64,000 nucleotides of DNA from positions 1,376,001 through 1,440,000 of the forward strand of contig CAWHAE010000012.1 of assembly GCA_963827235.1 (NCBI GenBank), read 5' to 3'. Position numbers and translations under genes: made by a program. The DNA is from an uncultured bacterium (lineage in GTDB: Bacteria; Chloroflexota; UBA5177; JANWHV01). Of this stretch, positions 1-64,000 are shown one piece after another (position 1 is the first letter of the stretch; each line of letters starts with the position of its first letter). Below the pieces are notes generated by a model that saw only the letters and a program-made list of their open reading frames with translations, did no database searches and was not told the DNA's origin.

Positions 1-353
1 CACGATCCCCACAGCGCTGAGCCGCCGGCTGCGGCCGGACGGGAAGGGATCCCCACTGCGGTGGGCGCCCGGCCGGCTGCGGCCGGGTGTGGCTGAAACG
101 CAGATACACACAGATGACGCAGATGGGCTCGGCGAGGGGGTGTGACGGAGAAGGCGAAAGGGCCGCCTGCTGTGGCCGGATGAGAGCGAGCGGTGCGGCC
201 GTCGATCTGCGGCCATGGTGCTGCCCGTTTCTTGCGTATATACACCGTATCGCCCGTCCTCCTTCCCCCAACCATTTGCAACCATTTGCAAGCATTCTGA
301 GATCCGCGACCCGGCTGGACCCGGTACATGGGCTCCGTCCGGGCGCCGGTAAG

Positions 354-408
354 TAGAACAGATATTCTATATCCGGACGTAGTATAGCACGGAATGGCAG
401 GGTGTCAA
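354..408 (-). promoter_or_regulatory. sigma70-type promoter (TTGACA-16-TATACT) followed by a LexA-like box
   Basis: Minus strand TTGACA at 408-403 and TATACT at 386-381. TAGAACAGATATTCTA (GAAC-N4-ATTC) at 354-369 lies just downstream. Target gene not identified. Confidence 0.5.
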
Positions 409-798
409 GGAACACGCGCGGAGCCGCGTGGGGTGAGCCCATAGCCTGGCGCGAGCTGCAAACGCCGGCAAATCACCGGCCGGTGCCACGTGGACGTCGA
501 CGGCCTGAGCATCACCCGCAGGCGGGTACCCGGCTCATGGCAGAGACGAGAGCATAATGCTCTCTGGTTCGGCAGCTGAGGCTGTCGAGGAGCAAAGCAG
601 AGAAAGGCGGTCGGCCCATGCATCGGGCGACTCTTATAGACGGCGCTTGGGGAATGGATTCGCGCGCGATCCGTGGTGCAGGTCGTCCTCGTGGCCACGG
701 TCATCGGGTGCTCGTCGCGGGGCGCGGGTCGTCTCCAGCGGCGAGGATCCCTTGACCTCGCAAGCAGTGGGGTGGCAATTACATCCTGTATGTACTGG

Positions 799-1410
799 CT
801 ACGTAAGAGCGGCAATCAGCTGGGCGACCTCGCGATAGCACTTATCGAAAGAGTCGGCGCTGCGCGCCTGCTCAAGATCAAAGAGGGCGGTGAGCGCGGG
901 CTGGTCCGTCGTCTGGCTGTACTTTCTGCCGTACGGCATATGCCGGCCAAGCCATTCCTTTGCACCGCGAATGCTCTCGGGATCGGGCGGTGACTGAAGG
1001 TCGTCCGGCAGGCCGCGTTTGCCGGCGAGGGATGCCGCCGCCGCCAGGAACCATGCCTCACACTCGCGTTTTGCCAGCACGACACTGATTGGCCGGTCCG
1101 GGCGCACCTGTTGGGCGCGATCTCGCAGCTGCGGCCCAAGCGCTGCCGGACAATCGTCATCGGCGTCGGCGAGCACGACGATCGCGCCGCCACGGCCTAT
1201 CATGCGGGCAGACAGCTCTACGGCCCGTTCGATGCCATCGGGCTGAACCAGAGCCCCACGAGGAATCCGCTTGGTGACCTTGACATCTACGTAGGTATTC
1301 GGGTCGAGGTCCGCGGCAATTCGGCGCACCAATATGGGAAGGGCCAGCTCGTCCGCCTGGCCCTCGACGATGCACGCGATCGTGCGCTCAGCGCTACGCT
1401 CATCCGCCAT
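799..1410 (-). CDS. DUF4276/RloB-like protein
   Basis: 203 aa. IVEGQAD Toprim-like start, DADDDCP, ECEAWFLA, directly downstream of an AAA ATPase. Confidence 0.8.
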   Translation of the reverse strand: MADERSAERTIACIVEGQADELALPILVRRIAADLDPNTYVDVKVTKRIPRGALVQPDGIERAVELSARMIGRGGAIVVLADADDDCPAALGPQLRDRAQQVRPDRPISVVLAKRECEAWFLAAAASLAGKRGLPDDLQSPPDPESIRGAKEWLGRHMPYGRKYSQTTDQPALTALFDLEQARSADSFDKCYREVAQLIAALT

Positions 1411-1414
1411 TCGT

Positions 1415-2587
1415 TCAGGCCGACCGCTCAGACGGCGCGGGCCAGAAGTTGCTGGTTCGCAGCAGCTCGCCGGCCGTGGCCAGGTGATCCCTGATAATCG
1501 ACCGCTGGCCTTCGCCCAGCCTGCCGATGCTCGTCACGCCTGCCCTCACGACTGCGGCGAGAATCGCGTCCTCCGCGATGTCCGCATCGTCGAGCAGATC
1601 CGCGCTTTGCGTCGTAAGAATGACTTGGGAGCGCGCAGCGGCCTCGGAGAAGGCATCGCGCAAAACGGCGGTCGCCGCCGGATGAAGCGCCGTTTCCGGC
1701 TCCTCAATGCCAATCACTGCCAACGCCCGATCCTCGCCTACGCCACCCTGGAGCAGCGCCGTGAGCACCGCCAGGGCGTGCAGCGTGCCATCGGACATAG
1801 ACCTGGCCACGTACGGCTGTTCCTGGGCACTCCCTCCAGCCGTCTGATAGAACCGCAGCACGTCATAGCCCTCGATCGGCGCCGCCTGTACACGTGCCAG
1901 GTCAGGCACGATTGCACGCAGGTATTCGCCAATGCGCTCGAGGGCATGAGGCCGCTGAGCATCGAGACGGAGCAGGACGCTCGCGCAGTTACTGCCATCT
2001 GGGAGCAGTACCTCGTCGTTGTCGTGCTCGCTTGGGCGATGCATGTGCGCGGGCACCGGGTTGTAGAAGGCCATGCGTGAGAGCGTCTCAAAGACCGGCC
2101 TATCATAGTGCATGGCCGAGACGGGAAGATACAGACGGTCCGCCGGCACGGGCCGCTCCGCATTTGTGCCGCGATCGAGCACGCCGTCGTGTATCGAGAA
2201 CCCCGTGGGCGGGTGCCCTGTAAGTGGAAACTCGACAGTGCACTCTTCCTCTGCTACTGCCAGGCCACCGTGCGGTCTCTGCGCAAGACGAAGGGCGTAC
2301 GAGCCGATCTGACCGCCGGGCAGGGCAAGCTCGAAACGCAGGGCTATCGCGGCATCGGCTGTCGCACCCCGGTGCCGTAGATCATCGACGCCGCCGCGAG
2401 CGCGTATCGCCGCATCGAGCGAGGTGTTGAGCGCGTCCGCGATAAAGTGCAGCACATCGAGGAAATTGCTTTTGCCGGCGCCGTTCCGGCCGACCAAGAA
2501 CGTGAGCGGGCCGAGCCGTACGTCGCAGCGGGCGATGCTTTTGTAGTTCTCGATCGTCACACGCGTGACGAACGGCGGTTCGGCCAT
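1415..2587 (-). CDS. AAA_21-type ABC ATPase
   Basis: Walker A GRNGAGKS, signature MSDGT, Walker B IGIEEPE. H-loop reads TTQS. Confidence 0.88.
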   Translation of the reverse strand: MAEPPFVTRVTIENYKSIARCDVRLGPLTFLVGRNGAGKSNFLDVLHFIADALNTSLDAAIRARGGVDDLRHRGATADAAIALRFELALPGGQIGSYALRLAQRPHGGLAVAEEECTVEFPLTGHPPTGFSIHDGVLDRGTNAERPVPADRLYLPVSAMHYDRPVFETLSRMAFYNPVPAHMHRPSEHDNDEVLLPDGSNCASVLLRLDAQRPHALERIGEYLRAIVPDLARVQAAPIEGYDVLRFYQTAGGSAQEQPYVARSMSDGTLHALAVLTALLQGGVGEDRALAVIGIEEPETALHPAATAVLRDAFSEAAARSQVILTTQSADLLDDADIAEDAILAAVVRAGVTSIGRLGEGQRSIIRDHLATAGELLRTSNFWPAPSERSA

Positions 2588-2772
2588 GTCAGGTGCCCCA
2601 GTCTGCCGGTTTGCGCGTGTTCTTGCGCGAACTCCGGTTCCTCCTCTATCGTATCCGTTCGCGCAGGGATGCCGCTTTCACAGGATGCGGTCTGTTGCGT
2701 CTCTGGAGAGTGCCGCTCGTTCCCGGAGGCCAGGCTATCCAGGTCGCCGAGGTACTGCTGTTTCGCGCCGTT

Positions 2773-2933
2773 CCATCCGTATGAACGCGGGTTCGACGTA
2801 CGCACGGTCCCGGAGAGTCTCGACCTGCCCTCGCGCTGGAAGAAGCCGCGCATGGTCTTCGTCAACTCCATGGGCGACCTATACCACGAGGACGTGCCGC
2901 TGGAGTTCATCCGGCAGGTGTTCGCGGTGATGG
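2773..2933 (+). repeat. 161-bp direct repeat, copy 1 (copy 2 at 4704-4864)
   Basis: Identical except C2869/G4800. Confidence 0.95.
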
Positions 2934-3379
2934 GCCAGGCGCGCCGGCACACGTTCCAGATCCTGACCAAGCGCCGCGAGCGGTTGGAGCGAATCGCGCC
3001 GCTGCTGCCGTGGGCGCCGAACATCTGGCAGGGCGTGAGCGTGGAAAACAATCGCTGGGCTCGGCGAGCCGACGCCTTGCGGTCGGTGCCTGCGACCATC
3101 CGCTTCCTGTCCTGCGAGCCGCTTCTGGGCCCGCTGGACAGGCTCAACCTCGAGGGCATCGACTGGGTGATAGCCGGCGGCGAGAGCGGTCCGCGACACC
3201 GGCCCTTCCGTGTAGAATGGGCGCGCAATCTGCGCGATCGCACGAAGGCGGCCTGCCTGCCGTTCTTCTGGAAGCAGAACGGCGGCATTCACGCCAAGGC
3301 CGGCGGCATTGAGCTGGACGGGCGCATGTGGCAGGAGTGGCCCAGCATACCGCTTGCCTCTACAAGAGCGGCAGGGTAG
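2773..3379 (+). pseudogene. DUF5131 (phage Gp37/Gp68 family), C-terminal part lacking its N-terminus
   Basis: FVNSMGDLYH, HTFQILTKR, RFLSCEPLLG, WVIAGGESG, FFWKQNGG motifs. Confidence 0.8.
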
Positions 3380-3568
3380 CCGGCTCATAGCCTCATGCCG
3401 GCCGAGGCTTGCTATGCGGCAGGGAAGGCGAGCAGGTGTCGTTCCCTGCAGTACTCTGTTGCTCATGCTTACGGCTTGCGTGGCGATGTTGCCAACTACC
3501 GCTGAAGCAGCGCGTATACTTGATCACGACAGACGGCACGGCAGCGGACGGCGCGGGAGGAGTCGCAC

Positions 3569-3808
3569 ATGGCAAGCCCGGTGAATGAAGTGGCTGAGTT
3601 CTTCGCGCAGGCGCCGACACGGGAGCAGATCGCGGCGTTTCAGTTCTCATCTGAAGCCCAGCAGCGTGTACGTGACCTGCTCGCGGGCAACGCGGCAGGA
3701 ACGCTGACGGCCAGCGAGCAACGGGAACTGGATCAATTGGTAGTGCTCGACGACGTCGTCTCCTTGATCCGTGCGCGTGCGCAGAGAAACGCCAGCTCTG
3801 CCGCCTGA
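3569..3808 (+). CDS. small hypothetical protein, antitoxin-like partner of the HNH gene
   Basis: 79 aa with GGAGGAG RBS, 3 bp upstream of the HNH gene. Confidence 0.7.
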   Translation: MASPVNEVAEFFAQAPTREQIAAFQFSSEAQQRVRDLLAGNAAGTLTASEQRELDQLVVLDDVVSLIRARAQRNASSAA

Positions 3809-3811
3809 CCT

Positions 3812-4234
3812 GTGACGGCTGTAGCCGCGTCCATGCGCCGCGCGGTTGCGCGTCGTGCCAAGCATTGCTGCGAGTACTGCGGCATCGCCGATGATGCAGT
3901 GCTTGTTCCTCATGAGCCCGACCACGTCATTGGCGAACAGCACGGTGGGACAACGTCGCTGGAGAATCTGGCCTACGCGTGTTTTCGCTGCAACCGGTTC
4001 AAGGGGCCAAACATCGCGACGCACGATCCCGAGACGGGCAGCCTTGTCCCGCTCTTCAATCCGCGGCGCGACCGCTGGCAGGAGCACTTTCGTCTTGACA
4101 GCGTCGAGATCGTGCCGCTCACGCCAATCGGTCGTGGCACTGCAGCCCTCCTGCGATTCGACGATGAGCAGCGGCTGCTCCTCCGTGCTGAACTGCTTCG
4201 CCAGGGTAGATACAGGGAGCCGCAGCCGTCATAG
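3812..4234 (+). CDS. HNH endonuclease
   Basis: CEYC...DHVI...HGG...NLAYACFRCN, followed by LFNPRRDRWQEHF. Confidence 0.88.
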   Translation: MTAVAASMRRAVARRAKHCCEYCGIADDAVLVPHEPDHVIGEQHGGTTSLENLAYACFRCNRFKGPNIATHDPETGSLVPLFNPRRDRWQEHFRLDSVEIVPLTPIGRGTAALLRFDDEQRLLLRAELLRQGRYREPQPS

Positions 4235-4533
4235 CGCGGCGCATTCCTATTGCGTCTCGGCCAGGCACGTCGCAGGCTCTCTTGCTGCCCTGGCGTATAC
4301 GGTCAGCAGCTTGCCGGAGGCGACCGTGCAGAGCGAACGTGTCGCGAAGTAGTCCGGGGTCTTACAAGCCAGCTATCTGCGGATGGATGCCAGGCATCCG
4401 CCCGGGCACAGCCGCATCCCCATCTCACGTGATGGGCGGGGTGCTTGAGCCTAGGCCCTGATGAGGCACAGCCTGTCTGCCCTCGCGACGATCCATTAAG
4501 CTCCCATCGAGCACGATGCCAGTTGTTGGGTTG

Positions 4534-4553
4534 TAGGATAGGAACGAACGTTC
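4534..4553 (+). promoter_or_regulatory. LexA (SOS) box downstream of a -10-like element
   Basis: TAGGAT at 4534-4539, then GAACGAACGTTC (GAAC-N4-GTTC) at 4542-4553, about 20 bp before the DUF5131 start. Confidence 0.6.
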
Positions 4554-4572
4554 TAGAAGAGGGCCCACGCCC

Positions 4573-4864
4573 GTGGCTGTGACCTCAACAATCGCCTGGA
4601 CGAACTCGACGTGGAACCCGGTGCGTGGTTGCACCGAGGTGTCGCCCGGCTGCGCCCATTGCTACGCCAAGACGCTCGCCGAGCGCTTTCGGGGCGTGCC
4701 GGGCCATCCGTATGAACGCGGGTTCGACGTACGCACGGTCCCGGAGAGTCTCGACCTGCCCTCGCGCTGGAAGAAGCCGCGCATGGTCTTCGTCAACTCG
4801 ATGGGCGACCTATACCACGAGGACGTGCCGCTGGAGTTCATCCGGCAGGTGTTCGCGGTGATGG
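4573..4864 (+). pseudogene. DUF5131 N-terminal part with three-Cys motif
   Basis: IAWTNSTWNPVRGCTEVSPGCAHCYA. Homology ends at the end of the repeat (4864). Confidence 0.82.
4704..4864 (+). repeat. 161-bp direct repeat, copy 2
   Basis: Matches 2773-2933. Confidence 0.95.
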
Positions 4865-5972
4865 AAGAAGGCTGCCCGGATCGGTGTAGCGCGTCAGATC
4901 GGATCCATCGACAAAGGCGGTAACGAGATAAGGGCGTGTGCTCTCGGGGAGTATGCCCGCGTCAAACACCTGCACGATATGGGGGTGGGAAAGCGCCGCG
5001 AGAGCCTGTCCTTCCTGCTCAAGCATCTGGTGCGAGTAGGATTCGTCCGAGCCGTGAAACACCTTGAGCGCGCAGCGCCTATTGAGCAATGGATCGTGGG
5101 CCTCGTACACGGCTCCCGACCCGCCTTCGGCGATGCGGCGCACGATAGTGTACTTGTCGTTCACTCTGTAGCCGGGAGGAAGCCGGTTAGGCTCTGTCGA
5201 TATGATGGCGGGTCCGGCGCGGGAGCCGGCCGATTCCCTCGAGGCGAGCCGATCCCATGCTTCCAGCACCAGCCGCCTCGTCCGGTACTCGCCGTACTGC
5301 CTCAACTCGCGTTCCTTGAGCACACGGAACGTCTCGCCTGGGAAGCTCGTCGTGCGCGGCGTATCCGGTGGGTCCTCCTGTGGATCGAGGATGTCCTCGA
5401 GCTCACGATCTGTCAGGTCGTGCGGGTCCAGAATGTACCGCAGCTGCTTCCGGGTGAGACCGCAGAGCCGGGCGTAGTAAGCATCCAGTTCAGCGCGCAG
5501 CAGTACCCTTCTCTCCTGGTTCCAGGCGAACGGCGGTCCGATGTGGCCGAACTCGCGGGCGAACGCTTGCAAGTCTTGTGGCGTGTAAGCGAGCTCGAGC
5601 ACCCGCGGCGCTATGAACTCAGTATATGCGGGCGAATAGAACGCCGGGGGGAGCACGGGCAGCTGCTTAAGGACAAAGAAGTTCAGACTCGGCAGGCGTG
5701 AGGTCACGCATATCATTTCCCTCGTACGTGGCCCACCGATGGTCGAACTGGTGCAGCAGCTTCGACTCGTAGAGGGGTGCGAGATCTGGGCCAGAACTGT
5801 CGCGGAACAGGTGACTGTCGTTGGACATATCAAACATTCGCAGGAAAGACACACCCCACGGATTCTCGCCGGTGGTCTCGTTTGCCAGCACCGGAACACG
5901 GCGTTATATCGTTTTGGTCAGCTCGGCGTCGGCACGCGTGCGAAAGATAGGACAGGTCCTGGTGTTCGGATT
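4865..5972 (-). pseudogene. Eco57I/DrmMI-like methylase C-terminal remnant fused to a Ser/Thr kinase N-lobe
   Basis: [62 protein letters not shown], then in frame IAEGGSGAVY..ALKV..HPHIVQVFD. Contains a stop, a frameshift and a truncation. Confidence 0.72.
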
Positions 5973-6122
5973 GGGGTACAGCCGAGAGAGGTGCAAAAAT
6001 AGGAAATAGCGCGAGCCGAGGCTCGGATGTTAGCGGTCGCCTTCGTCGAGCGATTGTGCAATAAGGGCTTTGGCAACGAAAGGTCCGCACGACAGCCACG
6101 TACAGCATCCCAGCGCAGTACC

Positions 6123-7418
6123 TCATCCCGCCGTCGAGGACGCTTCAAGCTGGGGAAGCGGCAGCTTCTGCGGCGCCAAGACCCAGATACCACCGCCGAT
6201 AGCCAGGGGCAGCAAGCTGCCGAGCGAAACTGGCACCAGGGCACCAACCGCCTGGCTCGTGCTCAGACAGGTGACGATGAGGGCACCAGTCACCTCGCCG
6301 AAGGCGAATGACCAGAGTAGCAGGGCGACCAGCCGCCCCTGGAGGTGGTCGGGCACCGCGCGTTGCGCGAAGACATCGAAGACAATCAGCGTGGCGGCGT
6401 CAGCCACTTCGATCACGACGAGAAGACACAACGCTACCCAGGCGACATGAGTGAAGGCGAGTAGCCCCCACATGGGAATAAAGATGAGCGTCAGTATCCC
6501 GGAGGTGGTTGCGTTCAGGTAGCCGTGCTTCTGCCCATGTTTGGACCACGCGCCGCCCAGGAATCCACCGACGGCCAGGGCGCCGAACAGCACGGTCAGG
6601 AACGTGGACGGCTGGCCGAGGTGCGTCGCATAGACGACCGCCGAACTCATGAAGAAGTAGCCCGGCACGCACGGCGCGGCGCTTGCCAGGCAGATGGCTG
6701 CGACACGCGGATACGCGCGCAGGATGTCGACATAGCCGCCCAAGAGGTCTGCCACCCGCACAGGTGGCCTGGGGGCCCGAGGCCCTGCTGGAAGGCGGGC
6801 GAGCAGGGCCGCAGAGAGCGCGAAGCTGGCAGCGTTGGCGATAAATCCCGTGGTCGCGCCCGCGAAGGTGACCACGGGCGTGGCGATAAGCGGCCCGGCA
6901 AACTGGGCGCCGGTCACCGACCAGAGCGTGAAATCGGTAATCGCCTGCCCGACCTGCACGTCCCCCGCGAGTTGGCGGAGGTAGGCCTGCTGGGGCGGTC
7001 GGTAGATGCACTCGAGCGAGGTCAGGACGAAGCCGCAGGTGTACAGGAGCGGCAGCCATGGCCCGGATGTGACCAGCACCATGAGCCCTGCAGCGACGAC
7101 GCTGACGAGGTCCAGCCGGATGAGCAAATCCCGGCGGGCGAAGTGATCACCAATCGCGCCGCCTGGGAGCAGGAGTACCAAACGCGGTAGCAGGGAGAAG
7201 AGATAGGCGGCGCCCGCCGCCGCGACCTGTCCGGTCAGCCGGAACGCGACAATCGCCGCTGCCATCCGGTAGAACTCCGTACCCGTGTTGGATACGAGCG
7301 AGGACCAAATGACGAACTGGTAGCGATACGGGAACGTGGGTAGACGGAATGCGCGCATGGACCTGCCGGCCTCCATGCCGCGACCTCTTGGGTCTCCCGA
7401 GTCGCGTATGCTCGACAA
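6123..7418 (-). CDS. MFS transporter (DHA3-like)
   Basis: About 12 hydrophobic segments, GGAIGDHFARR motif, VPDHLQGR. True start may be downstream. Confidence 0.8.
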   Translation of the reverse strand: MSSIRDSGDPRGRGMEAGRSMRAFRLPTFPYRYQFVIWSSLVSNTGTEFYRMAAAIVAFRLTGQVAAAGAAYLFSLLPRLVLLLPGGAIGDHFARRDLLIRLDLVSVVAAGLMVLVTSGPWLPLLYTCGFVLTSLECIYRPPQQAYLRQLAGDVQVGQAITDFTLWSVTGAQFAGPLIATPVVTFAGATTGFIANAASFALSAALLARLPAGPRAPRPPVRVADLLGGYVDILRAYPRVAAICLASAAPCVPGYFFMSSAVVYATHLGQPSTFLTVLFGALAVGGFLGGAWSKHGQKHGYLNATTSGILTLIFIPMWGLLAFTHVAWVALCLLVVIEVADAATLIVFDVFAQRAVPDHLQGRLVALLLWSFAFGEVTGALIVTCLSTSQAVGALVPVSLGSLLPLAIGGGIWVLAPQKLPLPQLEASSTAG

Positions 7419-7552
7419 CCTGCACGATTGCGGTTGATGTCACATTCTCTAGTTTATGGCCTTCCCGCAGTGAGGGCAGCGGATATCGCGCGTGTTCCCT
7501 CCCTCGACCCTCGACGGTAGTGGCAGTTGAGGTGCCTCGCTCCCCTTGCTGG

Positions 7553-8524
7553 CTACGCCCATGCGATCTTCTCGACCTCTTTCTGCAGGTCACTCTTGGT
7601 CGCCCGGACATAGGTCATCGTGGTGTCCAGAGAGTCGTCGCCCATGATCTGCGCCAGGCGGTGCAGCGGGACCACCTCTGCCATCCGATAGCCGAAACGG
7701 TGCCGCAGATCGTGCGGGCTGACGTCGGCGAGACGGGCCAGGGCTGCATAGCGCTTGACGAGATGGCCAAGTGCACGTTCGCTGAGTGCTTGGCCCGTCC
7801 GGCCCGACGGGAAGAGGGACGTCGTGCCCGACTTGAGCGAGGGCAGGTACTCATTGAGGGCGCCACGTGCACTCGCGTTGAGTGGCACGTCGCGCACCTT
7901 GTTGCGCTTGCCGGTCACGCGCAGGCTACTGCTCCGCTTGCCGATCGTCACATCGGTACGCTCGAGTTGACAGACCTCAGTGGCGCGCAACCCCGTATGG
8001 AGCATGAGCACGATCTCCGTCCGGTCGCGCAGAGTGCCGCTCGTGCTGACCGCGAGGAGGGCGCCCTCATCCTGATCGCTCGAGTGCCGCGGCGCCGTCT
8101 CTTGCTGGCCCGCCGGCTTGACGACCTTCGCCGGATCGCGTACCAGGACGCCAGCCTCGACGGCCCAGGCACAGTAGCGCTTGATGCTGATGAGCGCGCG
8201 ATTGATGCTCGCCGGCTTGAGCATGCGTGTGCGCTGCAAGTAGGTCCGGGAGCGGGTCAGGAGCGGGGTGGTGATGGCCGCCGGCGCGAACGACGCCTCA
8301 ACCTGTTGTCCTGCACTCCACGTCGCTTCACACCAGGCGATGAATTGGCGCAGATCGCTCAGGTAGTTCCGCAGCGTGGCGGGCCGCACGTCCACCTCGT
8401 CGCGCAGATACGTCGAATACTGAGCGAGTGCCGCGAGCGCGCCACCAGATACCGCCGGCATAGCTGGGCGGGATCGCGCGCTCTGCCCGGAACCCTTAGC
8501 AGACATTCCCCAGTGATCCTCCAT
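7553..8524 (-). CDS. tyrosine recombinase/integrase
   Basis: TLRNYLSDL SAM-like domain, HTGLRATE, GKRNK, PHDLRH, TTMTY. The second His position reads MGD. Confidence 0.85.
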   Translation of the reverse strand: MEDHWGMSAKGSGQSARSRPAMPAVSGGALAALAQYSTYLRDEVDVRPATLRNYLSDLRQFIAWCEATWSAGQQVEASFAPAAITTPLLTRSRTYLQRTRMLKPASINRALISIKRYCAWAVEAGVLVRDPAKVVKPAGQQETAPRHSSDQDEGALLAVSTSGTLRDRTEIVLMLHTGLRATEVCQLERTDVTIGKRSSSLRVTGKRNKVRDVPLNASARGALNEYLPSLKSGTTSLFPSGRTGQALSERALGHLVKRYAALARLADVSPHDLRHRFGYRMAEVVPLHRLAQIMGDDSLDTTMTYVRATKSDLQKEVEKIAWA

Positions 8525-8687
8525 GGGCCGTTAGCTGTCACTTCGATCGGTATTCGGCCGATGATCTTGGGCGGTATGTGGCCAGCTCAGCAGCTCTGCC
8601 GCGATAGCCTGTGGTCCGTCGTGGGCTGAGCCCGGCCAGAGCGGACCAACGCCCTCCGTCGTCGGCACTGCTCTACCGTAGCACCAA

Positions 8688-9113
8688 GTGCTATACTTAT
8701 GGGGAGAGGAAGCCGGAGCGGCCATCTATGTAACACGCTGGTTCGACCGGTGGGCCGACCAGCAGGGCGTGAGTGCCCAGAGCCTCTGTGCCGCCGTGCA
8801 GGAAATGCAGGCAGGGCTGTACGACGCCGACCTGGGCGGCGGCCTCTACAAGAAGCGCCCGGCACGGCCCGGGCAAGGCAAGCGGGGCGGCTTTCGCATG
8901 CTGGTGGCCAGCAATCGCGAGAGCCGGTGGTGCTTTGTGTTCGGGCTCGCGAAGAGCGCACGCACCAACATCGATCAGGACGAACTGCAGGCACTCAAGA
9001 GACTGGCCAAGTACCTGCTGGCGCTGCCCGAGGAAGGACTGGAGCGCGCACAGCAGGCAGGAGAAGTGAAGGAGGTACGGTGCCATGCGCAAGACGCCAT
9101 CGGCGATTCTTGA
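8688..9113 (+). CDS. RelE/ParE-family toxin (DUF1044-like)
   Basis: TRWFDRWA...ADLGGGLYKKR...GKRGGFR...FGLAKS, overlapping the HTH gene. Start uncertain. Confidence 0.8.
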   Translation: MLYLWGEEAGAAIYVTRWFDRWADQQGVSAQSLCAAVQEMQAGLYDADLGGGLYKKRPARPGQGKRGGFRMLVASNRESRWCFVFGLAKSARTNIDQDELQALKRLAKYLLALPEEGLERAQQAGEVKEVRCHAQDAIGDS

Positions 9114-9402
9114 GGCGGTGCACGAGACGGCGCGAGGGCTGCACGCTGCCGGGGTGATGGATCAGGTCACCTTGCGAGAGCTTGACCGGCTCTGCCTCGC
9201 ACCAGTGACCGCGCTGCAGCCGGAGGACATCAAGCACATCCGCGAAGAGGCGCGCGTCAGCCAAGCCGTCTTTGCGGCCTTGCTCAACACGAGCGTCTCC
9301 ACCGTGCAGAAGTGGGAGATCGGTCAGAAGCGGCCGACGGGCACGGCACTGAAGCTGCTGCACTTGGTACAGGCACGCGGGCTGGACATCCTCGTGGCCT
9401 GA
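9085..9402 (+). CDS. XRE-family HTH antitoxin (HigA-like)
   Basis: IREEARVSQAVFAALLNTSVSTVQKWEIGQKRP. Confidence 0.88.
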   Translation: MRKTPSAILEAVHETARGLHAAGVMDQVTLRELDRLCLAPVTALQPEDIKHIREEARVSQAVFAALLNTSVSTVQKWEIGQKRPTGTALKLLHLVQARGLDILVA

Positions 9403-10030
9403 CCGTCGCCCAGGCGCAGCGGCGCTCGCCACGCCTGCACCGTGGCACTGCTGACCACACGCACCGCAGGCGGGAGCGAGGCGACGACCAGGATCTCCCG
9501 TGCCGCCTCCACCACCCCGTGAGCAAGGCTGCCCCATGCGCTGGTTGCGCCTGGGTGTGGACAAAACTCCCTTGCCTGCACGTGCGTGCACACTGCATGG
9601 ACGGTTGGATGGATTGTGCTCAGAGCGTGTGCACTATCTACGCGTCGTGGTCCCGATCGAGCGCCTCGAGGCCCTCTTTGAGCCCGAGCCCGTCCAGCAG
9701 GACGGTAGGTTCAGGGATGGGCGAAGTGTTTGACATGAGTGCCTGCTGCAATTCTGGAGTGGCCCGGTGCGGAGGAGAGGTGAAGACCTGGTGATGAGAC
9801 GAGCGACTGCTCACTACCGTCGCTGTTCTCTGTGTAGGGTGGGCGATTTCTCGGGCTAGGCAGGTGCGCCGTAAGGTGCACATGCAGGCCAACAAGGCCA
9901 ATCCCGAATCGTGGCTACGTATCGTTGAGGACGGCCGCTGCAATCCTGCGCACACGAATTGGGTCTCGACCGCCCCTCTTCTGCCGACACCGCTCACACC
10001 CTGCTTTCCCTTATCTGAACCGTGTTGGGC

Positions 10031-10727
10031 CTAGGCGCAGGTGTGGGCCTCGTCCACGATCACGAAGCTGGGGCAGGCGCGCACGAAGTCCGCGCGGCGC
10101 ATATCGCTCTTGATGTAGTCGATGCTCACCACGAGGAACGGATAGTGATCGAAGAGGGAGCGATCCTGCGGCATGCCCCGCTCCAGGCGACCGACCGTGC
10201 CGGGCCGCACCACCTCGGCGTCGACGTGGAACTTGGCCACGAGCTCGGCCTGCCATTGCTCGCAGAGATGCGGCAGGCAGAGCACGCAGAGCTGCGAGAT
10301 CTCGCCGCGATCGAGCAGCTCGCGCGCGATCAGCGCCGCCTCGATCGTCTTGCCGATGCCGACGTCGTCGGCGATCAGCAGGCGCACCGGCTCCAGCTTC
10401 AAGGCCATCAGCAGCGGCACGAGCTGATAGGGGCGCGGCTCCACGGCGATGCGCCCCAGCGAGCGGAACGGGCCGGCGCCATGGCGGAAGCCGAGGCGCA
10501 CGGCGTCGCGGAGCAGTGACGAGGCGGTGAAGTCGCCGGCAAATTCGGGATCCGGCGGTCCGAACGTCGCCGGCTGTACGTCCGCGCCCTCCAGGGGCAT
10601 GTACACGCCGGTGACGCGAGCGTCGGTGCCGCCGAGCGGGCGGAGGAACAGCACGTCCTCGTCGTCCTCGTCGGGCGGCAGGACCACCCACTCGTGCCCG
10701 CGCCAGGGAGCCGACCGCGTAGGCCAT
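10031..10727 (-). pseudogene. SNF2 helicase (DISARM DrmD-like), 5' remnant
   Basis: [30 protein letters not shown] then a stop. Frameshift just after MAYAVGSL. Confidence 0.8.
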
Positions 10728-10780
10728 GCGTCACCGCCTCATGAATGCTCTACACCAGATTCCGCGCGACCAGAGCAGAT

Positions 10781-11044
10781 TCACGGTTCATAGATGTCAC
10801 TTCGGTGACGGATGCGTGTGATTTCCACCAGGAGATCATCATCGTCAATGGTGTACACCACGCGGTAGTCCCCCACACGGATGCGCCATACTTTGTCACC
10901 GCCCTTCAGCTTCTTGCACCCTGGCGGCCGCGGATTCTCGGCAAGCACTTCCAGCCGTGGCATGATGCGCGCGACGACGGGACCCGGAAGCTTGTCCAGC
11001 TCCCTGGCGGCACTGGGTTTGACCGCGATCCGGTAGCTAGCCAC
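10781..11044 (-). CDS. RelE/StbE-family toxin
   Basis: ARELDKL...LAENPRPPGCKKLKG...WRIRVGDYRVVY. Confidence 0.9.
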   Translation of the reverse strand: MASYRIAVKPSAARELDKLPGPVVARIMPRLEVLAENPRPPGCKKLKGGDKVWRIRVGDYRVVYTIDDDDLLVEITRIRHRSDIYEP

Positions 11045-11228
11045 GCAGCTTTCCGCGCTTGACGAGGCCGGCTTTCACCTCCTCCAGCGGAATGCCCTGC
11101 TCGTGCTCCCGCGTTTGCGAGACGAGCACATCCTGGATGTCCTCCCAGAGCGTCTTGTGGGTCTTGAGGTCGATAATCACCGCGGTCTTGCGGCCTTGCT
11201 CATCGGTGACAAAGTGGATGCCAGTCAT
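11037..11228 (-). CDS. putative antitoxin
   Basis: 63 aa MTGIHFVTDEQGRKTAVIIDL with AGGGGAG RBS, overlapping the relE start. Confidence 0.75.
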   Translation of the reverse strand: MTGIHFVTDEQGRKTAVIIDLKTHKTLWEDIQDVLVSQTREHEQGIPLEEVKAGLVKRGKLRG

Positions 11229-11459
11229 GTTTCTCCCCTTTTCGGACGTGGGCGGCACGGGGTCGTTGCCGTATGCTACCCCCTGTGGCCGCGCCGGTCA
11301 CTTTCAATCGTGCATGCTGACGTGCTTTATCATACGCCCTTCCGTGGTCGTCACCCGAGGGGCGACGAGCGGCACCGCACAACTCACACTTCGGGCACAC
11401 CGGTAGGTCCCGATGTTTCGTCCAGCCTCCGTCGAGCAACGTATAGGGCAGACACATCA

Positions 11460-11940
11460 TCACGAACCCTGCCCAAAGACCCAGCCATATTCGTGCAGGG
11501 CTTGCGGCCAGGTCTCCTCACCCTGCACGCGAATAACGAGATAGCCAATGTCCTCGAGTTTCCGCGTGATACCGGCATCTCGAGACTGTCGCTCGGGGAA
11601 CTCGTGGTAGGGACCGTCGACGTAGACGCAGGCCTGCCGGTCGGGCGCCGTGTAGGCGAAGTCGGGCCGCGTGCCGGCCTGCGCGATCAGCGGCTGCGCC
11701 TGATCGGGCAGGCGATGGTGGTGCTTGGCGAGATGGAGAAGCAAGCGCCGCTCGAGATCCGATTCGCACCGCGCCAGCAGCAGCTCGAGCTGCCCATCGC
11801 CGCATGGCGGTCTGCATCTCGTGGACCTGGCGCAGCCGTTCCTCCTCGTCCGAGGTGATGCGGTCGACCCGGCGTGTGGACACGTTGTCCAGCTCGAGCA
11901 GGTTGCCCAGGTAGCGACCGCCCGTGAGCAACGGCAAACA
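11460..11940 (-). pseudogene. C-terminal remnants of a DEAD/DEAH (DUF1998-type) helicase with DUF559/Vsr-like tail
   Basis: NVSTRRVDRITSDEEERLRQ in one frame, CESDLERR...RPDFAY...YVDGPYH...GYLVIR in another, consistent with a large internal deletion. Confidence 0.62.
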
Positions 11941-12102
11941 GGGCGATCACGGCCCTGAACCGAAGCCACGGTCAAACCCGCAGGCTTTATCTCAAGTGCA
12001 CCGGCGGAATCACGGGGGTGGGCAAGATGCCCGCGGCCCAGGGCTGGGAGGCATATCGGCAGATGGCGGCGTGGCCTGACTCTAGCCCGGGCGCCGGCCC
12101 GA

Positions 12103-12783
12103 TCATACAGCCGGACTCATGCGTGTGTCACCGTCGTCTGAAACGCGGTGCTCCCGGCCCGGCGCCATGGCAGCGAGCCGCTGGAACGCCTCCGCCGGCG
12201 GCCCATTCAGGAGGCGCAGCTGGATTGCCTCGGCGCACGCCCGTGGACTGAGCAGCGAGGTATCGACCTCCAGATCGTAGATACCCGGCACATGCACCGC
12301 CTCCTGCCACAGGCGAACGGGCCGCGGCACCGCGCCGTCCTCCGCCTCGGCACCCGGCCACGTCGCGCGCCGCCGATTCACGATCACCCCGAGCGGGCAT
12401 CGCACGCCGACGAACAGCACCGGCAGGCCCTCTAGCTGCCGGGCGCAGGCCGGGAGAATCCCGCGCGGCACAGAATAGGCGTCGTGGTGTCCCACGTCGA
12501 CCACGACGTTGAGACCGAGGCGGCTGTGGTGCGCGATGGACGCGTACATGGCGCGATACAGGAGCACGACGAGCGGCTCCAGATCGGGGCGCTCGCCTCC
12601 GGGTCGCAGTCCGATCCCCGGCTGATAGCGCGCGGGTGTCATCTGCATGAAGTGGTCGACGCCAAGGTTCATCCATACGCCGGAAGCGCTCTCCTGGACG
12701 GCGGCGGCGATGCTGGACTTCCCGGAGCGCGGTGCGCCGTTCACGATGACGATCTGCCCCGGGGAATCTGCCGGGTTCATCAC
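12103..12783 (-). CDS. chloramphenicol phosphotransferase (CPT) family kinase
   Basis: IVIVNGAPRSGKSS, GLNVVVD, FVGVRCP, YDLEVDTS. Confidence 0.85.
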   Translation of the reverse strand: MMNPADSPGQIVIVNGAPRSGKSSIAAAVQESASGVWMNLGVDHFMQMTPARYQPGIGLRPGGERPDLEPLVVLLYRAMYASIAHHSRLGLNVVVDVGHHDAYSVPRGILPACARQLEGLPVLFVGVRCPLGVIVNRRRATWPGAEAEDGAVPRPVRLWQEAVHVPGIYDLEVDTSLLSPRACAEAIQLRLLNGPPAEAFQRLAAMAPGREHRVSDDGDTRMSPAV

Positions 12784-12805
12784 TTCCCGCCTTCGCGAGC
12801 TCCGG

Positions 12806-13357
12806 TTATGTCAAAAGCAGCGAATCGTCCGGCCGGGCCGCGTGTTCGCGATTCAGTCGCCAGACGGCGAGGTTCAGCGTTGCCGCAAAGCTCACCCAGA
12901 GCACGTAGGGGAGCAGCAGGATCGCTGCTCCACGAGACACGCGGTACATGGCCCGCACGGTGAGGAGTAGCACAAGCCACAGGCCGGTAATCTCGATGAA
13001 GGCAGAGCGCGGCGACTTGAGGCCGAAGAAGATCCAGGACCAGAGCGTATTGAGCAGAAGTTGCAGCTTGAACAGACGGACGGCGGTGGTTGCCCGTGCG
13101 TCAGAGCGCCGGGTGCGCCGTGTGAGAAACCAGGACACCGCCATCATGAGATAGAGCACGGTCCACACGGGGGCGAAGACCCAGCTGGGTGGCGTAAAGG
13201 CCGGCTTGCGGAGCGTGCTGTACCAGGTGTTGACGGAGCTGCCGGTGATGGCTGCCCCGGCAGCTCCCGCGCCCTCACACACGAGAATACAGGCGATGAG
13301 CGCGCGCACGTCCCGGGGCGTAAACCGGCTTGCGGGATCGCGGCTTTCGTTGTCCAT
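12806..13357 (-). CDS. tspO: TspO/MBR tryptophan-rich sensory protein
   Basis: WYSTLRKPAFTPPSWVFAPVWTVLY, LLLPYVLWVSFAATLN. Confidence 0.9.
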   Translation of the reverse strand: MDNESRDPASRFTPRDVRALIACILVCEGAGAAGAAITGSSVNTWYSTLRKPAFTPPSWVFAPVWTVLYLMMAVSWFLTRRTRRSDARATTAVRLFKLQLLLNTLWSWIFFGLKSPRSAFIEITGLWLVLLLTVRAMYRVSRGAAILLLPYVLWVSFAATLNLAVWRLNREHAARPDDSLLLT

Positions 13358-13851
13358 AGCACCCCGTGCGCGCTGGCGAGAAACGTCGCCTGAGCTCCGG
13401 ACCCTGTCGTGCGAACGACCAAGCGGCTCTACTGGCATTGTAGTGGCTGCAGGCTCACGCGTCCTCGTCACGTGTAGCCAAGTGCCTTCCGTGTGGACCG
13501 TGGGCGGCCCGTGTGATTACCGCTTCATCCGTGGAATAGAATGAGCACGACGCTGATTCTGCTGCCATGCTCAGCGTAGAATGGTGCACGGTTCAAGCGT
13601 AGAAAAAGTACGCTGATCGGGTCTCAAGCGTGGAGACGAGCGCGACCTAGCCGCTGACCTTCAATGGTACGCGAGCGGCGCGAGCCGAAGCCAGCCGCAT
13701 GGGCGGAATCGCGTCCAACAGCCACGAGAGCGTTTCACAGGCCGCTGGAGGGCGGCTCGGGACCGTGGGTCGCCAATACGCTAAGCTATAGCAAGGCTTG
13801 GATTACCATGAGGAGAGTGCGTCGGATGTGCGGTCTACGAGGACTTGGCAA

Positions 13852-14116
13852 GTGATCACCTTTCCCGTCTTCCATCGACTGGACATTGACAAGTACGCCT
13901 TGTTCCCTGGTGGCGACGGGCGGTCATCAGGGCTTCATGTCTACTTCATGTCTGGCATGACCCTGATTCTTGGATCCAATGGTTTGGGCAAGACAACGCT
14001 CATCACAATACTCTATCGCATGCTGACGGGCCCTTTCGACGTCCCGGCGCTCTCTGGTGGGGGTGCAGTGGGAACCAGCAGCCTGGAGCCCAGGCCCTTG
14101 TCTCCATCTGCTCGAA
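13852..14116 (+). pseudogene. SMC/Rad50-like ABC ATPase, 5' part interrupted by the recombinase element
   Basis: Walker A GSNGLGKTT. Joins 17378 in frame once the element is removed. Confidence 0.85.
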
Positions 14117-14690
14117 CCAAGACCAAGCCATTGCAGGGACGCTGCCTAGTGGTGATAAGCTACTGGGCTATACCATAGTCCAATATCCCGGTCATCCCCT
14201 CGCTGGCCGCAGCGTCCCCGTGGTACGGCGCTACGGTCGCCGCGAGCGAGGGCAGTGGGTGATCGAACTGCCGGATGGCAGCCGGCAATACCTTCCCGCC
14301 TCCTGGTGTTCGCCGCTCGTTGCGGCAGAAGGAGCGCTTCCTGTGCCCGCATCGTCCCCGGATGAATCGTCCGATGGTGGTGCCCGTCCGCTGCTGAGCG
14401 TGACCGCGCTGCGTGACCTGGCTGCCCTGGTGCGTCGCCTGCAGGAGGCGGCAGCCCCGCGTGGAGAGGAGCAGGGCGATGCAGGGGACGCAGGAGTGGC
14501 CGTGCCCGGAAGCGAACGAGCGGACGGGCGTGGTGAGCAGCGGGAGCGGGGTGGTGGCGTTGCCGAACTGGGAGAGCTTCCAGGAGGCGGACCGGCGCCA
14601 GCTGGTGCAGACCATCCTGCACGTGGCGCGTCGGCAGGTGGAGCAAGCGGGCCCGGCAGACCGACTCCGCGGAAAGTGAGGCAGCCGTGA
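14116..14690 (+). CDS. DUF5372/Y4bD-like protein whose start codon lies at the element's right end (17364)
   Basis: Frame is open from the left end: TIVQYPGHPLAGRSVPVVRR...ELPDGSRQYLPASW. Its stop overlaps the recombinase start (GTGA). Confidence 0.7.
14479..14679 (+). CDS. small overlapping accessory protein (66 aa)
   Basis: GGAGAGGAG RBS and ATG, then PNWESFQEADRRQLVQTILHVARR amphipathic helix. Confidence 0.5.
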   Translation: MQGTQEWPCPEANERTGVVSSGSGVVALPNWESFQEADRRQLVQTILHVARRQVEQAGPADRLRGK

Positions 14691-16948
14691 GCGCGAACAC
14701 AGCGGCAGGCGCGGTGTGGGACCAGGTGGCGGCAGGTACGGCCGATCCCAAAGTCCGGGCCCAGCACCTGGGCCGCCAGGCGCTGATCTACGTGCGCCAA
14801 TCCAGTCCCAACCAGGTACAACGCCACCCCGAAAGCGCGCGCCGGCAATATGGGTTGGTCGAGCGAGCCGCCCAGTTGGGCTGGCCACGCGATCAGATTG
14901 TGGTCATCGATGAGGACCAGGGCAAGAGCGGCGCGGGCAGCGCCGCCAGCCAGGGTCGTGATGGCTTTGCCCGGCTGGCCGCTGCCGTCAGCCTGGGTGA
15001 GGTCGGCTTAGTGCTGGCGCTGGAGGTGGCCCGGCTGGCGCGCAATTCGGCGGAGTGGTATCGCTTGCTCGAACTCGCCGGCTACAGCGGCACCCTGATC
15101 GCCGACGAGGCGACCGTCTACGATCCTCGGCTCTTCAATGACCGCCTGCTCTTGGGCCTGCGGGGAACGATCAGCGAGGTGGAACTGCATTGCATCCAGG
15201 AGCGCCTCCACGGCGCCCGCATGAGCAAGGCACAGCGCGGAGACTTACCGATCCGCCTGCCTGCTGGCTACCTGGCGGACCACGCCGGCCGCGTCGAACT
15301 CGATCCCGACCAGGAAGTGCAAGGGGCGATACGGACGATCTTCGCCCAATTTGAGGGGCTGGGCACCGTCACCGCCGTGCTGCACTTCTTCACCGCGCAC
15401 GGGCTGCTGGTGCCCCGGCGCCGCTGGCACGCCGAGAGCGGGTCGCAGATCGTGTGGATGCGGCCCAGCTACCAGGCATTGCACACGGTGCTCACCAATC
15501 CCGTCTATGCCGGGGCCTACGTCTACGGGCAGCGCGGACCGGCCGCGGATTTGGGGGCGCCAAAGCGGCGCCACCGGTATGCCGCGGAGGAAGCGGCGGT
15601 GCTGCTGCGCGACCACCACCCCGCGTATATTAGCTGGGAACGCTTTCTCGCCACGCGGGCAACCCTGCAGGACAATGCCAGCCAGTTCCCCGCGAGCAGA
15701 GGCGCACCGCGGCGCGGGCATGGTCTCTTGCAAGGCCTCGTGGTCTGCGGCCGGTGTGGCTGCCGCATGCGGCTGCAGTACGGCGACACCAGCACTGCGT
15801 ACGTCTGCATCACGCGGCATCAACGCTACGGGGAGCCGCTCTGCCAGAGCCTGACCATGGACCACGTCGACCGCGCCGTCAGCGAGGCGTTCCTAGCGGT
15901 CATCGCGCCGGCACAGGTCGCGGCGGCCCTGGCGCTGGCGGAAGACGTGGAGCGCGACCGGGCTGCTGCCCAGCGCCAATGGGAGTTGCGGCTGGAGCGG
16001 GCTCGCTACGAGGCCGAACGGGCCTTCCGGCAGTACGACCTCTGCGAGCCGGAGAACCGGCTGGTGGCGCGGGAGCTGGAAGGGCGCTGGAATGGCACGC
16101 TGCGCGAGGTGAGTGCGCTCGAGGCACAGTACCGGCAGGAGCAGGACCGCAGCCTGGCGCCGCTCACCCCCGCAGAACAGACCGCGATCTGGCAGCTCGT
16201 GGGCGACATGCGTGCCCTCTGGGCGGCAACGCAGACGACCATGGAGGATCGCAAGCGCCTGCTGCGCTGTCTCATCCGCGAGGTGGTGCTTCTGCGCGAC
16301 GACCGGCCCAGAGCGACGGGTGGCCTGACGACCATCCGCATTGGCTGGTGCAGCGGCGCCTGGAGCACCCTGCAGGTGCACCGGCCCGGCAGTGGCGATG
16401 CCGCCAACACGCCGGAGGCCGTCCTGAGCCGGATTCGGGGGCTGGCGCAGGACCATGCCGACGATCAAGTCGCCCGGATCCTGAATGCGGAAGGTCTGCA
16501 AACGCGGCAAGGTCTGCCCTGGACCTACCTGCGGGTGCAGCAGGTCCGCCTGCGCCACCGCATCCCGACCGCCTGTCCGATCGTACCGCGCGACGGCGGC
16601 CCTCGCGGCGATGGTCTGGTGCCGGCGGGTACCGTCGCCGCCCAACTGGGCGTGGCGCGATCGGTGGTGGCGGAGTGGTGCCGGTGCGGCTTTCTGCGCG
16701 CCGAGCAGAAGGCGAGACTGGATCCCCGCTGGATCCAGCTCACCGCGGAGGACCGGGCGCGTCTGGACGGGACGCTGGCCGCGCAGGGCTACGGCCAGTG
16801 GCGGATCCGTGACGCCCAGCAGGTGCTCGGGCTGAACGCCGAGGCGCTGTACGCGCAGGTGCGAGCAGGCCAGCTGGTGGCCTATCGCGCGCACGTCGGG
16901 GCGCACTGGGAGTGGCGGGTCGGTCCGGCCACGCCGCCTGAACCGTAA
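14687..16948 (+). CDS. large serine recombinase (resolvase, recombinase, Zn ribbon, coiled coil, C-terminal HTH extension)
   Basis: IYVRQSS catalytic Ser, DEDQGKSG, RLARN, LTNPVYAG, CGRCG...YVC...LC. 753 aa. Confidence 0.93.
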   Translation: MSANTAAGAVWDQVAAGTADPKVRAQHLGRQALIYVRQSSPNQVQRHPESARRQYGLVERAAQLGWPRDQIVVIDEDQGKSGAGSAASQGRDGFARLAAAVSLGEVGLVLALEVARLARNSAEWYRLLELAGYSGTLIADEATVYDPRLFNDRLLLGLRGTISEVELHCIQERLHGARMSKAQRGDLPIRLPAGYLADHAGRVELDPDQEVQGAIRTIFAQFEGLGTVTAVLHFFTAHGLLVPRRRWHAESGSQIVWMRPSYQALHTVLTNPVYAGAYVYGQRGPAADLGAPKRRHRYAAEEAAVLLRDHHPAYISWERFLATRATLQDNASQFPASRGAPRRGHGLLQGLVVCGRCGCRMRLQYGDTSTAYVCITRHQRYGEPLCQSLTMDHVDRAVSEAFLAVIAPAQVAAALALAEDVERDRAAAQRQWELRLERARYEAERAFRQYDLCEPENRLVARELEGRWNGTLREVSALEAQYRQEQDRSLAPLTPAEQTAIWQLVGDMRALWAATQTTMEDRKRLLRCLIREVVLLRDDRPRATGGLTTIRIGWCSGAWSTLQVHRPGSGDAANTPEAVLSRIRGLAQDHADDQVARILNAEGLQTRQGLPWTYLRVQQVRLRHRIPTACPIVPRDGGPRGDGLVPAGTVAAQLGVARSVVAEWCRCGFLRAEQKARLDPRWIQLTAEDRARLDGTLAAQGYGQWRIRDAQQVLGLNAEALYAQVRAGQLVAYRAHVGAHWEWRVGPATPPEP

Positions 16949-16971
16949 CGTGACGCATCAGGGAGACCGCC

Positions 16972-17295
16972 ATGCCCCAGCCACGCCGCTATCAGGACAA
17001 CGCCGCCAAGCAACGCGCCTACCGCACGCGCCAGGAACAGGCCCGGCGCGAGGAGCAACAGGCCAAGGGACTGCCGCCCGCCCCGCCGTTGCCGACCCTG
17101 CCCAGCCGCGAACGCTGGCAGGCGCTCCTCACCCAGGCGCGGCTGGCCCTAGAAACCGCGCGCGACGAAATGCACGCATATTACGACGACCGGTCCGACG
17201 CCTGGCAGCAGGGCGAGCGTGCGGCGACACTCGCCGAGGAGATCGAGCAGCTGGACGTGATCCTGGAGGAACTTGAGGCAGTGCTATTGCCTTAA
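16972..17295 (+). CDS. small helical protein of the element
   Basis: 107 aa with GGGAG RBS, YQDNAAKQRAYR motif, coiled-coil-like C-terminus. Confidence 0.75.
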   Translation: MPQPRRYQDNAAKQRAYRTRQEQARREEQQAKGLPPAPPLPTLPSRERWQALLTQARLALETARDEMHAYYDDRSDAWQQGERAATLAEEIEQLDVILEELEAVLLP

Positions 17296-17377
17296 ACGCC
17301 CAACGCAGCGGCTGACGTGCCCGCTGATAGGCGGGCACGCCTCATCAAAGGAGATGCATTCGAATGGGCTCACTGAA

Positions 17378-19152
17378 GGTTCTTTGCACAGCGTGTGATG
17401 GACAACGCATACAACGCAACCGCAAAGTTGCACTTCAGCCTCGGTGACCACCGGATCGTTGTTGAGCGACGCCTGCGCGATATGGCTCTAGCCTACTTCG
17501 CAGTCGATGGGCGAGAATGTACAGCGCAGGAAGATGATTACCAGCAGGAAGTCGTGCGTCTGGTCGATGTGTGGTCGTTCGGCGATTGGATTTTGCTGCT
17601 TCGCAGCCTAGTGTTCTACTTCGAGGATCGCCGCGCGCTGGTTTGGGATAAATCCGCACAGCGCCAGGTGCTCCGCACGCTCTTGCTACCTGCAGCCACG
17701 TCTCGCAAGTGGGCAGAGGACGAGCGCTCGGTGCTCGAACTGGATAGTCGTGTTCGAAACTTGAGTGCAGCGTTCTTTCGAGAAGAACAAGACGTGGCCA
17801 GAGAAGAGGGCAAGACGGCTGCTGGCGCAGCCGTCATCGCCGAGTTGAAGACGTTGGAGCCGCTCCAGCAAGCAGATGAAGCGAAGCTTGAGGAGTTCAA
17901 TTCGAGGCTTGTCAGCCTTGATGCCGATCGACACCAAGGTCGCCTACGCGTTCTCAAGGCCGAACAAGAACGTGAGAGCCAATACCGCGAGATTGAGCAC
18001 GCCAGACTGACAGCACTCGATGCGAGTTTCCCTAGCAAGTCGGACACGGCTAGGTACATCCTCGCCCAACTCCTATCTGATTAGCACTGTCTGGTTTGTG
18101 GTCACCACGTCCCAGCGGTGGCAGATCTCCTAGAGGAGCGCATCTCAGAGGAGCGTTGCGTGGTTTGTGGCTCTGACTTGTCACAAGAGGAGGCGGACCG
18201 GCCCACCTCGGCAAGCAAAGTCGCGGATCGCCGCGTGAAAGTTGTGACCGGCGGGTTGGCCCCGATTGAGGCCGAGGTAGCCGGCGCTCGTGAACAACTC
18301 GCGGCAGCGGAACAGCACTATGACGGGTGCCTGCGTGAAGTTAGGCGCCTGAACGATTCGGTCATCGCGAGGTCAGCGCGGATGGACGAGTTGATCAAGC
18401 AGCTGCCTCCCGGGGAGGCTCAGCTACATAGGGCCCGACAGGGCCTCGCGCTCCTCCGGGGCCGGCTCGACGAACTCCGCGCGGATCTCGTGCGGCAGCG
18501 TCACGAATTCGAGGCGTTCGTAGCTGACGAGCAGAGAGGGATGGCAGTAAGCTCCGAGCGCATACCGGCCGCGTTCGCTGACTACGCGAAGGAGTTCTTG
18601 TTCGAAGACTCAGAACTCACCTGGTCGCCTCAGCGCGCACAAGTGGGCCAGACGGGCAATGCCGTGGTATATCCGGCCTTTGAGCTTGAGATGACTGGCG
18701 CATCCTTCCCGACGCCTATTCGACGCAGCGGACCAGACGAGGTCTCTGAGAGTCAACGCGAGTTCATCGATCTAGCCTTCCGCATGGCGCTCATTGACGT
18801 CATCGGCGCCGACAGAGTGGGAAGCATAGTCATTGATGCACCGGAAACCTCGCTCGATGCTCTGTTCGTGTCCCGAGCTGCTGGCGTACTGGCCCGATTC
18901 GCGGAACCGGCTCGCGGCAATCGGCTGATTATCACGTCGAACCTGATCGAAGGCCAGTTGATTCCAACACTCCTGAGGCTAGCCTCGACGCCTGATGATC
19001 GCTCGAAACGGCTGGTGAACCTGTTTAAGCTTGCCGCGCCGACGGCAGCGGTCCGCGCATTCGGGGACAGATACGATTCTATTCTGCAGGCTATGCTCGC
19101 GCAGGTTGACAGTGGAGGAGAAGCCCTCAACTCGGCGGAGCCTGTACAATGA
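17378..19152 (+). pseudogene. SMC/Rad50-like ATPase, 3' part with in-frame TAG at 18082
   Basis: Coiled coils, CLVC...CVVC hook, signature-like VSESQREF, Walker B IVIDAPETSLD. ORFs 17395 and 18118 share one frame. Confidence 0.85.
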
Positions 19153-19844
19153 CCGGTCAAGAGCTGCCCCCCCGTTCGAGCGGAACGCCAACTCAAGCTG
19201 CCGAGTGGTTTGCCACCACACGCCGGCGGGTACGTCTGGTCGTGCTTCTGGATGCCGCTGAGGAGGCCGGTCTCGTACCGATAGACATCACCCGCCTCCA
19301 CACACTCGCGTATTTGTCGAACGTGCTGGCGCCAGTGTGGGATATTTCGGTGCTCGACGGTAAGGTCCTGAAACATCGCGGGGCTCCTTTTTATCCTGCG
19401 TTGCAACACGATCTGGACCGGCTAGTAGGCATGGGCGTTGTGATCATAAGTGGGCTCGGGCACAGCGTTGATGCCGATGGTCGGTGGCGTTTGGAGGGAG
19501 CATATCGCCTTAACCGCGTGTTCGCGGAGCCCGTACTACGGCATCTCGCCGCCTACGATGACGAAAGCCGTCTTGTCGCGTTCGTGCGTGAGCTTGCGTA
19601 TGCCCTGTCGGCACTGGGCGATGACGAGATCACGATTGCTACTCGCGAAGATGCCACATACGCAGATCCACGGGTCAGCGCTGGCAACGTGATCGACTTT
19701 GACGAGTGGCAAAAGGAAAACTATAGCGCGGACGCGGCGCGGTGCGTCGGCCACTTGGTGCCTACCAAGTTCGGCGTTACTCCCGGAGAAAAGTTGCACC
19801 TGTATGTTCGCCATCTGCAGCGGAGGATACAGGGTGGAAGGTAA
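19149..19844 (+). CDS. unknown protein, possibly an ABC-three-component middle component/wHTH
   Basis: 231 aa, ATGA-coupled to the ATPase. RLHTLAYLSNVL...PFYPALQHDLDRLVGMG. Confidence 0.7.
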   Translation: MTGQELPPRSSGTPTQAAEWFATTRRRVRLVVLLDAAEEAGLVPIDITRLHTLAYLSNVLAPVWDISVLDGKVLKHRGAPFYPALQHDLDRLVGMGVVIISGLGHSVDADGRWRLEGAYRLNRVFAEPVLRHLAAYDDESRLVAFVRELAYALSALGDDEITIATREDATYADPRVSAGNVIDFDEWQKENYSADAARCVGHLVPTKFGVTPGEKLHLYVRHLQRRIQGGR

Positions 19845-20925
19845 CGCCATTTCAAGCTCGCTGGGTCCGTGGAGCACCTCTGAACTCGAGGAGACTGTGC
19901 GCGCGAACGCGAGGATTGGTGTTGACCAGGGACTCGCGGACGATGTAAGGTTCAAGTCCGGCGTAGCCAAACTGCTGCGCCGGCGAGCGGCAGGGACCCC
20001 TCGTGATGATCCACTGGAGCCCGCGATCTTCCTCCTCCGTGGGACACCGCCGGACGCTGCCTTGGCTGCCGGCGCGAAGCGGGAGCCCCTGCTGGACAAC
20101 GGGCGAAGCCCCCTCAATGGTCGTGCTTGGTTTGTGAATCCCGCCACCGTCTCTGGTCACTACCTTCCGTGCGCGGCCGCGGATGACGATGAGATGTTTC
20201 GCTGGATCGTAGAGTCGCTTGGCCTTGGCAGCACGCAGGCGATCATATTCGATCCAAGAGCGGTCGTGCTTGAGCTGCGCTATTACCCTCACGGTCTCGG
20301 GTGTCCCGATGACTGCGAGTTGGTACCGCTAGGTGACGCGGAGATGACTATCGACCGCATCGTCGCAGCAATTGAGCCTATCTACAGGAAGAACTTGATC
20401 ACCTCGGAAGCTCAATCCGAGATGGGCAAGCTGTGGGAGAACAGCGACAAAGCTTGGCCGACATCCAAGGCCGAGAAGATCGTTCAACTCTACATTAGGG
20501 CCGGACTAACGTCACGATTTCCAACGTGTGATATCAGAGAAGAGCAACCTGGGCCAGAGGGCCGCTACGACATCGGGATCGAACGTGAGGATCCACTTGA
20601 GCCAGGTAGAATAACAGTCTTCGCGATCTTGGAACTTAAGGTGCTTCGGAGCTGCAGCCAGAGTGGAAACGTGGCGGGATACTCAGCGAACGATGTACTG
20701 GACTGGGTTAGGTCCGGTGTACAACAAGCAGCGGCCTACCGTGAAGGAAGACACGCAAAGTATGGCGCGCTTTGCTGTTTTGATATGCAGCAGAATCCCA
20801 GCGGCGAGGTGTGCTTTGACCATGTTCGGCGTCTAGCAGCCGACTTGGCGGTTGTGCTCAAGTGTTGGATCTTGTATCCCACGTCCGCAGCCTGGCGATC
20901 GGCAACCTATCAAGCGCAAGGATAG
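19834..20925 (+). CDS. putative PD-(D/E)xK nuclease effector
   Basis: GGAGGA RBS and GTG at 19834. C-terminal GRYDIGIE...ILELKV...GVQQAAAY. Confidence 0.65.
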   Translation: MEGNAISSSLGPWSTSELEETVRANARIGVDQGLADDVRFKSGVAKLLRRRAAGTPRDDPLEPAIFLLRGTPPDAALAAGAKREPLLDNGRSPLNGRAWFVNPATVSGHYLPCAAADDDEMFRWIVESLGLGSTQAIIFDPRAVVLELRYYPHGLGCPDDCELVPLGDAEMTIDRIVAAIEPIYRKNLITSEAQSEMGKLWENSDKAWPTSKAEKIVQLYIRAGLTSRFPTCDIREEQPGPEGRYDIGIEREDPLEPGRITVFAILELKVLRSCSQSGNVAGYSANDVLDWVRSGVQQAAAYREGRHAKYGALCCFDMQQNPSGEVCFDHVRRLAADLAVVLKCWILYPTSAAWRSATYQAQG

Positions 20926-22190
20926 TCATTCCTCAGGACCACAAGGGTCTCCACGAGATCCAGCCGACCGCCCTGCTGCGCCGATGAGCGCATCGAACGA
21001 CAAGGCTCCATGGCGGTGACTCGCCAGCTCACGGCAGGTGAAAGTTCAGCGATTATCTTGCCGGTTTCTACAGGTATCCCGGAATAGCGACTATCGCCAA
21101 CCACCAGCCACGCGGATCCACCTCGTGCGACTGAGCAGCGCAGCAGGCGGAGCACGTGAACGATGTCGGCGAAGTAGCCGCCGACCATGTCAGGAATATT
21201 CCGATCCCACAGCTCGATGCGCCTTGCGCGCAGACGCTCGAGCGTTGACTCGAGCAGCGGCGAGGCACTGGGCGCCGGCGGATACTCCCGATCCAGTTGT
21301 ACATGCGAGCATAAGGTCGAGTGACGGAGGCGGCGATTCGACGCTCCATCTTTCAGGTATCCGAGCATCCACAGTTCGACGTTATATACGTCCGTGTAGT
21401 CAAAGGAGTTGGGATAGGGCGGCGAGAAGACAGCGATCTCACATGGAACCGGCTCGGCTAGTAGTACTCGGCTGTCACCTCGGTACAGTCGGTAGGTCGG
21501 GCATGCACGCCGAGTAAAGGTGTGGATATCCGTGATCGCCTGCTGAACAGCGGCGCAATACAGGTCGTCCACCGATCGCCTCTCGCTGCGCCTCTGATCC
21601 CAGCTTCCTCGGTAGCGACGCCCCTTTCCATTGACCACGACATTACTGGCATCGATCAGGACACCCGCCAGGAGCACACGGAAGAGTCGGCGGTGCGATT
21701 CCGTGTCAAGCGTATCTATCGCGGTGAGGAGCGTGCCTACACGAGCTGCTACATCGCGGTCGAAGATCCAACGGCCACGCGCGCCAGGTTCGACAAAAGT
21801 CGCTGGCAACTGCTGGAATGCCACGAGTGGGTCAACTTGGATGCCTGCACCTCTGCGAACGATCGCGCCGAAGTCGCGAGCCAGCGAATCGGCGTCGTAT
21901 GTGCTGAGTTTCGCTTCGATCAGATCGGCCAGGAAAGGGTTCACCTCGATCGTCATTGGCTGCACGCCAAGGAATTGACACGCAAGTGCAGTCGTTCCCG
22001 ATCCACCAAAAGGGTCCAGACATCGCTGAACTGGGATGGGACTTTCTGCGAGCGCACGCGCTACGAATTCCGGCGCGAAGGACTCCTTAAAGTGACGCCA
22101 CGCCTGGAAAGGCAGTCGATTCGCACCAGCGTTTGTTCCCCAAGACGAGACTGCACGCTTTCGCGTCCAGTCCTCGAAAGTGACCTGCAC
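20910..22190 (-). CDS. amino-DNA methyltransferase, likely N4-cytosine
   Basis: Motif I LDPFGGSGTT precedes motif IV FSPPY, plus VVGDS. Confidence 0.87.
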   Translation of the reverse strand: MQVTFEDWTRKRAVSSWGTNAGANRLPFQAWRHFKESFAPEFVARALAESPIPVQRCLDPFGGSGTTALACQFLGVQPMTIEVNPFLADLIEAKLSTYDADSLARDFGAIVRRGAGIQVDPLVAFQQLPATFVEPGARGRWIFDRDVAARVGTLLTAIDTLDTESHRRLFRVLLAGVLIDASNVVVNGKGRRYRGSWDQRRSERRSVDDLYCAAVQQAITDIHTFTRRACPTYRLYRGDSRVLLAEPVPCEIAVFSPPYPNSFDYTDVYNVELWMLGYLKDGASNRRLRHSTLCSHVQLDREYPPAPSASPLLESTLERLRARRIELWDRNIPDMVGGYFADIVHVLRLLRCSVARGGSAWLVVGDSRYSGIPVETGKIIAELSPAVSWRVTAMEPCRSMRSSAQQGGRLDLVETLVVLRNDYPCA

Positions 22191-22462
22191 TCAGGAATCC
22201 CCCCAACACGAGCCTCTGTGTACTCCTTACAACGTACGGGAAGCAGCATGCAGCAGCAACACCGAGTACCACGCCATCCAACCTCGCTGGTTCGCGGCCA
22301 TGCTCGTGCCAAGAAATCCGTTCGGAGGACCGAGTTGTACTGCGGCCCGTCTCGAATGCTCGCCCATTTTCCACGCTTGAACTGGGAACAGCGTCCATTC
22401 TACAGATAGAGTGGTAGCCACATGCCCGCGGCGGGCGCAATCGGGCCCGCCCAACCCGTGGT

Positions 22463-22504
22463 ACACTGAGTTACAGACCGACGCGTCGGTCTGTAACTCA
22501 GTGT
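22463..22504. repeat. perfect 42-bp palindrome
   Basis: ACACTGAGTTACAGACCGACG|CGTCGGTCTGTAACTCAGTGT. Confidence 0.95.
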
Positions 22505-22530
22505 GATCAGCGTCTGGATGGTTAGCACCG

Positions 22531-24420
22531 GTGCTCATGTCGTCTTGCCATTCCGTCTCCGCCGAGCCGCTCGTCGATTTGCTCTTGCAGGGCTCGCGTC
22601 GCGCCCGAGCGGCAGGGCGCCGCATCCTGGTGAGCTATGCCGAGCCGGCGCCCGCGCTGGACCCGCTCGCCGTCTACGCGGCGGCACCTGCCGGCACGGT
22701 GCGGCTGTTCTGGCATCACCAGGATCGCCTCGTGGACGGTGCATCCGGGCAGGCTCTGGCCGGGATCGGCGCCGTGCACACGATCGAGGCACGGGGCGGC
22801 GGCAGGTTCGAGGACGTCAAGAAGGCCTGGCGGGATCTCCGCCTGGATGCCATCGTGGAGACGTCTACCGGCGAGGCGCCACCCTGGGGAGCCGGACCCT
22901 TGCTGCTCGGCGGGTTCAGCTTCGATCCACAGCGGCCTTCCACGGGCACCTGGCGGGGATTTCCGGACGCGCGTTTCACCCTATCCCGCTTTACCGTGGC
23001 CAGCGCCGGCGGCCGCACCTGGGTGACCACCAACATGCTGGTCGACGGAGAGGAAGACTGCGAGGCGCTCACGCAGGATACGTTGCGCGAGCGACACCTC
23101 GTGCTCGACCGGGCGCGGGCCTGGCATCCGGAAGCGGCGATCCGGGCCCTCGCATCCGCGGACACGGATGCCCCGGCCTTCGCGCCCGATGCCGTTGATG
23201 GCCGCCCAGCCGGGATCCCTGTGCCGGGGACACATGGCGGTTTGGCGGCATATCGCGGTTCGGCTCCGGATCACGGCCCGGCACAGATTCACGGCACCGC
23301 GGCCGAGGCGTTGCCGGCGGGCGGGCGGGCGGCGAATGGCGGTTCGGCTCCGGATCACGGCCCGGCACAGATTCACGGCACCGCGGCCGAGGCGTTGCCG
23401 GCGGGCGGGCGGGCGGCGAAATCTGGCCTTGCCGCGGGCGGGGCGGCCGGTGATGGCACCGTGGCGAAGCCGGCGGCGCGGCTGTGGGCGGTCGACGATC
23501 CGGCGCCCGAGCGGAGTGTGGAGCGCGGGGCCGGAGCACATGGCAACGTGGAGCGCGCAGGGCATGCTTCCTCGGCGGCAGCCTTGGTGGCGGTGGATGC
23601 GCTGCCGGCCGCGGAATGGCAGGCAATCGTCGGCCGCACGGCGGCTGAGATTCGCGCCGGTCGCTTCGCCAAGGTCGTGCTGGCGCGCGAGGCTCGCGTG
23701 GCGGCGGCGGAGACGGCGTTCGACGCCGCGGCTACGCTGGACGCGCTCCGCTCGACTTACCGTGCCGGCTTCGTCTTTGCCTTCACCTTCCCGGAAGGCG
23801 GTGCCGACCGCACGTTTCTCGGCGCATCGCCCGAACGGCTCGTCCACCTCCACGATCGCGTGGTGGAGACCAGCTCGCTGGCCGGCTCTATCCGCCGCGG
23901 TGCTACGCCGGAGGAGGACGATGCGCTGGGCGCGGCACTCTTGCGCGACGAGAAGGAGCGTACCGAGCATGCGGTGGTCACCGAGACGCTGCGCGAGGCG
24001 CTGGCTCCTCTGTGTCGCGGCTTGAGCGTGCCCGCCGTCCCCACGCTGCTGCGGCTGGCCAACGTGCAGCACCTCTTCACACCGATTCGCGGCGTGCTGG
24101 GCAACGGCCAGACCATCCTGGACCTGGTCGAGCGGCTGCACCCGACTCCTGCCGTGGGCGGCTTTCCCCGAGACGTCGCATTGGCGGTCATCCGCGCACG
24201 CGAGCAGATCGATCGGGGGTGGTACGCCGGACCGGTCGGCTGGATCGACGAAGAGGGCGAGGGCGAATTCGCCGTCGCCATACGGTCCGCCCTGCTCGAC
24301 GACTCGAAGCGCGAAGCGCTGCTCTTCGCCGGCTGCGGCATCGTCGGCCATTCCAACCCCGCCGCCGAGTACGCGGAGTCTCGCCTCAAGATGCAGGCGA
24401 TGCTCTCCGCGCTGCGCTGA
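22531..24420 (+). CDS. menF: isochorismate synthase
   Basis: KVVLAR, FLGASPERL, KERTEH, HPTPAVGG, RGWYAGPVG, FAGCGIV, upstream of menD. Confidence 0.9.
   Translation: MLMSSCHSVSAEPLVDLLLQGSRRARAAGRRILVSYAEPAPALDPLAVYAAAPAGTVRLFWHHQDRLVDGASGQALAGIGAVHTIEARGGGRFEDVKKAWRDLRLDAIVETSTGEAPPWGAGPLLLGGFSFDPQRPSTGTWRGFPDARFTLSRFTVASAGGRTWVTTNMLVDGEEDCEALTQDTLRERHLVLDRARAWHPEAAIRALASADTDAPAFAPDAVDGRPAGIPVPGTHGGLAAYRGSAPDHGPAQIHGTAAEALPAGGRAANGGSAPDHGPAQIHGTAAEALPAGGRAAKSGLAAGGAAGDGTVAKPAARLWAVDDPAPERSVERGAGAHGNVERAGHASSAAALVAVDALPAAEWQAIVGRTAAEIRAGRFAKVVLAREARVAAAETAFDAAATLDALRSTYRAGFVFAFTFPEGGADRTFLGASPERLVHLHDRVVETSSLAGSIRRGATPEEDDALGAALLRDEKERTEHAVVTETLREALAPLCRGLSVPAVPTLLRLANVQHLFTPIRGVLGNGQTILDLVERLHPTPAVGGFPRDVALAVIRAREQIDRGWYAGPVGWIDEEGEGEFAVAIRSALLDDSKREALLFAGCGIVGHSNPAAEYAESRLKMQAMLSALR
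23255..23420 (+). repeat. in-frame tandem duplication with 84-bp period inside menF
   Basis: GSAPDHGPAQIHGTAAEALPAGGRAA occurs twice. Confidence 0.95.
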
Positions 24421-24421
24421 G

Positions 24422-26251
24422 GTGCCCCCTGCGATGCTCGAGCAGCCGCCAAACGCCCTCTACGCCTACGCAGGTGCCTTCCTCGACGAGCTGGCGCGCA
24501 GCGGAGTGCGTCACGTCTGCGTCTGTCCCGGATCGCGCTCCACGCCCCTGGCAATCTGCGCGGACCGGCAGCCCGGCCTCCGCGTGTGGATGCATCTGGA
24601 CGAGCGGTCCGCCGCCTTCTTCGCCCTCGGCCTGGCCAAGTCGACCGGGCTGCCCGTAGCGCTCGTCTGCACGTCCGGCACGGCCGCGGCAAACTTCATG
24701 CCTGCCGTCGTGGAGGCGCGACTGGCCCACGTGCCGCTGCTGGTACTGACGGCCGACCGGCCGCCCGAGCTGCGCGAGGTGGGGGCACCGCAGACCATCG
24801 ACCAGATCCACCTGTACGGCAGCCAGGTCAAGTGGTTCGTGGAAATGGCCACTCCAGGCGCCTCCGACGATCTGCTCCGGTACGCGCGCGTCACCGCCTG
24901 CCGCGCCGTGGCCGCCGCCGTGGCAGTGCCGCGCGGACCGGTCCATCTCAACTTTCCCTTCCGCGAGCCCCTGGTCCCGGTACCGGCACCCGAGGAGATC
25001 CCGGCAACCGTGTCGCCGCTTGCCCTGCATGGCCGATCGGGAGGGCGGCCCTACGTCGACCTGCCGCGCGTGGCGTCCGCCGAGGCGCCGTCGAGCGATG
25101 CGCTGGACCAGATTGCCGATCTCATGCTGCGCTCTCCCCGGGGGCTGATCGTCTGCGGACCGCTCGATGCCGGCGACCTCGCGGAGCCGCTCACCGCGCT
25201 GGCCGCCCGGGCCGGTTATCCAATCCTGGCCGACGCGCTGTCCGGGTTGCGCGCCGGTAGTCACGACCAGGCGCAGGTGATCGATGCCTACGACGCGTTT
25301 CTTCGCTGCGCTCCCGTGGCAGGGAGACTGGCGCCCGAGCTCGTGCTGCGGCTGGGGGCCACGCCTACGTCGAAGCCCCTCCAGCAGTTCCTGCAACGCC
25401 GGCCGGAGGTCACGCACGTGGTCGTCTCACACGGCGATTGGCAGGATCCGTCGTATCAGGCCGGTATCCTGCTCGACGCCGACCCGGCAGATGTTTGCCG
25501 CCGGCTCGCCCGGCGCCTCGAACCCGGTGCCCAAGCCACGGGCGACGGCCGATGGCTGTCCGAGTGGCTCGCCACGAACCGGACAGCCCGCCAGGCGCTT
25601 GACCGCAGGCCGGCTTCCGGCGAGGATCTCTTCGAGGGCCGCGTGCTTGCCGAGCTGTGCTGCCTCCTGCCCGGCGGTGCCACGCTGTGGGCCGGCAGCA
25701 GCATGCCGGTGCGCGACCTGGACACCTTCTCCGGCAAGACCGAACGGCCGTTGCGCATGCTGGCCAACCGCGGCGCCAACGGCATCGACGGCGTCGTCTC
25801 CAGCGCCCTGGGTGCCGCGGCGGGCGGCCAGGGTCCGCACGTGCTGGCGATCGGCGACGTCTCGTTCTACCACGATATGAACGGCCTGCTGGCAGCGGCG
25901 CGGCACGGCCTGGATCTCACCATCGTGCTGCTCAACAACGACGGCGGCGGCATCTTCTCCTTCCTGCCCCAGGCGGAGCAACCGGCCCTGCTCGAAGAGG
26001 ACGGCGATGGCTGCTCGCCGTTCGAGCGGCTGTTCGGCACGCCGCACGGCCTGGACTTCTCGCACGCCGCCGCCCTGTACGGCGCCGGGTTCGTGCGCGC
26101 CGGCACCTGGGCGGAGTTCCGGCAGGCGGTATCGGCAGGGATCGAAGCCGGCGGTCTGCACGTCGTGGAAGTGCGGACCGATCGCGGGCGGAACGTGGCG
26201 CAGCACCGCGCCTGCTGGCGAGCCGTGGCCGAGGCGCTGGGCCACGCATGA
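24422..26251 (+). CDS. menD: SEPHCHC synthase
   Basis: CPGSRSTPL, DERSAAFFALG, TADRPPELR, NRGANGIDG, NNDGGGIF. Confidence 0.95.
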   Translation: MPPAMLEQPPNALYAYAGAFLDELARSGVRHVCVCPGSRSTPLAICADRQPGLRVWMHLDERSAAFFALGLAKSTGLPVALVCTSGTAAANFMPAVVEARLAHVPLLVLTADRPPELREVGAPQTIDQIHLYGSQVKWFVEMATPGASDDLLRYARVTACRAVAAAVAVPRGPVHLNFPFREPLVPVPAPEEIPATVSPLALHGRSGGRPYVDLPRVASAEAPSSDALDQIADLMLRSPRGLIVCGPLDAGDLAEPLTALAARAGYPILADALSGLRAGSHDQAQVIDAYDAFLRCAPVAGRLAPELVLRLGATPTSKPLQQFLQRRPEVTHVVVSHGDWQDPSYQAGILLDADPADVCRRLARRLEPGAQATGDGRWLSEWLATNRTARQALDRRPASGEDLFEGRVLAELCCLLPGGATLWAGSSMPVRDLDTFSGKTERPLRMLANRGANGIDGVVSSALGAAAGGQGPHVLAIGDVSFYHDMNGLLAAARHGLDLTIVLLNNDGGGIFSFLPQAEQPALLEEDGDGCSPFERLFGTPHGLDFSHAAALYGAGFVRAGTWAEFRQAVSAGIEAGGLHVVEVRTDRGRNVAQHRACWRAVAEALGHA

Positions 26252-27144
26252 CGCCGCCCTTTCCACTCCGGCACCTGGCGGTGGACGGCGTCCGCTACGG
26301 CGTACGGGTGGCCGGTCAGGGACCGGAGCTCGTGCTGCTGCATGGATTCACCGGCAGCGGCAGCACGTGGCAGCCGCTCGTCTCGAGCCTGGCCGGATCG
26401 CGGCGCCTGATCGCCATCGACGCGCCGGGCCACGGCGCCTCGCCGGCGACCGCGCATCCGGAGCGGTTCACGATCGAGCGCGCGGCGCGGGACGTGCTTG
26501 CGCTGCTGGACCGTCTCGAGGCGAAGGAGGCGGCGCTGCTCGGCTATTCCATGGGCGGTCGTCTGGCGCTGCACGCGGCGCTGGCGGCGCCCGGGCGCTT
26601 CACGGCGGTCGTGCTGGAAAGCGCGTCGCCGGGCATCCGGGACCCCGGGGAGCGCGACGCCCGCATTCGAGATGACGAGGCGTTGGCAGCCGAAATCGAG
26701 CACCAGGGCGTGGAAGCATTCGTAGCGCGCTGGGAGGCCTTTCCTCTGTTTGCCAGCCAGGCGAACCTGCCCGCCGGCGTCCGCGGTCGACTGCGCGCGC
26801 AACGCCTGGCCAACAGCGCCGCCGGGCTGGCAAACAGCCTGCGCGGCATGGGCGCGGGCGCCGCGCCTCCGGTGTGGGAGCGCATCGCGGAGCTCCGGAT
26901 GCCCGTGCTGCTGATCGTGGGCGCGCTGGACGGAAAATACCTGGCCATTGCTCGGGAGATGCTGCACTGCCTGCCTCACGCCACGCTGGAGGTCGTGGCC
27001 GGCGCCGGCCATGCCGTTCACCTCGAGCAGCCGGAACGCTTCGACGAGATCGTGAGCCGGTTTCTCGCCGCATGTGGGCGCCGGCCGGGTGAGGATCGCG
27101 CCCTCGAGCCCGAGGATATCCACCTCGAGCTCGACATTCCCTGA
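26248..27144 (+). CDS. menH: SHCHC synthase (alpha/beta hydrolase)
   Basis: LLHGFTG, GYSMGGR, ESASPG, GHAVHLE, ATGA overlap with menD. Confidence 0.9.
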   Translation: MTPPFPLRHLAVDGVRYGVRVAGQGPELVLLHGFTGSGSTWQPLVSSLAGSRRLIAIDAPGHGASPATAHPERFTIERAARDVLALLDRLEAKEAALLGYSMGGRLALHAALAAPGRFTAVVLESASPGIRDPGERDARIRDDEALAAEIEHQGVEAFVARWEAFPLFASQANLPAGVRGRLRAQRLANSAAGLANSLRGMGAGAAPPVWERIAELRMPVLLIVGALDGKYLAIAREMLHCLPHATLEVVAGAGHAVHLEQPERFDEIVSRFLAACGRRPGEDRALEPEDIHLELDIP

Positions 27145-27168
27145 ATCAGGCCGTTCGGCCTGCAAGCC

Positions 27169-28032
27169 ATGGAGGAGAAAACAGTGAGCGATCAGGATCG
27201 CGCCATCCGTCCGTCTGGATTGCAGTGGGAGCACCGCCGCCAGTACGGCGACATCATCTACGAGGTGGCGGAGGGCATAGCCCGCATCACCATCAACCGG
27301 CCGGAAGTGCGGAACGCCTTCCGGCCGCGAACGGTGGTCGAGCTGATGGATGCCTTTGCCGCCGCGCGCGAGGACGCCGGGGTCGGCGTCGTCCTGCTCA
27401 CGGGAGCCGGCACCAGGGCCTTCTGCTCCGGAGGCGACCAGCGCGTACGCGGCGAGGCCGGCTACGTGGGACAGGACGGCGTGCCGCGGCTCAACGTGCT
27501 CGATCTCCAGCGCCAGATTCGCACGCTGCCCAAACCGGTGATCGCCGTGGTGGCAGGGTACGCCATCGGCGGCGGCCACGTCCTGCACGTGGTCTGCGAC
27601 CTGACTATCGCGGCGGACAATGCCGTGTTCGGCCAGACCGGGCCCAGGGTCGGCAGCTTCGACGCCGGCTTCGGCGCCGGTTACCTGGCGCGCCAGGTGG
27701 GCCCGAAGAAGGCCAAAGAGATCTGGTTCCTGTGCCGCCAGTACGATGCGCGGCAGGCCCTGGCCATGGGTCTGGTCAACACGGTGGTGCCGCTGGAAGA
27801 CCTGGAGATCGAGGCGGTAGCCTGGGCCAGGGAGATCCTCGGCAAGAGCCCCATGGCCATTCGCTGCCTGAAGGCCGCCTTCAACGCCGAGACCGATGGG
27901 CTGGCCGGTATCCAGGAGCTCGCCGGCGACACCACCCTCCTCTACTACATGAGCGAGGAGGCGCAGGAGGGGCGCAACGCCTACCTGCAGAAGCGGGCCC
28001 CGGATTTCGGCCGCTTCCCCCGCCTGCCGTGA
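27169..28032 (+). CDS. menB: 1,4-dihydroxy-2-naphthoyl-CoA synthase
   Basis: [34 protein letters not shown]. Confidence 0.96.
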
Positions 28033-28190
28033 CCTAGTCCGGCAAAACCGGCCCGGGTGTCCCGCACTTGTGTGCAAAGCGGGCGGAGGCATATGATCGA
28101 GCCATGCTGATGGCAGCCGTCATGCCTCACGGTGCCGGCCGCGCATCATACCGATTCGCATCCGCCGGTGCGATGCGCAGAAGGTAGCTC

Positions 28191-29279
28191 ATGGCACGAG
28201 ACAATGCACAGCCACCGGCAGGTGGTGAGCTGAGTGCAACGTTGCTCGAAGCGCTGCCCGTCATCGTCTGGACTGCCTCCCTGGACAGCCGGATCGACTA
28301 TGCCAATGCGGCTTGGCTCGAGTACACCGGGTTGTCGCACGAGGACGTTCTGGCCGGCGCTGCCCACTCCGCCGTACACGCCGACGACGAGCTCTCTCTG
28401 GAGGAACAGTGGCAGCGCGCGCGCGCTGCGGTCGCCGGCTTCGCGCTGGAGTGTCGCCTGCTGCGGGCTGACGGCATCTACCGGTGGCATCTCGTCCGCG
28501 TCGTGCCGCTTCGAGACGGCGACGGGCAGGTCACGGGCTGGCTGGGCAGCGCGGCAGACATCCACGATCAGAAGCAGCTCGAGGAAGAGCGCGCCGAGTT
28601 CCTGGCCCTGATCTCGCACGATTTGAAGAACCCGTTGACCAGTATCCTGGGCACGGCCCAGCTCATGCTGCGGCGCGCCGGACGCGGCGACGGCGCGGAT
28701 CGCCTCGGCGAAGGGCTCACCGTGATCTTTCAGGCGGCGCAACGTATGGCGGCACAGCTCGACGTGCTGTTCGATCTGGCATCCACCAAGGCAGGAAGCC
28801 CGGTCGAGCTCAACAGACAGTCCACGGACCTGGCCGTGCTCCTTCGCCAGCTCTGCGACGAGCACAGGCTCTCGTCCGAACGGCACACCTTCTCGCTCGC
28901 CATTGCCGAGCTGCCGCTGGTCGGGCTGTGGGACGGGCGCAGGCTGGAGCGCGCCCTGGCCAACGTGCTGACGAACGCCGTCAAGTACAGCCCCGGGGGA
29001 GGGGAAGTCGTGGTGACCGCCCGGCAGGTGCACCTGGCGGAGGCCGACTGGGCCGAGGTCGCCGTGACCGACCACGGCATCGGCATCCCGGCCAGGGACT
29101 TGCCTCACGTGTTCGAGCGCTTCTATCGCGCGCGCAATGTCGCCGGCCAGATCGCGGGCACCGGACTTGGACTGGCCGGCGTCCGGCAGATCGTGGAGGG
29201 TCACCGTGGAGTCGTCACCGTGGCGAGCCGCGAAGGGCAGGGAACCACGGTCACCATACGCCTGCCGCTCTCAAGGTAG
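28191..29279 (+). CDS. PAS-domain sensor histidine kinase (no response regulator in the window)
   Basis: PAS/PAC domain, SHDLKNPL H-box, NAVKYS, DHGIGI, GTGLGL. Confidence 0.9.
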   Translation: MARDNAQPPAGGELSATLLEALPVIVWTASLDSRIDYANAAWLEYTGLSHEDVLAGAAHSAVHADDELSLEEQWQRARAAVAGFALECRLLRADGIYRWHLVRVVPLRDGDGQVTGWLGSAADIHDQKQLEEERAEFLALISHDLKNPLTSILGTAQLMLRRAGRGDGADRLGEGLTVIFQAAQRMAAQLDVLFDLASTKAGSPVELNRQSTDLAVLLRQLCDEHRLSSERHTFSLAIAELPLVGLWDGRRLERALANVLTNAVKYSPGGGEVVVTARQVHLAEADWAEVAVTDHGIGIPARDLPHVFERFYRARNVAGQIAGTGLGLAGVRQIVEGHRGVVTVASREGQGTTVTIRLPLSR

Positions 29280-29332
29280 CGTGGCCGGTCGTCCAGTTCG
29301 GTTTGGCTCTGGGAGAAACGGGCACGGCCGGT

Positions 29333-31135
29333 TTACAGCAGGCTCTCCAGCTCGCTCACGGCGCGATCGAACTCGTCGAATGCCGCCTCGATCGGCGCCG
29401 CCGCCGTGACGTCGATACCTGCCGCCTTGAGCAGCTCAACCGGGTAATCCGAGGAGCCCGCGCTCAGCAGGTCGAGATAGCGCCGCGCGACCGGCTCGCC
29501 CTCACGGAGCGCCGCCTGCGCCAGGGCAGAGGAAGCTACGAAGCCCGTCGCGTACTGGTACACGTAAAAGCCCATATAGAAGTGGGGCACGAGAGACCAC
29601 TCCCAGGCGACGAGCTCGTCGACCACCACGCCTCCCGCACCGTAGTACTGCTCGACCAGCGAGCGGTAGATGTCCTGCAGCACGTCGACGGTCAGCGCAC
29701 CGCCGGATTCGACGACCTCGTGCGCCTTCAGCTCGAATTCGGCGAAGAGCGTCTGCCTGATCACGGTGCTGCGGAAGCTCTCGACGTACTGGTTGAGAAT
29801 GGAGGCGCGCTGGTCCCGGTCGCCGGTGCGCTGCAGCAGATAGTGCTGCAGCAGCGCTTCGTTGAACGTGGACGCGATCTCGGCCAGGAAGATGGGGTAC
29901 CGCGCGTAATGATAGGGCTGCGCCCGGTTCGACAGGTAGCTGTGGAGCGAGTGTCCCAGCTCGTGCGCCAGCGTGAACATGTCGTCGCGGCGTCCCTGGT
30001 AGTTCATCAGGATGAAGGGCTCCGTGCCGTAGGTGCCGGCGCTGTATGCCCCGGTCGCCTTTCCCTCGCTCTCCAACACGTCGACCCAGCGGGAGCCCAG
30101 GCCGCGCTCGACGATCGCGGTGTACTCGCGGCCCAGGGGCGCGAGCGCTTCCACGACCAGCCTGCAGGCTTCGTCGTAGGTGACCTTGAGATCGACGGCG
30201 GGCACGAGCGGCGCGTAGAGATCGAACATGTGCAGTGGCTCGCCCAAGGCCAGCACCCTGCTTCGCAGAGCGAGATAGCGGTGGAGGCTGGGCAGCTTGG
30301 CGCGCACCGTCTCGACGAGCGTGCGGTACACCTGTGTCGGGATGTGTGTTTCGGAGAGTGCCGCTTCGAGGCAGCTGCCATAGCGGCGCGTGCGGGCGAA
30401 GAAGTGATCCTTCTTTACCTGGTTGGCCAGCGTGGCGGCCAGTGTGTGCTGCACCTTCTTGAAGCCGCCCAGCATCCCTTCGAACGCCTCGCGACGCACG
30501 CGCCGGTCGTTGCTGCGCATGAAGCCGATGTAGGTGCCATCGGTGAGCTGCACCTCCTGCCCGCCTTCGTCCGCGACGAGCGGCAGCTGCCGGTCGAGCA
30601 CGTGCACGGCGTCGAAGACCTGCAGGGGACTGTGGCCCAGCTCGAGCACGCCGGCCAGCACCTGCTCCACCTCGGCGGAGCGCACGTGCGCCCGCTGCGC
30701 CGTGATCACGTCGATCTCGTGCCGGTAGGCCTCCAGACCGGGCTCCTCGGCGTAGTGACCCTGCAGCCGTGCCGGCTCGATGGCCAGGATCTCCGGTGCC
30801 ACGAAGGCGATCGCCGCTTCGAGCGAGGAGCCGAGCGCGATCGCCCTGTCCGCCATGGAGGCGTATATCGGGCGCGCCAGGTTCTCATCGTGGCGCCGCG
30901 CCGCGAACTCGTAGACGCGCTCGAATTGGTCGCACACATGGTCGCGAGCCTTCAGCGCGTCCAGGAGATCCCGGCCGGAGCGATCGAGCGTGCCCTGCAG
31001 TCGCTCGAGCCCGGGAAGCTGCCGTTCGACGGCGGCAAAGGCCTGCTCCCAGGTCTCGTCGTTGGGGAAAAGCGAGCTCAAGTCCCAGGTAAGCTCGACC
31101 GGGATGTCGCTGCGCCGTGCCACGGCTTCCACCAC
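29333..31135 (-). CDS. pepF: oligoendopeptidase F
   Basis: TWDLSSLF, LAHELGHSLH, AEIASTFNE, FYVYQYATG. Confidence 0.92.
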   Translation of the reverse strand: MVEAVARRSDIPVELTWDLSSLFPNDETWEQAFAAVERQLPGLERLQGTLDRSGRDLLDALKARDHVCDQFERVYEFAARRHDENLARPIYASMADRAIALGSSLEAAIAFVAPEILAIEPARLQGHYAEEPGLEAYRHEIDVITAQRAHVRSAEVEQVLAGVLELGHSPLQVFDAVHVLDRQLPLVADEGGQEVQLTDGTYIGFMRSNDRRVRREAFEGMLGGFKKVQHTLAATLANQVKKDHFFARTRRYGSCLEAALSETHIPTQVYRTLVETVRAKLPSLHRYLALRSRVLALGEPLHMFDLYAPLVPAVDLKVTYDEACRLVVEALAPLGREYTAIVERGLGSRWVDVLESEGKATGAYSAGTYGTEPFILMNYQGRRDDMFTLAHELGHSLHSYLSNRAQPYHYARYPIFLAEIASTFNEALLQHYLLQRTGDRDQRASILNQYVESFRSTVIRQTLFAEFELKAHEVVESGGALTVDVLQDIYRSLVEQYYGAGGVVVDELVAWEWSLVPHFYMGFYVYQYATGFVASSALAQAALREGEPVARRYLDLLSAGSSDYPVELLKAAGIDVTAAAPIEAAFDEFDRAVSELESLL

Positions 31136-31393
31136 AATACGCCTCCTCGCCGGCATTCTGCTGATCTGCAAGCGTCGACTCGCCTGCCGGATGCCGCTCG
31201 TGGTCGGGTAAGCGCGGCGGACGTCTGCCGATGAGCAGGCCGGCAACAGCCGGCCCCAGGTCGTTTCGACTACTCTGAGTCTAGCGCAACATGCCACAAT
31301 CCGGTCACCCGGTCACCAGGCCGTGTGGCATGGTCAATCCGCCGGTACACTGGATGCAGGAGTTCCAACAGCCTGTGGGAGCCGTTTGCGCAC

Positions 31394-32299
31394 ATGCCGG
31401 AGCCTGACCGGTTCGAACCCTTCGATCGCCTCAATGGCTGGGTCATGGCAGCCCGTCCTGCCACGCTTCCCGCTGCCGTGGTGCCAGTCCTGGTCGGCAC
31501 CACGATGTCCATCGCCGGCAGGCATCTCCATCCGCTCGTCTTCCTCGCTACGCTAGTGGGATCATTGCTGATCCAGATCGGCACGAACTTTGCCAACGAC
31601 TACTTCGACTTCCAGAAGGGAGCGGATACCGGCGAGCGGCTCGGACCGACCCGCGTCACGCAGAGCGGCATCTTCACGCCCTATCAGGTGATGATGGCCA
31701 CGCTCGTGGCCTTTGGTCTCGCCATGATCGACGGCCTCTACCTGGTTTCCGTGGGCGGTCTGCCGATCGTGCTGGTGGGCCTGTTCGCCATCGCCTGCGG
31801 GGTCGCCTACACCGGCGGCCCGTTCCCGCTGGGCTATCATGGGCTTGGCGACCTCTTCTGCTTCATCTTCTTCGGCCTGGTAGCGGTCGACGGTACGTAT
31901 TACCTGCAGACCGGATCCATGAGTGCCGCTGCCCTGATCGCCGCGGTACCCGTGGGACTGCTGTGCACGAATATTCTGGTAGTCAACAACCTGCGCGACA
32001 TCGACACCGATCGTGCTGCCGGGAAGCGCACGCTGGCCGTGCGTATCGGCCGTGCCGCCACCAGGCGGCAGTACACGCTCTTCCTGCTGATCGCCTACAC
32101 CCTGCCGCTGACCTTGCAGATGGGCGGCGCGAGCTCGATTTTCCTGTTCTGGCTCCCGTACCTGACCGCGCCGCGTGCCGTGCGCCTGGCCTGGTTCGTC
32201 GAGCACAACCAGGGGCGGGTGCTCAACATGGCCCTGCGCGATACCGCTCAGCTTCACCTGCAGTATGGCATCCTCTTTGCCGCCAGCTTACTCCACTGA
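31394..32299 (+). CDS. menA: DHNA prenyltransferase
   Basis: NFANDYFDFQKGAD, VNNLRDIDTDRAAGKRTLAV. Confidence 0.93.
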   Translation: MPEPDRFEPFDRLNGWVMAARPATLPAAVVPVLVGTTMSIAGRHLHPLVFLATLVGSLLIQIGTNFANDYFDFQKGADTGERLGPTRVTQSGIFTPYQVMMATLVAFGLAMIDGLYLVSVGGLPIVLVGLFAIACGVAYTGGPFPLGYHGLGDLFCFIFFGLVAVDGTYYLQTGSMSAAALIAAVPVGLLCTNILVVNNLRDIDTDRAAGKRTLAVRIGRAATRRQYTLFLLIAYTLPLTLQMGGASSIFLFWLPYLTAPRAVRLAWFVEHNQGRVLNMALRDTAQLHLQYGILFAASLLH

Positions 32300-32321
32300 C
32301 CTGCCGGGCCAGTGCCTCCAG

Positions 32322-33965
32322 ATGCATGCCGATCACCTCGCCATTCCTGATTGGCTGTCGCGGCGCGCAGCGGATACGCCGGGGCGGCCGGCGCTCATCG
32401 CCGGATCACTCCGCTGGACGTGGAGCGACCTGGAACGGCGCGCCGCCGCCCTGGCCGCGGACCTGGCGGCTACAGGCGTAGGGCGCGGCGACCGGGTGTG
32501 CGTTCTGATGGCTAACGGCGCGCACTACGTGGAAGCGGTGCACGCACTGATCCGGCTGCGGGCGGTGCTGGTACCGATCAACGTGCGGCTGGCACGCGAG
32601 GAGATGGCCTGGCAAGCGCGGCATTGCGGGGCACGCCTGCTGATCTACGATGCCGCGACGGCCGATCGGGCGGAGATGCTGACGCGCCTGCTGCCCGGCC
32701 TGCAAGGACACGCGCTCGTGGACCCTGTCGTCCGATCCGCGACCTCCGTGGCCGGCGCAACCCTTGCAGGTGCAGACTCTGACCTCATCGATCCCGGCGC
32801 TCGCTCCGTGACCTTGGCGGCCGTCGCGCCGGCGCCGGCCGCAGCGACACGTGAAGAGCTGGAGCGGATCGATCTCGCCACCGTACACGGCGTGATCTAT
32901 ACCTCGGGAACGTCCGGCCGGCCGAAGGGTGTGCTGATCACCTACGGCAATCACTGGTGGAATGCCGTGGGCTCCGCGCTCAACCTGGGACTGCGCGACG
33001 ACGACCGCTGGCTGGCCTGCCTGCCCTTCTTCCACGTCGGCGGCCTGTCCGTCATCATGCGCGGCGTCATCTACGGCATACCCGTCGTCCTGCAGGATGC
33101 GCCTGCCGGGGCGAGCACGCCGGCAGGCTCCTTTGATCCCATGGCGGTGAACCGCGCCATCGAGGAGCGCGGCGCCACGATCGTCTCGGTGGTGGGCACG
33201 ATGCTGTCGCGCATGCTGTCGGCAATGAAAGATCGGGACTATCCGCGGTCACTTCGCTGCGTCCTGCTGGGGGGCGGACCGGCGCCGCGTCCTCTGCTCG
33301 AGGAATGCGCGCGCCGCGGCATACCGGTGATGCAGACGTACGGCCTCACCGAGACCGCTTCGCAGCTCGCCACGCTGGCGCCACCGGAGGCACTGCGCAA
33401 GCTGGGCTCCGCCGGGCGGCCATTGCTGCCCAACGAGCTGAGCATACAGCCCCTGGCAGGCGACGGAGAGGCACACGATCAGAGTCCCGCTGCGACGCCA
33501 GTGGGCGAGATCCTCGTGCGCGGGCCAAGCGTCACCGTCGGGTATCTGCCCGACGACGGCGACCTCGAGATGCCCGTGCCGGCGACGGATGCCGAGGGCT
33601 GGCTGCACACCGGCGACGCCGGCTACCTGGACGACGACGGCTACCTGTACGTGCTCGACCGGCGCGTCGACCTGATCGTCAGCGGCGGCGAAAACGTCTA
33701 TCCGGCGGAAGTGGAGGCGGTGCTGCACACGTACCCGGCTATCGCCGAGGCAGCCGTCTACGGCGTCGCGGACGACGAGTGGGGGCAGCGCGTGGCGGCG
33801 GCGATCGTCGCCCGGCCGGGTGCCCGGATCGGCGTAGAGGACGTGGTCGCTTTCTGCCGCGAACGCCTCGCGGCCTACAAAGTGCCGTCGCAGATCCGCC
33901 TGCTGGACGCGCTGCCGCGGAACGCCGCCGGGAAGCTGCTCAGACGCAATCTGCGAGGGGACTAG
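32322..33965 (+). CDS. menE: o-succinylbenzoate-CoA ligase
   Basis: YTSGTSGRPKG, FHVGG, YGLTETASQ, SGGENVYPAEVE. Confidence 0.9.
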   Translation: MHADHLAIPDWLSRRAADTPGRPALIAGSLRWTWSDLERRAAALAADLAATGVGRGDRVCVLMANGAHYVEAVHALIRLRAVLVPINVRLAREEMAWQARHCGARLLIYDAATADRAEMLTRLLPGLQGHALVDPVVRSATSVAGATLAGADSDLIDPGARSVTLAAVAPAPAAATREELERIDLATVHGVIYTSGTSGRPKGVLITYGNHWWNAVGSALNLGLRDDDRWLACLPFFHVGGLSVIMRGVIYGIPVVLQDAPAGASTPAGSFDPMAVNRAIEERGATIVSVVGTMLSRMLSAMKDRDYPRSLRCVLLGGGPAPRPLLEECARRGIPVMQTYGLTETASQLATLAPPEALRKLGSAGRPLLPNELSIQPLAGDGEAHDQSPAATPVGEILVRGPSVTVGYLPDDGDLEMPVPATDAEGWLHTGDAGYLDDDGYLYVLDRRVDLIVSGGENVYPAEVEAVLHTYPAIAEAAVYGVADDEWGQRVAAAIVARPGARIGVEDVVAFCRERLAAYKVPSQIRLLDALPRNAAGKLLRRNLRGD

Positions 33966-34205
33966 CCCTCCGATCACGCTCTCTCATCCTCAATAAGCGG
34001 ACATACCATGGTCGATAAGCGCGTCGGCCGGAAGCCCGAAACGGGCGGAGGAGCTCCGGTTGCGCGTGCGCCAGCAGCTCAACGTAATGAGCCCGCACGA
34101 ATTCCCCATCACCGAGTTCAGCTATGTAGATAGCGAGACGGGAAGCCGCGAAGTGGTACGAATCGAGTGAGGTGCATTTCGCACTGAGGTCGACAACGAG
34201 TGGAG

Positions 34206-34512
34206 CAATGACCTCTGGTTCGCGGATGCCGGCACCGCCAGCCTGGGTCGCGTCGCTCCGGACGGCACCGTGACGGAGTACCATCTCCCGGCGCTGAAGA
34301 GCGGGGGCATCAGCGGGCCGGAAGCGATCGTCACCGGGACGAGCGGCACGATCTGGTATATCGCCGCCGGGACGAGGCCAAGCGATACGAGCAAGATCCA
34401 GGCTCCGGCCAACGATACGCTGGTCGAGGTCGGCCTTCCCACGACGTTCCCCGCCATATCCAGCACCGCTACACCGGCGCCGCAGTCCACGCCGGGCTCT
34501 TCCACGATCTAG
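34206..34512 (+). pseudogene. Vgb-lyase-like beta-propeller fragment
   Basis: LWFADAGTASLGRVAPDGTVTEYHLP...GPEAIVTG...IWY, with no 5' part. Confidence 0.45.
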
Positions 34513-34534
34513 GGCGTCCACTCAAAGTAAAGGA

Positions 34535-34601
34535 GCGAGGCATCTCCGCCGAGGCAGACTGGAAGCGTTCGAAGCCCGGTGTGCCCGCGGAGATGCCTCG
34601 C
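34535..34601 (-). terminator. long stem-loop downstream of narI
   Basis: GCGAGGCATCTCCGC/GCGGAGATGCCTCGC inverted repeat, followed by T-rich sequence on the minus strand. Confidence 0.6.
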
Positions 34602-34627
34602 ATTGCCAAAGCGAGCTGCCGGGGCAG

Positions 34628-35359
34628 TCAGATCGACGTGCTATCCCGGGCACTGCCCACGCGTGCCCGGCCACGGCTGCCGCCGCGGGCACGATAGAGA
34701 ATGAATGTCCGGCCGACGTAGGTCACGGGTATGCTCCAGGCGTGCACCAGGCGGCTGAACGGCCAGATCGCGACCAGGGCCCAGGCGAGCAGCGCGTGCA
34801 GCTTGTACACCAGGGGAGCGGAAGCCATCAAGCCGGCATGCGGATCGAAGGTGAACAGGCCGCGGAACCACAGCGCCACGGTGGCGCGATAGTCGTAGCC
34901 TCCGCCCACGAGATTGACTCCTACCGTCTCGCCCATGCCCAGGCCGATCATGCCCGCCAGCAGAATGTACGTCGCCACGTCCGTGCGCGTGGTGGTGGCC
35001 GCCACGCGCGCGTTGGTGATACGCCGGTAGATCAAGATGGCCAGACCGGCCACGCATGCCGTCCCGGCCGCGGTGCCGGCACCGGCGGAGACCGCGTGAT
35101 AGAGATCCTCGGAGACGCCGGCTCGCGCGGTGAGGCTTTCCGGCACCAGCAATCCCAGCACGTGACCGCCGATGGCCGCCAGGGCGCCGAAATGGAACAG
35201 GTTGCTGCCCCAGAAGAGCTGGCGGCGCTCCAGCAGCTGGGTCGAGCGCGTCGTCCAGGTAAACTGGTCGCGCCGATAGCGCCAGACGTGACCAACCACG
35301 AAGACGGCGATGCTCGCATAGGGCAGGAACACCCAGAGAAAGAGATCGCCGGCGCTCAT
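34628..35359 (-). CDS. narI: respiratory nitrate reductase gamma subunit
   Basis: WTTRSTQLLE, LFHFG, WPFSRLVHAWS. Confidence 0.93.
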   Translation of the reverse strand: MSAGDLFLWVFLPYASIAVFVVGHVWRYRRDQFTWTTRSTQLLERRQLFWGSNLFHFGALAAIGGHVLGLLVPESLTARAGVSEDLYHAVSAGAGTAAGTACVAGLAILIYRRITNARVAATTTRTDVATYILLAGMIGLGMGETVGVNLVGGGYDYRATVALWFRGLFTFDPHAGLMASAPLVYKLHALLAWALVAIWPFSRLVHAWSIPVTYVGRTFILYRARGGSRGRARVGSARDSTSI

Positions 35360-35994
35360 GCTCGTCGCCCGCCCGTGATCGGCATCACCTCCGGCGGCGC
35401 GAACGGCTCGAGCCCCACGTCCTCGGTGGGCGGGCCATCGGCCAACCTCGCCGCCACCGCCGCGCGATCCTCGCCGGTGAGCGGCGGCGCGATGGCGCAC
35501 AGCGCCTCCAGCAGGCGGCAGTACGGAGAATCCGGCCTCAGTCCAAGGCGCAGCAGCTCGATGGCCGCCCGCTGCTCGCGCAGCAGGCGCTCGCCGTAGC
35601 CCACGGGAGCCAGGGCGCAGAACTCGAGGAGCACCGGCAGGTAATCGGGCATCTCCCCCTCGCGCAGGGGAAGGCCGGCCGCGGCGTAGGCGCGCTTGAG
35701 GCGCAACAACGCCGGCCCGCGCTGCCGCAGATCGCCGTACCGGTAGTAGGTCAGGTGCAGGCTGACGCGCTTCTGGAAGTCGAAGGCGCGCACGTACTCC
35801 TGCTGCAGCGCCACGAGCCCGTGGGACTGCCAGTATTCGGCGAGCGAGGCGACGGCCGCGGCATACGGCGAGGGCGGCAGCTCGCCCAGCAGCGCGGCGA
35901 TGTCCTGCTCGAGCCGCGCCAGGCCGTCATCCGGATACTGCAACAGCACTGACAGCAGCTTGAGCTGCGTGGAGAGCGGCGACGTGGCGCTCAT
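35356..35994 (-). CDS. narJ: nitrate reductase chaperone
   Basis: LLQYPD, YVRAFDF, EMPDYLPVLLEF. Confidence 0.92.
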   Translation of the reverse strand: MSATSPLSTQLKLLSVLLQYPDDGLARLEQDIAALLGELPPSPYAAAVASLAEYWQSHGLVALQQEYVRAFDFQKRVSLHLTYYRYGDLRQRGPALLRLKRAYAAAGLPLREGEMPDYLPVLLEFCALAPVGYGERLLREQRAAIELLRLGLRPDSPYCRLLEALCAIAPPLTGEDRAAVAARLADGPPTEDVGLEPFAPPEVMPITGGRRA

Positions 35995-37601
35995 GGTGTC
36001 GCGTCTTCCTTGAACATGGGCAGCGGCGAGAACGGCACGCGACCGGGTGTTAGCGGGTTGGCCGCCGACCGGGCAGCGTGGCCGTCGTGCGTCGCCGTGG
36101 CACGCGGATGGAATGCCCCGGGGTCCGGCTGCACGGCGCGGTCGCCGGGACCGCCGGCGAAGGTCAGGCCGCACGATCCCTGTAGCCCGGCGAGCTCGCG
36201 CGCCAGCTCGGCATGCGCCAGGGGAATCACGAAGCGCTCGTCGTAGCGCGCGAGGGCCAGCAGCCGGTACATCTCCTGCATGGCCTCCGGACTCATGCCA
36301 ACCTCGGCGGCGATCGATGCATCGGCCGACCCGCCCATCTGCAGCTCACGCATGTAGCGGCGCATCGCCGCCAGGCGCTTGAGCACGCGGCGGATCACGC
36401 TCGCATCGCCGGCCGACAGCAGATTGGCCAGGAACTGGACGGGAATGCGCAGACTGTCGATCGCGGGAAACACGTCGTCGGCACCGGCTGCCGAGCCTAG
36501 CCCTTCGACCAGGCTCATCACCGGCGAGAGCGGCGGCACGTACCAGACCATCGGCAGCGTGCGGTACTCCGGATGCAGGGGCAACGCAATCCCGTGCTTG
36601 CAGGCCAGGGCGTAGACCGGCGATCGCCTCGCCGCGGCAACCCAGTCCTCCGGGATGCCCGCGGCCCGCGCCCCGGCCTGCACGCGCGGATCATCGGGGT
36701 CGAGGAAGACATCGAGCTGGGCCTGCAGCAGTGCGCGCTCGTCATGCGCCGAGGCGGCAGCCTTCACGGCATCGGCATCGTAGAGCACGACGCCTAGATA
36801 GCGGATGCGGCCGACGCAGGTTTCGGAGCAGATGGTAGGTTGCCCGGCCTCGATGCGTGGGTAGCACAGCGTGCACTTTTCGGCCTTGCCGGTCTGCCAG
36901 TTGAAGTAGACCTTCTTGTACGGGCAGCTCGACACGCACATGCGCCAGCCGCGGCACTGCTGTTGATCGACGAGCACGATGCCGTCCTCTTCCCGCTTGT
37001 ACATGGCGCCGGATGGGCAGGCGGCCACGCAGGCCGGATTGAGGCAGTGCTCGCAGATACGCGGCAGGTACATCATAAACACCTGCTCGTACTCCATGCG
37101 CACGGCATCTTCCTGCTCGGTGGAGAAGTTGGGGTCCAGCCGTCCGGTGCGCGGAGCGCCGGCCAGGTCGTCCTCCCAATTCGGTCCCCAGGAGATGTCC
37201 ATCGGCCTCCCGGTCACCTGCGAGATCGGCCGTGCCACGGGCTGGTGCTCGGCCGGACCAGAGATGGTCAGGTGCGCGTAGTCGTAGGTCCAGGGCTCGT
37301 AGTAGTCGTCCATCTCCGGCAGGTCCGGATTGTGGAAAATGGTCAGCAGCTTCTTCAGCCTGCTGCCCGAGCGCAGCTCGAGATCGCTTCTGCGGTTCAG
37401 CTTCCAGCCGCCGTGCCAGCGATCCTGATCTTCCCACCGCTTCGGATAGCCGATGCCCGGCTTGGTCTCCACGTCGTTGAACCACATGTACTCGGCGCCG
37501 CGGCGATTGGTCCACACGTTCTTGCAGGTGACGGAGCAGGTGTGGCAGCCGATGCACTTGTCCAGGTTCATGACCATGCCGATCTGCGCCTTGACCTGCA
37601 T
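35991..37601 (-). CDS. narH: nitrate reductase beta subunit
   Basis: MVMNLDKCIGCHTCSVTCKN, PRICEHCLNPACVAACP. Confidence 0.96.
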   Translation of the reverse strand: MQVKAQIGMVMNLDKCIGCHTCSVTCKNVWTNRRGAEYMWFNDVETKPGIGYPKRWEDQDRWHGGWKLNRRSDLELRSGSRLKKLLTIFHNPDLPEMDDYYEPWTYDYAHLTISGPAEHQPVARPISQVTGRPMDISWGPNWEDDLAGAPRTGRLDPNFSTEQEDAVRMEYEQVFMMYLPRICEHCLNPACVAACPSGAMYKREEDGIVLVDQQQCRGWRMCVSSCPYKKVYFNWQTGKAEKCTLCYPRIEAGQPTICSETCVGRIRYLGVVLYDADAVKAAASAHDERALLQAQLDVFLDPDDPRVQAGARAAGIPEDWVAAARRSPVYALACKHGIALPLHPEYRTLPMVWYVPPLSPVMSLVEGLGSAAGADDVFPAIDSLRIPVQFLANLLSAGDASVIRRVLKRLAAMRRYMRELQMGGSADASIAAEVGMSPEAMQEMYRLLALARYDERFVIPLAHAELARELAGLQGSCGLTFAGGPGDRAVQPDPGAFHPRATATHDGHAARSAANPLTPGRVPFSPLPMFKEDATP

Positions 37602-40600
37602 CAGTACACCACTTCCTGCTGCCGCTTGCGGATCACCGTGAGCTCGTCGCGCTGCGTGCCGGTCGGCCCGTAGTAGTTGAAGCCGTAGGAAAGCTGCGCG
37701 TAGCCACCTATCATGTGCGTCGGCTTGACGTAGATCTTGGTCAGCGAGTTGTCGGTTCCGCCCCTGGTACCGGAGAGCTCCGTGCGCGGCACGTTCACGT
37801 GCCTGTCCTGCGCGTGATACATGATCGCCGTGCCTGCCGGCACGCGGTGCGAGACCACGGCGCGGCAGGCGACCACGCCGTTCTTGTTGAAGGCTTCGAT
37901 CCAGTCGTTGTCCTCGACGCCGGTCCGCCGCGCGTCCTCCACGCTCATCCAGATCACGGGACCACCCCGGAACAGGGTGAGCATGTGCAGGTTGTCCTGG
38001 TACTCGGAGTGAATCGACCACTTCGAGTGAGGCGTCAGGTAGCGCACCGTGACCTCGGCTCGTCCGGCCTCTCCCGTACCCAGGGGACCAAGGTGGCGTG
38101 GCAGATTGAGCGGCGGCCTGTAGACCGGCAGCCCCTCGCCGTACTCCATGATCCATTGGTGGTCGACGTAGAACTGCTGGCGGCCGGTCAGCGTCCGCCA
38201 GGGTACCGAGCGCTCTACGTTGACCGTGAACGGCGAATAGCGCCGATCGCCGCGCTCGATCCCCGACCATTCGGCAGAGGTAATGGCTTTGCGCGGCTGT
38301 ACCTGCAGGTCGGCGAAGGTCAGCTGCTCGTGTCCCCGGTCGGAGGCCAGATCCACCAGAGCGGTACCCGTGCGCTGCTCCAGTGCGGCGAAGCCGGCCA
38401 CGGCCAGCCGCCCGTTACTGGTGCCCGAGAGGGCCAGGATCGCCTCGCAAACGTGCTCGGCGCGCTCCAGGGCGGGCCGCCCGGTGCCGGCGCCGCTTGG
38501 CACGATACCGTTGCGCAGGCGCAGATAGTCGATTTCCCGGTCAGGCTTCCACGATATCCCTTTCGTGCCCGTTCCCAGTGTCTCCACCAGCGGGCCGAGG
38601 GCGTGCATCTTCTCCGCCACGGCGCCATAGTCGCGCTCGACCTGGATCAGCTTCGGCATGGTCCGGCCGGGGACCGGAGCACACTCGCCTCTCCGCCAAT
38701 CAAGCACCCGGCCGAGCGGCTGCGCCAGCTCATCCGGCGAATCGTGGAGCAGCGGCGCCGCGATCAGGTCTGCGCGGACGCCAAGCTCCTCGCGAGCCAG
38801 GTCCGAGAACGCACGGGCAATAGCGGCGAAGATATCCCAGTCGGTACGCGTCTCCCAGGGCGGCGAGATAGCCGGATTGAAGGAGTGCAGGAAGGGATGC
38901 ATGTCGGTCGACGAGATATCGTATTTCTCGTACCAGGTGGCGGCAGGCAGCACGACGTCGGAGTAGAGGCAGGAGCCCGTCATGCGGAAGTCCAGGGTGG
39001 TGAGCAGATCGAGCTTGCCTTGGGGCGCCTGCTCGTGCCAGACCACGTCGCGCGGGCGGCCCTCCGGCGGCTGCTCGCCGGCCCGTACCGCCGCGTTCTC
39101 TACCCCCAAGAGGTGTTTGAGGAAGTACTCGTGGCCCTTGCTCGACGAGCCGAGCAGGTTGCCGCGCCACAACGTGAGCACTCGCGGGAAGTTCTCGGGA
39201 GCATCTGGATCCTCGGCCGCGAAGCGCAGGCGGCCTGCCTGCAGCTCCTGCACGATGTAGTCGGCGGCGGGAAGCCCGGCCTGTACCGCCTCGTCCGCCA
39301 GATCCAGCGGATTGCGGTTGAAGCTCGGGAACGAGGGCAGCCATCCCAGCCGCGCCGCCTGCGCGTTGCAATCGGCGAAATGCATGCCCTCGAACGTTCC
39401 CCGGCCGAGCGGCGACGCGAGGTCGGCCGGGCCGAGCTGCTCGTAGCGCCACTGATCGGTAGCCAGGTACCAGAACGGCGTGGTGGCCTGGTGGCGCGTC
39501 GGCCGCACCCAGTCCGCGGCGAAGGCTACCTGCGACCATCCCGTCACCGGCCGAACCTTCTCCTGCCCGACGTAGTGAGCCCAGCCGCCTCCGTTCACGC
39601 CCTGGCAACCGCACAGCACGACCAGGGCCAGCATGGCGCGATAGATCTGATCCGAGTGGTACCAGTGGTTGGTGCCGGCGCCCATCACGATCATCGAGCG
39701 GCCGTTCGTGCGCTCCGCGTTGCGCGCGAACTCCCTGGCAATGCGCGTTACCAGAGCGGCGTCAACGCCCGTGATCTCCTGTTGCCAGGTAGGAGTGTAC
39801 GGCGACGGATCGTCGTAACTCGACGGCCAGTCGCCAGGCAGATCCGGCCGTCCGACGCCGTACTGGGCCAGAAGCAGGTCATACACCGTAGTGACCAGCT
39901 GCGAGCCGATCTGCTTGACCGGGACGCCGCGCCGGTGGATGCCACCACCCTCGCTCTCGCCGCGGTCGAAGCGCGGCAGGTCGATCGGCACCAGCGCGTC
40001 GTGCCTGCCATACAGGGTCAGGGCCGGGTCCGCCTCGCCGGGATCCAGGTTCCAGCGCCCGGCCCCTTGCTCGCCCCAACGAAAGCCGATCGAGCCGTTC
40101 GGCACCACCGGCCGCTCGCCGGCCACATCGTAGACGACGGTCTTCCACTCGGCATGCTCGGCAGCATCGCCCAGATCCGAGGTGCGCAGAAAGCGGTCGG
40201 GCACGAAGGCATCGCCTCGCGCGCGCATTGTCACCAGGCAGGGCAGGTCGGTGAATCTCCTCACGTAGTCGTGGAAGTATGGCGTCTGGCGGTCGACGAA
40301 GAACTCCTTGAGGATCACGTGTCCCATGGCCATGGCCAGGGCGCCGTCGGTACCGGGCTGAGCCGGAAGCCAGTGGTCGGCGAACTTCACGTGTGCCGAG
40401 TAGTCCGGCGAGACGACCACCACCTTCTGGCCCTTGTAGCGGGCCTCGGTCATGAAATGGGCGTCGGGCGTGCGAGTGATCGGTACGTTCGAGCCCCACA
40501 GCATCAAGTACGTGCAGTTCCACCAGTCCGCGGACTCCGGCACGTCCGTCTGGTCGCCCCACATCTGCGGCGAGGCCGGCGGCAGATCGGCGTACCAATC

Positions 40601-41263
40601 GTAGAAGCTGAGCACCAGGCCGCCGATCAGAGAGTAGAACCGGGTGCCTGCCGTGTATGAAACCATGGACATGGCGGGTATCGGCGAGAAGCCAGCCACG
40701 CGATCGGGTCCGTAGCGCCGGATCGTGTACACGTGCGCGGCGGCAACGAGCTCGGCAGCCTCGCCCCACGACGCGCGAACGAAGCCGCCCTTGCCGCGCT
40801 GTGACTTGTACCGGCGAGCCTTCACGGGGTCCTCCACGATCGAGGCCCAGGCTGCCACCGGGTTGTCCGTTCGGGCACGTGCCTCCCGGTACAGCTCGAT
40901 CAGCGAGCCGCGCACGTAGGGGTACTTCACGCGCAGGGGCGAGTACGTGTACCAGGAGAAGGACGCACCGCGCGGGCAGCCGCGCGGCTCGTACTCCGGC
41001 ACGTCCGGGCCATTCGAGGGATAGTCGGTCTGCTGCGTCTCCCAGGTGATGATCCCGTCCTTGACGTAGACCTTCCACGAGCAGGAGCCCGTGCAATTCA
41101 CACCGTGGGTAGAGCGCACGATCTTGTCATGCTGCCAGCGCTGGCGATAGAACGACTCCCACTCCCTGCCTTGGGTGGTCAGCTCGCTCCACTCGCTCTC
41201 CGAGCGTTCGCCGCGGTCGAAGAACCGCGGTACGTGCAGCCAGGGCTTCGTCGTCTCCGGCAT
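37601..41263 (-). CDS. narG: nitrate reductase alpha subunit
   Basis: RSTHGVNCTGSCSW, EPRGCPRG, 1220 aa, no Tat signal. Confidence 0.97.
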   Translation of the reverse strand: MPETTKPWLHVPRFFDRGERSESEWSELTTQGREWESFYRQRWQHDKIVRSTHGVNCTGSCSWKVYVKDGIITWETQQTDYPSNGPDVPEYEPRGCPRGASFSWYTYSPLRVKYPYVRGSLIELYREARARTDNPVAAWASIVEDPVKARRYKSQRGKGGFVRASWGEAAELVAAAHVYTIRRYGPDRVAGFSPIPAMSMVSYTAGTRFYSLIGGLVLSFYDWYADLPPASPQMWGDQTDVPESADWWNCTYLMLWGSNVPITRTPDAHFMTEARYKGQKVVVVSPDYSAHVKFADHWLPAQPGTDGALAMAMGHVILKEFFVDRQTPYFHDYVRRFTDLPCLVTMRARGDAFVPDRFLRTSDLGDAAEHAEWKTVVYDVAGERPVVPNGSIGFRWGEQGAGRWNLDPGEADPALTLYGRHDALVPIDLPRFDRGESEGGGIHRRGVPVKQIGSQLVTTVYDLLLAQYGVGRPDLPGDWPSSYDDPSPYTPTWQQEITGVDAALVTRIAREFARNAERTNGRSMIVMGAGTNHWYHSDQIYRAMLALVVLCGCQGVNGGGWAHYVGQEKVRPVTGWSQVAFAADWVRPTRHQATTPFWYLATDQWRYEQLGPADLASPLGRGTFEGMHFADCNAQAARLGWLPSFPSFNRNPLDLADEAVQAGLPAADYIVQELQAGRLRFAAEDPDAPENFPRVLTLWRGNLLGSSSKGHEYFLKHLLGVENAAVRAGEQPPEGRPRDVVWHEQAPQGKLDLLTTLDFRMTGSCLYSDVVLPAATWYEKYDISSTDMHPFLHSFNPAISPPWETRTDWDIFAAIARAFSDLAREELGVRADLIAAPLLHDSPDELAQPLGRVLDWRRGECAPVPGRTMPKLIQVERDYGAVAEKMHALGPLVETLGTGTKGISWKPDREIDYLRLRNGIVPSGAGTGRPALERAEHVCEAILALSGTSNGRLAVAGFAALEQRTGTALVDLASDRGHEQLTFADLQVQPRKAITSAEWSGIERGDRRYSPFTVNVERSVPWRTLTGRQQFYVDHQWIMEYGEGLPVYRPPLNLPRHLGPLGTGEAGRAEVTVRYLTPHSKWSIHSEYQDNLHMLTLFRGGPVIWMSVEDARRTGVEDNDWIEAFNKNGVVACRAVVSHRVPAGTAIMYHAQDRHVNVPRTELSGTRGGTDNSLTKIYVKPTHMIGGYAQLSYGFNYYGPTGTQRDELTVIRKRQQEVVY

Positions 41264-41329
41264 GGCAGGATCCTCTTGCTAGGGCATAGCGCCGGCTGAT
41301 GCGCTCCCGCCGGTGCTTGCGCGGTCGAC

Positions 41330-42496
41330 TCAGTAGGCGGGCGTCAGACTCGCCGGCGTGGCAGGCGTCCGCACAAATACGGCGAGATGGAGTGCAAAGG
41401 CACCCAGGGCGAAAAGCGACAGCATCAGGAAGCCAATTGTATAGCTGCCGGTAGCCTGTTTCAAGATCCCGAGCACGACCGGCGGGAAGAAGCCGCCGAG
41501 CCCGCCGATCGCGCCCACCAGGCCCGTTATGGTGCCGACCTCCGTCGGGAAATGCTCGGGCACCAGCCGGAACACGGCACCGCTTCCCAGTCCGAGCACG
41601 GCAGCCACGCCGAGCGCGCCGGCCGCGAAGACCACGATGTTGGCCGACATGAGCAGCAGGGCAAGAGCAGCTACCAGGGGGAAGACGGCGCTCAGCACGC
41701 GTGTGCCGCCCACGCGGTCGGCCAGCCAGCCGCCGACCGGGCGCATGAGCACCGCCGCGACCACGAACCCGGCCGTTCGCAAGCCGGCATCGTCGGCCGT
41801 GAGGGCGAAGCGGTTCTTGAGCAAGGTGGGAAGGTAGACGCCCATGGCCACGAACGCGCCGAAGGTGATGAAGTAGAAGAAGGCGAGCACCCAGGAGAGG
41901 TGCTCCCGGGCCAGCAGGTGGAGGCTATGACTGAGCGGCACCGCTTGCCCCGGGCGAGCGTCGTGCGCCAGAGTCCAGTAGACGCCCGCCCAGACGAGGC
42001 TGGTCAGACCGAAGATCCAGAACACGGCCTCCCAGGGCATTACCCTGGCCAGGCGCGGCCCAAAGAAGACGGCGATCGATTGGCCGCCCGTGCCGAGGCC
42101 GTAGAGTCCCAGCGCCACTCCTTGCTTCTCCGCCGAAAACCACTTGGTGGTGAAGCTCACGCCCACGACGAAGCTGGAGCCCGACACACCCAGGAACAGG
42201 CCGCCCACCAGGAGCGCGGCGTAGGTGTGAACGAGCGCAATGCAGGCCGCCGGCAGGATGGCAAATGCCATCAGCAGGCTGAAGACGAGACGGCCGCCAT
42301 AGCGATCCGCGAGGATTCCCATCGGCAGGCGCAGCAACGCGCCGAGGATCACGGGAATGGCGACTGCCAGCGCGACCTGAAAGTCGCTCAAGTGGTAGAC
42401 ATCCTTGAAGCGCGGACCGAGGGCACCGACCAGGCCCCAAACCGAAAACGAGATCATGAACGCCAGGGTGGTGAGAAAGAGCTGTCGATCGCGCAT
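41330..42496 (-). CDS. narK: nitrate/nitrite MFS transporter
   Basis: GILADRYGGR, GLVGAIGGLGGFFPP, first gene of the nar operon. Confidence 0.9.
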   Translation of the reverse strand: MRDRQLFLTTLAFMISFSVWGLVGALGPRFKDVYHLSDFQVALAVAIPVILGALLRLPMGILADRYGGRLVFSLLMAFAILPAACIALVHTYAALLVGGLFLGVSGSSFVVGVSFTTKWFSAEKQGVALGLYGLGTGGQSIAVFFGPRLARVMPWEAVFWIFGLTSLVWAGVYWTLAHDARPGQAVPLSHSLHLLAREHLSWVLAFFYFITFGAFVAMGVYLPTLLKNRFALTADDAGLRTAGFVVAAVLMRPVGGWLADRVGGTRVLSAVFPLVAALALLLMSANIVVFAAGALGVAAVLGLGSGAVFRLVPEHFPTEVGTITGLVGAIGGLGGFFPPVVLGILKQATGSYTIGFLMLSLFALGAFALHLAVFVRTPATPASLTPAY

Positions 42497-42608
42497 TCCC
42501 AGTGTTCCCTCCGGCTTTGCCCGCGACGAGCATGCCGTGCGGACGCCAATATGCTCGCTCAGTGATATGCTTGACCGGCAACGCGTCGTATCGCATCGCG
42601 GTACGAAT

Positions 42609-42651
42609 ACTATAGGCTCTCCCGATCGGGGTGCAAGTGACGTAAGTCACA
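42609..42651 (-). promoter_or_regulatory. Fnr/Crp-type box and -10 of the narK promoter
   Basis: AGTGA-CGTAAG-TCACA at 42636-42651 and minus-strand TATAGT at 42614-42609. Confidence 0.75.
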
Positions 42652-42656
42652 CTGGG

Positions 42657-43322
42657 GTGTCTCGGGTGATCGAGGATCGGCGGCCGACCGCGGTCATTCT
42701 GGCCGGGGGCAGGTCGCGGCGCATGGGAAGCGACAAAGCCCTGCTCAGGCTGCCGGACGGCCGCACGGCGGTCGAGGCCGTCGCGGCGGCAGCACGTCCC
42801 GCGGCAAGCCGTCTGCTGCTCGCGGTGGATTCGCCGGCCCATGCCGATGCGCTCCGCGCGGCAATGCGTGAGCCGCTCGAGCTGCTTCTGGATCCGCTGC
42901 CCGGCGAAGGGCCGCTGATCACGCTGGCCGCGGCGCTGAGCCGGGCCGCCGGCCCGGCGGTCGTGCTGCTGGCGGTGGACATGCCTCTCGTGTCCTCGGC
43001 GCTGATCCGGGCCCTGCACGAGACCTGGATCGCGGAGGACGGCGCAGGCATGCACGTCGTGGCGCCGTTTGTCGACGGCATCGTGCAGCCCATGCCGGCC
43101 TGCTATGCCTCGGCGCTCAGCGGCACGGCGGACCGGCTGATTCGGGCCGGCGAGCGGTCGTTGCGCGCCCTTCTGCAAGCGCCGGCTGTCCGGCTGTGCA
43201 CGCTGGACGAGGCGGCGCTCAGGCGCGCCGATCCGGACCTGGCAAGCATGGCCAGGGCAGACACGCCCGAGGCATGGGAGCGGATCTGTGCCAGGGCAGG
43301 GCGCCGCAACACATCGCCGTGA
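42657..43322 (+). CDS. mobA: molybdenum cofactor guanylyltransferase
   Basis: VILAGGRSRRMGSDKA, GEGPL, AVDMP. Confidence 0.9.
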   Translation: MSRVIEDRRPTAVILAGGRSRRMGSDKALLRLPDGRTAVEAVAAAARPAASRLLLAVDSPAHADALRAAMREPLELLLDPLPGEGPLITLAAALSRAAGPAVVLLAVDMPLVSSALIRALHETWIAEDGAGMHVVAPFVDGIVQPMPACYASALSGTADRLIRAGERSLRALLQAPAVRLCTLDEAALRRADPDLASMARADTPEAWERICARAGRRNTSP

Positions 43323-43535
43323 TCGCCGGCATTGCCCACGGATACGCTCCTGCAGGAGAGCGATGTCTGGAGGCGAGTGTCGCCGAGGTCACGCAGGTCG
43401 TCACGCTCGATCGTTCATATCCGGGCGACGTCACCGGCAGGCTTCCCCGCGGGGCGCTCGCCGGGATTCACCTGGTTCTCTGCGACGAGGGTGCCATGGA
43501 TCTTGCAGAGGATCTTCTGCTGGTGCCGATCGCGT

Positions 43536-45665
43536 TCAGCGGGCGGCGCGCTCGTGCAGCCTGTCCGCCAGGTCGATCAGGCGATCGCGGTACTCGAGCT
43601 CGTCGAGCAAACGCCCCGGCAGACCTTCTTCACCGGCCAGCGCGCCGCCGAGCGTGCCGGTCATTGCCGCCAGTGTATCGGCGTTGGACGAAGCGGCGTT
43701 TGCCGCCAGCAAGAGGGCTGCCTCCAGGTCCCCGGCGTTGGCCAGGAAACAGTAGAACGCGCTCGGCACGCTCTCGAGCACGGGCTGGTCGCAGCACAGA
43801 GCGGGCAGCGCTTGAGCGGCGGGCCGGTCCAGCAGCGCCGGCAGATCCCCGATCCGGTCGTACAGCGTGACTGTATCGACGTCGGCGGCGCGGCGCGGCT
43901 CTACGCCGGCGATAGCGGCCTGTACCGCCTGCACGAAGCCCTGCACGGTCCAGTGCCCCGGTTCCTGCGCCACCAGCCAGCCGGTCGCCGCCGCCATGGC
44001 TACCGACCCCGCCACGGCCAGCGGCAGACGATGCGTCGGCAGCGCGGCCAACATCGCCTCCGTGCGAAGCAGGCCGGAGTTGTAGTAGCGGAGCAGTCCG
44101 ATCGGCGCCGCTCGCGCGGCCGCCCCGCTGCCGGCGCTCTCATCGCCTGCCAGGTACCAGGGCACACCCTCTCGCAGCCGCAACATCGCCGATTCGGTAG
44201 CCGTGCGCTTGCCGCGTCCGATCGGCAGCCAGTCGACCAAGCGGCGCGCCAGATCCTCGGGATCCAGTCTGCCGGTGCCGAGCAGGCTCTCGGCAACCAG
44301 CATGGTGAGCTGAGTTTCGTCGGTGACCGTGCCGTTGGGTCCGCTCATGTAGCCGCGCCAGGGAGCGTACTCGGCAATCGGCCAGGGCGGGACGTATTGT
44401 GGTCTCGCGTTGCGCTTCGCAGAGCGCCCAAGCGCGTCGCCGATCGCACCGCCCACCAGCGCGGCGCGAAAGCGGCCGCGACGCAGAGCATGACCCATCA
44501 GACGCGACGGCATGTGATCGATCGGCATGGTCAGATCGGCGACGGCCGCGCCGCCATCCGATGGAACGGTCTCACCGGCGCTGCGCGACTGGTCAGCTGC
44601 CGCCGCTGCCTGCCGCTTTGCGCGGCCGCCTGCCCCCTCCCTGACGAGCTGCTCGCCCAGCGGCATCGTCTGCCCGGGCCAATAGATCTCGGGACGCGGA
44701 TGGCGCACGCCGGGAGCTTCCCGTGCGGGCCGGCAGTTGAGCACCGTCGAGCGCCAGTGCTCGGGAATGGCGGCGTAGCCATGCACGGCGCCCAGCAGTG
44801 CCCCGGCAACGGCCACGTTTGTGTCGGTGTCGCCGCCGCCACGCACCGTATCGACCAGCCCTTCCTCGAAGGAAGGTGCGTGAACGGCCTGGTAAAAGGC
44901 ATTCTGCAGCGCGATCAGCACGTGACCCTCGTTCGTCTCGAACGAGGGAAGCCGCGATGTGGCGGCTTCCAGGGCAGCCGTTACCGAGGGGCTGCCGCCA
45001 TGCTGCCGATTCCAGGCATAGGCCTTCTCGTACGTCGCCCGGCCGCCCAGTCCGCCCCGAACCGCTGCCGCGATGGCGACCACAAAGGCGGCCGAGGCAT
45101 CCTGGCATACCTGGTTCGGGTGCGTGAGCGCGGTATCCATGGCCACGATCGCAGCAAGATCCTCGGTCGCCAGCTGCCATCCCCAAAGGGCCAGTGGACC
45201 CTGCCGCATGAGCGCGCCGTTCGCCTGGCTCGATCTGCTGGCTGCTGCCTTGCCGGCCTCGGCCAGCGATGCGCTGCCGTTCAGCCGTGTGGTGCGCATG
45301 GCCGCCAGCGAGCGCCGGATGGTGGTGCCCACGTCGAACGGATTGCTCATCAGCCAATCGACATATGCCCCGGCCACTGCCTCCTGCTCGTAGCCGCCGC
45401 GGTCCACGAGCGCGTAGGCCAGGGCCAGAGCCAGCTCGTCGGTCGGCTGTCCCGCGATCGTGCCATGGACGACGCTTGGTCCCAGCACGCGGAGACCGCC
45501 GGGATAGAAAGCGCGGATTTCCACGCTGGAGACAAACTTGACCATGCTGCCGAGGGCGTTCCCCACGAACTGGCCGAGCAGGCAGCCCCGGGCGCGTTCG
45601 ACGACTTCGTCCGGCGCCAAGCCGGTGCCGCCGTCGTCTTCGGCCGGCGAGCGGTCAACGTCCAT
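43536..45665 (-). CDS. tandem ADP-ribosylglycohydrolase (two DraG/ARH domains)
   Basis: Domain 1: GNALG, GQPTDE, SQANGALMR, GGDTDT. Domain 2: GDALG, VTDETQL, SAGSGAAAR, NADT. Confidence 0.85.
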   Translation of the reverse strand: MDVDRSPAEDDGGTGLAPDEVVERARGCLLGQFVGNALGSMVKFVSSVEIRAFYPGGLRVLGPSVVHGTIAGQPTDELALALAYALVDRGGYEQEAVAGAYVDWLMSNPFDVGTTIRRSLAAMRTTRLNGSASLAEAGKAAASRSSQANGALMRQGPLALWGWQLATEDLAAIVAMDTALTHPNQVCQDASAAFVVAIAAAVRGGLGGRATYEKAYAWNRQHGGSPSVTAALEAATSRLPSFETNEGHVLIALQNAFYQAVHAPSFEEGLVDTVRGGGDTDTNVAVAGALLGAVHGYAAIPEHWRSTVLNCRPAREAPGVRHPRPEIYWPGQTMPLGEQLVREGAGGRAKRQAAAAADQSRSAGETVPSDGGAAVADLTMPIDHMPSRLMGHALRRGRFRAALVGGAIGDALGRSAKRNARPQYVPPWPIAEYAPWRGYMSGPNGTVTDETQLTMLVAESLLGTGRLDPEDLARRLVDWLPIGRGKRTATESAMLRLREGVPWYLAGDESAGSGAAARAAPIGLLRYYNSGLLRTEAMLAALPTHRLPLAVAGSVAMAAATGWLVAQEPGHWTVQGFVQAVQAAIAGVEPRRAADVDTVTLYDRIGDLPALLDRPAAQALPALCCDQPVLESVPSAFYCFLANAGDLEAALLLAANAASSNADTLAAMTGTLGGALAGEEGLPGRLLDELEYRDRLIDLADRLHERAAR

Positions 45666-45966
45666 AGTGGTATCACCTCTCATCCCGGAGGACTCGCGTC
45701 GAGGAGGGCCGGCACGCCTCACTACGGGCCGGGCCCAGCACGTTCACTCTCCAGGATAACGCGTCTACGGCCCGAACTCCGCGCCTGTGGGCAGAGTGGC
45801 AGCGTAGTTTGCTTCCTTCAAGATAGGGGGTGGCGGCTCGGAAAGGCAGTTAGTAGCCGGTACCTGGGGCGGTCGGGCGCTGCACTGGCGTAGAATCTCG
45901 CGGCCGCCGAGGTGCTGGACATCATGTCGCGGCGGTGAAGCGGGAGGCCTGCCGGAGCGATGCGGC

Positions 45967-47016
45967 TCAGGATCCCGGTGACTTCGTGGGCGGAGCGCAC
46001 GAATCTCGCACGATGAGGTCGGTCTCCAGCGAGTAGTGACGCGGCTGGATCTCATCCTCCTCGGCCGTCAGGCGTGAGATGAGCCGTTCGGCAGCCTGCT
46101 TGCCCAGCGTGTAGACGGGCTGCTCCACCACGGTGATGCGGGGCCGCACCATGGACATCCAGTCCACGTCGTCGAAGCCGACCAGCGAGATCTCCGCCGG
46201 CATCTCCAGATCGCGCGCCTGGATGGCGAACAACGTGCCGGCCGTGATGATGCTGTCGGTGGCGAACACTGCCGTCGGGCGGATAGCGGCCGGCAAGTCG
46301 AGCAGCTGAGCCGTCCTGGACTGGGCGTTGGATCGGCTTCCGTCGCTGATCCGGATCCAGCGGTCCACGTCCGTGACGCCGACGTCGGCGAGAGCCTGGC
46401 GATAGCCCGCCAGGCGCTCCGCGCCGGTGGTCGTGGTCACCCCTCCCGTCAGCAGGCCGATTCGTCGATGCCCCAGCGTGGTGAGGTAGTTCACGGCGCG
46501 CCAGGAGGCGGCGAAATTGTTGACAAGCACCGTGTCGGCCGCCACGCCCGCGATCGGCCGGTCGAGCAGGACTATGGGGATGTGCCGTTCCAGCAGGGGC
46601 ACGAGGTGCCCGCTCTCCGTGCTCGAGCACGGCACCACGATTATCCCGTCCACTCGCTTCTCGAACAGCACGCGCACCGCTTCTATCTCGCGCTCCACGT
46701 TCTCGTCGGTGTTGAGAAGGAGCACGTCGTAGCCCTGGGCGCGGGCGACGTCGGTCACGGCACGGGCGATGCGGGCGAAGAAGAAATTCTCGATGTCCGA
46801 CACCACGAGGCCCAGGGTGCGGGTGCTGCGCGTGACCATGCTGCGTGCCAGGGCATTGGTGCGATAGCCGAGCTCATCGGCGGCGGCCAGCACGCGATCT
46901 CGCGTGGCGGGGTTAATCCTGCCATACGAGCCCAGGGCCCTTGCAGCGGTTGCCTGGCCCACGTTGGCGTGGCGGGCGACGTCTTTCAGTGTGACCGATA
47001 CGTGCCTTCTCACCAA
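45967..47016 (-). CDS. LacI-family repressor
   Basis: VTLKDVARHANVGQATAARAL, ISLVGFDD. Confidence 0.93.
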   Translation of the reverse strand: MVRRHVSVTLKDVARHANVGQATAARALGSYGRINPATRDRVLAAADELGYRTNALARSMVTRSTRTLGLVVSDIENFFFARIARAVTDVARAQGYDVLLLNTDENVEREIEAVRVLFEKRVDGIIVVPCSSTESGHLVPLLERHIPIVLLDRPIAGVAADTVLVNNFAASWRAVNYLTTLGHRRIGLLTGGVTTTTGAERLAGYRQALADVGVTDVDRWIRISDGSRSNAQSRTAQLLDLPAAIRPTAVFATDSIITAGTLFAIQARDLEMPAEISLVGFDDVDWMSMVRPRITVVEQPVYTLGKQAAERLISRLTAEEDEIQPRHYSLETDLIVRDSCAPPTKSPGS

Positions 47017-47148
47017 GCCTCAGTCTCCTTCGTGTGCCGGCAGGTCCCGAGCGCATGCTACCAACAGCGTAACCGCTACTGCCGATCGGGGAACACCGCC
47101 TGCCCGGCGTCGTGCTCGATCCGGTGGCGCGGCCCACCGCCATTGACC

Positions 47149-47249
47149 TTGACAAGGGCCATCTCCCCCACTATGATAGCGCTATCGCAACTTGCTTGAT
47201 CGCTATCGTAGAGGCAATACGTCTTCCAGGCCGTGATAGCGCTATCACG
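47149..47249 (+). promoter_or_regulatory. promoter with LacI-type operators, copy 1
   Basis: TTGACA(47149)-17-TATGAT(47172), TGATAGCGCTATC overlapping the -10, and perfect palindrome CGTGATAGCGCTATCACG at 47232-47249. Confidence 0.85.
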
Positions 47250-47319
47250 CTGCTCGCAGGGGTTGCCGCCGGGTATGGCATGGGAGCGAGCAATTCCACC
47301 AGCTCGAGGTATTCATCTC

Positions 47320-47706
47320 GTGCCCGATACACCGGCCCCGTCGCCGCCGATCCAGGCAGACTACCTGGACGCACTGGGATTCGCGCTCTCGCGACGACCC
47401 CAGTTCGGGAACCGGACGGCCGGCTCGCGCAGGGCCAGCATCACCAACGCCTCACTCGCCGACCGCGGAGGCTCGCCGGGCGGCTTGCATCACGGTGAGC
47501 TCTTATACGGCCAGCGCGCTACGATGCTCACCATCCGCACCACGACCGGCGCCGCGATACCTGCTGGAATGCCGGGAGCGCTCGGCGGCGGGACGCTCGT
47601 TCAGGTCGCCTCGCGCGCGAGCACGGCCCCGGAGGCCTCCGGGGTAAGGAGAATCGCACGTTCCGCGTGCGCGTGCGTGCTCGTGCCCAGCCGCTTGCCG
47701 TGCTGA
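47320..47706 (+). pseudogene. diverged duplicate of the frlB 5' end
   Basis: PPIQADYLDAL...ITN...LVQVAS...PE is colinear with frlB codons 1 to about 106. Confidence 0.75.
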
Positions 47707-48941
47707 CCGCCGGATACGCTGCCAGACTGGGCAGGGGTGGTGCGGTTCCTCTTCTCCTGCTCTCGCAGATCTTCCTGAACATCGGCATCGGGACCTATGG
47801 CGTCCTGTACAACCTTTGCCTCACCGCGTTCGGTCAGCCGCTGGCCTTCATAGGCGTCTTCAATGCGGTCAGCCTTCTGTCGTTAGGGGCGAGTGCCATT
47901 CCCATCGGCGCCCTCACGCACCGTATCGGCCACCGGCGCATGCTGAGCACCGGAGCCGTGCTGCTGGTCGTGGTCCAGGTGGTGTTGGCCGTTACCACGG
48001 AGCCCGCCACGCTGATCGCAGCCAGCATGCTCTGGGGGATCGCCCAGGCACTGACCGTCGTGCCGGTGGCGCCGTTGCTCAGCGAGAGCGTCCCGGTGAT
48101 GCAACAGGCCAGCGTATTCGGCAGATTGTTTGCCGCCTGGTCCCTCGCCGCCGTGGTGGGCAGCATCCTGGGCGGCGCCCTGCCCGGCATGCTGGCCGCG
48201 TTGTTCCCGCTCGGGCAGGCAAGTGGAGCAGCAGCATATCGCAGCGCCTTGCTGGCCACCACACTCATCACCTTGTTGGGATGGCCCCTCTTGCTGGTGC
48301 CCACGCCCACGCGGAAGGAACAGAGCAGCCGGACCGAGGCGGACGAGCCGATGGGCTCCGGCTGGGCGCTACGCTCGGTCAGGCGTACCGCCGGTGCCGT
48401 GGCCGTGACGATGGCCCTCTACAGCTTCGCCTGCGGCCTGGTCGCTTCCTTCATGAACGTGTACTTCGCGGAGCACCTGCACCAATCCACGCTGGTCGTC
48501 GGCGTGCTCTTCGCGGTGGCCGCGCTGCTCGGCATGGTCGGCAGCCTGCTGGGACCCCGAGTGCGCCGGCGGTTGGGCAGCGTTCGAGCGGTGGCGGTCC
48601 TGAGGCTTGCCGTCGTGCCCTGCCTCCTGATCCTTACACTGGGGATGGTGTCCCCCTACGTGGCTATGCTCGGCTTCGCCTTGCGCTCGGCGCTGGTGTA
48701 CGCTGCCGGAGCGCTCGACTATCATTTCGCGCTGGCCGCCGTTCCGGCCCGGAGCCGGTCGTTGCTGTCCGGCCTGCGCACCGGTACGCTCAACGTCTTC
48801 TTTGCCCTGGGTACGTGGAGTGCCGGCTATCTCATCCCGCAAATGGGGTACCCGGCCCTGTTTCTGTGGAGCGCCGCCGTCACTGCGGTGAGCGGCCTGC
48901 TGTTTCTCGGCCTGTTTGGTGCGCCCCGAGCGGCTCGCTAA
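47667..48941 (+). CDS. MFS transporter
   Basis: About 12 hydrophobic segments, GALTHRIGHRR. Start uncertain. Confidence 0.8.
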   Translation: MRVRARAQPLAVLTAGYAARLGRGGAVPLLLLSQIFLNIGIGTYGVLYNLCLTAFGQPLAFIGVFNAVSLLSLGASAIPIGALTHRIGHRRMLSTGAVLLVVVQVVLAVTTEPATLIAASMLWGIAQALTVVPVAPLLSESVPVMQQASVFGRLFAAWSLAAVVGSILGGALPGMLAALFPLGQASGAAAYRSALLATTLITLLGWPLLLVPTPTRKEQSSRTEADEPMGSGWALRSVRRTAGAVAVTMALYSFACGLVASFMNVYFAEHLHQSTLVVGVLFAVAALLGMVGSLLGPRVRRRLGSVRAVAVLRLAVVPCLLILTLGMVSPYVAMLGFALRSALVYAAGALDYHFALAAVPARSRSLLSGLRTGTLNVFFALGTWSAGYLIPQMGYPALFLWSAAVTAVSGLLFLGLFGAPRAAR

Positions 48942-49016
48942 TCGCGGCGGCTGACTACCGGGCTCGCTCCGGCGGCCGGAGCCGGCGTGCGATACGGGCG
49001 CACGCCGTCGAAGGCC

Positions 49017-49117
49017 TTGACATGGGATGTCTCACTCGCTATGATAGCGCTATCGCAGCTTGTGAGATCGCTATCATCGGGCCCAAGACTGCGTTTCACG
49101 CTGTGATAGCGCTACCA
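49017..49117 (+). promoter_or_regulatory. frl promoter with LacI-type operators, copy 2
   Basis: TTGACA(49017)-17-TATGAT(49040), TGATAGCGCTATC and TGATAGCGCTACCA. Confidence 0.85.
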
Positions 49118-49200
49118 ATACTACTTCGCCGGGTTGCGTCTGGTTCCGCTACTGCAGTGCCGGAAACAGACGGCTCGCGCTAGCTCGAGGGAGGCATCTC

Positions 49201-50232
49201 GTGCCAGAAACACTCGCCACTCTGCCGCCAATCCAGGCGGACTACCTGGACACGCTCAAGTTCACAGTCTCGCAACGACCCCAGATCGAGGAGCTGACGG
49301 CCGCCGCGCTCAAGACCGGCATCACCAACGTTTACCTGGTCGGCGCCGGCGGCTCGCTGGCCGTCATGTATCCCATCCAGTTCCTCTTCGAGCAGCACGC
49401 CACGAAGTTCGCTGTCTCGATGATGACCAGTGCCGAGCTGCTGGCGCGCAAACCGGCGGCTCTGGGTGCCAAGTCGCTCGTTCTGGTCGCCTCGCATACG
49501 GGCACCACGCCGGAGACCGTCGAAGCCGCGCACTTCGCCCGCTCGAGGGGCGCGCGCGTCGTCGCGTTCACCCGCCTGCCGGAGAGCGCGCTGGCAAAAG
49601 CCGGGGATCTGGCCCTCACCTACGGCAGCGACAACACCGTCACCGAGGCAAAGGGTGTACTGCTCTATCAGCTCGGCCTTTCCCTGCTCGACCGCTTCGG
49701 CGAGTGGAGCGACTATGCCGGCGCCATGGCCGCGGTCGACCACCTGCCCAACGCGCTGCTCGAGGCAAAGCGCCAGAGCGAGACGAAGAACGCGGCCACC
49801 GCTGCCTGGCTCAAGGACGAGCCGATCATCTATACGCTCAGCTCCGGCCCGAACTACGGTGCCGGCTACGGCTTTGCCATGTGCTATTTGCAGGAAATGC
49901 AGTGGATGCACGCCTCGGCGGTCCACGCGGCCGAGCTCTTCCACGGCGCTTTCGAGGTGGTGGTGGAGGGCACGCCGCTGATCCTGCTCATGGGCGAAGA
50001 TCCTTCCCGGTTTGAATGCGAACGAGCGCAGCGCTTCATCGAGAAGTATTCAAAGAAGGTGGTGATTATCGACACAAAGCAGTTGGATCTTCCCGGTATA
50101 CCTTCGGAATACCGTGGCCTGGCCAGCCCGCTCGTGCTCTCGGCCATTACCTCCCGCCTGGCGGCCCATTTCGCTGCCGTCCGCAACCATCCGCTGGAGA
50201 CCCGGCGCTACATGTTCAAGGTGGAGTACTAG
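49201..50232 (+). CDS. frlB: fructosamine-6-phosphate deglycase (SIS domains)
   Basis: GAGGS, SHTGTTPET, CYLQEMQW, ELFHGAFE, RRYMFKVEY. Confidence 0.9.
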   Translation: MPETLATLPPIQADYLDTLKFTVSQRPQIEELTAAALKTGITNVYLVGAGGSLAVMYPIQFLFEQHATKFAVSMMTSAELLARKPAALGAKSLVLVASHTGTTPETVEAAHFARSRGARVVAFTRLPESALAKAGDLALTYGSDNTVTEAKGVLLYQLGLSLLDRFGEWSDYAGAMAAVDHLPNALLEAKRQSETKNAATAAWLKDEPIIYTLSSGPNYGAGYGFAMCYLQEMQWMHASAVHAAELFHGAFEVVVEGTPLILLMGEDPSRFECERAQRFIEKYSKKVVIIDTKQLDLPGIPSEYRGLASPLVLSAITSRLAAHFAAVRNHPLETRRYMFKVEY

Positions 50233-50237
50233 AAGCC

Positions 50238-51068
50238 ATGCGTATCGTGGGCATCGGCGACAACGTCGTCGATCGCTACCTGGCCATGGGGCAAATGTTC
50301 CCGGGCGGGAATGCGCTCAACGTCGCCGTCTTCGCACGGCGAGCGGGCGCTGACGCCGCCTACATCGGCGCCCTTGGCACCGATCGGGCCGGCCGGCAGG
50401 TGTTGCGCGCTCTCCAGGACGAGGGCGTCGACGTGTCGAGGGTGCGCACGGTGACCGGGTCCAATGCTTACGCCGACGTCGACCTGGTCGACGGCGACCG
50501 CAAGTTCGTCGGGTCCTCCCTTGGCGTCTCCATGTTCACTCCGGATGACGGAGATGTGGCCATGGCCCGGGCGGCCGACCTGGTCCACTCCAGTACCTAC
50601 AGCGGACTGGACACCTGGGTGCAGGCCCAACGGGGCGATCTGGCTATCAGCTTCGACTTCTCGGACCGGACGGAAAGGTCCTACGTCGAGGTCATGGCGC
50701 CCGGCCTGGCAAGCGCGCAGTTCTCCGGCTCGGCCTTCAGCGACCAGGAAGCGGAGGATCTGGCTCGCTGGGTCGCCTCAATCGGCACGCGCCTGGTGCT
50801 GGTCACGCGAGGTGCCAGAAGCGCCATCGCGTGCATGGGCGATCGCTGCTGGTCGCAGCAGCCGCGTCCGATAGTGCCCGTGGATACGCTGGGAGCGGGC
50901 GACGCGTTTATCGGGGCATTACTGGTCGCACATCTGAACGGCGCCGAGGTTCCCGAAGCGATGGCACGGGCTGCCGACGCCGCCGCCGTGACGTGCGGCT
51001 ACTTCGGCGGCTTCGGCCACGGAGGACCGATCGAGGAGAGGACAGAGACCGCTCAGGCGGCCGTGTAG
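50238..51068 (+). CDS. frlD: fructosamine kinase (PfkB family)
   Basis: GDNVVDRY, FPGGNALNVAV, DTLGAGDAF. Confidence 0.88.
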   Translation: MRIVGIGDNVVDRYLAMGQMFPGGNALNVAVFARRAGADAAYIGALGTDRAGRQVLRALQDEGVDVSRVRTVTGSNAYADVDLVDGDRKFVGSSLGVSMFTPDDGDVAMARAADLVHSSTYSGLDTWVQAQRGDLAISFDFSDRTERSYVEVMAPGLASAQFSGSAFSDQEAEDLARWVASIGTRLVLVTRGARSAIACMGDRCWSQQPRPIVPVDTLGAGDAFIGALLVAHLNGAEVPEAMARAADAAAVTCGYFGGFGHGGPIEERTETAQAAV

Positions 51069-51126
51069 CAACGACACTGACGCGGCCTGCCTCCTTTCCG
51101 GCGGCAGGCCGCTCGAGAAACCTCCC

Positions 51127-52470
51127 GTGATGAAGGGGCGAATGATGGAACACACAAGTCGGGCACGAACGTCTCGATGGCCTCGCTGGATCAGTCTGGT
51201 GGCGATCCTGGCCATGACTACCGGAGTCGCGGCGCAGCCCCAAGCGGTCAGCCATGCCGGTACCAGCAAGAGCTCGATCACCATCAACTTCCTGGAGAAG
51301 TGGCCTGAGCCGCAATACGCACCGTATTTCAAGCAGGTCGTGGCCGCCTATGAAAAGGCGAATCCCAACGTCACCATCAACATGCAGGCCGTGGGCGATC
51401 AGCCGTACAAGGACAAGATCCGTGTGCTCACCGCAGCCAACTCGCTGCCGGACATCTATTTCTCCTGGGCAGGCGACTTCACCAACAAGTTCGTCCGCGC
51501 CGGGCTGGCCGCCGATCTGACCAGCGCTTTCTACAAGAGCAACTGGCACACCATCGTCAGTCCTGCCCAGGCGAGCGTGTTTACCTATGACGGCAAGCTC
51601 TACGGCATCCCGATCGATCTCGATGCCAAGTTCTTCGTCTACAATACGACGATATTCGCCAAGTACCATCTGACGCCGCCGACGACGCTCTCTCAGCTGC
51701 TCAACATCTGCGGCGTGCTCAAGAAGGCCGGCGTCACACCCATTGCCTTCGGCAACCAGTACGGCTGGCCGGCGATTCACTACCTGACCACCCTGAACGC
51801 CGACTACGTGCCGCAGAGCACGCTGGCCCAGGACTACAATCCCAACACGGGCCAGTTCACCGATCCGGGGTATATCCAGGCCCTGGACACCTTCCAGCAG
51901 ATCAACGACCAGTGCCTCACGCAACACGCCAACGGCATCGCGCACGAGGCCGCACAGGCGCAGCTTCTGGCGGGCCGCGCCGCCATGCAGTATGTCGAGC
52001 TGGTCGAGTTCTCGGCATTCACGACCTCACAGGGCGCCCCGGCGTCCTTCGCCAACAACTGGAGCTTCTTCAAGTTCCCCGACATCCAGGACGCCAGGGG
52101 GGTCAAGGGCTACATCACGGGAGCGCCGGACGGCTTCCTGGTGTCGTCACACACCCAACACATGGCTCAGGTGATCGACTTCCTGAAATTCTTCACCAGC
52201 CCGGCCAACGGCCAGCTGATGGTCAAGATGCTGGGATGGGGCAGCCCGGTGATCGGGTCTGCCACGGCGCAGAATAGCTTCCCGCAGCTACGCCAGGGCA
52301 TCGATCAGCTCAATGCCGCCAAGGGCATGAACATCTGGCTCGACACCATCACGCAGGCGACCGTTGCCCAGGCCTATCTGGCAGGCGCGGAAGGCATGCT
52401 CGACGGCTCGATGACGCCCCAGGCGGTGATGAAATCCGTTCAGACCGCCGCGAAAGCCTTGCATAAGTAA
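51127..52470 (+). CDS. sugar ABC transporter substrate-binding protein
   Basis: Signal peptide, YEKANPNVTI, PDIYFSW, GKLYGIP. Confidence 0.9.
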   Translation: MMKGRMMEHTSRARTSRWPRWISLVAILAMTTGVAAQPQAVSHAGTSKSSITINFLEKWPEPQYAPYFKQVVAAYEKANPNVTINMQAVGDQPYKDKIRVLTAANSLPDIYFSWAGDFTNKFVRAGLAADLTSAFYKSNWHTIVSPAQASVFTYDGKLYGIPIDLDAKFFVYNTTIFAKYHLTPPTTLSQLLNICGVLKKAGVTPIAFGNQYGWPAIHYLTTLNADYVPQSTLAQDYNPNTGQFTDPGYIQALDTFQQINDQCLTQHANGIAHEAAQAQLLAGRAAMQYVELVEFSAFTTSQGAPASFANNWSFFKFPDIQDARGVKGYITGAPDGFLVSSHTQHMAQVIDFLKFFTSPANGQLMVKMLGWGSPVIGSATAQNSFPQLRQGIDQLNAAKGMNIWLDTITQATVAQAYLAGAEGMLDGSMTPQAVMKSVQTAAKALHK

Positions 52471-52487
52471 GAGTACGAAGCAACCGG

Positions 52488-52512
52488 GGGTGGGCCGCAC
52501 GGCGGCCCACCC
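52488..52512 (+). terminator. intercistronic stem-loop after the binding-protein gene
   Basis: GGGTGGGCCGC-ACG-GCGGCCCACCC. Confidence 0.55.
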
Positions 52513-52538
52513 TCTGATCGCGGATCCGGGAGGGTTTC

Positions 52539-53432
52539 ATGCGCGGGCGGAACTCACTCGTGCCCTGGCTCTATTTGTCGCCGGCTCTGATTCTGGTCGT
52601 GGTATTTGTCTACTATCCGGTGATCGACAACTTCTGGCTCAGTCTGTTCAGCTGGAACGCCTTCTCGCCGCATGATACTTGGGTCGGGCTGGATAACTAC
52701 CGAAGTCTGGCCAGCGATTCCATCTTCTGGTCTGCTTTGCGCAACAACACGTACTTCGCTATCTGCTCGGTGGTCTTCCAGGTCGGCATTGGCCTCATCA
52801 TAGCGGCCGTGCTCGAGGAGACGCTCATTCACCGCTTTCGAGTCTTTTTCCGCACGGTCTACTTCATCCCTGCCGTCATCTCCATCACGGTGGTAGGCCT
52901 GCTCTTCCAGGAGCTTTACGACCCGCAGATCGGTCTGATCGACGGTATCTTCCAGGGTCTCGGCCACCCCGGCTGGTCCCATGCCTGGCTGGGCGAGGGC
53001 ATGACGGCCATGTGGGCCATCATCGCCATGTCGCAATGGCAGAACATCGGCTATATTTCGCTGCTCTTCATCGTGGCTATTCAGAAGATTCCCTCGGATC
53101 TCTATGAGGCCGCGGCCATCGACGGAGCCAGCCGAGTCGGCCGCTTCGTGCACGTTACGGTGCCGATGCTGCAGGAAATGACGGTGCTCGCCCTGATCAT
53201 TACCATTTCCGGCGCCTACATGGTCTTCAACGAGGTGACGGTCACCACCGCCGGCGGCCCGGACAACGCCTCCCAGGTCCTGGGAACGTGGATGTACCAG
53301 TCGGCATTTATGTACGACAAGATGGGTTACGCCGCCGCGATCGCCAGCGTCATCTTCCTCATCACCTTCACCATCGCGGCCGCGCAGTTGTGGCTGACAC
53401 GAAAGGGACGCGAGGCCGCGTCGCTCGCCTAG
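52539..53432 (+). CDS. carbohydrate ABC permease
   Basis: EAA loop LYEAAAIDGA. Confidence 0.92.
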   Translation: MRGRNSLVPWLYLSPALILVVVFVYYPVIDNFWLSLFSWNAFSPHDTWVGLDNYRSLASDSIFWSALRNNTYFAICSVVFQVGIGLIIAAVLEETLIHRFRVFFRTVYFIPAVISITVVGLLFQELYDPQIGLIDGIFQGLGHPGWSHAWLGEGMTAMWAIIAMSQWQNIGYISLLFIVAIQKIPSDLYEAAAIDGASRVGRFVHVTVPMLQEMTVLALIITISGAYMVFNEVTVTTAGGPDNASQVLGTWMYQSAFMYDKMGYAAAIASVIFLITFTIAAAQLWLTRKGREAASLA

Positions 53433-53455
53433 TCACCCGAATGAGGAGACACAGC

Positions 53456-54370
53456 ATGATGGACCCTGCCGCATACGGCCGTAGGAGGGTGTACAAGGCG
53501 AGCGCGAAGGGGACACGAACCGGCCGCGGCAGGGCTGGGATTCGGCAGTCCATCCTGAATAACGCGCCCAGAGTATGTGTGTACATTCTCCTCTGGGCGT
53601 TCGCCCTCGCGATCATCTATCCGCTTATCTGGATGATCTACGCCAGTCTGAAGACCAACGCCGAGCTGTTCGGCAACACCTGGGGCCTGCCCACCGATCC
53701 TCAGTGGTCGAACTGGTCCCTGGCCTGGAGCCAGGGCGTGGGCCAGTTCGTGCTGAACAGTGCCATCGTCACCGCCGGCTCAATCGTGGGCGTCGTGGTG
53801 GTCAGCGCGTGGGCAGCCTACGCCCTCTCCCGCTTCCGCTTCCCGCTGCGCGACGTAGTGTTCCTCCTGCTGATCGGCGGCATGATGCTCGCTCCGCAGG
53901 TAGCGCTCATCCCGTTGTTCCGTCTGCTCAACAATCTGCACCTCTACAACACCTATTGGGGACTGATCATCCTCTACGTCGCCTTCCGCATCCCCTTTAC
54001 CGTGTTCCTCATGCGGGCATATATGCTCGGTTTGCCGCATGAGATGGAGGAGTCCGCGGTGATCGACGGCGCGTCGCACTGGCAGATCTTCTGGTACGTC
54101 ATTCTGCCCTTGAGCAAGCCGATCATCATCTCGGCCGCCCTGCTGCAGGCCCTGTTCAGCTGGAACGAGTTCCTGTTTGCCCTGACCTTCTTGCAGGACC
54201 AGAGTCTCAAGACACTGCCAGTCGGCCTGCAGGACTTGCAGAGCCGGGTGCTGACCAATTGGCCCGTCCTCCTCTCCGGCATGAGCATTGCCGCGCTGCC
54301 CATGATCGTCCTCTTCATCAGCGCGCAAGGCCGCTTCGTGCGCGGCCTGGCCGAGGGCTGGGGAAAATGA
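53456..54370 (+). CDS. carbohydrate ABC permease
   Basis: EESAVIDGAS, WNEFL. Confidence 0.9.
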   Translation: MMDPAAYGRRRVYKASAKGTRTGRGRAGIRQSILNNAPRVCVYILLWAFALAIIYPLIWMIYASLKTNAELFGNTWGLPTDPQWSNWSLAWSQGVGQFVLNSAIVTAGSIVGVVVVSAWAAYALSRFRFPLRDVVFLLLIGGMMLAPQVALIPLFRLLNNLHLYNTYWGLIILYVAFRIPFTVFLMRAYMLGLPHEMEESAVIDGASHWQIFWYVILPLSKPIIISAALLQALFSWNEFLFALTFLQDQSLKTLPVGLQDLQSRVLTNWPVLLSGMSIAALPMIVLFISAQGRFVRGLAEGWGK

Positions 54371-54876
54371 CGCGCACTCGCACGCTCCCACCGTGGTCTC
54401 TACTGTCTCACGCTGCCGAGGCTGCCGTCGATTCGCACGTCGTGTCCGGCGGACTCGCGCCCGGACGTCGCATGCGGCGCGCGGACACGGCGGGGGAACG
54501 CGGGGAATACCCAGGGGGCGGCGCGAGACGCGCCAGGCGCGCGCGACACCGCCGGTCCGCTCCGTGCAGTGCCGGGATCGGGCCGGAGATGATCAAGCCG
54601 GCCCGGTCCCGCCGCCACTGGCCGTAGGGTAGCCGTCACATAACGACCGCTGAGTAGCCGGGACCCGTGCGTCGCCTCATGAGGGCGACCAGGGTTCCGG
54701 CCGCGAGCGCGTGCCGCTATGGTCGTGCCCCCGTCGATCCCGAGCCCTGCACGCCCATGCCCTCCGAGGCGCGCCCGCGCATACCCGCGGCCGGCGAGTA
54801 CCGTCCCGCGACCGCAGTGGTCGGGGAGGATGGCGGGCCGCCGCGACCGAGCAGAAGGCAGGAGTAATCGACCATC

Positions 54877-55890
54877 ATGGGTTTCTTCTCTATTCCAAGG
54901 CGCCGGCATCTCGCGGCCACACTGCTGTTGCGCGGCCGGCCGGCTCTTCACTGGACGCCCGGCCGGGCGATGCTCGTGCTCGTTCTGGGCAATTTCATAT
55001 TTGCCGGCACGAACGTGGCGAGCAAAGACGCGATGCGCGTGCTCACACCCATCGAGCTGAACACCCTTCGTACCGCCATCGCGGCCATCGTGCTGTCTCC
55101 CGTACTGTGGACGGCAAGGCGAAGCATTCACGTCGGCATGCGGGATCTCTGGCAGCTTGCCCCGCTCTGCCTATCCAGCTTCGTGCTGAGCAAGATACTG
55201 GCCATCGCGGGACTCAATCTCACGACAGCGTCGGACGCCTCGCTCTTGATGGGCGCGGAGGTGCTGTTCACCTCGATCATGGCCTGGGTGTTCTTGAGGG
55301 AGGCGGTGCGGCGCCACGCGGTCGTGGGCCTGATTCTGGGAGCGATCGGCATCTACGTCGTCGTCACCGGCGGACTTGGCTGTTCCTCGGGAGGCAGCGG
55401 CACCCGGCTGGCCGGGGATCTGCTCGTCCTCGCCGGCATCCTGTGCGAAGCCGCCTTCAATATCCTCGGCAAGACGGCGGTGAAGCGGTGGCCGCCGCTG
55501 TTTCTCGTCGCGGCCTGCGTCGTGGGCAGCCTGATCTTCTGGATCCCCGCCGGCGCAGCCGACGTGGCAGTCTCCGGGCTGCCGCGGATGACCCCTGGTG
55601 CCTGGGCCGGCGTGCTCTACCTGGGAGTCGCAGCCACTGCCTTAGGTTATGTCATGTGGCTGATGCCGCTGCAGCATGTAGACGTAGGGAGCGCCGCGAT
55701 GACGCTTGCGCTGCAGCCGCTGCTCGGCACGGTGCTGGCCGACGTGCTGCTGGGCGAACACCCGGTGCTCTCCACGGTGGTCGGCGGCGCCTGCATCGTC
55801 ACGGCCATGCTGGTCGCCGGACGCGATACCGGCGTGCAGGCCGGTCATCGCACCCGACCTAGCGGAGCAATCGACGGTACCTTACCATGA
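54877..55890 (+). CDS. DMT/EamA transporter
   Basis: Two EamA-like repeats with AWVFLRE and LLGE. Confidence 0.85.
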   Translation: MGFFSIPRRRHLAATLLLRGRPALHWTPGRAMLVLVLGNFIFAGTNVASKDAMRVLTPIELNTLRTAIAAIVLSPVLWTARRSIHVGMRDLWQLAPLCLSSFVLSKILAIAGLNLTTASDASLLMGAEVLFTSIMAWVFLREAVRRHAVVGLILGAIGIYVVVTGGLGCSSGGSGTRLAGDLLVLAGILCEAAFNILGKTAVKRWPPLFLVAACVVGSLIFWIPAGAADVAVSGLPRMTPGAWAGVLYLGVAATALGYVMWLMPLQHVDVGSAAMTLALQPLLGTVLADVLLGEHPVLSTVVGGACIVTAMLVAGRDTGVQAGHRTRPSGAIDGTLP

Positions 55891-56010
55891 GACGTGGGAA
55901 GCACCGGGGGCCTCCGGCCGCGGCAGGAGGGAAAGGCCGGGTCCGGCCGGGTGGATGGCAAGGGGCATCAACATATGCCGCTTGGTCTCGCGGGGAAAGG
56001 AAGTACAGCC

Positions 56011-56481
56011 ATGGATGCAGCGACGCGCCGGGATTTGATCGCGCAGTACAAGAACGGCTATCAGGAAGTGGTGGATGCCCTGCACGGACTCGGCGATGCC
56101 GAGCTCGACCGGAGACCGTCTCCCGCCGAATGGACGGCGCGCGAGATCGTCCACCACCTGGCCGACAGCGAGATGACCTCGGCGATTCGCCTGCGTCGTT
56201 TACTGGCCGAGGATCACCCCGTGATTCAGGCCTACGACGAGCAGGAGTTCGCGCGCAGGCTGCATTACGACCGGCCCACCGCCGCCTCGCTGGAAGCGCT
56301 CCGCGCCGCCCGCCTGAGCAGCGCCTCTCTGCTCGAATGCCTGACCGACGACGAGTGGCAGCGTGAAGGCACGCACAGCGACAGCGGGCGCTACACGGTG
56401 GAGGACTGGCTGACCATCTACGCGCGCCACGGTCACGACCACGCCGAGCAGATCCGGCGCGCCCTCGCCCCAAAGGGCTAG
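56011..56481 (+). CDS. DinB-family protein
   Basis: WTAREIVHHLAD, HGHDHAEQI. Confidence 0.88.
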   Translation: MDAATRRDLIAQYKNGYQEVVDALHGLGDAELDRRPSPAEWTAREIVHHLADSEMTSAIRLRRLLAEDHPVIQAYDEQEFARRLHYDRPTAASLEALRAARLSSASLLECLTDDEWQREGTHSDSGRYTVEDWLTIYARHGHDHAEQIRRALAPKG

Positions 56482-56756
56482 CGCCGCTTCAAGCCGCCTG
56501 AAGGCAGACCACCCCGGCACCCACATTGACGGTGAGGTGGGGCGAAGGCGCACGGAATGCCCAAGGATTCACGAGAGTGTGGGCGAATCGTGGAGCCGGC
56601 AACGGCGCTACAGGTCCCGGTGTATTCGCCGGCAGGATCATTTGTCCCGGGCAGGCTCATCGCCCGGCCCAGCGCGGAGAGAGCTCCGCGCTGGGCCGGG
56701 ACCTCACCCTGGCCCGAGTATTGCTTGGCGGCGCAGAGCCTCCGCCAGCGCCGAGA

Positions 56757-58031
56757 CTACGCGAGCTCCAGGCACCACACCTTGCCGGATCCGGCCTCGG
56801 CGACAACGCCGCGCTCCGCGTGCATCTCGAAGCGGCCGAAATCGACGATGTAGAGCTTGTCGCCGTCGCCGCTGAAGCGCACGTCGATCGGCCGCGAGAG
56901 CGGGCCGGTCGCCACGTCGTGCAGGCTCCAGTCTCGCGGATCGACGCGCGCGATGCCACGGCCGACGCGCGGGCCAGCGGGCGCGGTCATCGGCGCCTCG
57001 TCGCCGAACAGGGCGACGAAGAGCTGGCCTGCCAATTCTCCTCTGCTCGCGGGCGCCACGTCGAACTTTACCGCGGCGACGTGCGGCGGGAAGCTCAGAA
57101 GGGCCGGCTCGGGAGGCGGCAGCTCGTCGTGGTTGCTCAGCACGAAGGCCGGCGCCGGCCCGCGCGTGGGCAGGAACCGCGGATCGGTGATCGGCACGTC
57201 GCCGATGAAGTCCGGCCAGCCGTACCAGGCACCCTGCCGGACCTCGAACAGCAGATCCGGGATATTGCCCACCGGGCGGCTGCCGCGGTCGTCCGCGCCT
57301 TGATCGACGGCCAGCAAGCGCCCGTCCGGCAGGAAACCGAATGCCCAGGCGTTGCGCAGACCCCAGGCCACCAGCTCGAGATCGCTCCCGTCAGGGTTGC
57401 AGCGCAGCATCGCCGACGTGCACGGCACCCGGCCCTCGATGCGCGTCCCTGCCTCCGAGCGAGTGCCAAAGGGAGCGAAGGCGCCCGTCCAGGTGCGCGC
57501 CCCTGGCGTAGCGGCGACCGGATCGGCGGTCTCGACGTTCACGCCGGCCAGCGTGATGCTATAGCCGGGAACGTCGTGCGCGTGCGGCAAACGCCGCAGC
57601 CAGCCCAGCTCGTAGGAGTCGAGCCCCACGATAGCCGTGTTGGTCATCGCACCCTGCGTGAAATACATCTTGCCGTCCGGACCGAAGGCCGTCATGTTCG
57701 TGTGATAATTGCCGGGACCGGGCAGGTCGTCCAGGATCGTGGTCAGACGGCCATCCATGTCGAGACGGCTGATTCGCCCGGGATGACCGCCCTCGGAGAC
57801 CCAGAGCGAGCCGGCGTGATACGTGAGTCCATTGATCGGCGGCCGCAGACCGTCGGCCAGCAGCGAGCGGGTCCCGCCGGGCGCCAGCCGCCAGATGCGC
57901 CCGCCGGGGGCGGCCCCGCCAAAAGGCAGCCCCGACTCGGCGACGTAGAGTATGCCGTCCGCATCGAGCGCCAGACTGGTTGGAAACGATAACTTATCGA
58001 CGACGAGATCGAGCGCACCGCTCGGCTGCAT
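56757..58031 (-). CDS. glucose/sorbosone dehydrogenase-like beta-propeller
   Basis: FGPDGKMY, AWGLRN, YGWPD, RPIDVRF. Confidence 0.8.
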   Translation of the reverse strand: MQPSGALDLVVDKLSFPTSLALDADGILYVAESGLPFGGAAPGGRIWRLAPGGTRSLLADGLRPPINGLTYHAGSLWVSEGGHPGRISRLDMDGRLTTILDDLPGPGNYHTNMTAFGPDGKMYFTQGAMTNTAIVGLDSYELGWLRRLPHAHDVPGYSITLAGVNVETADPVAATPGARTWTGAFAPFGTRSEAGTRIEGRVPCTSAMLRCNPDGSDLELVAWGLRNAWAFGFLPDGRLLAVDQGADDRGSRPVGNIPDLLFEVRQGAWYGWPDFIGDVPITDPRFLPTRGPAPAFVLSNHDELPPPEPALLSFPPHVAAVKFDVAPASRGELAGQLFVALFGDEAPMTAPAGPRVGRGIARVDPRDWSLHDVATGPLSRPIDVRFSGDGDKLYIVDFGRFEMHAERGVVAEAGSGKVWCLELA

Positions 58032-58120
58032 AGTCTTGTGTTCTCCTCCTACACAGCGCGGGGGCCCCGCGCAACGGCTCGAGAGTGACGGCGTCCCGTT
58101 TGATCGCGGACGAGCCAGGC

Positions 58121-58768
58121 TCAGCTCAACTGATGCTGAACGCTGGCCACGTCGTAGTAGAGTGACTCTCGCGTGATCTTGCCGTTCAGGCGCGTCACGA
58201 TGGTCATGCCCCGGACCTCTATCCGCCGCCCGGTCGCGGCGAAGCCGAGAAAGTCTCCCTGGTGCGTGCCGTGCAGAACCCATTCCGCTATCACCTGATC
58301 GCCATGCGCGAAGCGGTGCGTGACGTCGATCGTTGCGTTGCCGATACTGGTTATCTCGGCCAGCTTCCGCTGCGCGATCGCTGCCTTGCCGGTAATCGGC
58401 GCCTCGAACATCGGATCGTCCACGACCGCGTCGTCCGCGTAGTCGTCGAGGATCTGCTGCAAGAACTGCGCGCGCTGCGGGTCCAGCGATGAAGCCGTGA
58501 CCGGTCCGCCCAGGGTTGCACTGCCCTGCCGTTGCACGTGCACGTGGTGGAGCTTCTTGTTCTTATGCTGCTTGCCGGCATGCTTCTTCGTATCCGTCGT
58601 CGCGGGCAGGCGCGCTGCCTGGGCATCGGCCGTGGAGGACACCATCTCGATGCCCGTGCTGGACACGCCGACGCCTGCCAGCAGGGCAACAAAGCGACTG
58701 CGCGAGATCTCGTGCTGCTGGTAACGATGTACGAGCTGTTCGATCGGCTGATCGGTGGAAGTGTCCAT
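58121..58768 (-). CDS. SnoaL-like ester cyclase family protein
   Basis: YADDAV, EWVLHGTHQGDFLGFAATGRRI, GKITRESLYYD. Confidence 0.78.
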   Translation of the reverse strand: MDTSTDQPIEQLVHRYQQHEISRSRFVALLAGVGVSSTGIEMVSSTADAQAARLPATTDTKKHAGKQHKNKKLHHVHVQRQGSATLGGPVTASSLDPQRAQFLQQILDDYADDAVVDDPMFEAPITGKAAIAQRKLAEITSIGNATIDVTHRFAHGDQVIAEWVLHGTHQGDFLGFAATGRRIEVRGMTIVTRLNGKITRESLYYDVASVQHQLS

Positions 58769-58913
58769 AGTACAATCTCCCTGCCTGCTTTGCATAGCCA
58801 TTACTATGATGCCATGCTCTGCCGCAACATGCGACGCGCAGCCGCCTCCGGAAACGCAGGTTAGGCGGAGGCGCGGATCTTGCACAACAGTGCAATCGGG
58901 ACGTGGCTTGCGC

Positions 58914-59906
<993 letters not shown>

Positions 59907-60017
59907 GTCACTCCACCCAATCTAGCCCCTGAGGCCACCCTGCGCTGCTGCATACCGAAGGCGGGGCCTACATGCCTTCAGTATGCAGCAGCGCCGGCTT
60001 GAGATGGACGACTTCCT

Positions 60018-61106
60018 TCAGTCCGCGGAGTCCCAGCGGAACGTGCGGGTCGCTACTGCAAACCCTACCACCGCGGTAATTGCCAGCACGCCGAAGTCCG
60101 TGCCGATGGAGTCGAGGCTGTTGCCCTTCTCCATCACGTCGCGCAGTCCATTCACCAGGTAGGTGAGCGGAAGCACGTTGACGATCGGCTTCAGCCAGCC
60201 GGGCGCTCCAGACAGCGGGAAGTAGACACCGCTGAGGAACATCATAGGCATAGTCAAGAGGTTACCGATCGCGCTGGCCGCCTCTTCCGTGGCCGCGAGG
60301 CCGGAGACCGCGAAGCCGATGGTCAGAAAAGCCAGTCCGCCGACCAGGCTGAGCAGGACGACGGAGGTCAGGCCGCCCTGGATGTGCACGCCAAAGAGCA
60401 CGGTTGCGGACAGGAGCAGCACGGCGATCTGCGCCAGCACGACGATGAGCTGGCTGACCACGTTGGACAGCACAAACTCCCAGGCGCGCATGGGAGTGGC
60501 GCGCAGGCGCTTCAGGATACGCTTCTCACGATAGCCGACCATGCGCGAGGCAATGCCGATGATCCCTGCGGTCATGATCGAGAAGCCCAGCACTCCCGGC
60601 GCCAGGAAGTCGATGTAGCGCGTGCTGACCGAGGCAATGCCTTCCTGATGCAGGACGATCTGCGGTAACAGGTGCGATTGGCGCTCAATGAGCTGCTCGT
60701 TGACACCCTGTACCACCTGGCTGACCAGCGAGACGGTGGCGTCGGACTGGCTGAGATTGGTCTGGTCATAGTACAGCGTGACCTGGACCGGCTGCCCGGG
60801 AGCGGTCGGGGTATCCGGTACTGCCACGACCGCGTCGCGATCGCCCTTCTTGAGCGCGGCGCGCTCAGCGGACTCGGTCCCGGTCTTGAGCGTGATGCCG
60901 TGAATTGCCTGCAGTTGTTCGGTGATCAGCGCGGCGACCGGACCCTTGCCCGTGACGCCGATCGTGGCGCCAAAGCTATTGTTATTCAGGACAAGCCCAA
61001 TCAAGGTCATGAGGATGAGGGGGAACGCGAGATTCCAAAACAACGCCTGGCGGGCCCGGAACGTCATTTTGACGTTGGCCACGGTCATGCTAGCTAAGCG
61101 GCTCAT
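60018..61106 (-). CDS. ABC-2 exporter permease
   Basis: FWNLAFP, YIDFLAPG, KRLRATP, FLSGVYFP. Confidence 0.9.
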   Translation of the reverse strand: MSRLASMTVANVKMTFRARQALFWNLAFPLILMTLIGLVLNNNSFGATIGVTGKGPVAALITEQLQAIHGITLKTGTESAERAALKKGDRDAVVAVPDTPTAPGQPVQVTLYYDQTNLSQSDATVSLVSQVVQGVNEQLIERQSHLLPQIVLHQEGIASVSTRYIDFLAPGVLGFSIMTAGIIGIASRMVGYREKRILKRLRATPMRAWEFVLSNVVSQLIVVLAQIAVLLLSATVLFGVHIQGGLTSVVLLSLVGGLAFLTIGFAVSGLAATEEAASAIGNLLTMPMMFLSGVYFPLSGAPGWLKPIVNVLPLTYLVNGLRDVMEKGNSLDSIGTDFGVLAITAVVGFAVATRTFRWDSAD

Positions 61107-62068
61107 GCGCGGAGCTTCCTCCCTGTCAGGTGAATGAACACGTCCTCGAGATTGCCGCCGCGCACCTGCAAATTACTCAGCTCCAGGCCGAGCTCGGTAG
61201 CCATATGCAGCAGCCCACCCAGGGTCTCCTGCGGCTCGTCGGTGTGGATCTCGAAGCCATCGTCGTCCAAGCGGGCGTCTACCACGCCGGGCAGGGCCTC
61301 CATGCGCGTGAGCGGAAGCGGTCTGGCGGTCGAGCCGCTGATCACGGGCCGCAGGTCGAGGCCGGCGATCAGGCCGCGTGGGGTATCCAGGGCCAGGATC
61401 TCGCCATGGTCCATGATTGCCACCCGGTCGCAGAGGGTCTCTGCTTCTTCCATGTAGTGAGTGGTCAGAACCACGGTCTGGCCGTGGGCATTGATCTGCT
61501 GCACGAGCTCCCAGAGGTTCCGCCGCGCCTGGGGATCGAGGCCGGTGGTCGGCTCGTCGAGGAAGATGACCTGCGGCCTGTTCACGAGCGTGAGCGCGAT
61601 CGAGAGGCGCTGCTGCTGGCCGCCCGACAGCTCGCGCACGTAGCTGTTCCGCTTTTCGCTCAGGTTCACCGTGGCGAGCAAGTCCTCGAGCTCGGCATCG
61701 GTCATGCCGTGTGCATAGAACGAGGCGAAGAGGCGCAGGATCTCGAAGTTCTTGAGGTGAATGAACAGCGCGGTGCTCTGAAGCTGGACGCCGATGATCT
61801 CTTTGAGCAGCGCGGGCTGGCGGACGGCGTCGATGCCGGAAACGTCGATCGAGCCGGCATCCGGCCGCCGCAGTCCTTCGATCATCTCCAGGGTGGTAGT
61901 CTTCCCGGCCCCGTTCGGGCCCAGGATGCCGAAGACCTCGCCGCGCCGGATCTCGAGGTCCACGTGTTTGACGGCAACGACCTTGCCGTATGCCTTGTGG
62001 AGTCCGTTGATGGCGATGACCGCCTGACCGGTCTCCACGCTAGTCGCTGAGGTAGCCAACGAAAGCAC
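61103..62068 (-). CDS. ABC exporter ATP-binding protein
   Basis: GPNGAGKTT, LSGGQQQR, FLDEPTTGLD. Confidence 0.95.
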   Translation of the reverse strand: MLSLATSATSVETGQAVIAINGLHKAYGKVVAVKHVDLEIRRGEVFGILGPNGAGKTTTLEMIEGLRRPDAGSIDVSGIDAVRQPALLKEIIGVQLQSTALFIHLKNFEILRLFASFYAHGMTDAELEDLLATVNLSEKRNSYVRELSGGQQQRLSIALTLVNRPQVIFLDEPTTGLDPQARRNLWELVQQINAHGQTVVLTTHYMEEAETLCDRVAIMDHGEILALDTPRGLIAGLDLRPVISGSTARPLPLTRMEALPGVVDARLDDDGFEIHTDEPQETLGGLLHMATELGLELSNLQVRGGNLEDVFIHLTGRKLRA

Positions 62069-62444
62069 TCCTTTGCTGACCGCACGCCGTGCCGTGTCGA
62101 TTTATGCCTGTTGCCCGGCACCGCGTCTCGATTCCAGAGTACGTGAGTGCGCGTCATGGCAAGGAGTGCGGAAAGTCATGGTCCGGCACGTCACGTTCGG
62201 CCGGCTGAGAGCGCAGGGGCGATGGTCGTCTCGACGCCGGCGGCCAGAGCGATGTCGTCGCCAACACCACGACGCTTGGTTCTCCAACGTAACCGTTGCG
62301 AATTAGGGGCTGATGTGGGTGCGTGTTGTGTGTTTTGGGTGGTGCCGGAACCCGGTGCGGCGCAGACTTAAGAGCAGGAGGACAGGCTCACACACGGGCG
62401 TATCGGACAACCTCCTCGAATGACAACTGGAGAAGTAGAAAACG

Positions 62445-63902
62445 ATGAGCAAGCTCATGGGTCCAGCCAAACTGCTCGCCTCGGCCACGGCATCCATGCT
62501 CATGCTGGCCATGGTCCATCCCGCGTTTGCCGACAGGTCGATAGCTCCGTCAGGTGCCCCGGTAGGGCGCGGCCCGCTGGTCACGCCTACCCCTCCCGTC
62601 GCGGCGCTGCAGGCAAACCGTGGGCCGGGCCCCGGCATGCTCGCCCGAAGCGTTCTGCCCCATCCCGCCAGGCCGCGGCCCGCGGCCTTCGTCAAACCAA
62701 TCGGCACGCCACCACCGGCAGCGGTTCCGCATGGCGGGTATGTCGACGCTCCTGGTGAGTACGACCTGCAGCCATCCGCGTCGGCGGTAACCGTGAAATG
62801 GTATGACCGCTCCGACAACGAGCTGGGATTCAAGGTGTTCCGCCGCGACACGTCCGGCAACTGGCAGTTGGTCTACCAGGTCGCGACCCGCAATACGCCC
62901 GGCAGCGGGACCGGCAGCGAGCAAGGAGGGACCGACTACACCTGGGTGGATACCAGCACCAGCATAAGCGGCCAGTGCTACAGGATCGCCGCGTACAACG
63001 CCACGGCTATCAGCTACACCGGCGAGGAGTGCACGGTACGCCCGGACCCCAGCCGGTTTCCGCAGTATGTCGGCGGCGCCGCGCCGCAGTGGAGCGGATT
63101 GAGCGACACGAACGGCGGCACCGGTAATCTCGTGAACACGAACCTCGAGCAGCACCTGAAGTACGGCAACCAGACCTGGGGTGTCAACCTGATCTGGGCC
63201 GACAGCTCGTTGTGGAGGGTCGAGGCGCAGGGCGGGCCGCATCTGATGAAAGGGCAGGCCGTGGCGATCAAAGTCTGGGGCGGCGGCTGGCTGAAGTACG
63301 GCACTCAGACCTTTGGTGTGGACCTGCAACTGTCGTCCACGCCGGTGTACGAGTGGTACGCCATCGGCATGCGGGGTGACGCCAGCGAAGAATCATGGGC
63401 CGGCCACGACCTTACGGACGCCGGGACGTTCGCGCTGTGGAACAGCAGCGCGCAGGCGTACCTCGTTCATGGCTACGAGACCTGGGGCATCAGCCTCAAG
63501 TGGTACAGGGTGGGCGGCGGGTCAACGGCGTCGCCGACCCCAACCTCTACGCAGCACGGCGTGAAGACCGAGCGGGTGTTGAACTGTTCGGTCGACCAGC
63601 AACCGGTTGAGGTGTGGATCGCCGATCAGACGGCCGGTGGCGGGTTCATCGACAAGGGCCGAGTCGACCAGCAGTACGGGTCGGACGGCTGCCCTACCGC
63701 CGGCAGCGTGCCGCTCACCTTCAGCCCGCTCTCCGGTCATCACTATCTGCTGGTCGCCACCGACAGTGCGTTGCCCGGCTGTGACGGCAGTAACGACCCG
63801 CAGCAGGGCGAGTGCCAGAAGATGACCGTGCAGTTCGACGGTGACGCGAACGGCTACACGCGGACCGACACCGTCGACATCGGCACCGTGATCACACCGT
63901 GA
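62445..63902 (+). CDS. secreted multidomain protein (signal peptide, Pro-rich linker, FN3-like domain, three-fold repeat domain)
   Basis: AFA signal cleavage site, WYDRSDNELGFKVFRR, three L(K/V)xGxxT(W/F)Gxx L repeats. Confidence 0.75.
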   Translation: MSKLMGPAKLLASATASMLMLAMVHPAFADRSIAPSGAPVGRGPLVTPTPPVAALQANRGPGPGMLARSVLPHPARPRPAAFVKPIGTPPPAAVPHGGYVDAPGEYDLQPSASAVTVKWYDRSDNELGFKVFRRDTSGNWQLVYQVATRNTPGSGTGSEQGGTDYTWVDTSTSISGQCYRIAAYNATAISYTGEECTVRPDPSRFPQYVGGAAPQWSGLSDTNGGTGNLVNTNLEQHLKYGNQTWGVNLIWADSSLWRVEAQGGPHLMKGQAVAIKVWGGGWLKYGTQTFGVDLQLSSTPVYEWYAIGMRGDASEESWAGHDLTDAGTFALWNSSAQAYLVHGYETWGISLKWYRVGGGSTASPTPTSTQHGVKTERVLNCSVDQQPVEVWIADQTAGGGFIDKGRVDQQYGSDGCPTAGSVPLTFSPLSGHHYLLVATDSALPGCDGSNDPQQGECQKMTVQFDGDANGYTRTDTVDIGTVITP

Positions 63903-63956
63903 GCCAGCACGGCTCTGTCAGTCCGTTCGTGGGCGAACAGTCCTGATCATCGCCCT

Positions 63957-63991
63957 GCCAGGCCATGCCGGCCATGGCGGCATGGCCTGGC
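63957..63991 (+). terminator. GC-rich hairpin after the secreted-protein gene
   Basis: GCCAGGCCATGCCG/CGGCATGGCCTGGC inverted repeat. Confidence 0.45.
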
Positions 63992-64000
63992 GACGTGTTG

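Follow-up and report, generated by a model that had tools for sequence, protein, structure and literature searches.

The two ends of a 3.26-kb serine-recombinase transposon (positions 14114-17376 of the window, by which we mean the whole stretch of 64,000 nucleotides analysed) probably divide between them an accessory gene, ORF-A, which would be whole only when the ends are joined and would then act as a state-specific partner of the element's large serine recombinase (LSR). According to the proposed mechanism, the LSR would recombine the two ends at a GA dinucleotide and so release the element as a circle, the right end would supply a ribosome-binding site (RBS), a start codon and three further codons, and the left end would supply the rest of ORF-A from the junction codon, whose first base is the A of the core. 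Only the joined ends (attP) would thus make a complete ORF-A of 195 codons. As a recombinase partner that reaches full length only after excision, the ORF-A protein would promote re-integration and/or raise LSR synthesis. Insertion sequences (IS) and Tn4451 use junction promoters on the same principle, which would here apply to translation and to the coding sequence itself.

Element ends, second copy and interrupted host genes

The transposon occurs twice in the genome, and the second copy, on contig C9, is 100% identical across exactly the stretch corresponding to window positions 14112-17376. Both copies have the left boundary ...TCGA|ACCAAGACC... and the right boundary ...GGGCTCACTGA|flank, and the second therefore confirms the predicted element ends by having the same GA-bounded edges. 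With the element taken out at its GA core, the two parts of an AAA_23/SMC-like ATPase gene at copy 1, and those of a DDE_3 (IS630-type) transposase gene at copy 2, are in frame again. The 3' part of the ATPase gene contains one in-frame stop (18082-18084), and the truncated host frame of copy 1 (13798..14178) is co-oriented with the element and ends soon after its edge. This is a real and recently mobile LSR transposon; the version in the window must have moved recently, since there are two identical copies. The coordinates first proposed for its features all hold in the window sequence, and its ORFs all lie on the forward strand as expected (Table 1). Among 23 elements compared, the inverted-repeat symmetry of the ends stops at a distance of 20 from the core.

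Table 1 Features of the element and of the interrupted host gene (window coordinates)
Feature	Position	Strand	Basis or remark
Interrupted host gene, 5' part (P-loop ATPase, AAA_23-like)	13798..14113	+	Pfam AAA_23, E=4.6e-6
attL GA crossover core	14114..14115	.	GA common to both junctions in both genomic copies
ORF-A body, 191 codons, first canonical start at codon 36	14115..14690	+	SH3-like barrel and helix (predicted); distant DUF5372 relative
Left terminal imperfect inverted repeat (presumed recombinase half-site)	14116..14135	.	12/20 bases complementary to right arm
ORF-B, 66 aa, within the 3' third of ORF-A in its +1 frame	14479..14679	+	Own Shine-Dalgarno motif (GGAGAGGAG) and ATG
Large serine recombinase, 753 aa	14687..16948	+	Pfam Resolvase, Recombinase, Zn_ribbon_recom
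Accessory ORF, 107 aa	16972..17295	+	Present only in longer family members
Shine-Dalgarno motif AAAGGAG	17347..17353	+	Just outside inverted repeat
Right terminal imperfect inverted repeat	17355..17374	.	End-symmetry comparison
ATG, three codons and first base of junction codon (ATG GGC TCA CTG A)	17364..17376	+	
attR GA core	17375..17376	.	GA common to both junctions in both genomic copies
Interrupted host ATPase gene, 3' part	17377..19152	+	In frame with 5' part after element removal

The recombinase has the domain order of an LSR, with PF00239 (1.1e-14), PF07508 (5.8e-16) and PF13408 (7e-10), and is 60-84% identical to 19 homologues; R37, Q38 and S39 of its YVRQSS motif are invariant in 20/20 aligned homologues, and S39 is presumably the nucleophile. 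It gave no match at E<=0.01 to DUF4368, the domain which, according to PMC10083194, marks the multi-targeting TndX/TnpX-like clade and is present in 63% of its LSRs. An assignment to XisF, the excision recombinase of the fdxN element (NF041201), was rejected at 73.5 bits against an equivalog cut-off of 375. The 107-aa ORF matched nothing in Pfam or NCBIfam and is missing from the 2.9-kb elements of the family.

No sigma-70-like promoter was found within the element. The circle junction, which the original prediction proposed to look for, was searched in assembled data (contigs of four runs, IMG/VR, 96 loci and the assembly) and none was found, rare circles being beyond the reach of these data; we infer that circles form.

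A start codon and a gene body in one frame at opposite ends

As predicted, no stop interrupts the frame at the left end from 14115, where the junction codon begins, and there is no start until the GTG at 14220, the first ATG, GTG or TTG in a frame that runs stop-to-stop from 13890. Joining at GA places the four right-end codons in frame with the 191 of the left end and so gives the complete 195-aa gene that had been foreseen. Across the family, the joined frame spans 190-202 codons and is open in 26/26 elements for which both ends are available, and the first 20 codons of ORF-A contain a stop in 0/58 unique left ends, against 9/58 and 38/58 for the other two frames. In 18 of the 58 unique flanks, host DNA supplies an in-frame start before a stop; the flanks of both copies in this genome lack one.

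At the right end, the window's Shine-Dalgarno (SD) motif and ATG are present in the sequence where they had been reported, and each of the 29 right ends that could be located in the family (24 including the window and 5 from a more distant clade) has an in-frame start codon precisely four codons ahead of the A of the core (ATG in 22, TTG in 6, GTG in 1 and CTG in 0). All 29 have, in addition, an SD-like motif (consensus AAAGGAGG) 8-9 nt upstream of this start, which is weakened in some elements (for example L016, L012 and L074). The TG of the start codon falls on symmetric repeat positions, presumably bound by the recombinase, which leaves only its first base free. The SD motif, at a distance of 21-28 from the core and with no mirror image at the left end, is not accounted for by the inverted repeat, because the symmetry ends at 20 nt and the motif lies beyond it. 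It overlaps LSR codons in the 2.9-kb elements, and is kept both when it overlaps the LSR C-terminus and when it is non-coding.

Six proteobacterial elements (L097-L101 and L103) have an AA core and end sequences that differ from those of the window family, and are inserted antisense in reverse-transcriptase (RVT_1) genes. In-frame ATGs lie 3-5 codons before the junction codon in 6/6, at three different positions, and in none of the six do the last 30 nt contain an ATG in another frame; 4/6 lack any start in the first 30 codons, and the five annotated records list no CDS for the DUF5372 ORF. Judged by these sequences, they are an independent lineage that shares the split layout. The expected conservation of a right-end RBS and start in frame with the left-end ORF was thus borne out in 29/29 elements of the family and in all six proteobacterial ones. 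Elements within one lineage share one ancestor, so 29/29 does not amount to 29 independent trials; a single in-frame start within four codons is not rare by chance, and selection on the att site would purge indels near the core as well. The conservation of the start together with its in-frame turnover across lineages goes beyond chance. Comparison accordingly gives strong support to the predicted layout, in which a start and a body form one coding sequence only upon joining, and translation would begin from the start codon at the junction.

The ORF-A stop overlaps the LSR start (GTGA, 14687-14690, as originally described; an xTGA overlap is found in 51/55 cases), and the LSR stop of the 2.9-kb relatives precedes the junction start by 1-4 nt. 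Once circular, the element would therefore carry its genes head to tail in a single loop with coupled translation.

Selection on the junction-dependent codons

Over 27 independent pairs, codons 8-20 of ORF-A differ 38, 39 and 76 times at first, second and third codon positions, with a pN/pS of 0.46 compared to 1.2 in the other frames. The same pattern (25/24/50, p=0.0014) holds when codons 1-20 contain no ATG, GTG or TTG, as in 38 of 55 elements. No codon periodicity was detected in codons 1-7 (19/11/16, p=0.34), and the domain codons 21-65 have a pN/pS of 0.17. These substitution patterns show coding-type selection on the N-terminal codons, including those of elements without a start of their own. 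Between nucleotides 436 and 525 from the edge, third-position variability tracks the frame of ORF-B, and an upstream ATG in that frame is kept in 53/54 homologues. In the last third of the 195-aa frame it is thus the overlapping 66-aa ORF-B frame, rather than that of ORF-A, that is selected.

Alternative readings of the split frame

It is conceivable, if unlikely, that ORF-A is translated while integrated, from an internal, non-canonical or re-initiated start (CTG 14142, ATA 14175 and ATT 14130 are candidates in the window), with the right-end AAAGGAGG/xTG being a recombinase site or LSR codons whose frame relation to ORF-A was simply inherited. Starts do exist inside the left end of many homologues, with an ATG at codon 21 in 33/58 and a start at codon 10 in 17/58 (13 GTG, 3 ATG and 1 TTG), and database gene calls begin at the codon-21 Met or one residue later in 14/21. 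The positions of the right-end TG on the symmetric repeat and of the SD motif on LSR codons in the 2.9-kb elements fit this explanation too, as does a co-oriented host gene that stops just inside the element. It accounts poorly, however, for an SD motif placed beyond the symmetric part of the ends and retained even in non-coding DNA, for selection on codons 8-20 in elements without a canonical start in codons 1-20, and for a proteobacterial start that has shifted between three sites without leaving the frame and has no ATG of another frame near it. It also has to contend with the window version itself, which has no start before codon 36 and has nevertheless moved recently, as its two identical copies indicate. 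The original prediction counted homologues with their own start inside the left end against itself; such homologues make up the 33 with a codon-21 ATG and do not extend to the window's clade, which has ATA at codon 21 and CTG at codon 10. Since they have this ATG, those 33 could still yield a shorter product in the integrated form, so that many integrated copies could produce a shortened ORF-A and the switch may, in these homologues, select between isoforms; it is to the window's clade and a minority of the family that the on/off reading applies.

The altered codons of the window's clade, together with a protein that Pfam does not recognise, might also be taken to mean that the window's ORF-A is a decaying gene without a start, that the recombinase alone moves the element and that the right-end ATG is coincidental. 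We consider this very improbable, given that the frame is intact over 191 codons and remains open in the closest relatives (L013-L015, L044 and L046; 76-87% identical), which lack the codon-10 and codon-21 starts as well, and given the low pN/pS of codons 21-65 and the widely kept stop/start overlap with the LSR. Least probable of all, to the point of being nearly negligible, is that the right-end SD and start serve outward translation into flanking host DNA, for example into the 3' remainder of the interrupted gene. The start does face outward when the element is integrated, and at copy 2 its frame is open into the flank, but this frame is shifted by +1 from that of the IS630-type host gene, which reads the site as the codon G-A-x (the element's codon begins at the core A), the proteobacterial elements are antisense to the host reverse-transcriptase gene, and the flanks vary between sites. 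A gene completed by the joining of the ends thus remains our preferred reading.

The ORF-A protein and its predicted contact with the recombinase

Pfam recognised nothing in the window's ORF-A protein, even at E<=10. In alignment A1, which consists of this protein and 21 homologues, 7 of the 22 members (the window's not among them) match PF17342 (DUF5372) at E<=1, with a best value of 5.7e-4; the nearest ESM Atlas clusters of ORF-A are DUF5372 (score 0.93), and a proteobacterial relative from Cupriavidus reaches 24.3 bits against the PF17342 cut-off of 25. DUF5372, an uncharacterised family, has the same conserved core as the window's family (YPGHP...VVRRY...ELPDGSRQY.P.SW), and the window's protein would be a distant relative of DUF5372 below the Pfam threshold. 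The DUF5372/Y4bD-like label first given to it is therefore kept tentatively, as it agrees with the ESM Atlas and with some homologues and lacks a Pfam match of its own. No paper containing 'DUF5372' or 'y4bD' was found in the literature searched.

AlphaFold predicts for ORF-A a small SH3-like barrel and a helix, with a disordered last third; the first barrel strand, spanning residues 18-22, starts upstream of the codon-21 Met. A Foldseek search against the PDB returned generic SH3/KOW barrels only (best E-value 0.016). A complex model of the LSR with ORF-A residues 1-115 scored 0.67, compared to 0.00 for the best of three controls, a mark reached by 58/80 solved complexes and 2/110 mismatched pairs, which is a rough guide here owing to the custom alignments. 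At least 62% of contacts agree between runs and the partner pLDDT is at least 63. The predicted contacts join LSR residues 353-421 and 490-560 to the ORF-A helix 91-113, leaving out the 20 junction-dependent residues, and position ORF-A at the zinc-ribbon/coiled-coil region of the LSR. The cofactor role suggested earlier for the junction gene thus gains a predicted LSR complex, from one structure model; ORF-A would bind the LSR, and its effect on recombination would presumably be in the direction of re-integration. Stimulation of excision, as by a phage recombination directionality factor (RDF), would make little sense for a protein produced only after excision.

Insertion targets

By a rule that requires an Asn three codons before the insertion site, 53/63 unique left flanks encode ...(W/E/D)(L/F/Y)N-x-x-E, and the crossover falls in the GA of this Glu codon in IS630-type (DDE_3) transposase genes; the flank of copy 2 aligns to DDE_3 profile positions 21-122 of 146. 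Going by these flanks, the window family mostly targets one conserved position of IS630-type transposase genes, a Glu which we take to be catalytic. The RVT_1 target is an FFD motif, and one related record annotates a group II intron reverse transcriptase; the KGTISE motif of other LSR genes is apparently a further target.

Discussion

A signal divided between the two ends and rebuilt on joining, as circle-dependent activation implies, was found for the right-end start (29/29), the joined frame (26/26) and the proteobacterial elements (6/6). Whether a still broader picture applies we regard as evenly balanced: widespread minimal LSR transposons, built of ORF-A/DUF5372, ORF-B and an LSR and largely escaping annotation, would be parasitic on conserved codons in key genes of other mobile elements and would combine a translational topology switch with an LSR-binding factor that directs re-integration. 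If the split gene is real, the absence of the DUF5372-like ORF among the listed CDSs of the annotated plasmid records analysed would be explained by its startless integrated form, and DUF5372 would gain a testable role as an LSR partner. The choice of targets reveals a layer of parasitism among mobile elements. LSRs are sought for genome engineering, where a natural biasing factor and LSRs that recognise coding motifs would be of practical use.

Promoters that depend on the circle are known already from IS circles and Tn4451, as are phage and virus genes with an internal attP, and a conserved accessory coding sequence with its RBS and start at the opposite transposon end would be a new mode of reading the element's state; no published description of such a junction-completed accessory gene was found. 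A close parallel is offered by Tn4451 and Tn4453 (TnpX, Clostridium), which have a GA crossover dinucleotide like the window element, are likewise moved by an LSR, and whose joined ends switch on a transposition gene. There, however, joining the ends creates a recombinase promoter, whereas in the window element it would assemble the RBS, start and first codons of an accessory protein encoded upstream of the LSR. The circles of the IS3/IS911, IS30 and IS110/IS492 families form junction promoters, and read-through across the joint of Tn916 was reportedly described by Celli and Trieu-Cuot in 1998. These systems likewise tie expression to the excised circular state and restrain integrated copies, but they do so at the level of transcription and with DDE/DEDD transposases or a tyrosine recombinase, rather than through a split coding sequence and translation signals.

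An attP inside a gene is found in SSV1-type integrases, in Mx8 int and in the mycobacteriophage repressors of integration-dependent immunity, where the crossover also falls within a coding sequence and the integrated and excised products differ. Those systems use tyrosine integrases, and it is the integrase or repressor gene itself that loses its C-terminal or a large part; in the window element, a minimal serine-recombinase transposon, the body of the gene is parted from no more than its translation start and four codons. Finally, the RDFs of serine integrases (phiC31 gp3, Bxb1 gp47 and SPbeta SprB) are, like ORF-A, small proteins encoded beside an LSR. They bind serine integrases at the base of the zinc-ribbon/coiled-coil region, where ORF-A is also predicted to sit, but they have no sequence or detectable fold relation to it, and the post-excision expression logic of ORF-A is the opposite of what an excision factor would need.

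Mobility and ends of the element

Every coordinate of the original prediction proved right when the sequence was re-checked (see table). The element is a transposon of a large serine recombinase (LSR) with a GA core at both ends; the LSR has 753 aa and the Pfam domain order Resolvase, Recombinase, Zn_ribbon_recom, and its closest NCBIfam model, XisF, gave 73.5 bits, far below the cut-off of 375. A copy on another contig of the same genome (copy 2) is 100% identical to that in the window (copy 1), its limits corresponding exactly to window 14112-17376. Both copies have the left junction TCGA/ACCAAGACC and the right junction GGGCTCACTGA/flank, where the slash marks the boundary, and removing the element at the common GA regained two different host genes. 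The host of copy 1 is a P-loop ATPase whose 5' fragment matches AAA_23 and whose 3' part is in frame directly after the element. That of copy 2 is an IS630-type transposase, the left flank matching DDE_3 profile positions 21-122 of 146 and ending ...SWLNQI(E), with the right flank resuming IYFSIVQRKVL. The left flank of copy 1 had just a partial 81% match, in one same-genus genome, and the IS630-type host of copy 2 had no second copy in the genome; with no clean empty site for either, insertion is argued from the restored reading frames only. The ends are real and the movement is recent. They form imperfect inverted repeats, with 12 of 20 bases complementary in the window, and the symmetry extends no further than 20 nt from the core (23 elements compared).

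The interrupted ATPase gene contains one in-frame stop (...AQLLSD, stop, HCLVCG...), after which the same frame runs into an ORF with CxxC pairs and a Walker-B-like ...IVIDAPE. Possible readings are a pseudogene, two genes or a case of read-through, and the ATPase could be of a defence-type, SMC-like kind.

Coordinates of the features (window positions unless a locus or genome contig is named)
Feature	Position	Detail
Element, copy 1	14114-17376	
ORF-A, left-end frame	from 14115	stop-to-stop from 13890
First ATG/GTG/TTG of ORF-A	14220	GTG, codon 36
ORF-A stop/LSR start overlap	14687-14690	GTGA
107-aa ORF region	16972-17295	
Partial relatives of the 107-aa ORF	G000 C17:213761-214026; C13:6319-6412; C10:313678-313718	72-90% identity
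Perfect 8-bp stem	17317-17338	GTGCCCGC...GCGGGCAC
Right-end SD	17347-17353	AAAGGAG
Second ATG	17355-17357	host-gene frame
Right-end start and codons	17364-17376	ATG GGC TCA CTG A
Host ATPase gene, 3' part	17377-19152	
In-frame stop in host gene	18082-18084	
344-aa ORF	18118-19152	
Proteobacterial elements	L097 5930-10060; L098 3503-6210; L099 4948-7691	
IS256-family insertion in L097 LSR gene	about L097 8078-9453	
Second LSR gene in L097	L097 3980-5866	583 aa
Nested elements	L102 3563-7800	

Relatives and target choice

Searches with ORF-A, the DUF5372-like (PF17342) left-end frame, gave 34 matches in a word-indexed protein search and 58 in an exhaustive one. Species genomes yielded one related locus, in a Chloroflexota MAG, and metagenome contigs 92, of which 80 were kept. 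Only one other clear match occurred among 401 genomes sampled from the window's phylum, so the family is patchy. One database protein from the representative search (P0037; 4816 aa, 17 stretches) is a CarboxypepD_reg/PEGA repeat protein and was treated as unrelated.

An IS630-type motif, ...(W/E/D)(L/F/Y)N-x-x-E, is encoded by 53 of the 63 unique left flanks, a site being scored by an Asn three codons before the insertion. The crossover falls within the GA of the Glu codon, which we take to specify the third catalytic residue of the transposase, and the element is co-oriented with the IS630-type host gene. The site of copy 1 is off-type, with the most conserved of the flank bases retained. The same codon is hit across very diverged IS630 subfamilies (left flanks of L013-L092; L002 1380-1503). 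The sequence left of the element in another locus (L042 1-85; ...AGTATACGACCCACTGA/) looks like a degenerate right end from the family itself, and may reflect insertion beside an older remnant or a target mimicking the joint.

A right-end start kept in frame with the left-end ORF

The original prediction held that a gene is completed only when the SD and ATG at the right end are joined to the gene body at the left end of the excised circle. Right ends were located in 29 rows: the window, 23 loci found via an 11-mer of the end, and five distant-clade elements found by aligning the region 3' of the accessory ORF. Five loci whose right end was not located despite enough post-LSR sequence (L035, L062, L069, L070 and L072) were excluded from all counts; L070 may have a right end with a different core. 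All 29 right ends are close to ...AAAGGAGGTGCAGTAG-N-xTG GGC TCA CTG A/, with the start exactly four codons 5' of the core A (ATG in 22, TTG in 6, GTG in 1, CTG in none). The predicted SD and start in frame with the left-end ORF are thus kept in every located right end, and the joined frame is open over 190-202 codons in all 26 elements for which one locus contains both ends. Element length ranges from 2917 to 3411 bp. The right-end start follows the LSR stop (TAG) at a distance of 1 nt in five of the 2.9-kb elements checked and of 4 nt in the sixth, so that in a circle LSR, ORF-A and LSR would adjoin without a gap.

Two further features near the window's right end appear less constant. The stem just 5' of the SD, with no T-run after it, is not evident in two related right ends (L014, L086), and the second ATG, directly 3' of the SD, has as its counterpart in relatives a GTG then TAG and is not conserved.

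Selection on the left end and alternative starts

A stop within the first 20 codons of ORF-A occurs in none of 58 unique left ends, against 9 and 38 of 58 in the other two frames. Over codons 8-20, 27 independent pairs differ 38/39/76 times by codon position and have a pN/pS of 0.46, vs about 1.2 in the other frames. The signal is also present in the 38 of 55 elements without an ATG, GTG or TTG in codons 1-20 (25/24/50 over codons 8-20, p=0.0014); codons 1-7, which lie inside the repeat, have no periodicity (19/11/16) and are uninformative. The N-terminal codons are under selection, and judging from these patterns the left end looks to be translated from its edge.

Such translation could start in the host flank or inside ORF-A instead of at the joint. 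Only 18 of 58 unique host flanks have an in-frame ATG, GTG or TTG before a stop. A TGA four codons upstream shuts the flank frame in the commonest target, and neither copy in the window's genome has such a start. Internal starts are more widespread: codon 21, immediately ahead of the YPGHP motif, is ATG in 33 of 58 homologues, codon 10 is a start codon in 17 of 58 (13 GTG, 3 ATG, 1 TTG), and in 14 of 21 database homologues the gene caller chose the codon-21 Met or one residue later. The window's clade (L013-L015, L044, L046) has ATA at codon 21 and CTG at codon 10, and 6 of 58 homologues lack any start up to codon 25. The proposed on/off switch suits the window, where no start precedes codon 36, its clade and a minority of homologues, and is weakened by the 33 homologues with a codon-21 ATG. 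In elements with an internal start, the integrated form may make a product minus the first 20 residues, and the switch may be between isoforms. Two database proteins (P0002, P0066) start with MGS... or MPS... just before left-end residues, which may come from joined ends, from tandem copies or from host starts that arose by chance.

The conserved layout might also be no more than inherited geometry. The located right ends belong to one lineage with a common ancestor and are thus not independent, and include near-duplicates (e.g. L086/L087, L074/L075, L029-L031, L023/L028); the start-codon TG, moreover, occupies symmetric, presumably protein-bound repeat positions. Four observations go beyond this geometry: the SD, the left-end coding signal, the host flank and the AlphaFold model. 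The SD lies 21-28 nt from the core, beyond the symmetric part of the repeat, and is kept both where it overlaps the last LSR codons and in non-coding sequence (the window's clade, L086/L091 and the L037 clade). In the AlphaFold model, the first barrel strand of ORF-A (residues 18-22) begins 5' of the codon-21 Met. Taken together, we consider a CDS built at the junction to be the probable explanation.

A proteobacterial lineage with different ends

A tblastn search of plasmids with the ORF-A domain revealed weak relatives in Mesorhizobium, Rhizobium and Cupriavidus, and a nucleotide search added relatives in Pseudomonas and Mycetohabitans. Six elements were counted (L097-L101, L103), leaving out a locus of nested elements (L102). 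All have the gene order DUF5372-like ORF (PF17342 at 24.3 bits in L097), small overlapping ORF of the ORF-B type, and an LSR clearly homologous to the window's. They sit antisense in reverse-transcriptase genes at a ...SF/FD.I.H motif with an AA core, the L097 flanks matching RVT_1 profile positions 2-80 and 79-130; this lineage thus targets a conserved RT motif, whereas the window's family mostly targets the IS630-type transposase codon. Their ends are unlike the window's (right ...GGGCATT...GATCC(AA), left (AA)GGAAAC...). Nevertheless, in all six an ATG in the frame of the DUF5372 ORF precedes the junction codon by 3-5 codons, at three different in-frame positions, and none of the six has an out-of-frame ATG in the last 30 nt. 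Four of the six lack a canonical start before codon 31; the joined ORFs span 118-167 codons, and in five the DUF5372 ORF stop is in an ATGA overlap with the LSR start. This frame-keeping turnover of the start, in a lineage whose ends differ, argues more strongly than any other single point for selection of the right-end start as a start. Five annotated records list ORF-B and the recombinase and no CDS over the DUF5372 part, which is suggestive, the PLSDB gene table being incomplete.

Annotation marks the neighbour of the L100 element as a group II intron maturase domain and labels a related record (H17) ltrA. An IS256-family insertion interrupts the LSR gene of L097. This locus also has a second, different LSR gene, whose end is roughly 100 nt from the left end of the first element. 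It overlaps what is left of the RT gene there, a 72-codon fragment, a pattern that would arise had a further LSR element inserted about 50 codons away in that RT gene. In L102 an element with an ORF-A-like frame (...VVQYPHHPQAGERLTVVRR...) and LSR adjoins a fragment of another LSR gene, cut at a KGTISEVELH motif, in which it appears to sit; its own LSR is cut by a further LSR element on the opposite strand, also with a DUF5372-like ORF.

Predicted properties of the accessory proteins

The AlphaFold model of ORF-A (mean pLDDT 67, near 90 in the barrel) folds residues 18-70 into an SH3-like barrel and residues 96-113 into a helix. Foldseek against the PDB found nothing at E<=0.001, its best matches being generic SH3/KOW barrels (E=0.016 and above), which thus suggest no function. 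When the LSR was modelled in complex with ORF-A residues 1-115, the score was 0.67, against 0.00 for the best of three controls; the benchmark rates for this mark, 58 of 80 for solved complexes and 2 of 110 for mismatched pairs, hold only roughly as own alignments were used. Model runs agree in at least 62% of contacts, with a partner pLDDT of at least 63. The contacts join the ORF-A helix to LSR residues 353-421 (zinc ribbon and start of the coiled coil) and 490-560; directionality factors of serine integrases act on this part of the enzyme. The model lends support to a putative binding of ORF-A to the LSR, and is silent on the direction of any effect.

In the 3' third of ORF-A, at about nt 436-525 from the edge, third-position variability tracks the +1 frame of the 66-aa ORF-B (conserved LP.WESF...DR..LV..IL.AARRQV), over which the ORF-A tail is disordered in the AlphaFold model. 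ORF-B has its own SD (GGAGAGGAG) and ATG, with an upstream in-frame ATG in 53 of 54. A programmed frameshift from the ORF-A N-domain into ORF-B is not favoured given these signals, and the +1 shift it would need also counts against it. Despite an indel-rich linker, the ORF-A frame runs on until it overlaps the LSR start (xTGA) in 51 of 55 elements, which fits a role of this frame in translational coupling. Neither ORF-B nor the 107-aa ORF had a Pfam or NCBIfam match; the latter has partial relatives at three further loci of the genome, none of them within a copy of the element.

Proposed mechanism and relation to known systems

In the integrated form, SD and start would face outward into host DNA, leaving ORF-A silent or minus its N-terminus. 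LSR translation would rely on its own weak SD (GGTGAGG) and probably also need transcription entering from the co-oriented host gene, because a scan of the element gave no promoter-like site; it also gave no terminator. After excision, the joint would place SD and start before ORF-A; full-length ORF-A would then be produced, with coupled translation of the LSR and rapid re-integration of the circle. The ends, the mobility, the conserved layout and selection on N-terminal codons are shown, and formation of a circle, use of the joint's start codon, binding and the sense of ORF-A's effect are inferred. Four public runs (X1-X3 DNA, X11 RNA), whose contigs were compared with 13900-17600 at 85% likeness, yielded only short stretches of relatives, two of which begin exactly at 14114; they included no right-to-left joint and none skipping the element, which says nothing either way. 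A 17-mer junction pattern had no match in IMG/VR, in 96 collected loci or, at <=1 mismatch, in the assembly.

Full-text searches returned no account of a CDS built at the junction of LSR elements, nor of IS630 or group II intron RT genes as LSR insertion targets. The parts consulted of a large LSR survey (PMC10083194) make no mention of a junction-built CDS, and its supplement may bear on target specificity. The full-text search likewise returned nothing on DUF5372 or y4bD.

Junction promoters are known in IS circles and in Tn4451/Tn4453, as is read-through across the Tn916 joint, and attP lies within a gene in SSV1 int, Mx8 int and integration-dependent immunity. The element follows the same logic as the former and resembles the latter. 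Circle-dependent joint logic is thus known, and a split translation start of an accessory CDS was found nowhere in the searched literature. Compared with these systems, the element belongs to a different enzyme class, splits the translation signals and four codons of an accessory gene, and is a minimal transposon that targets other mobile elements.
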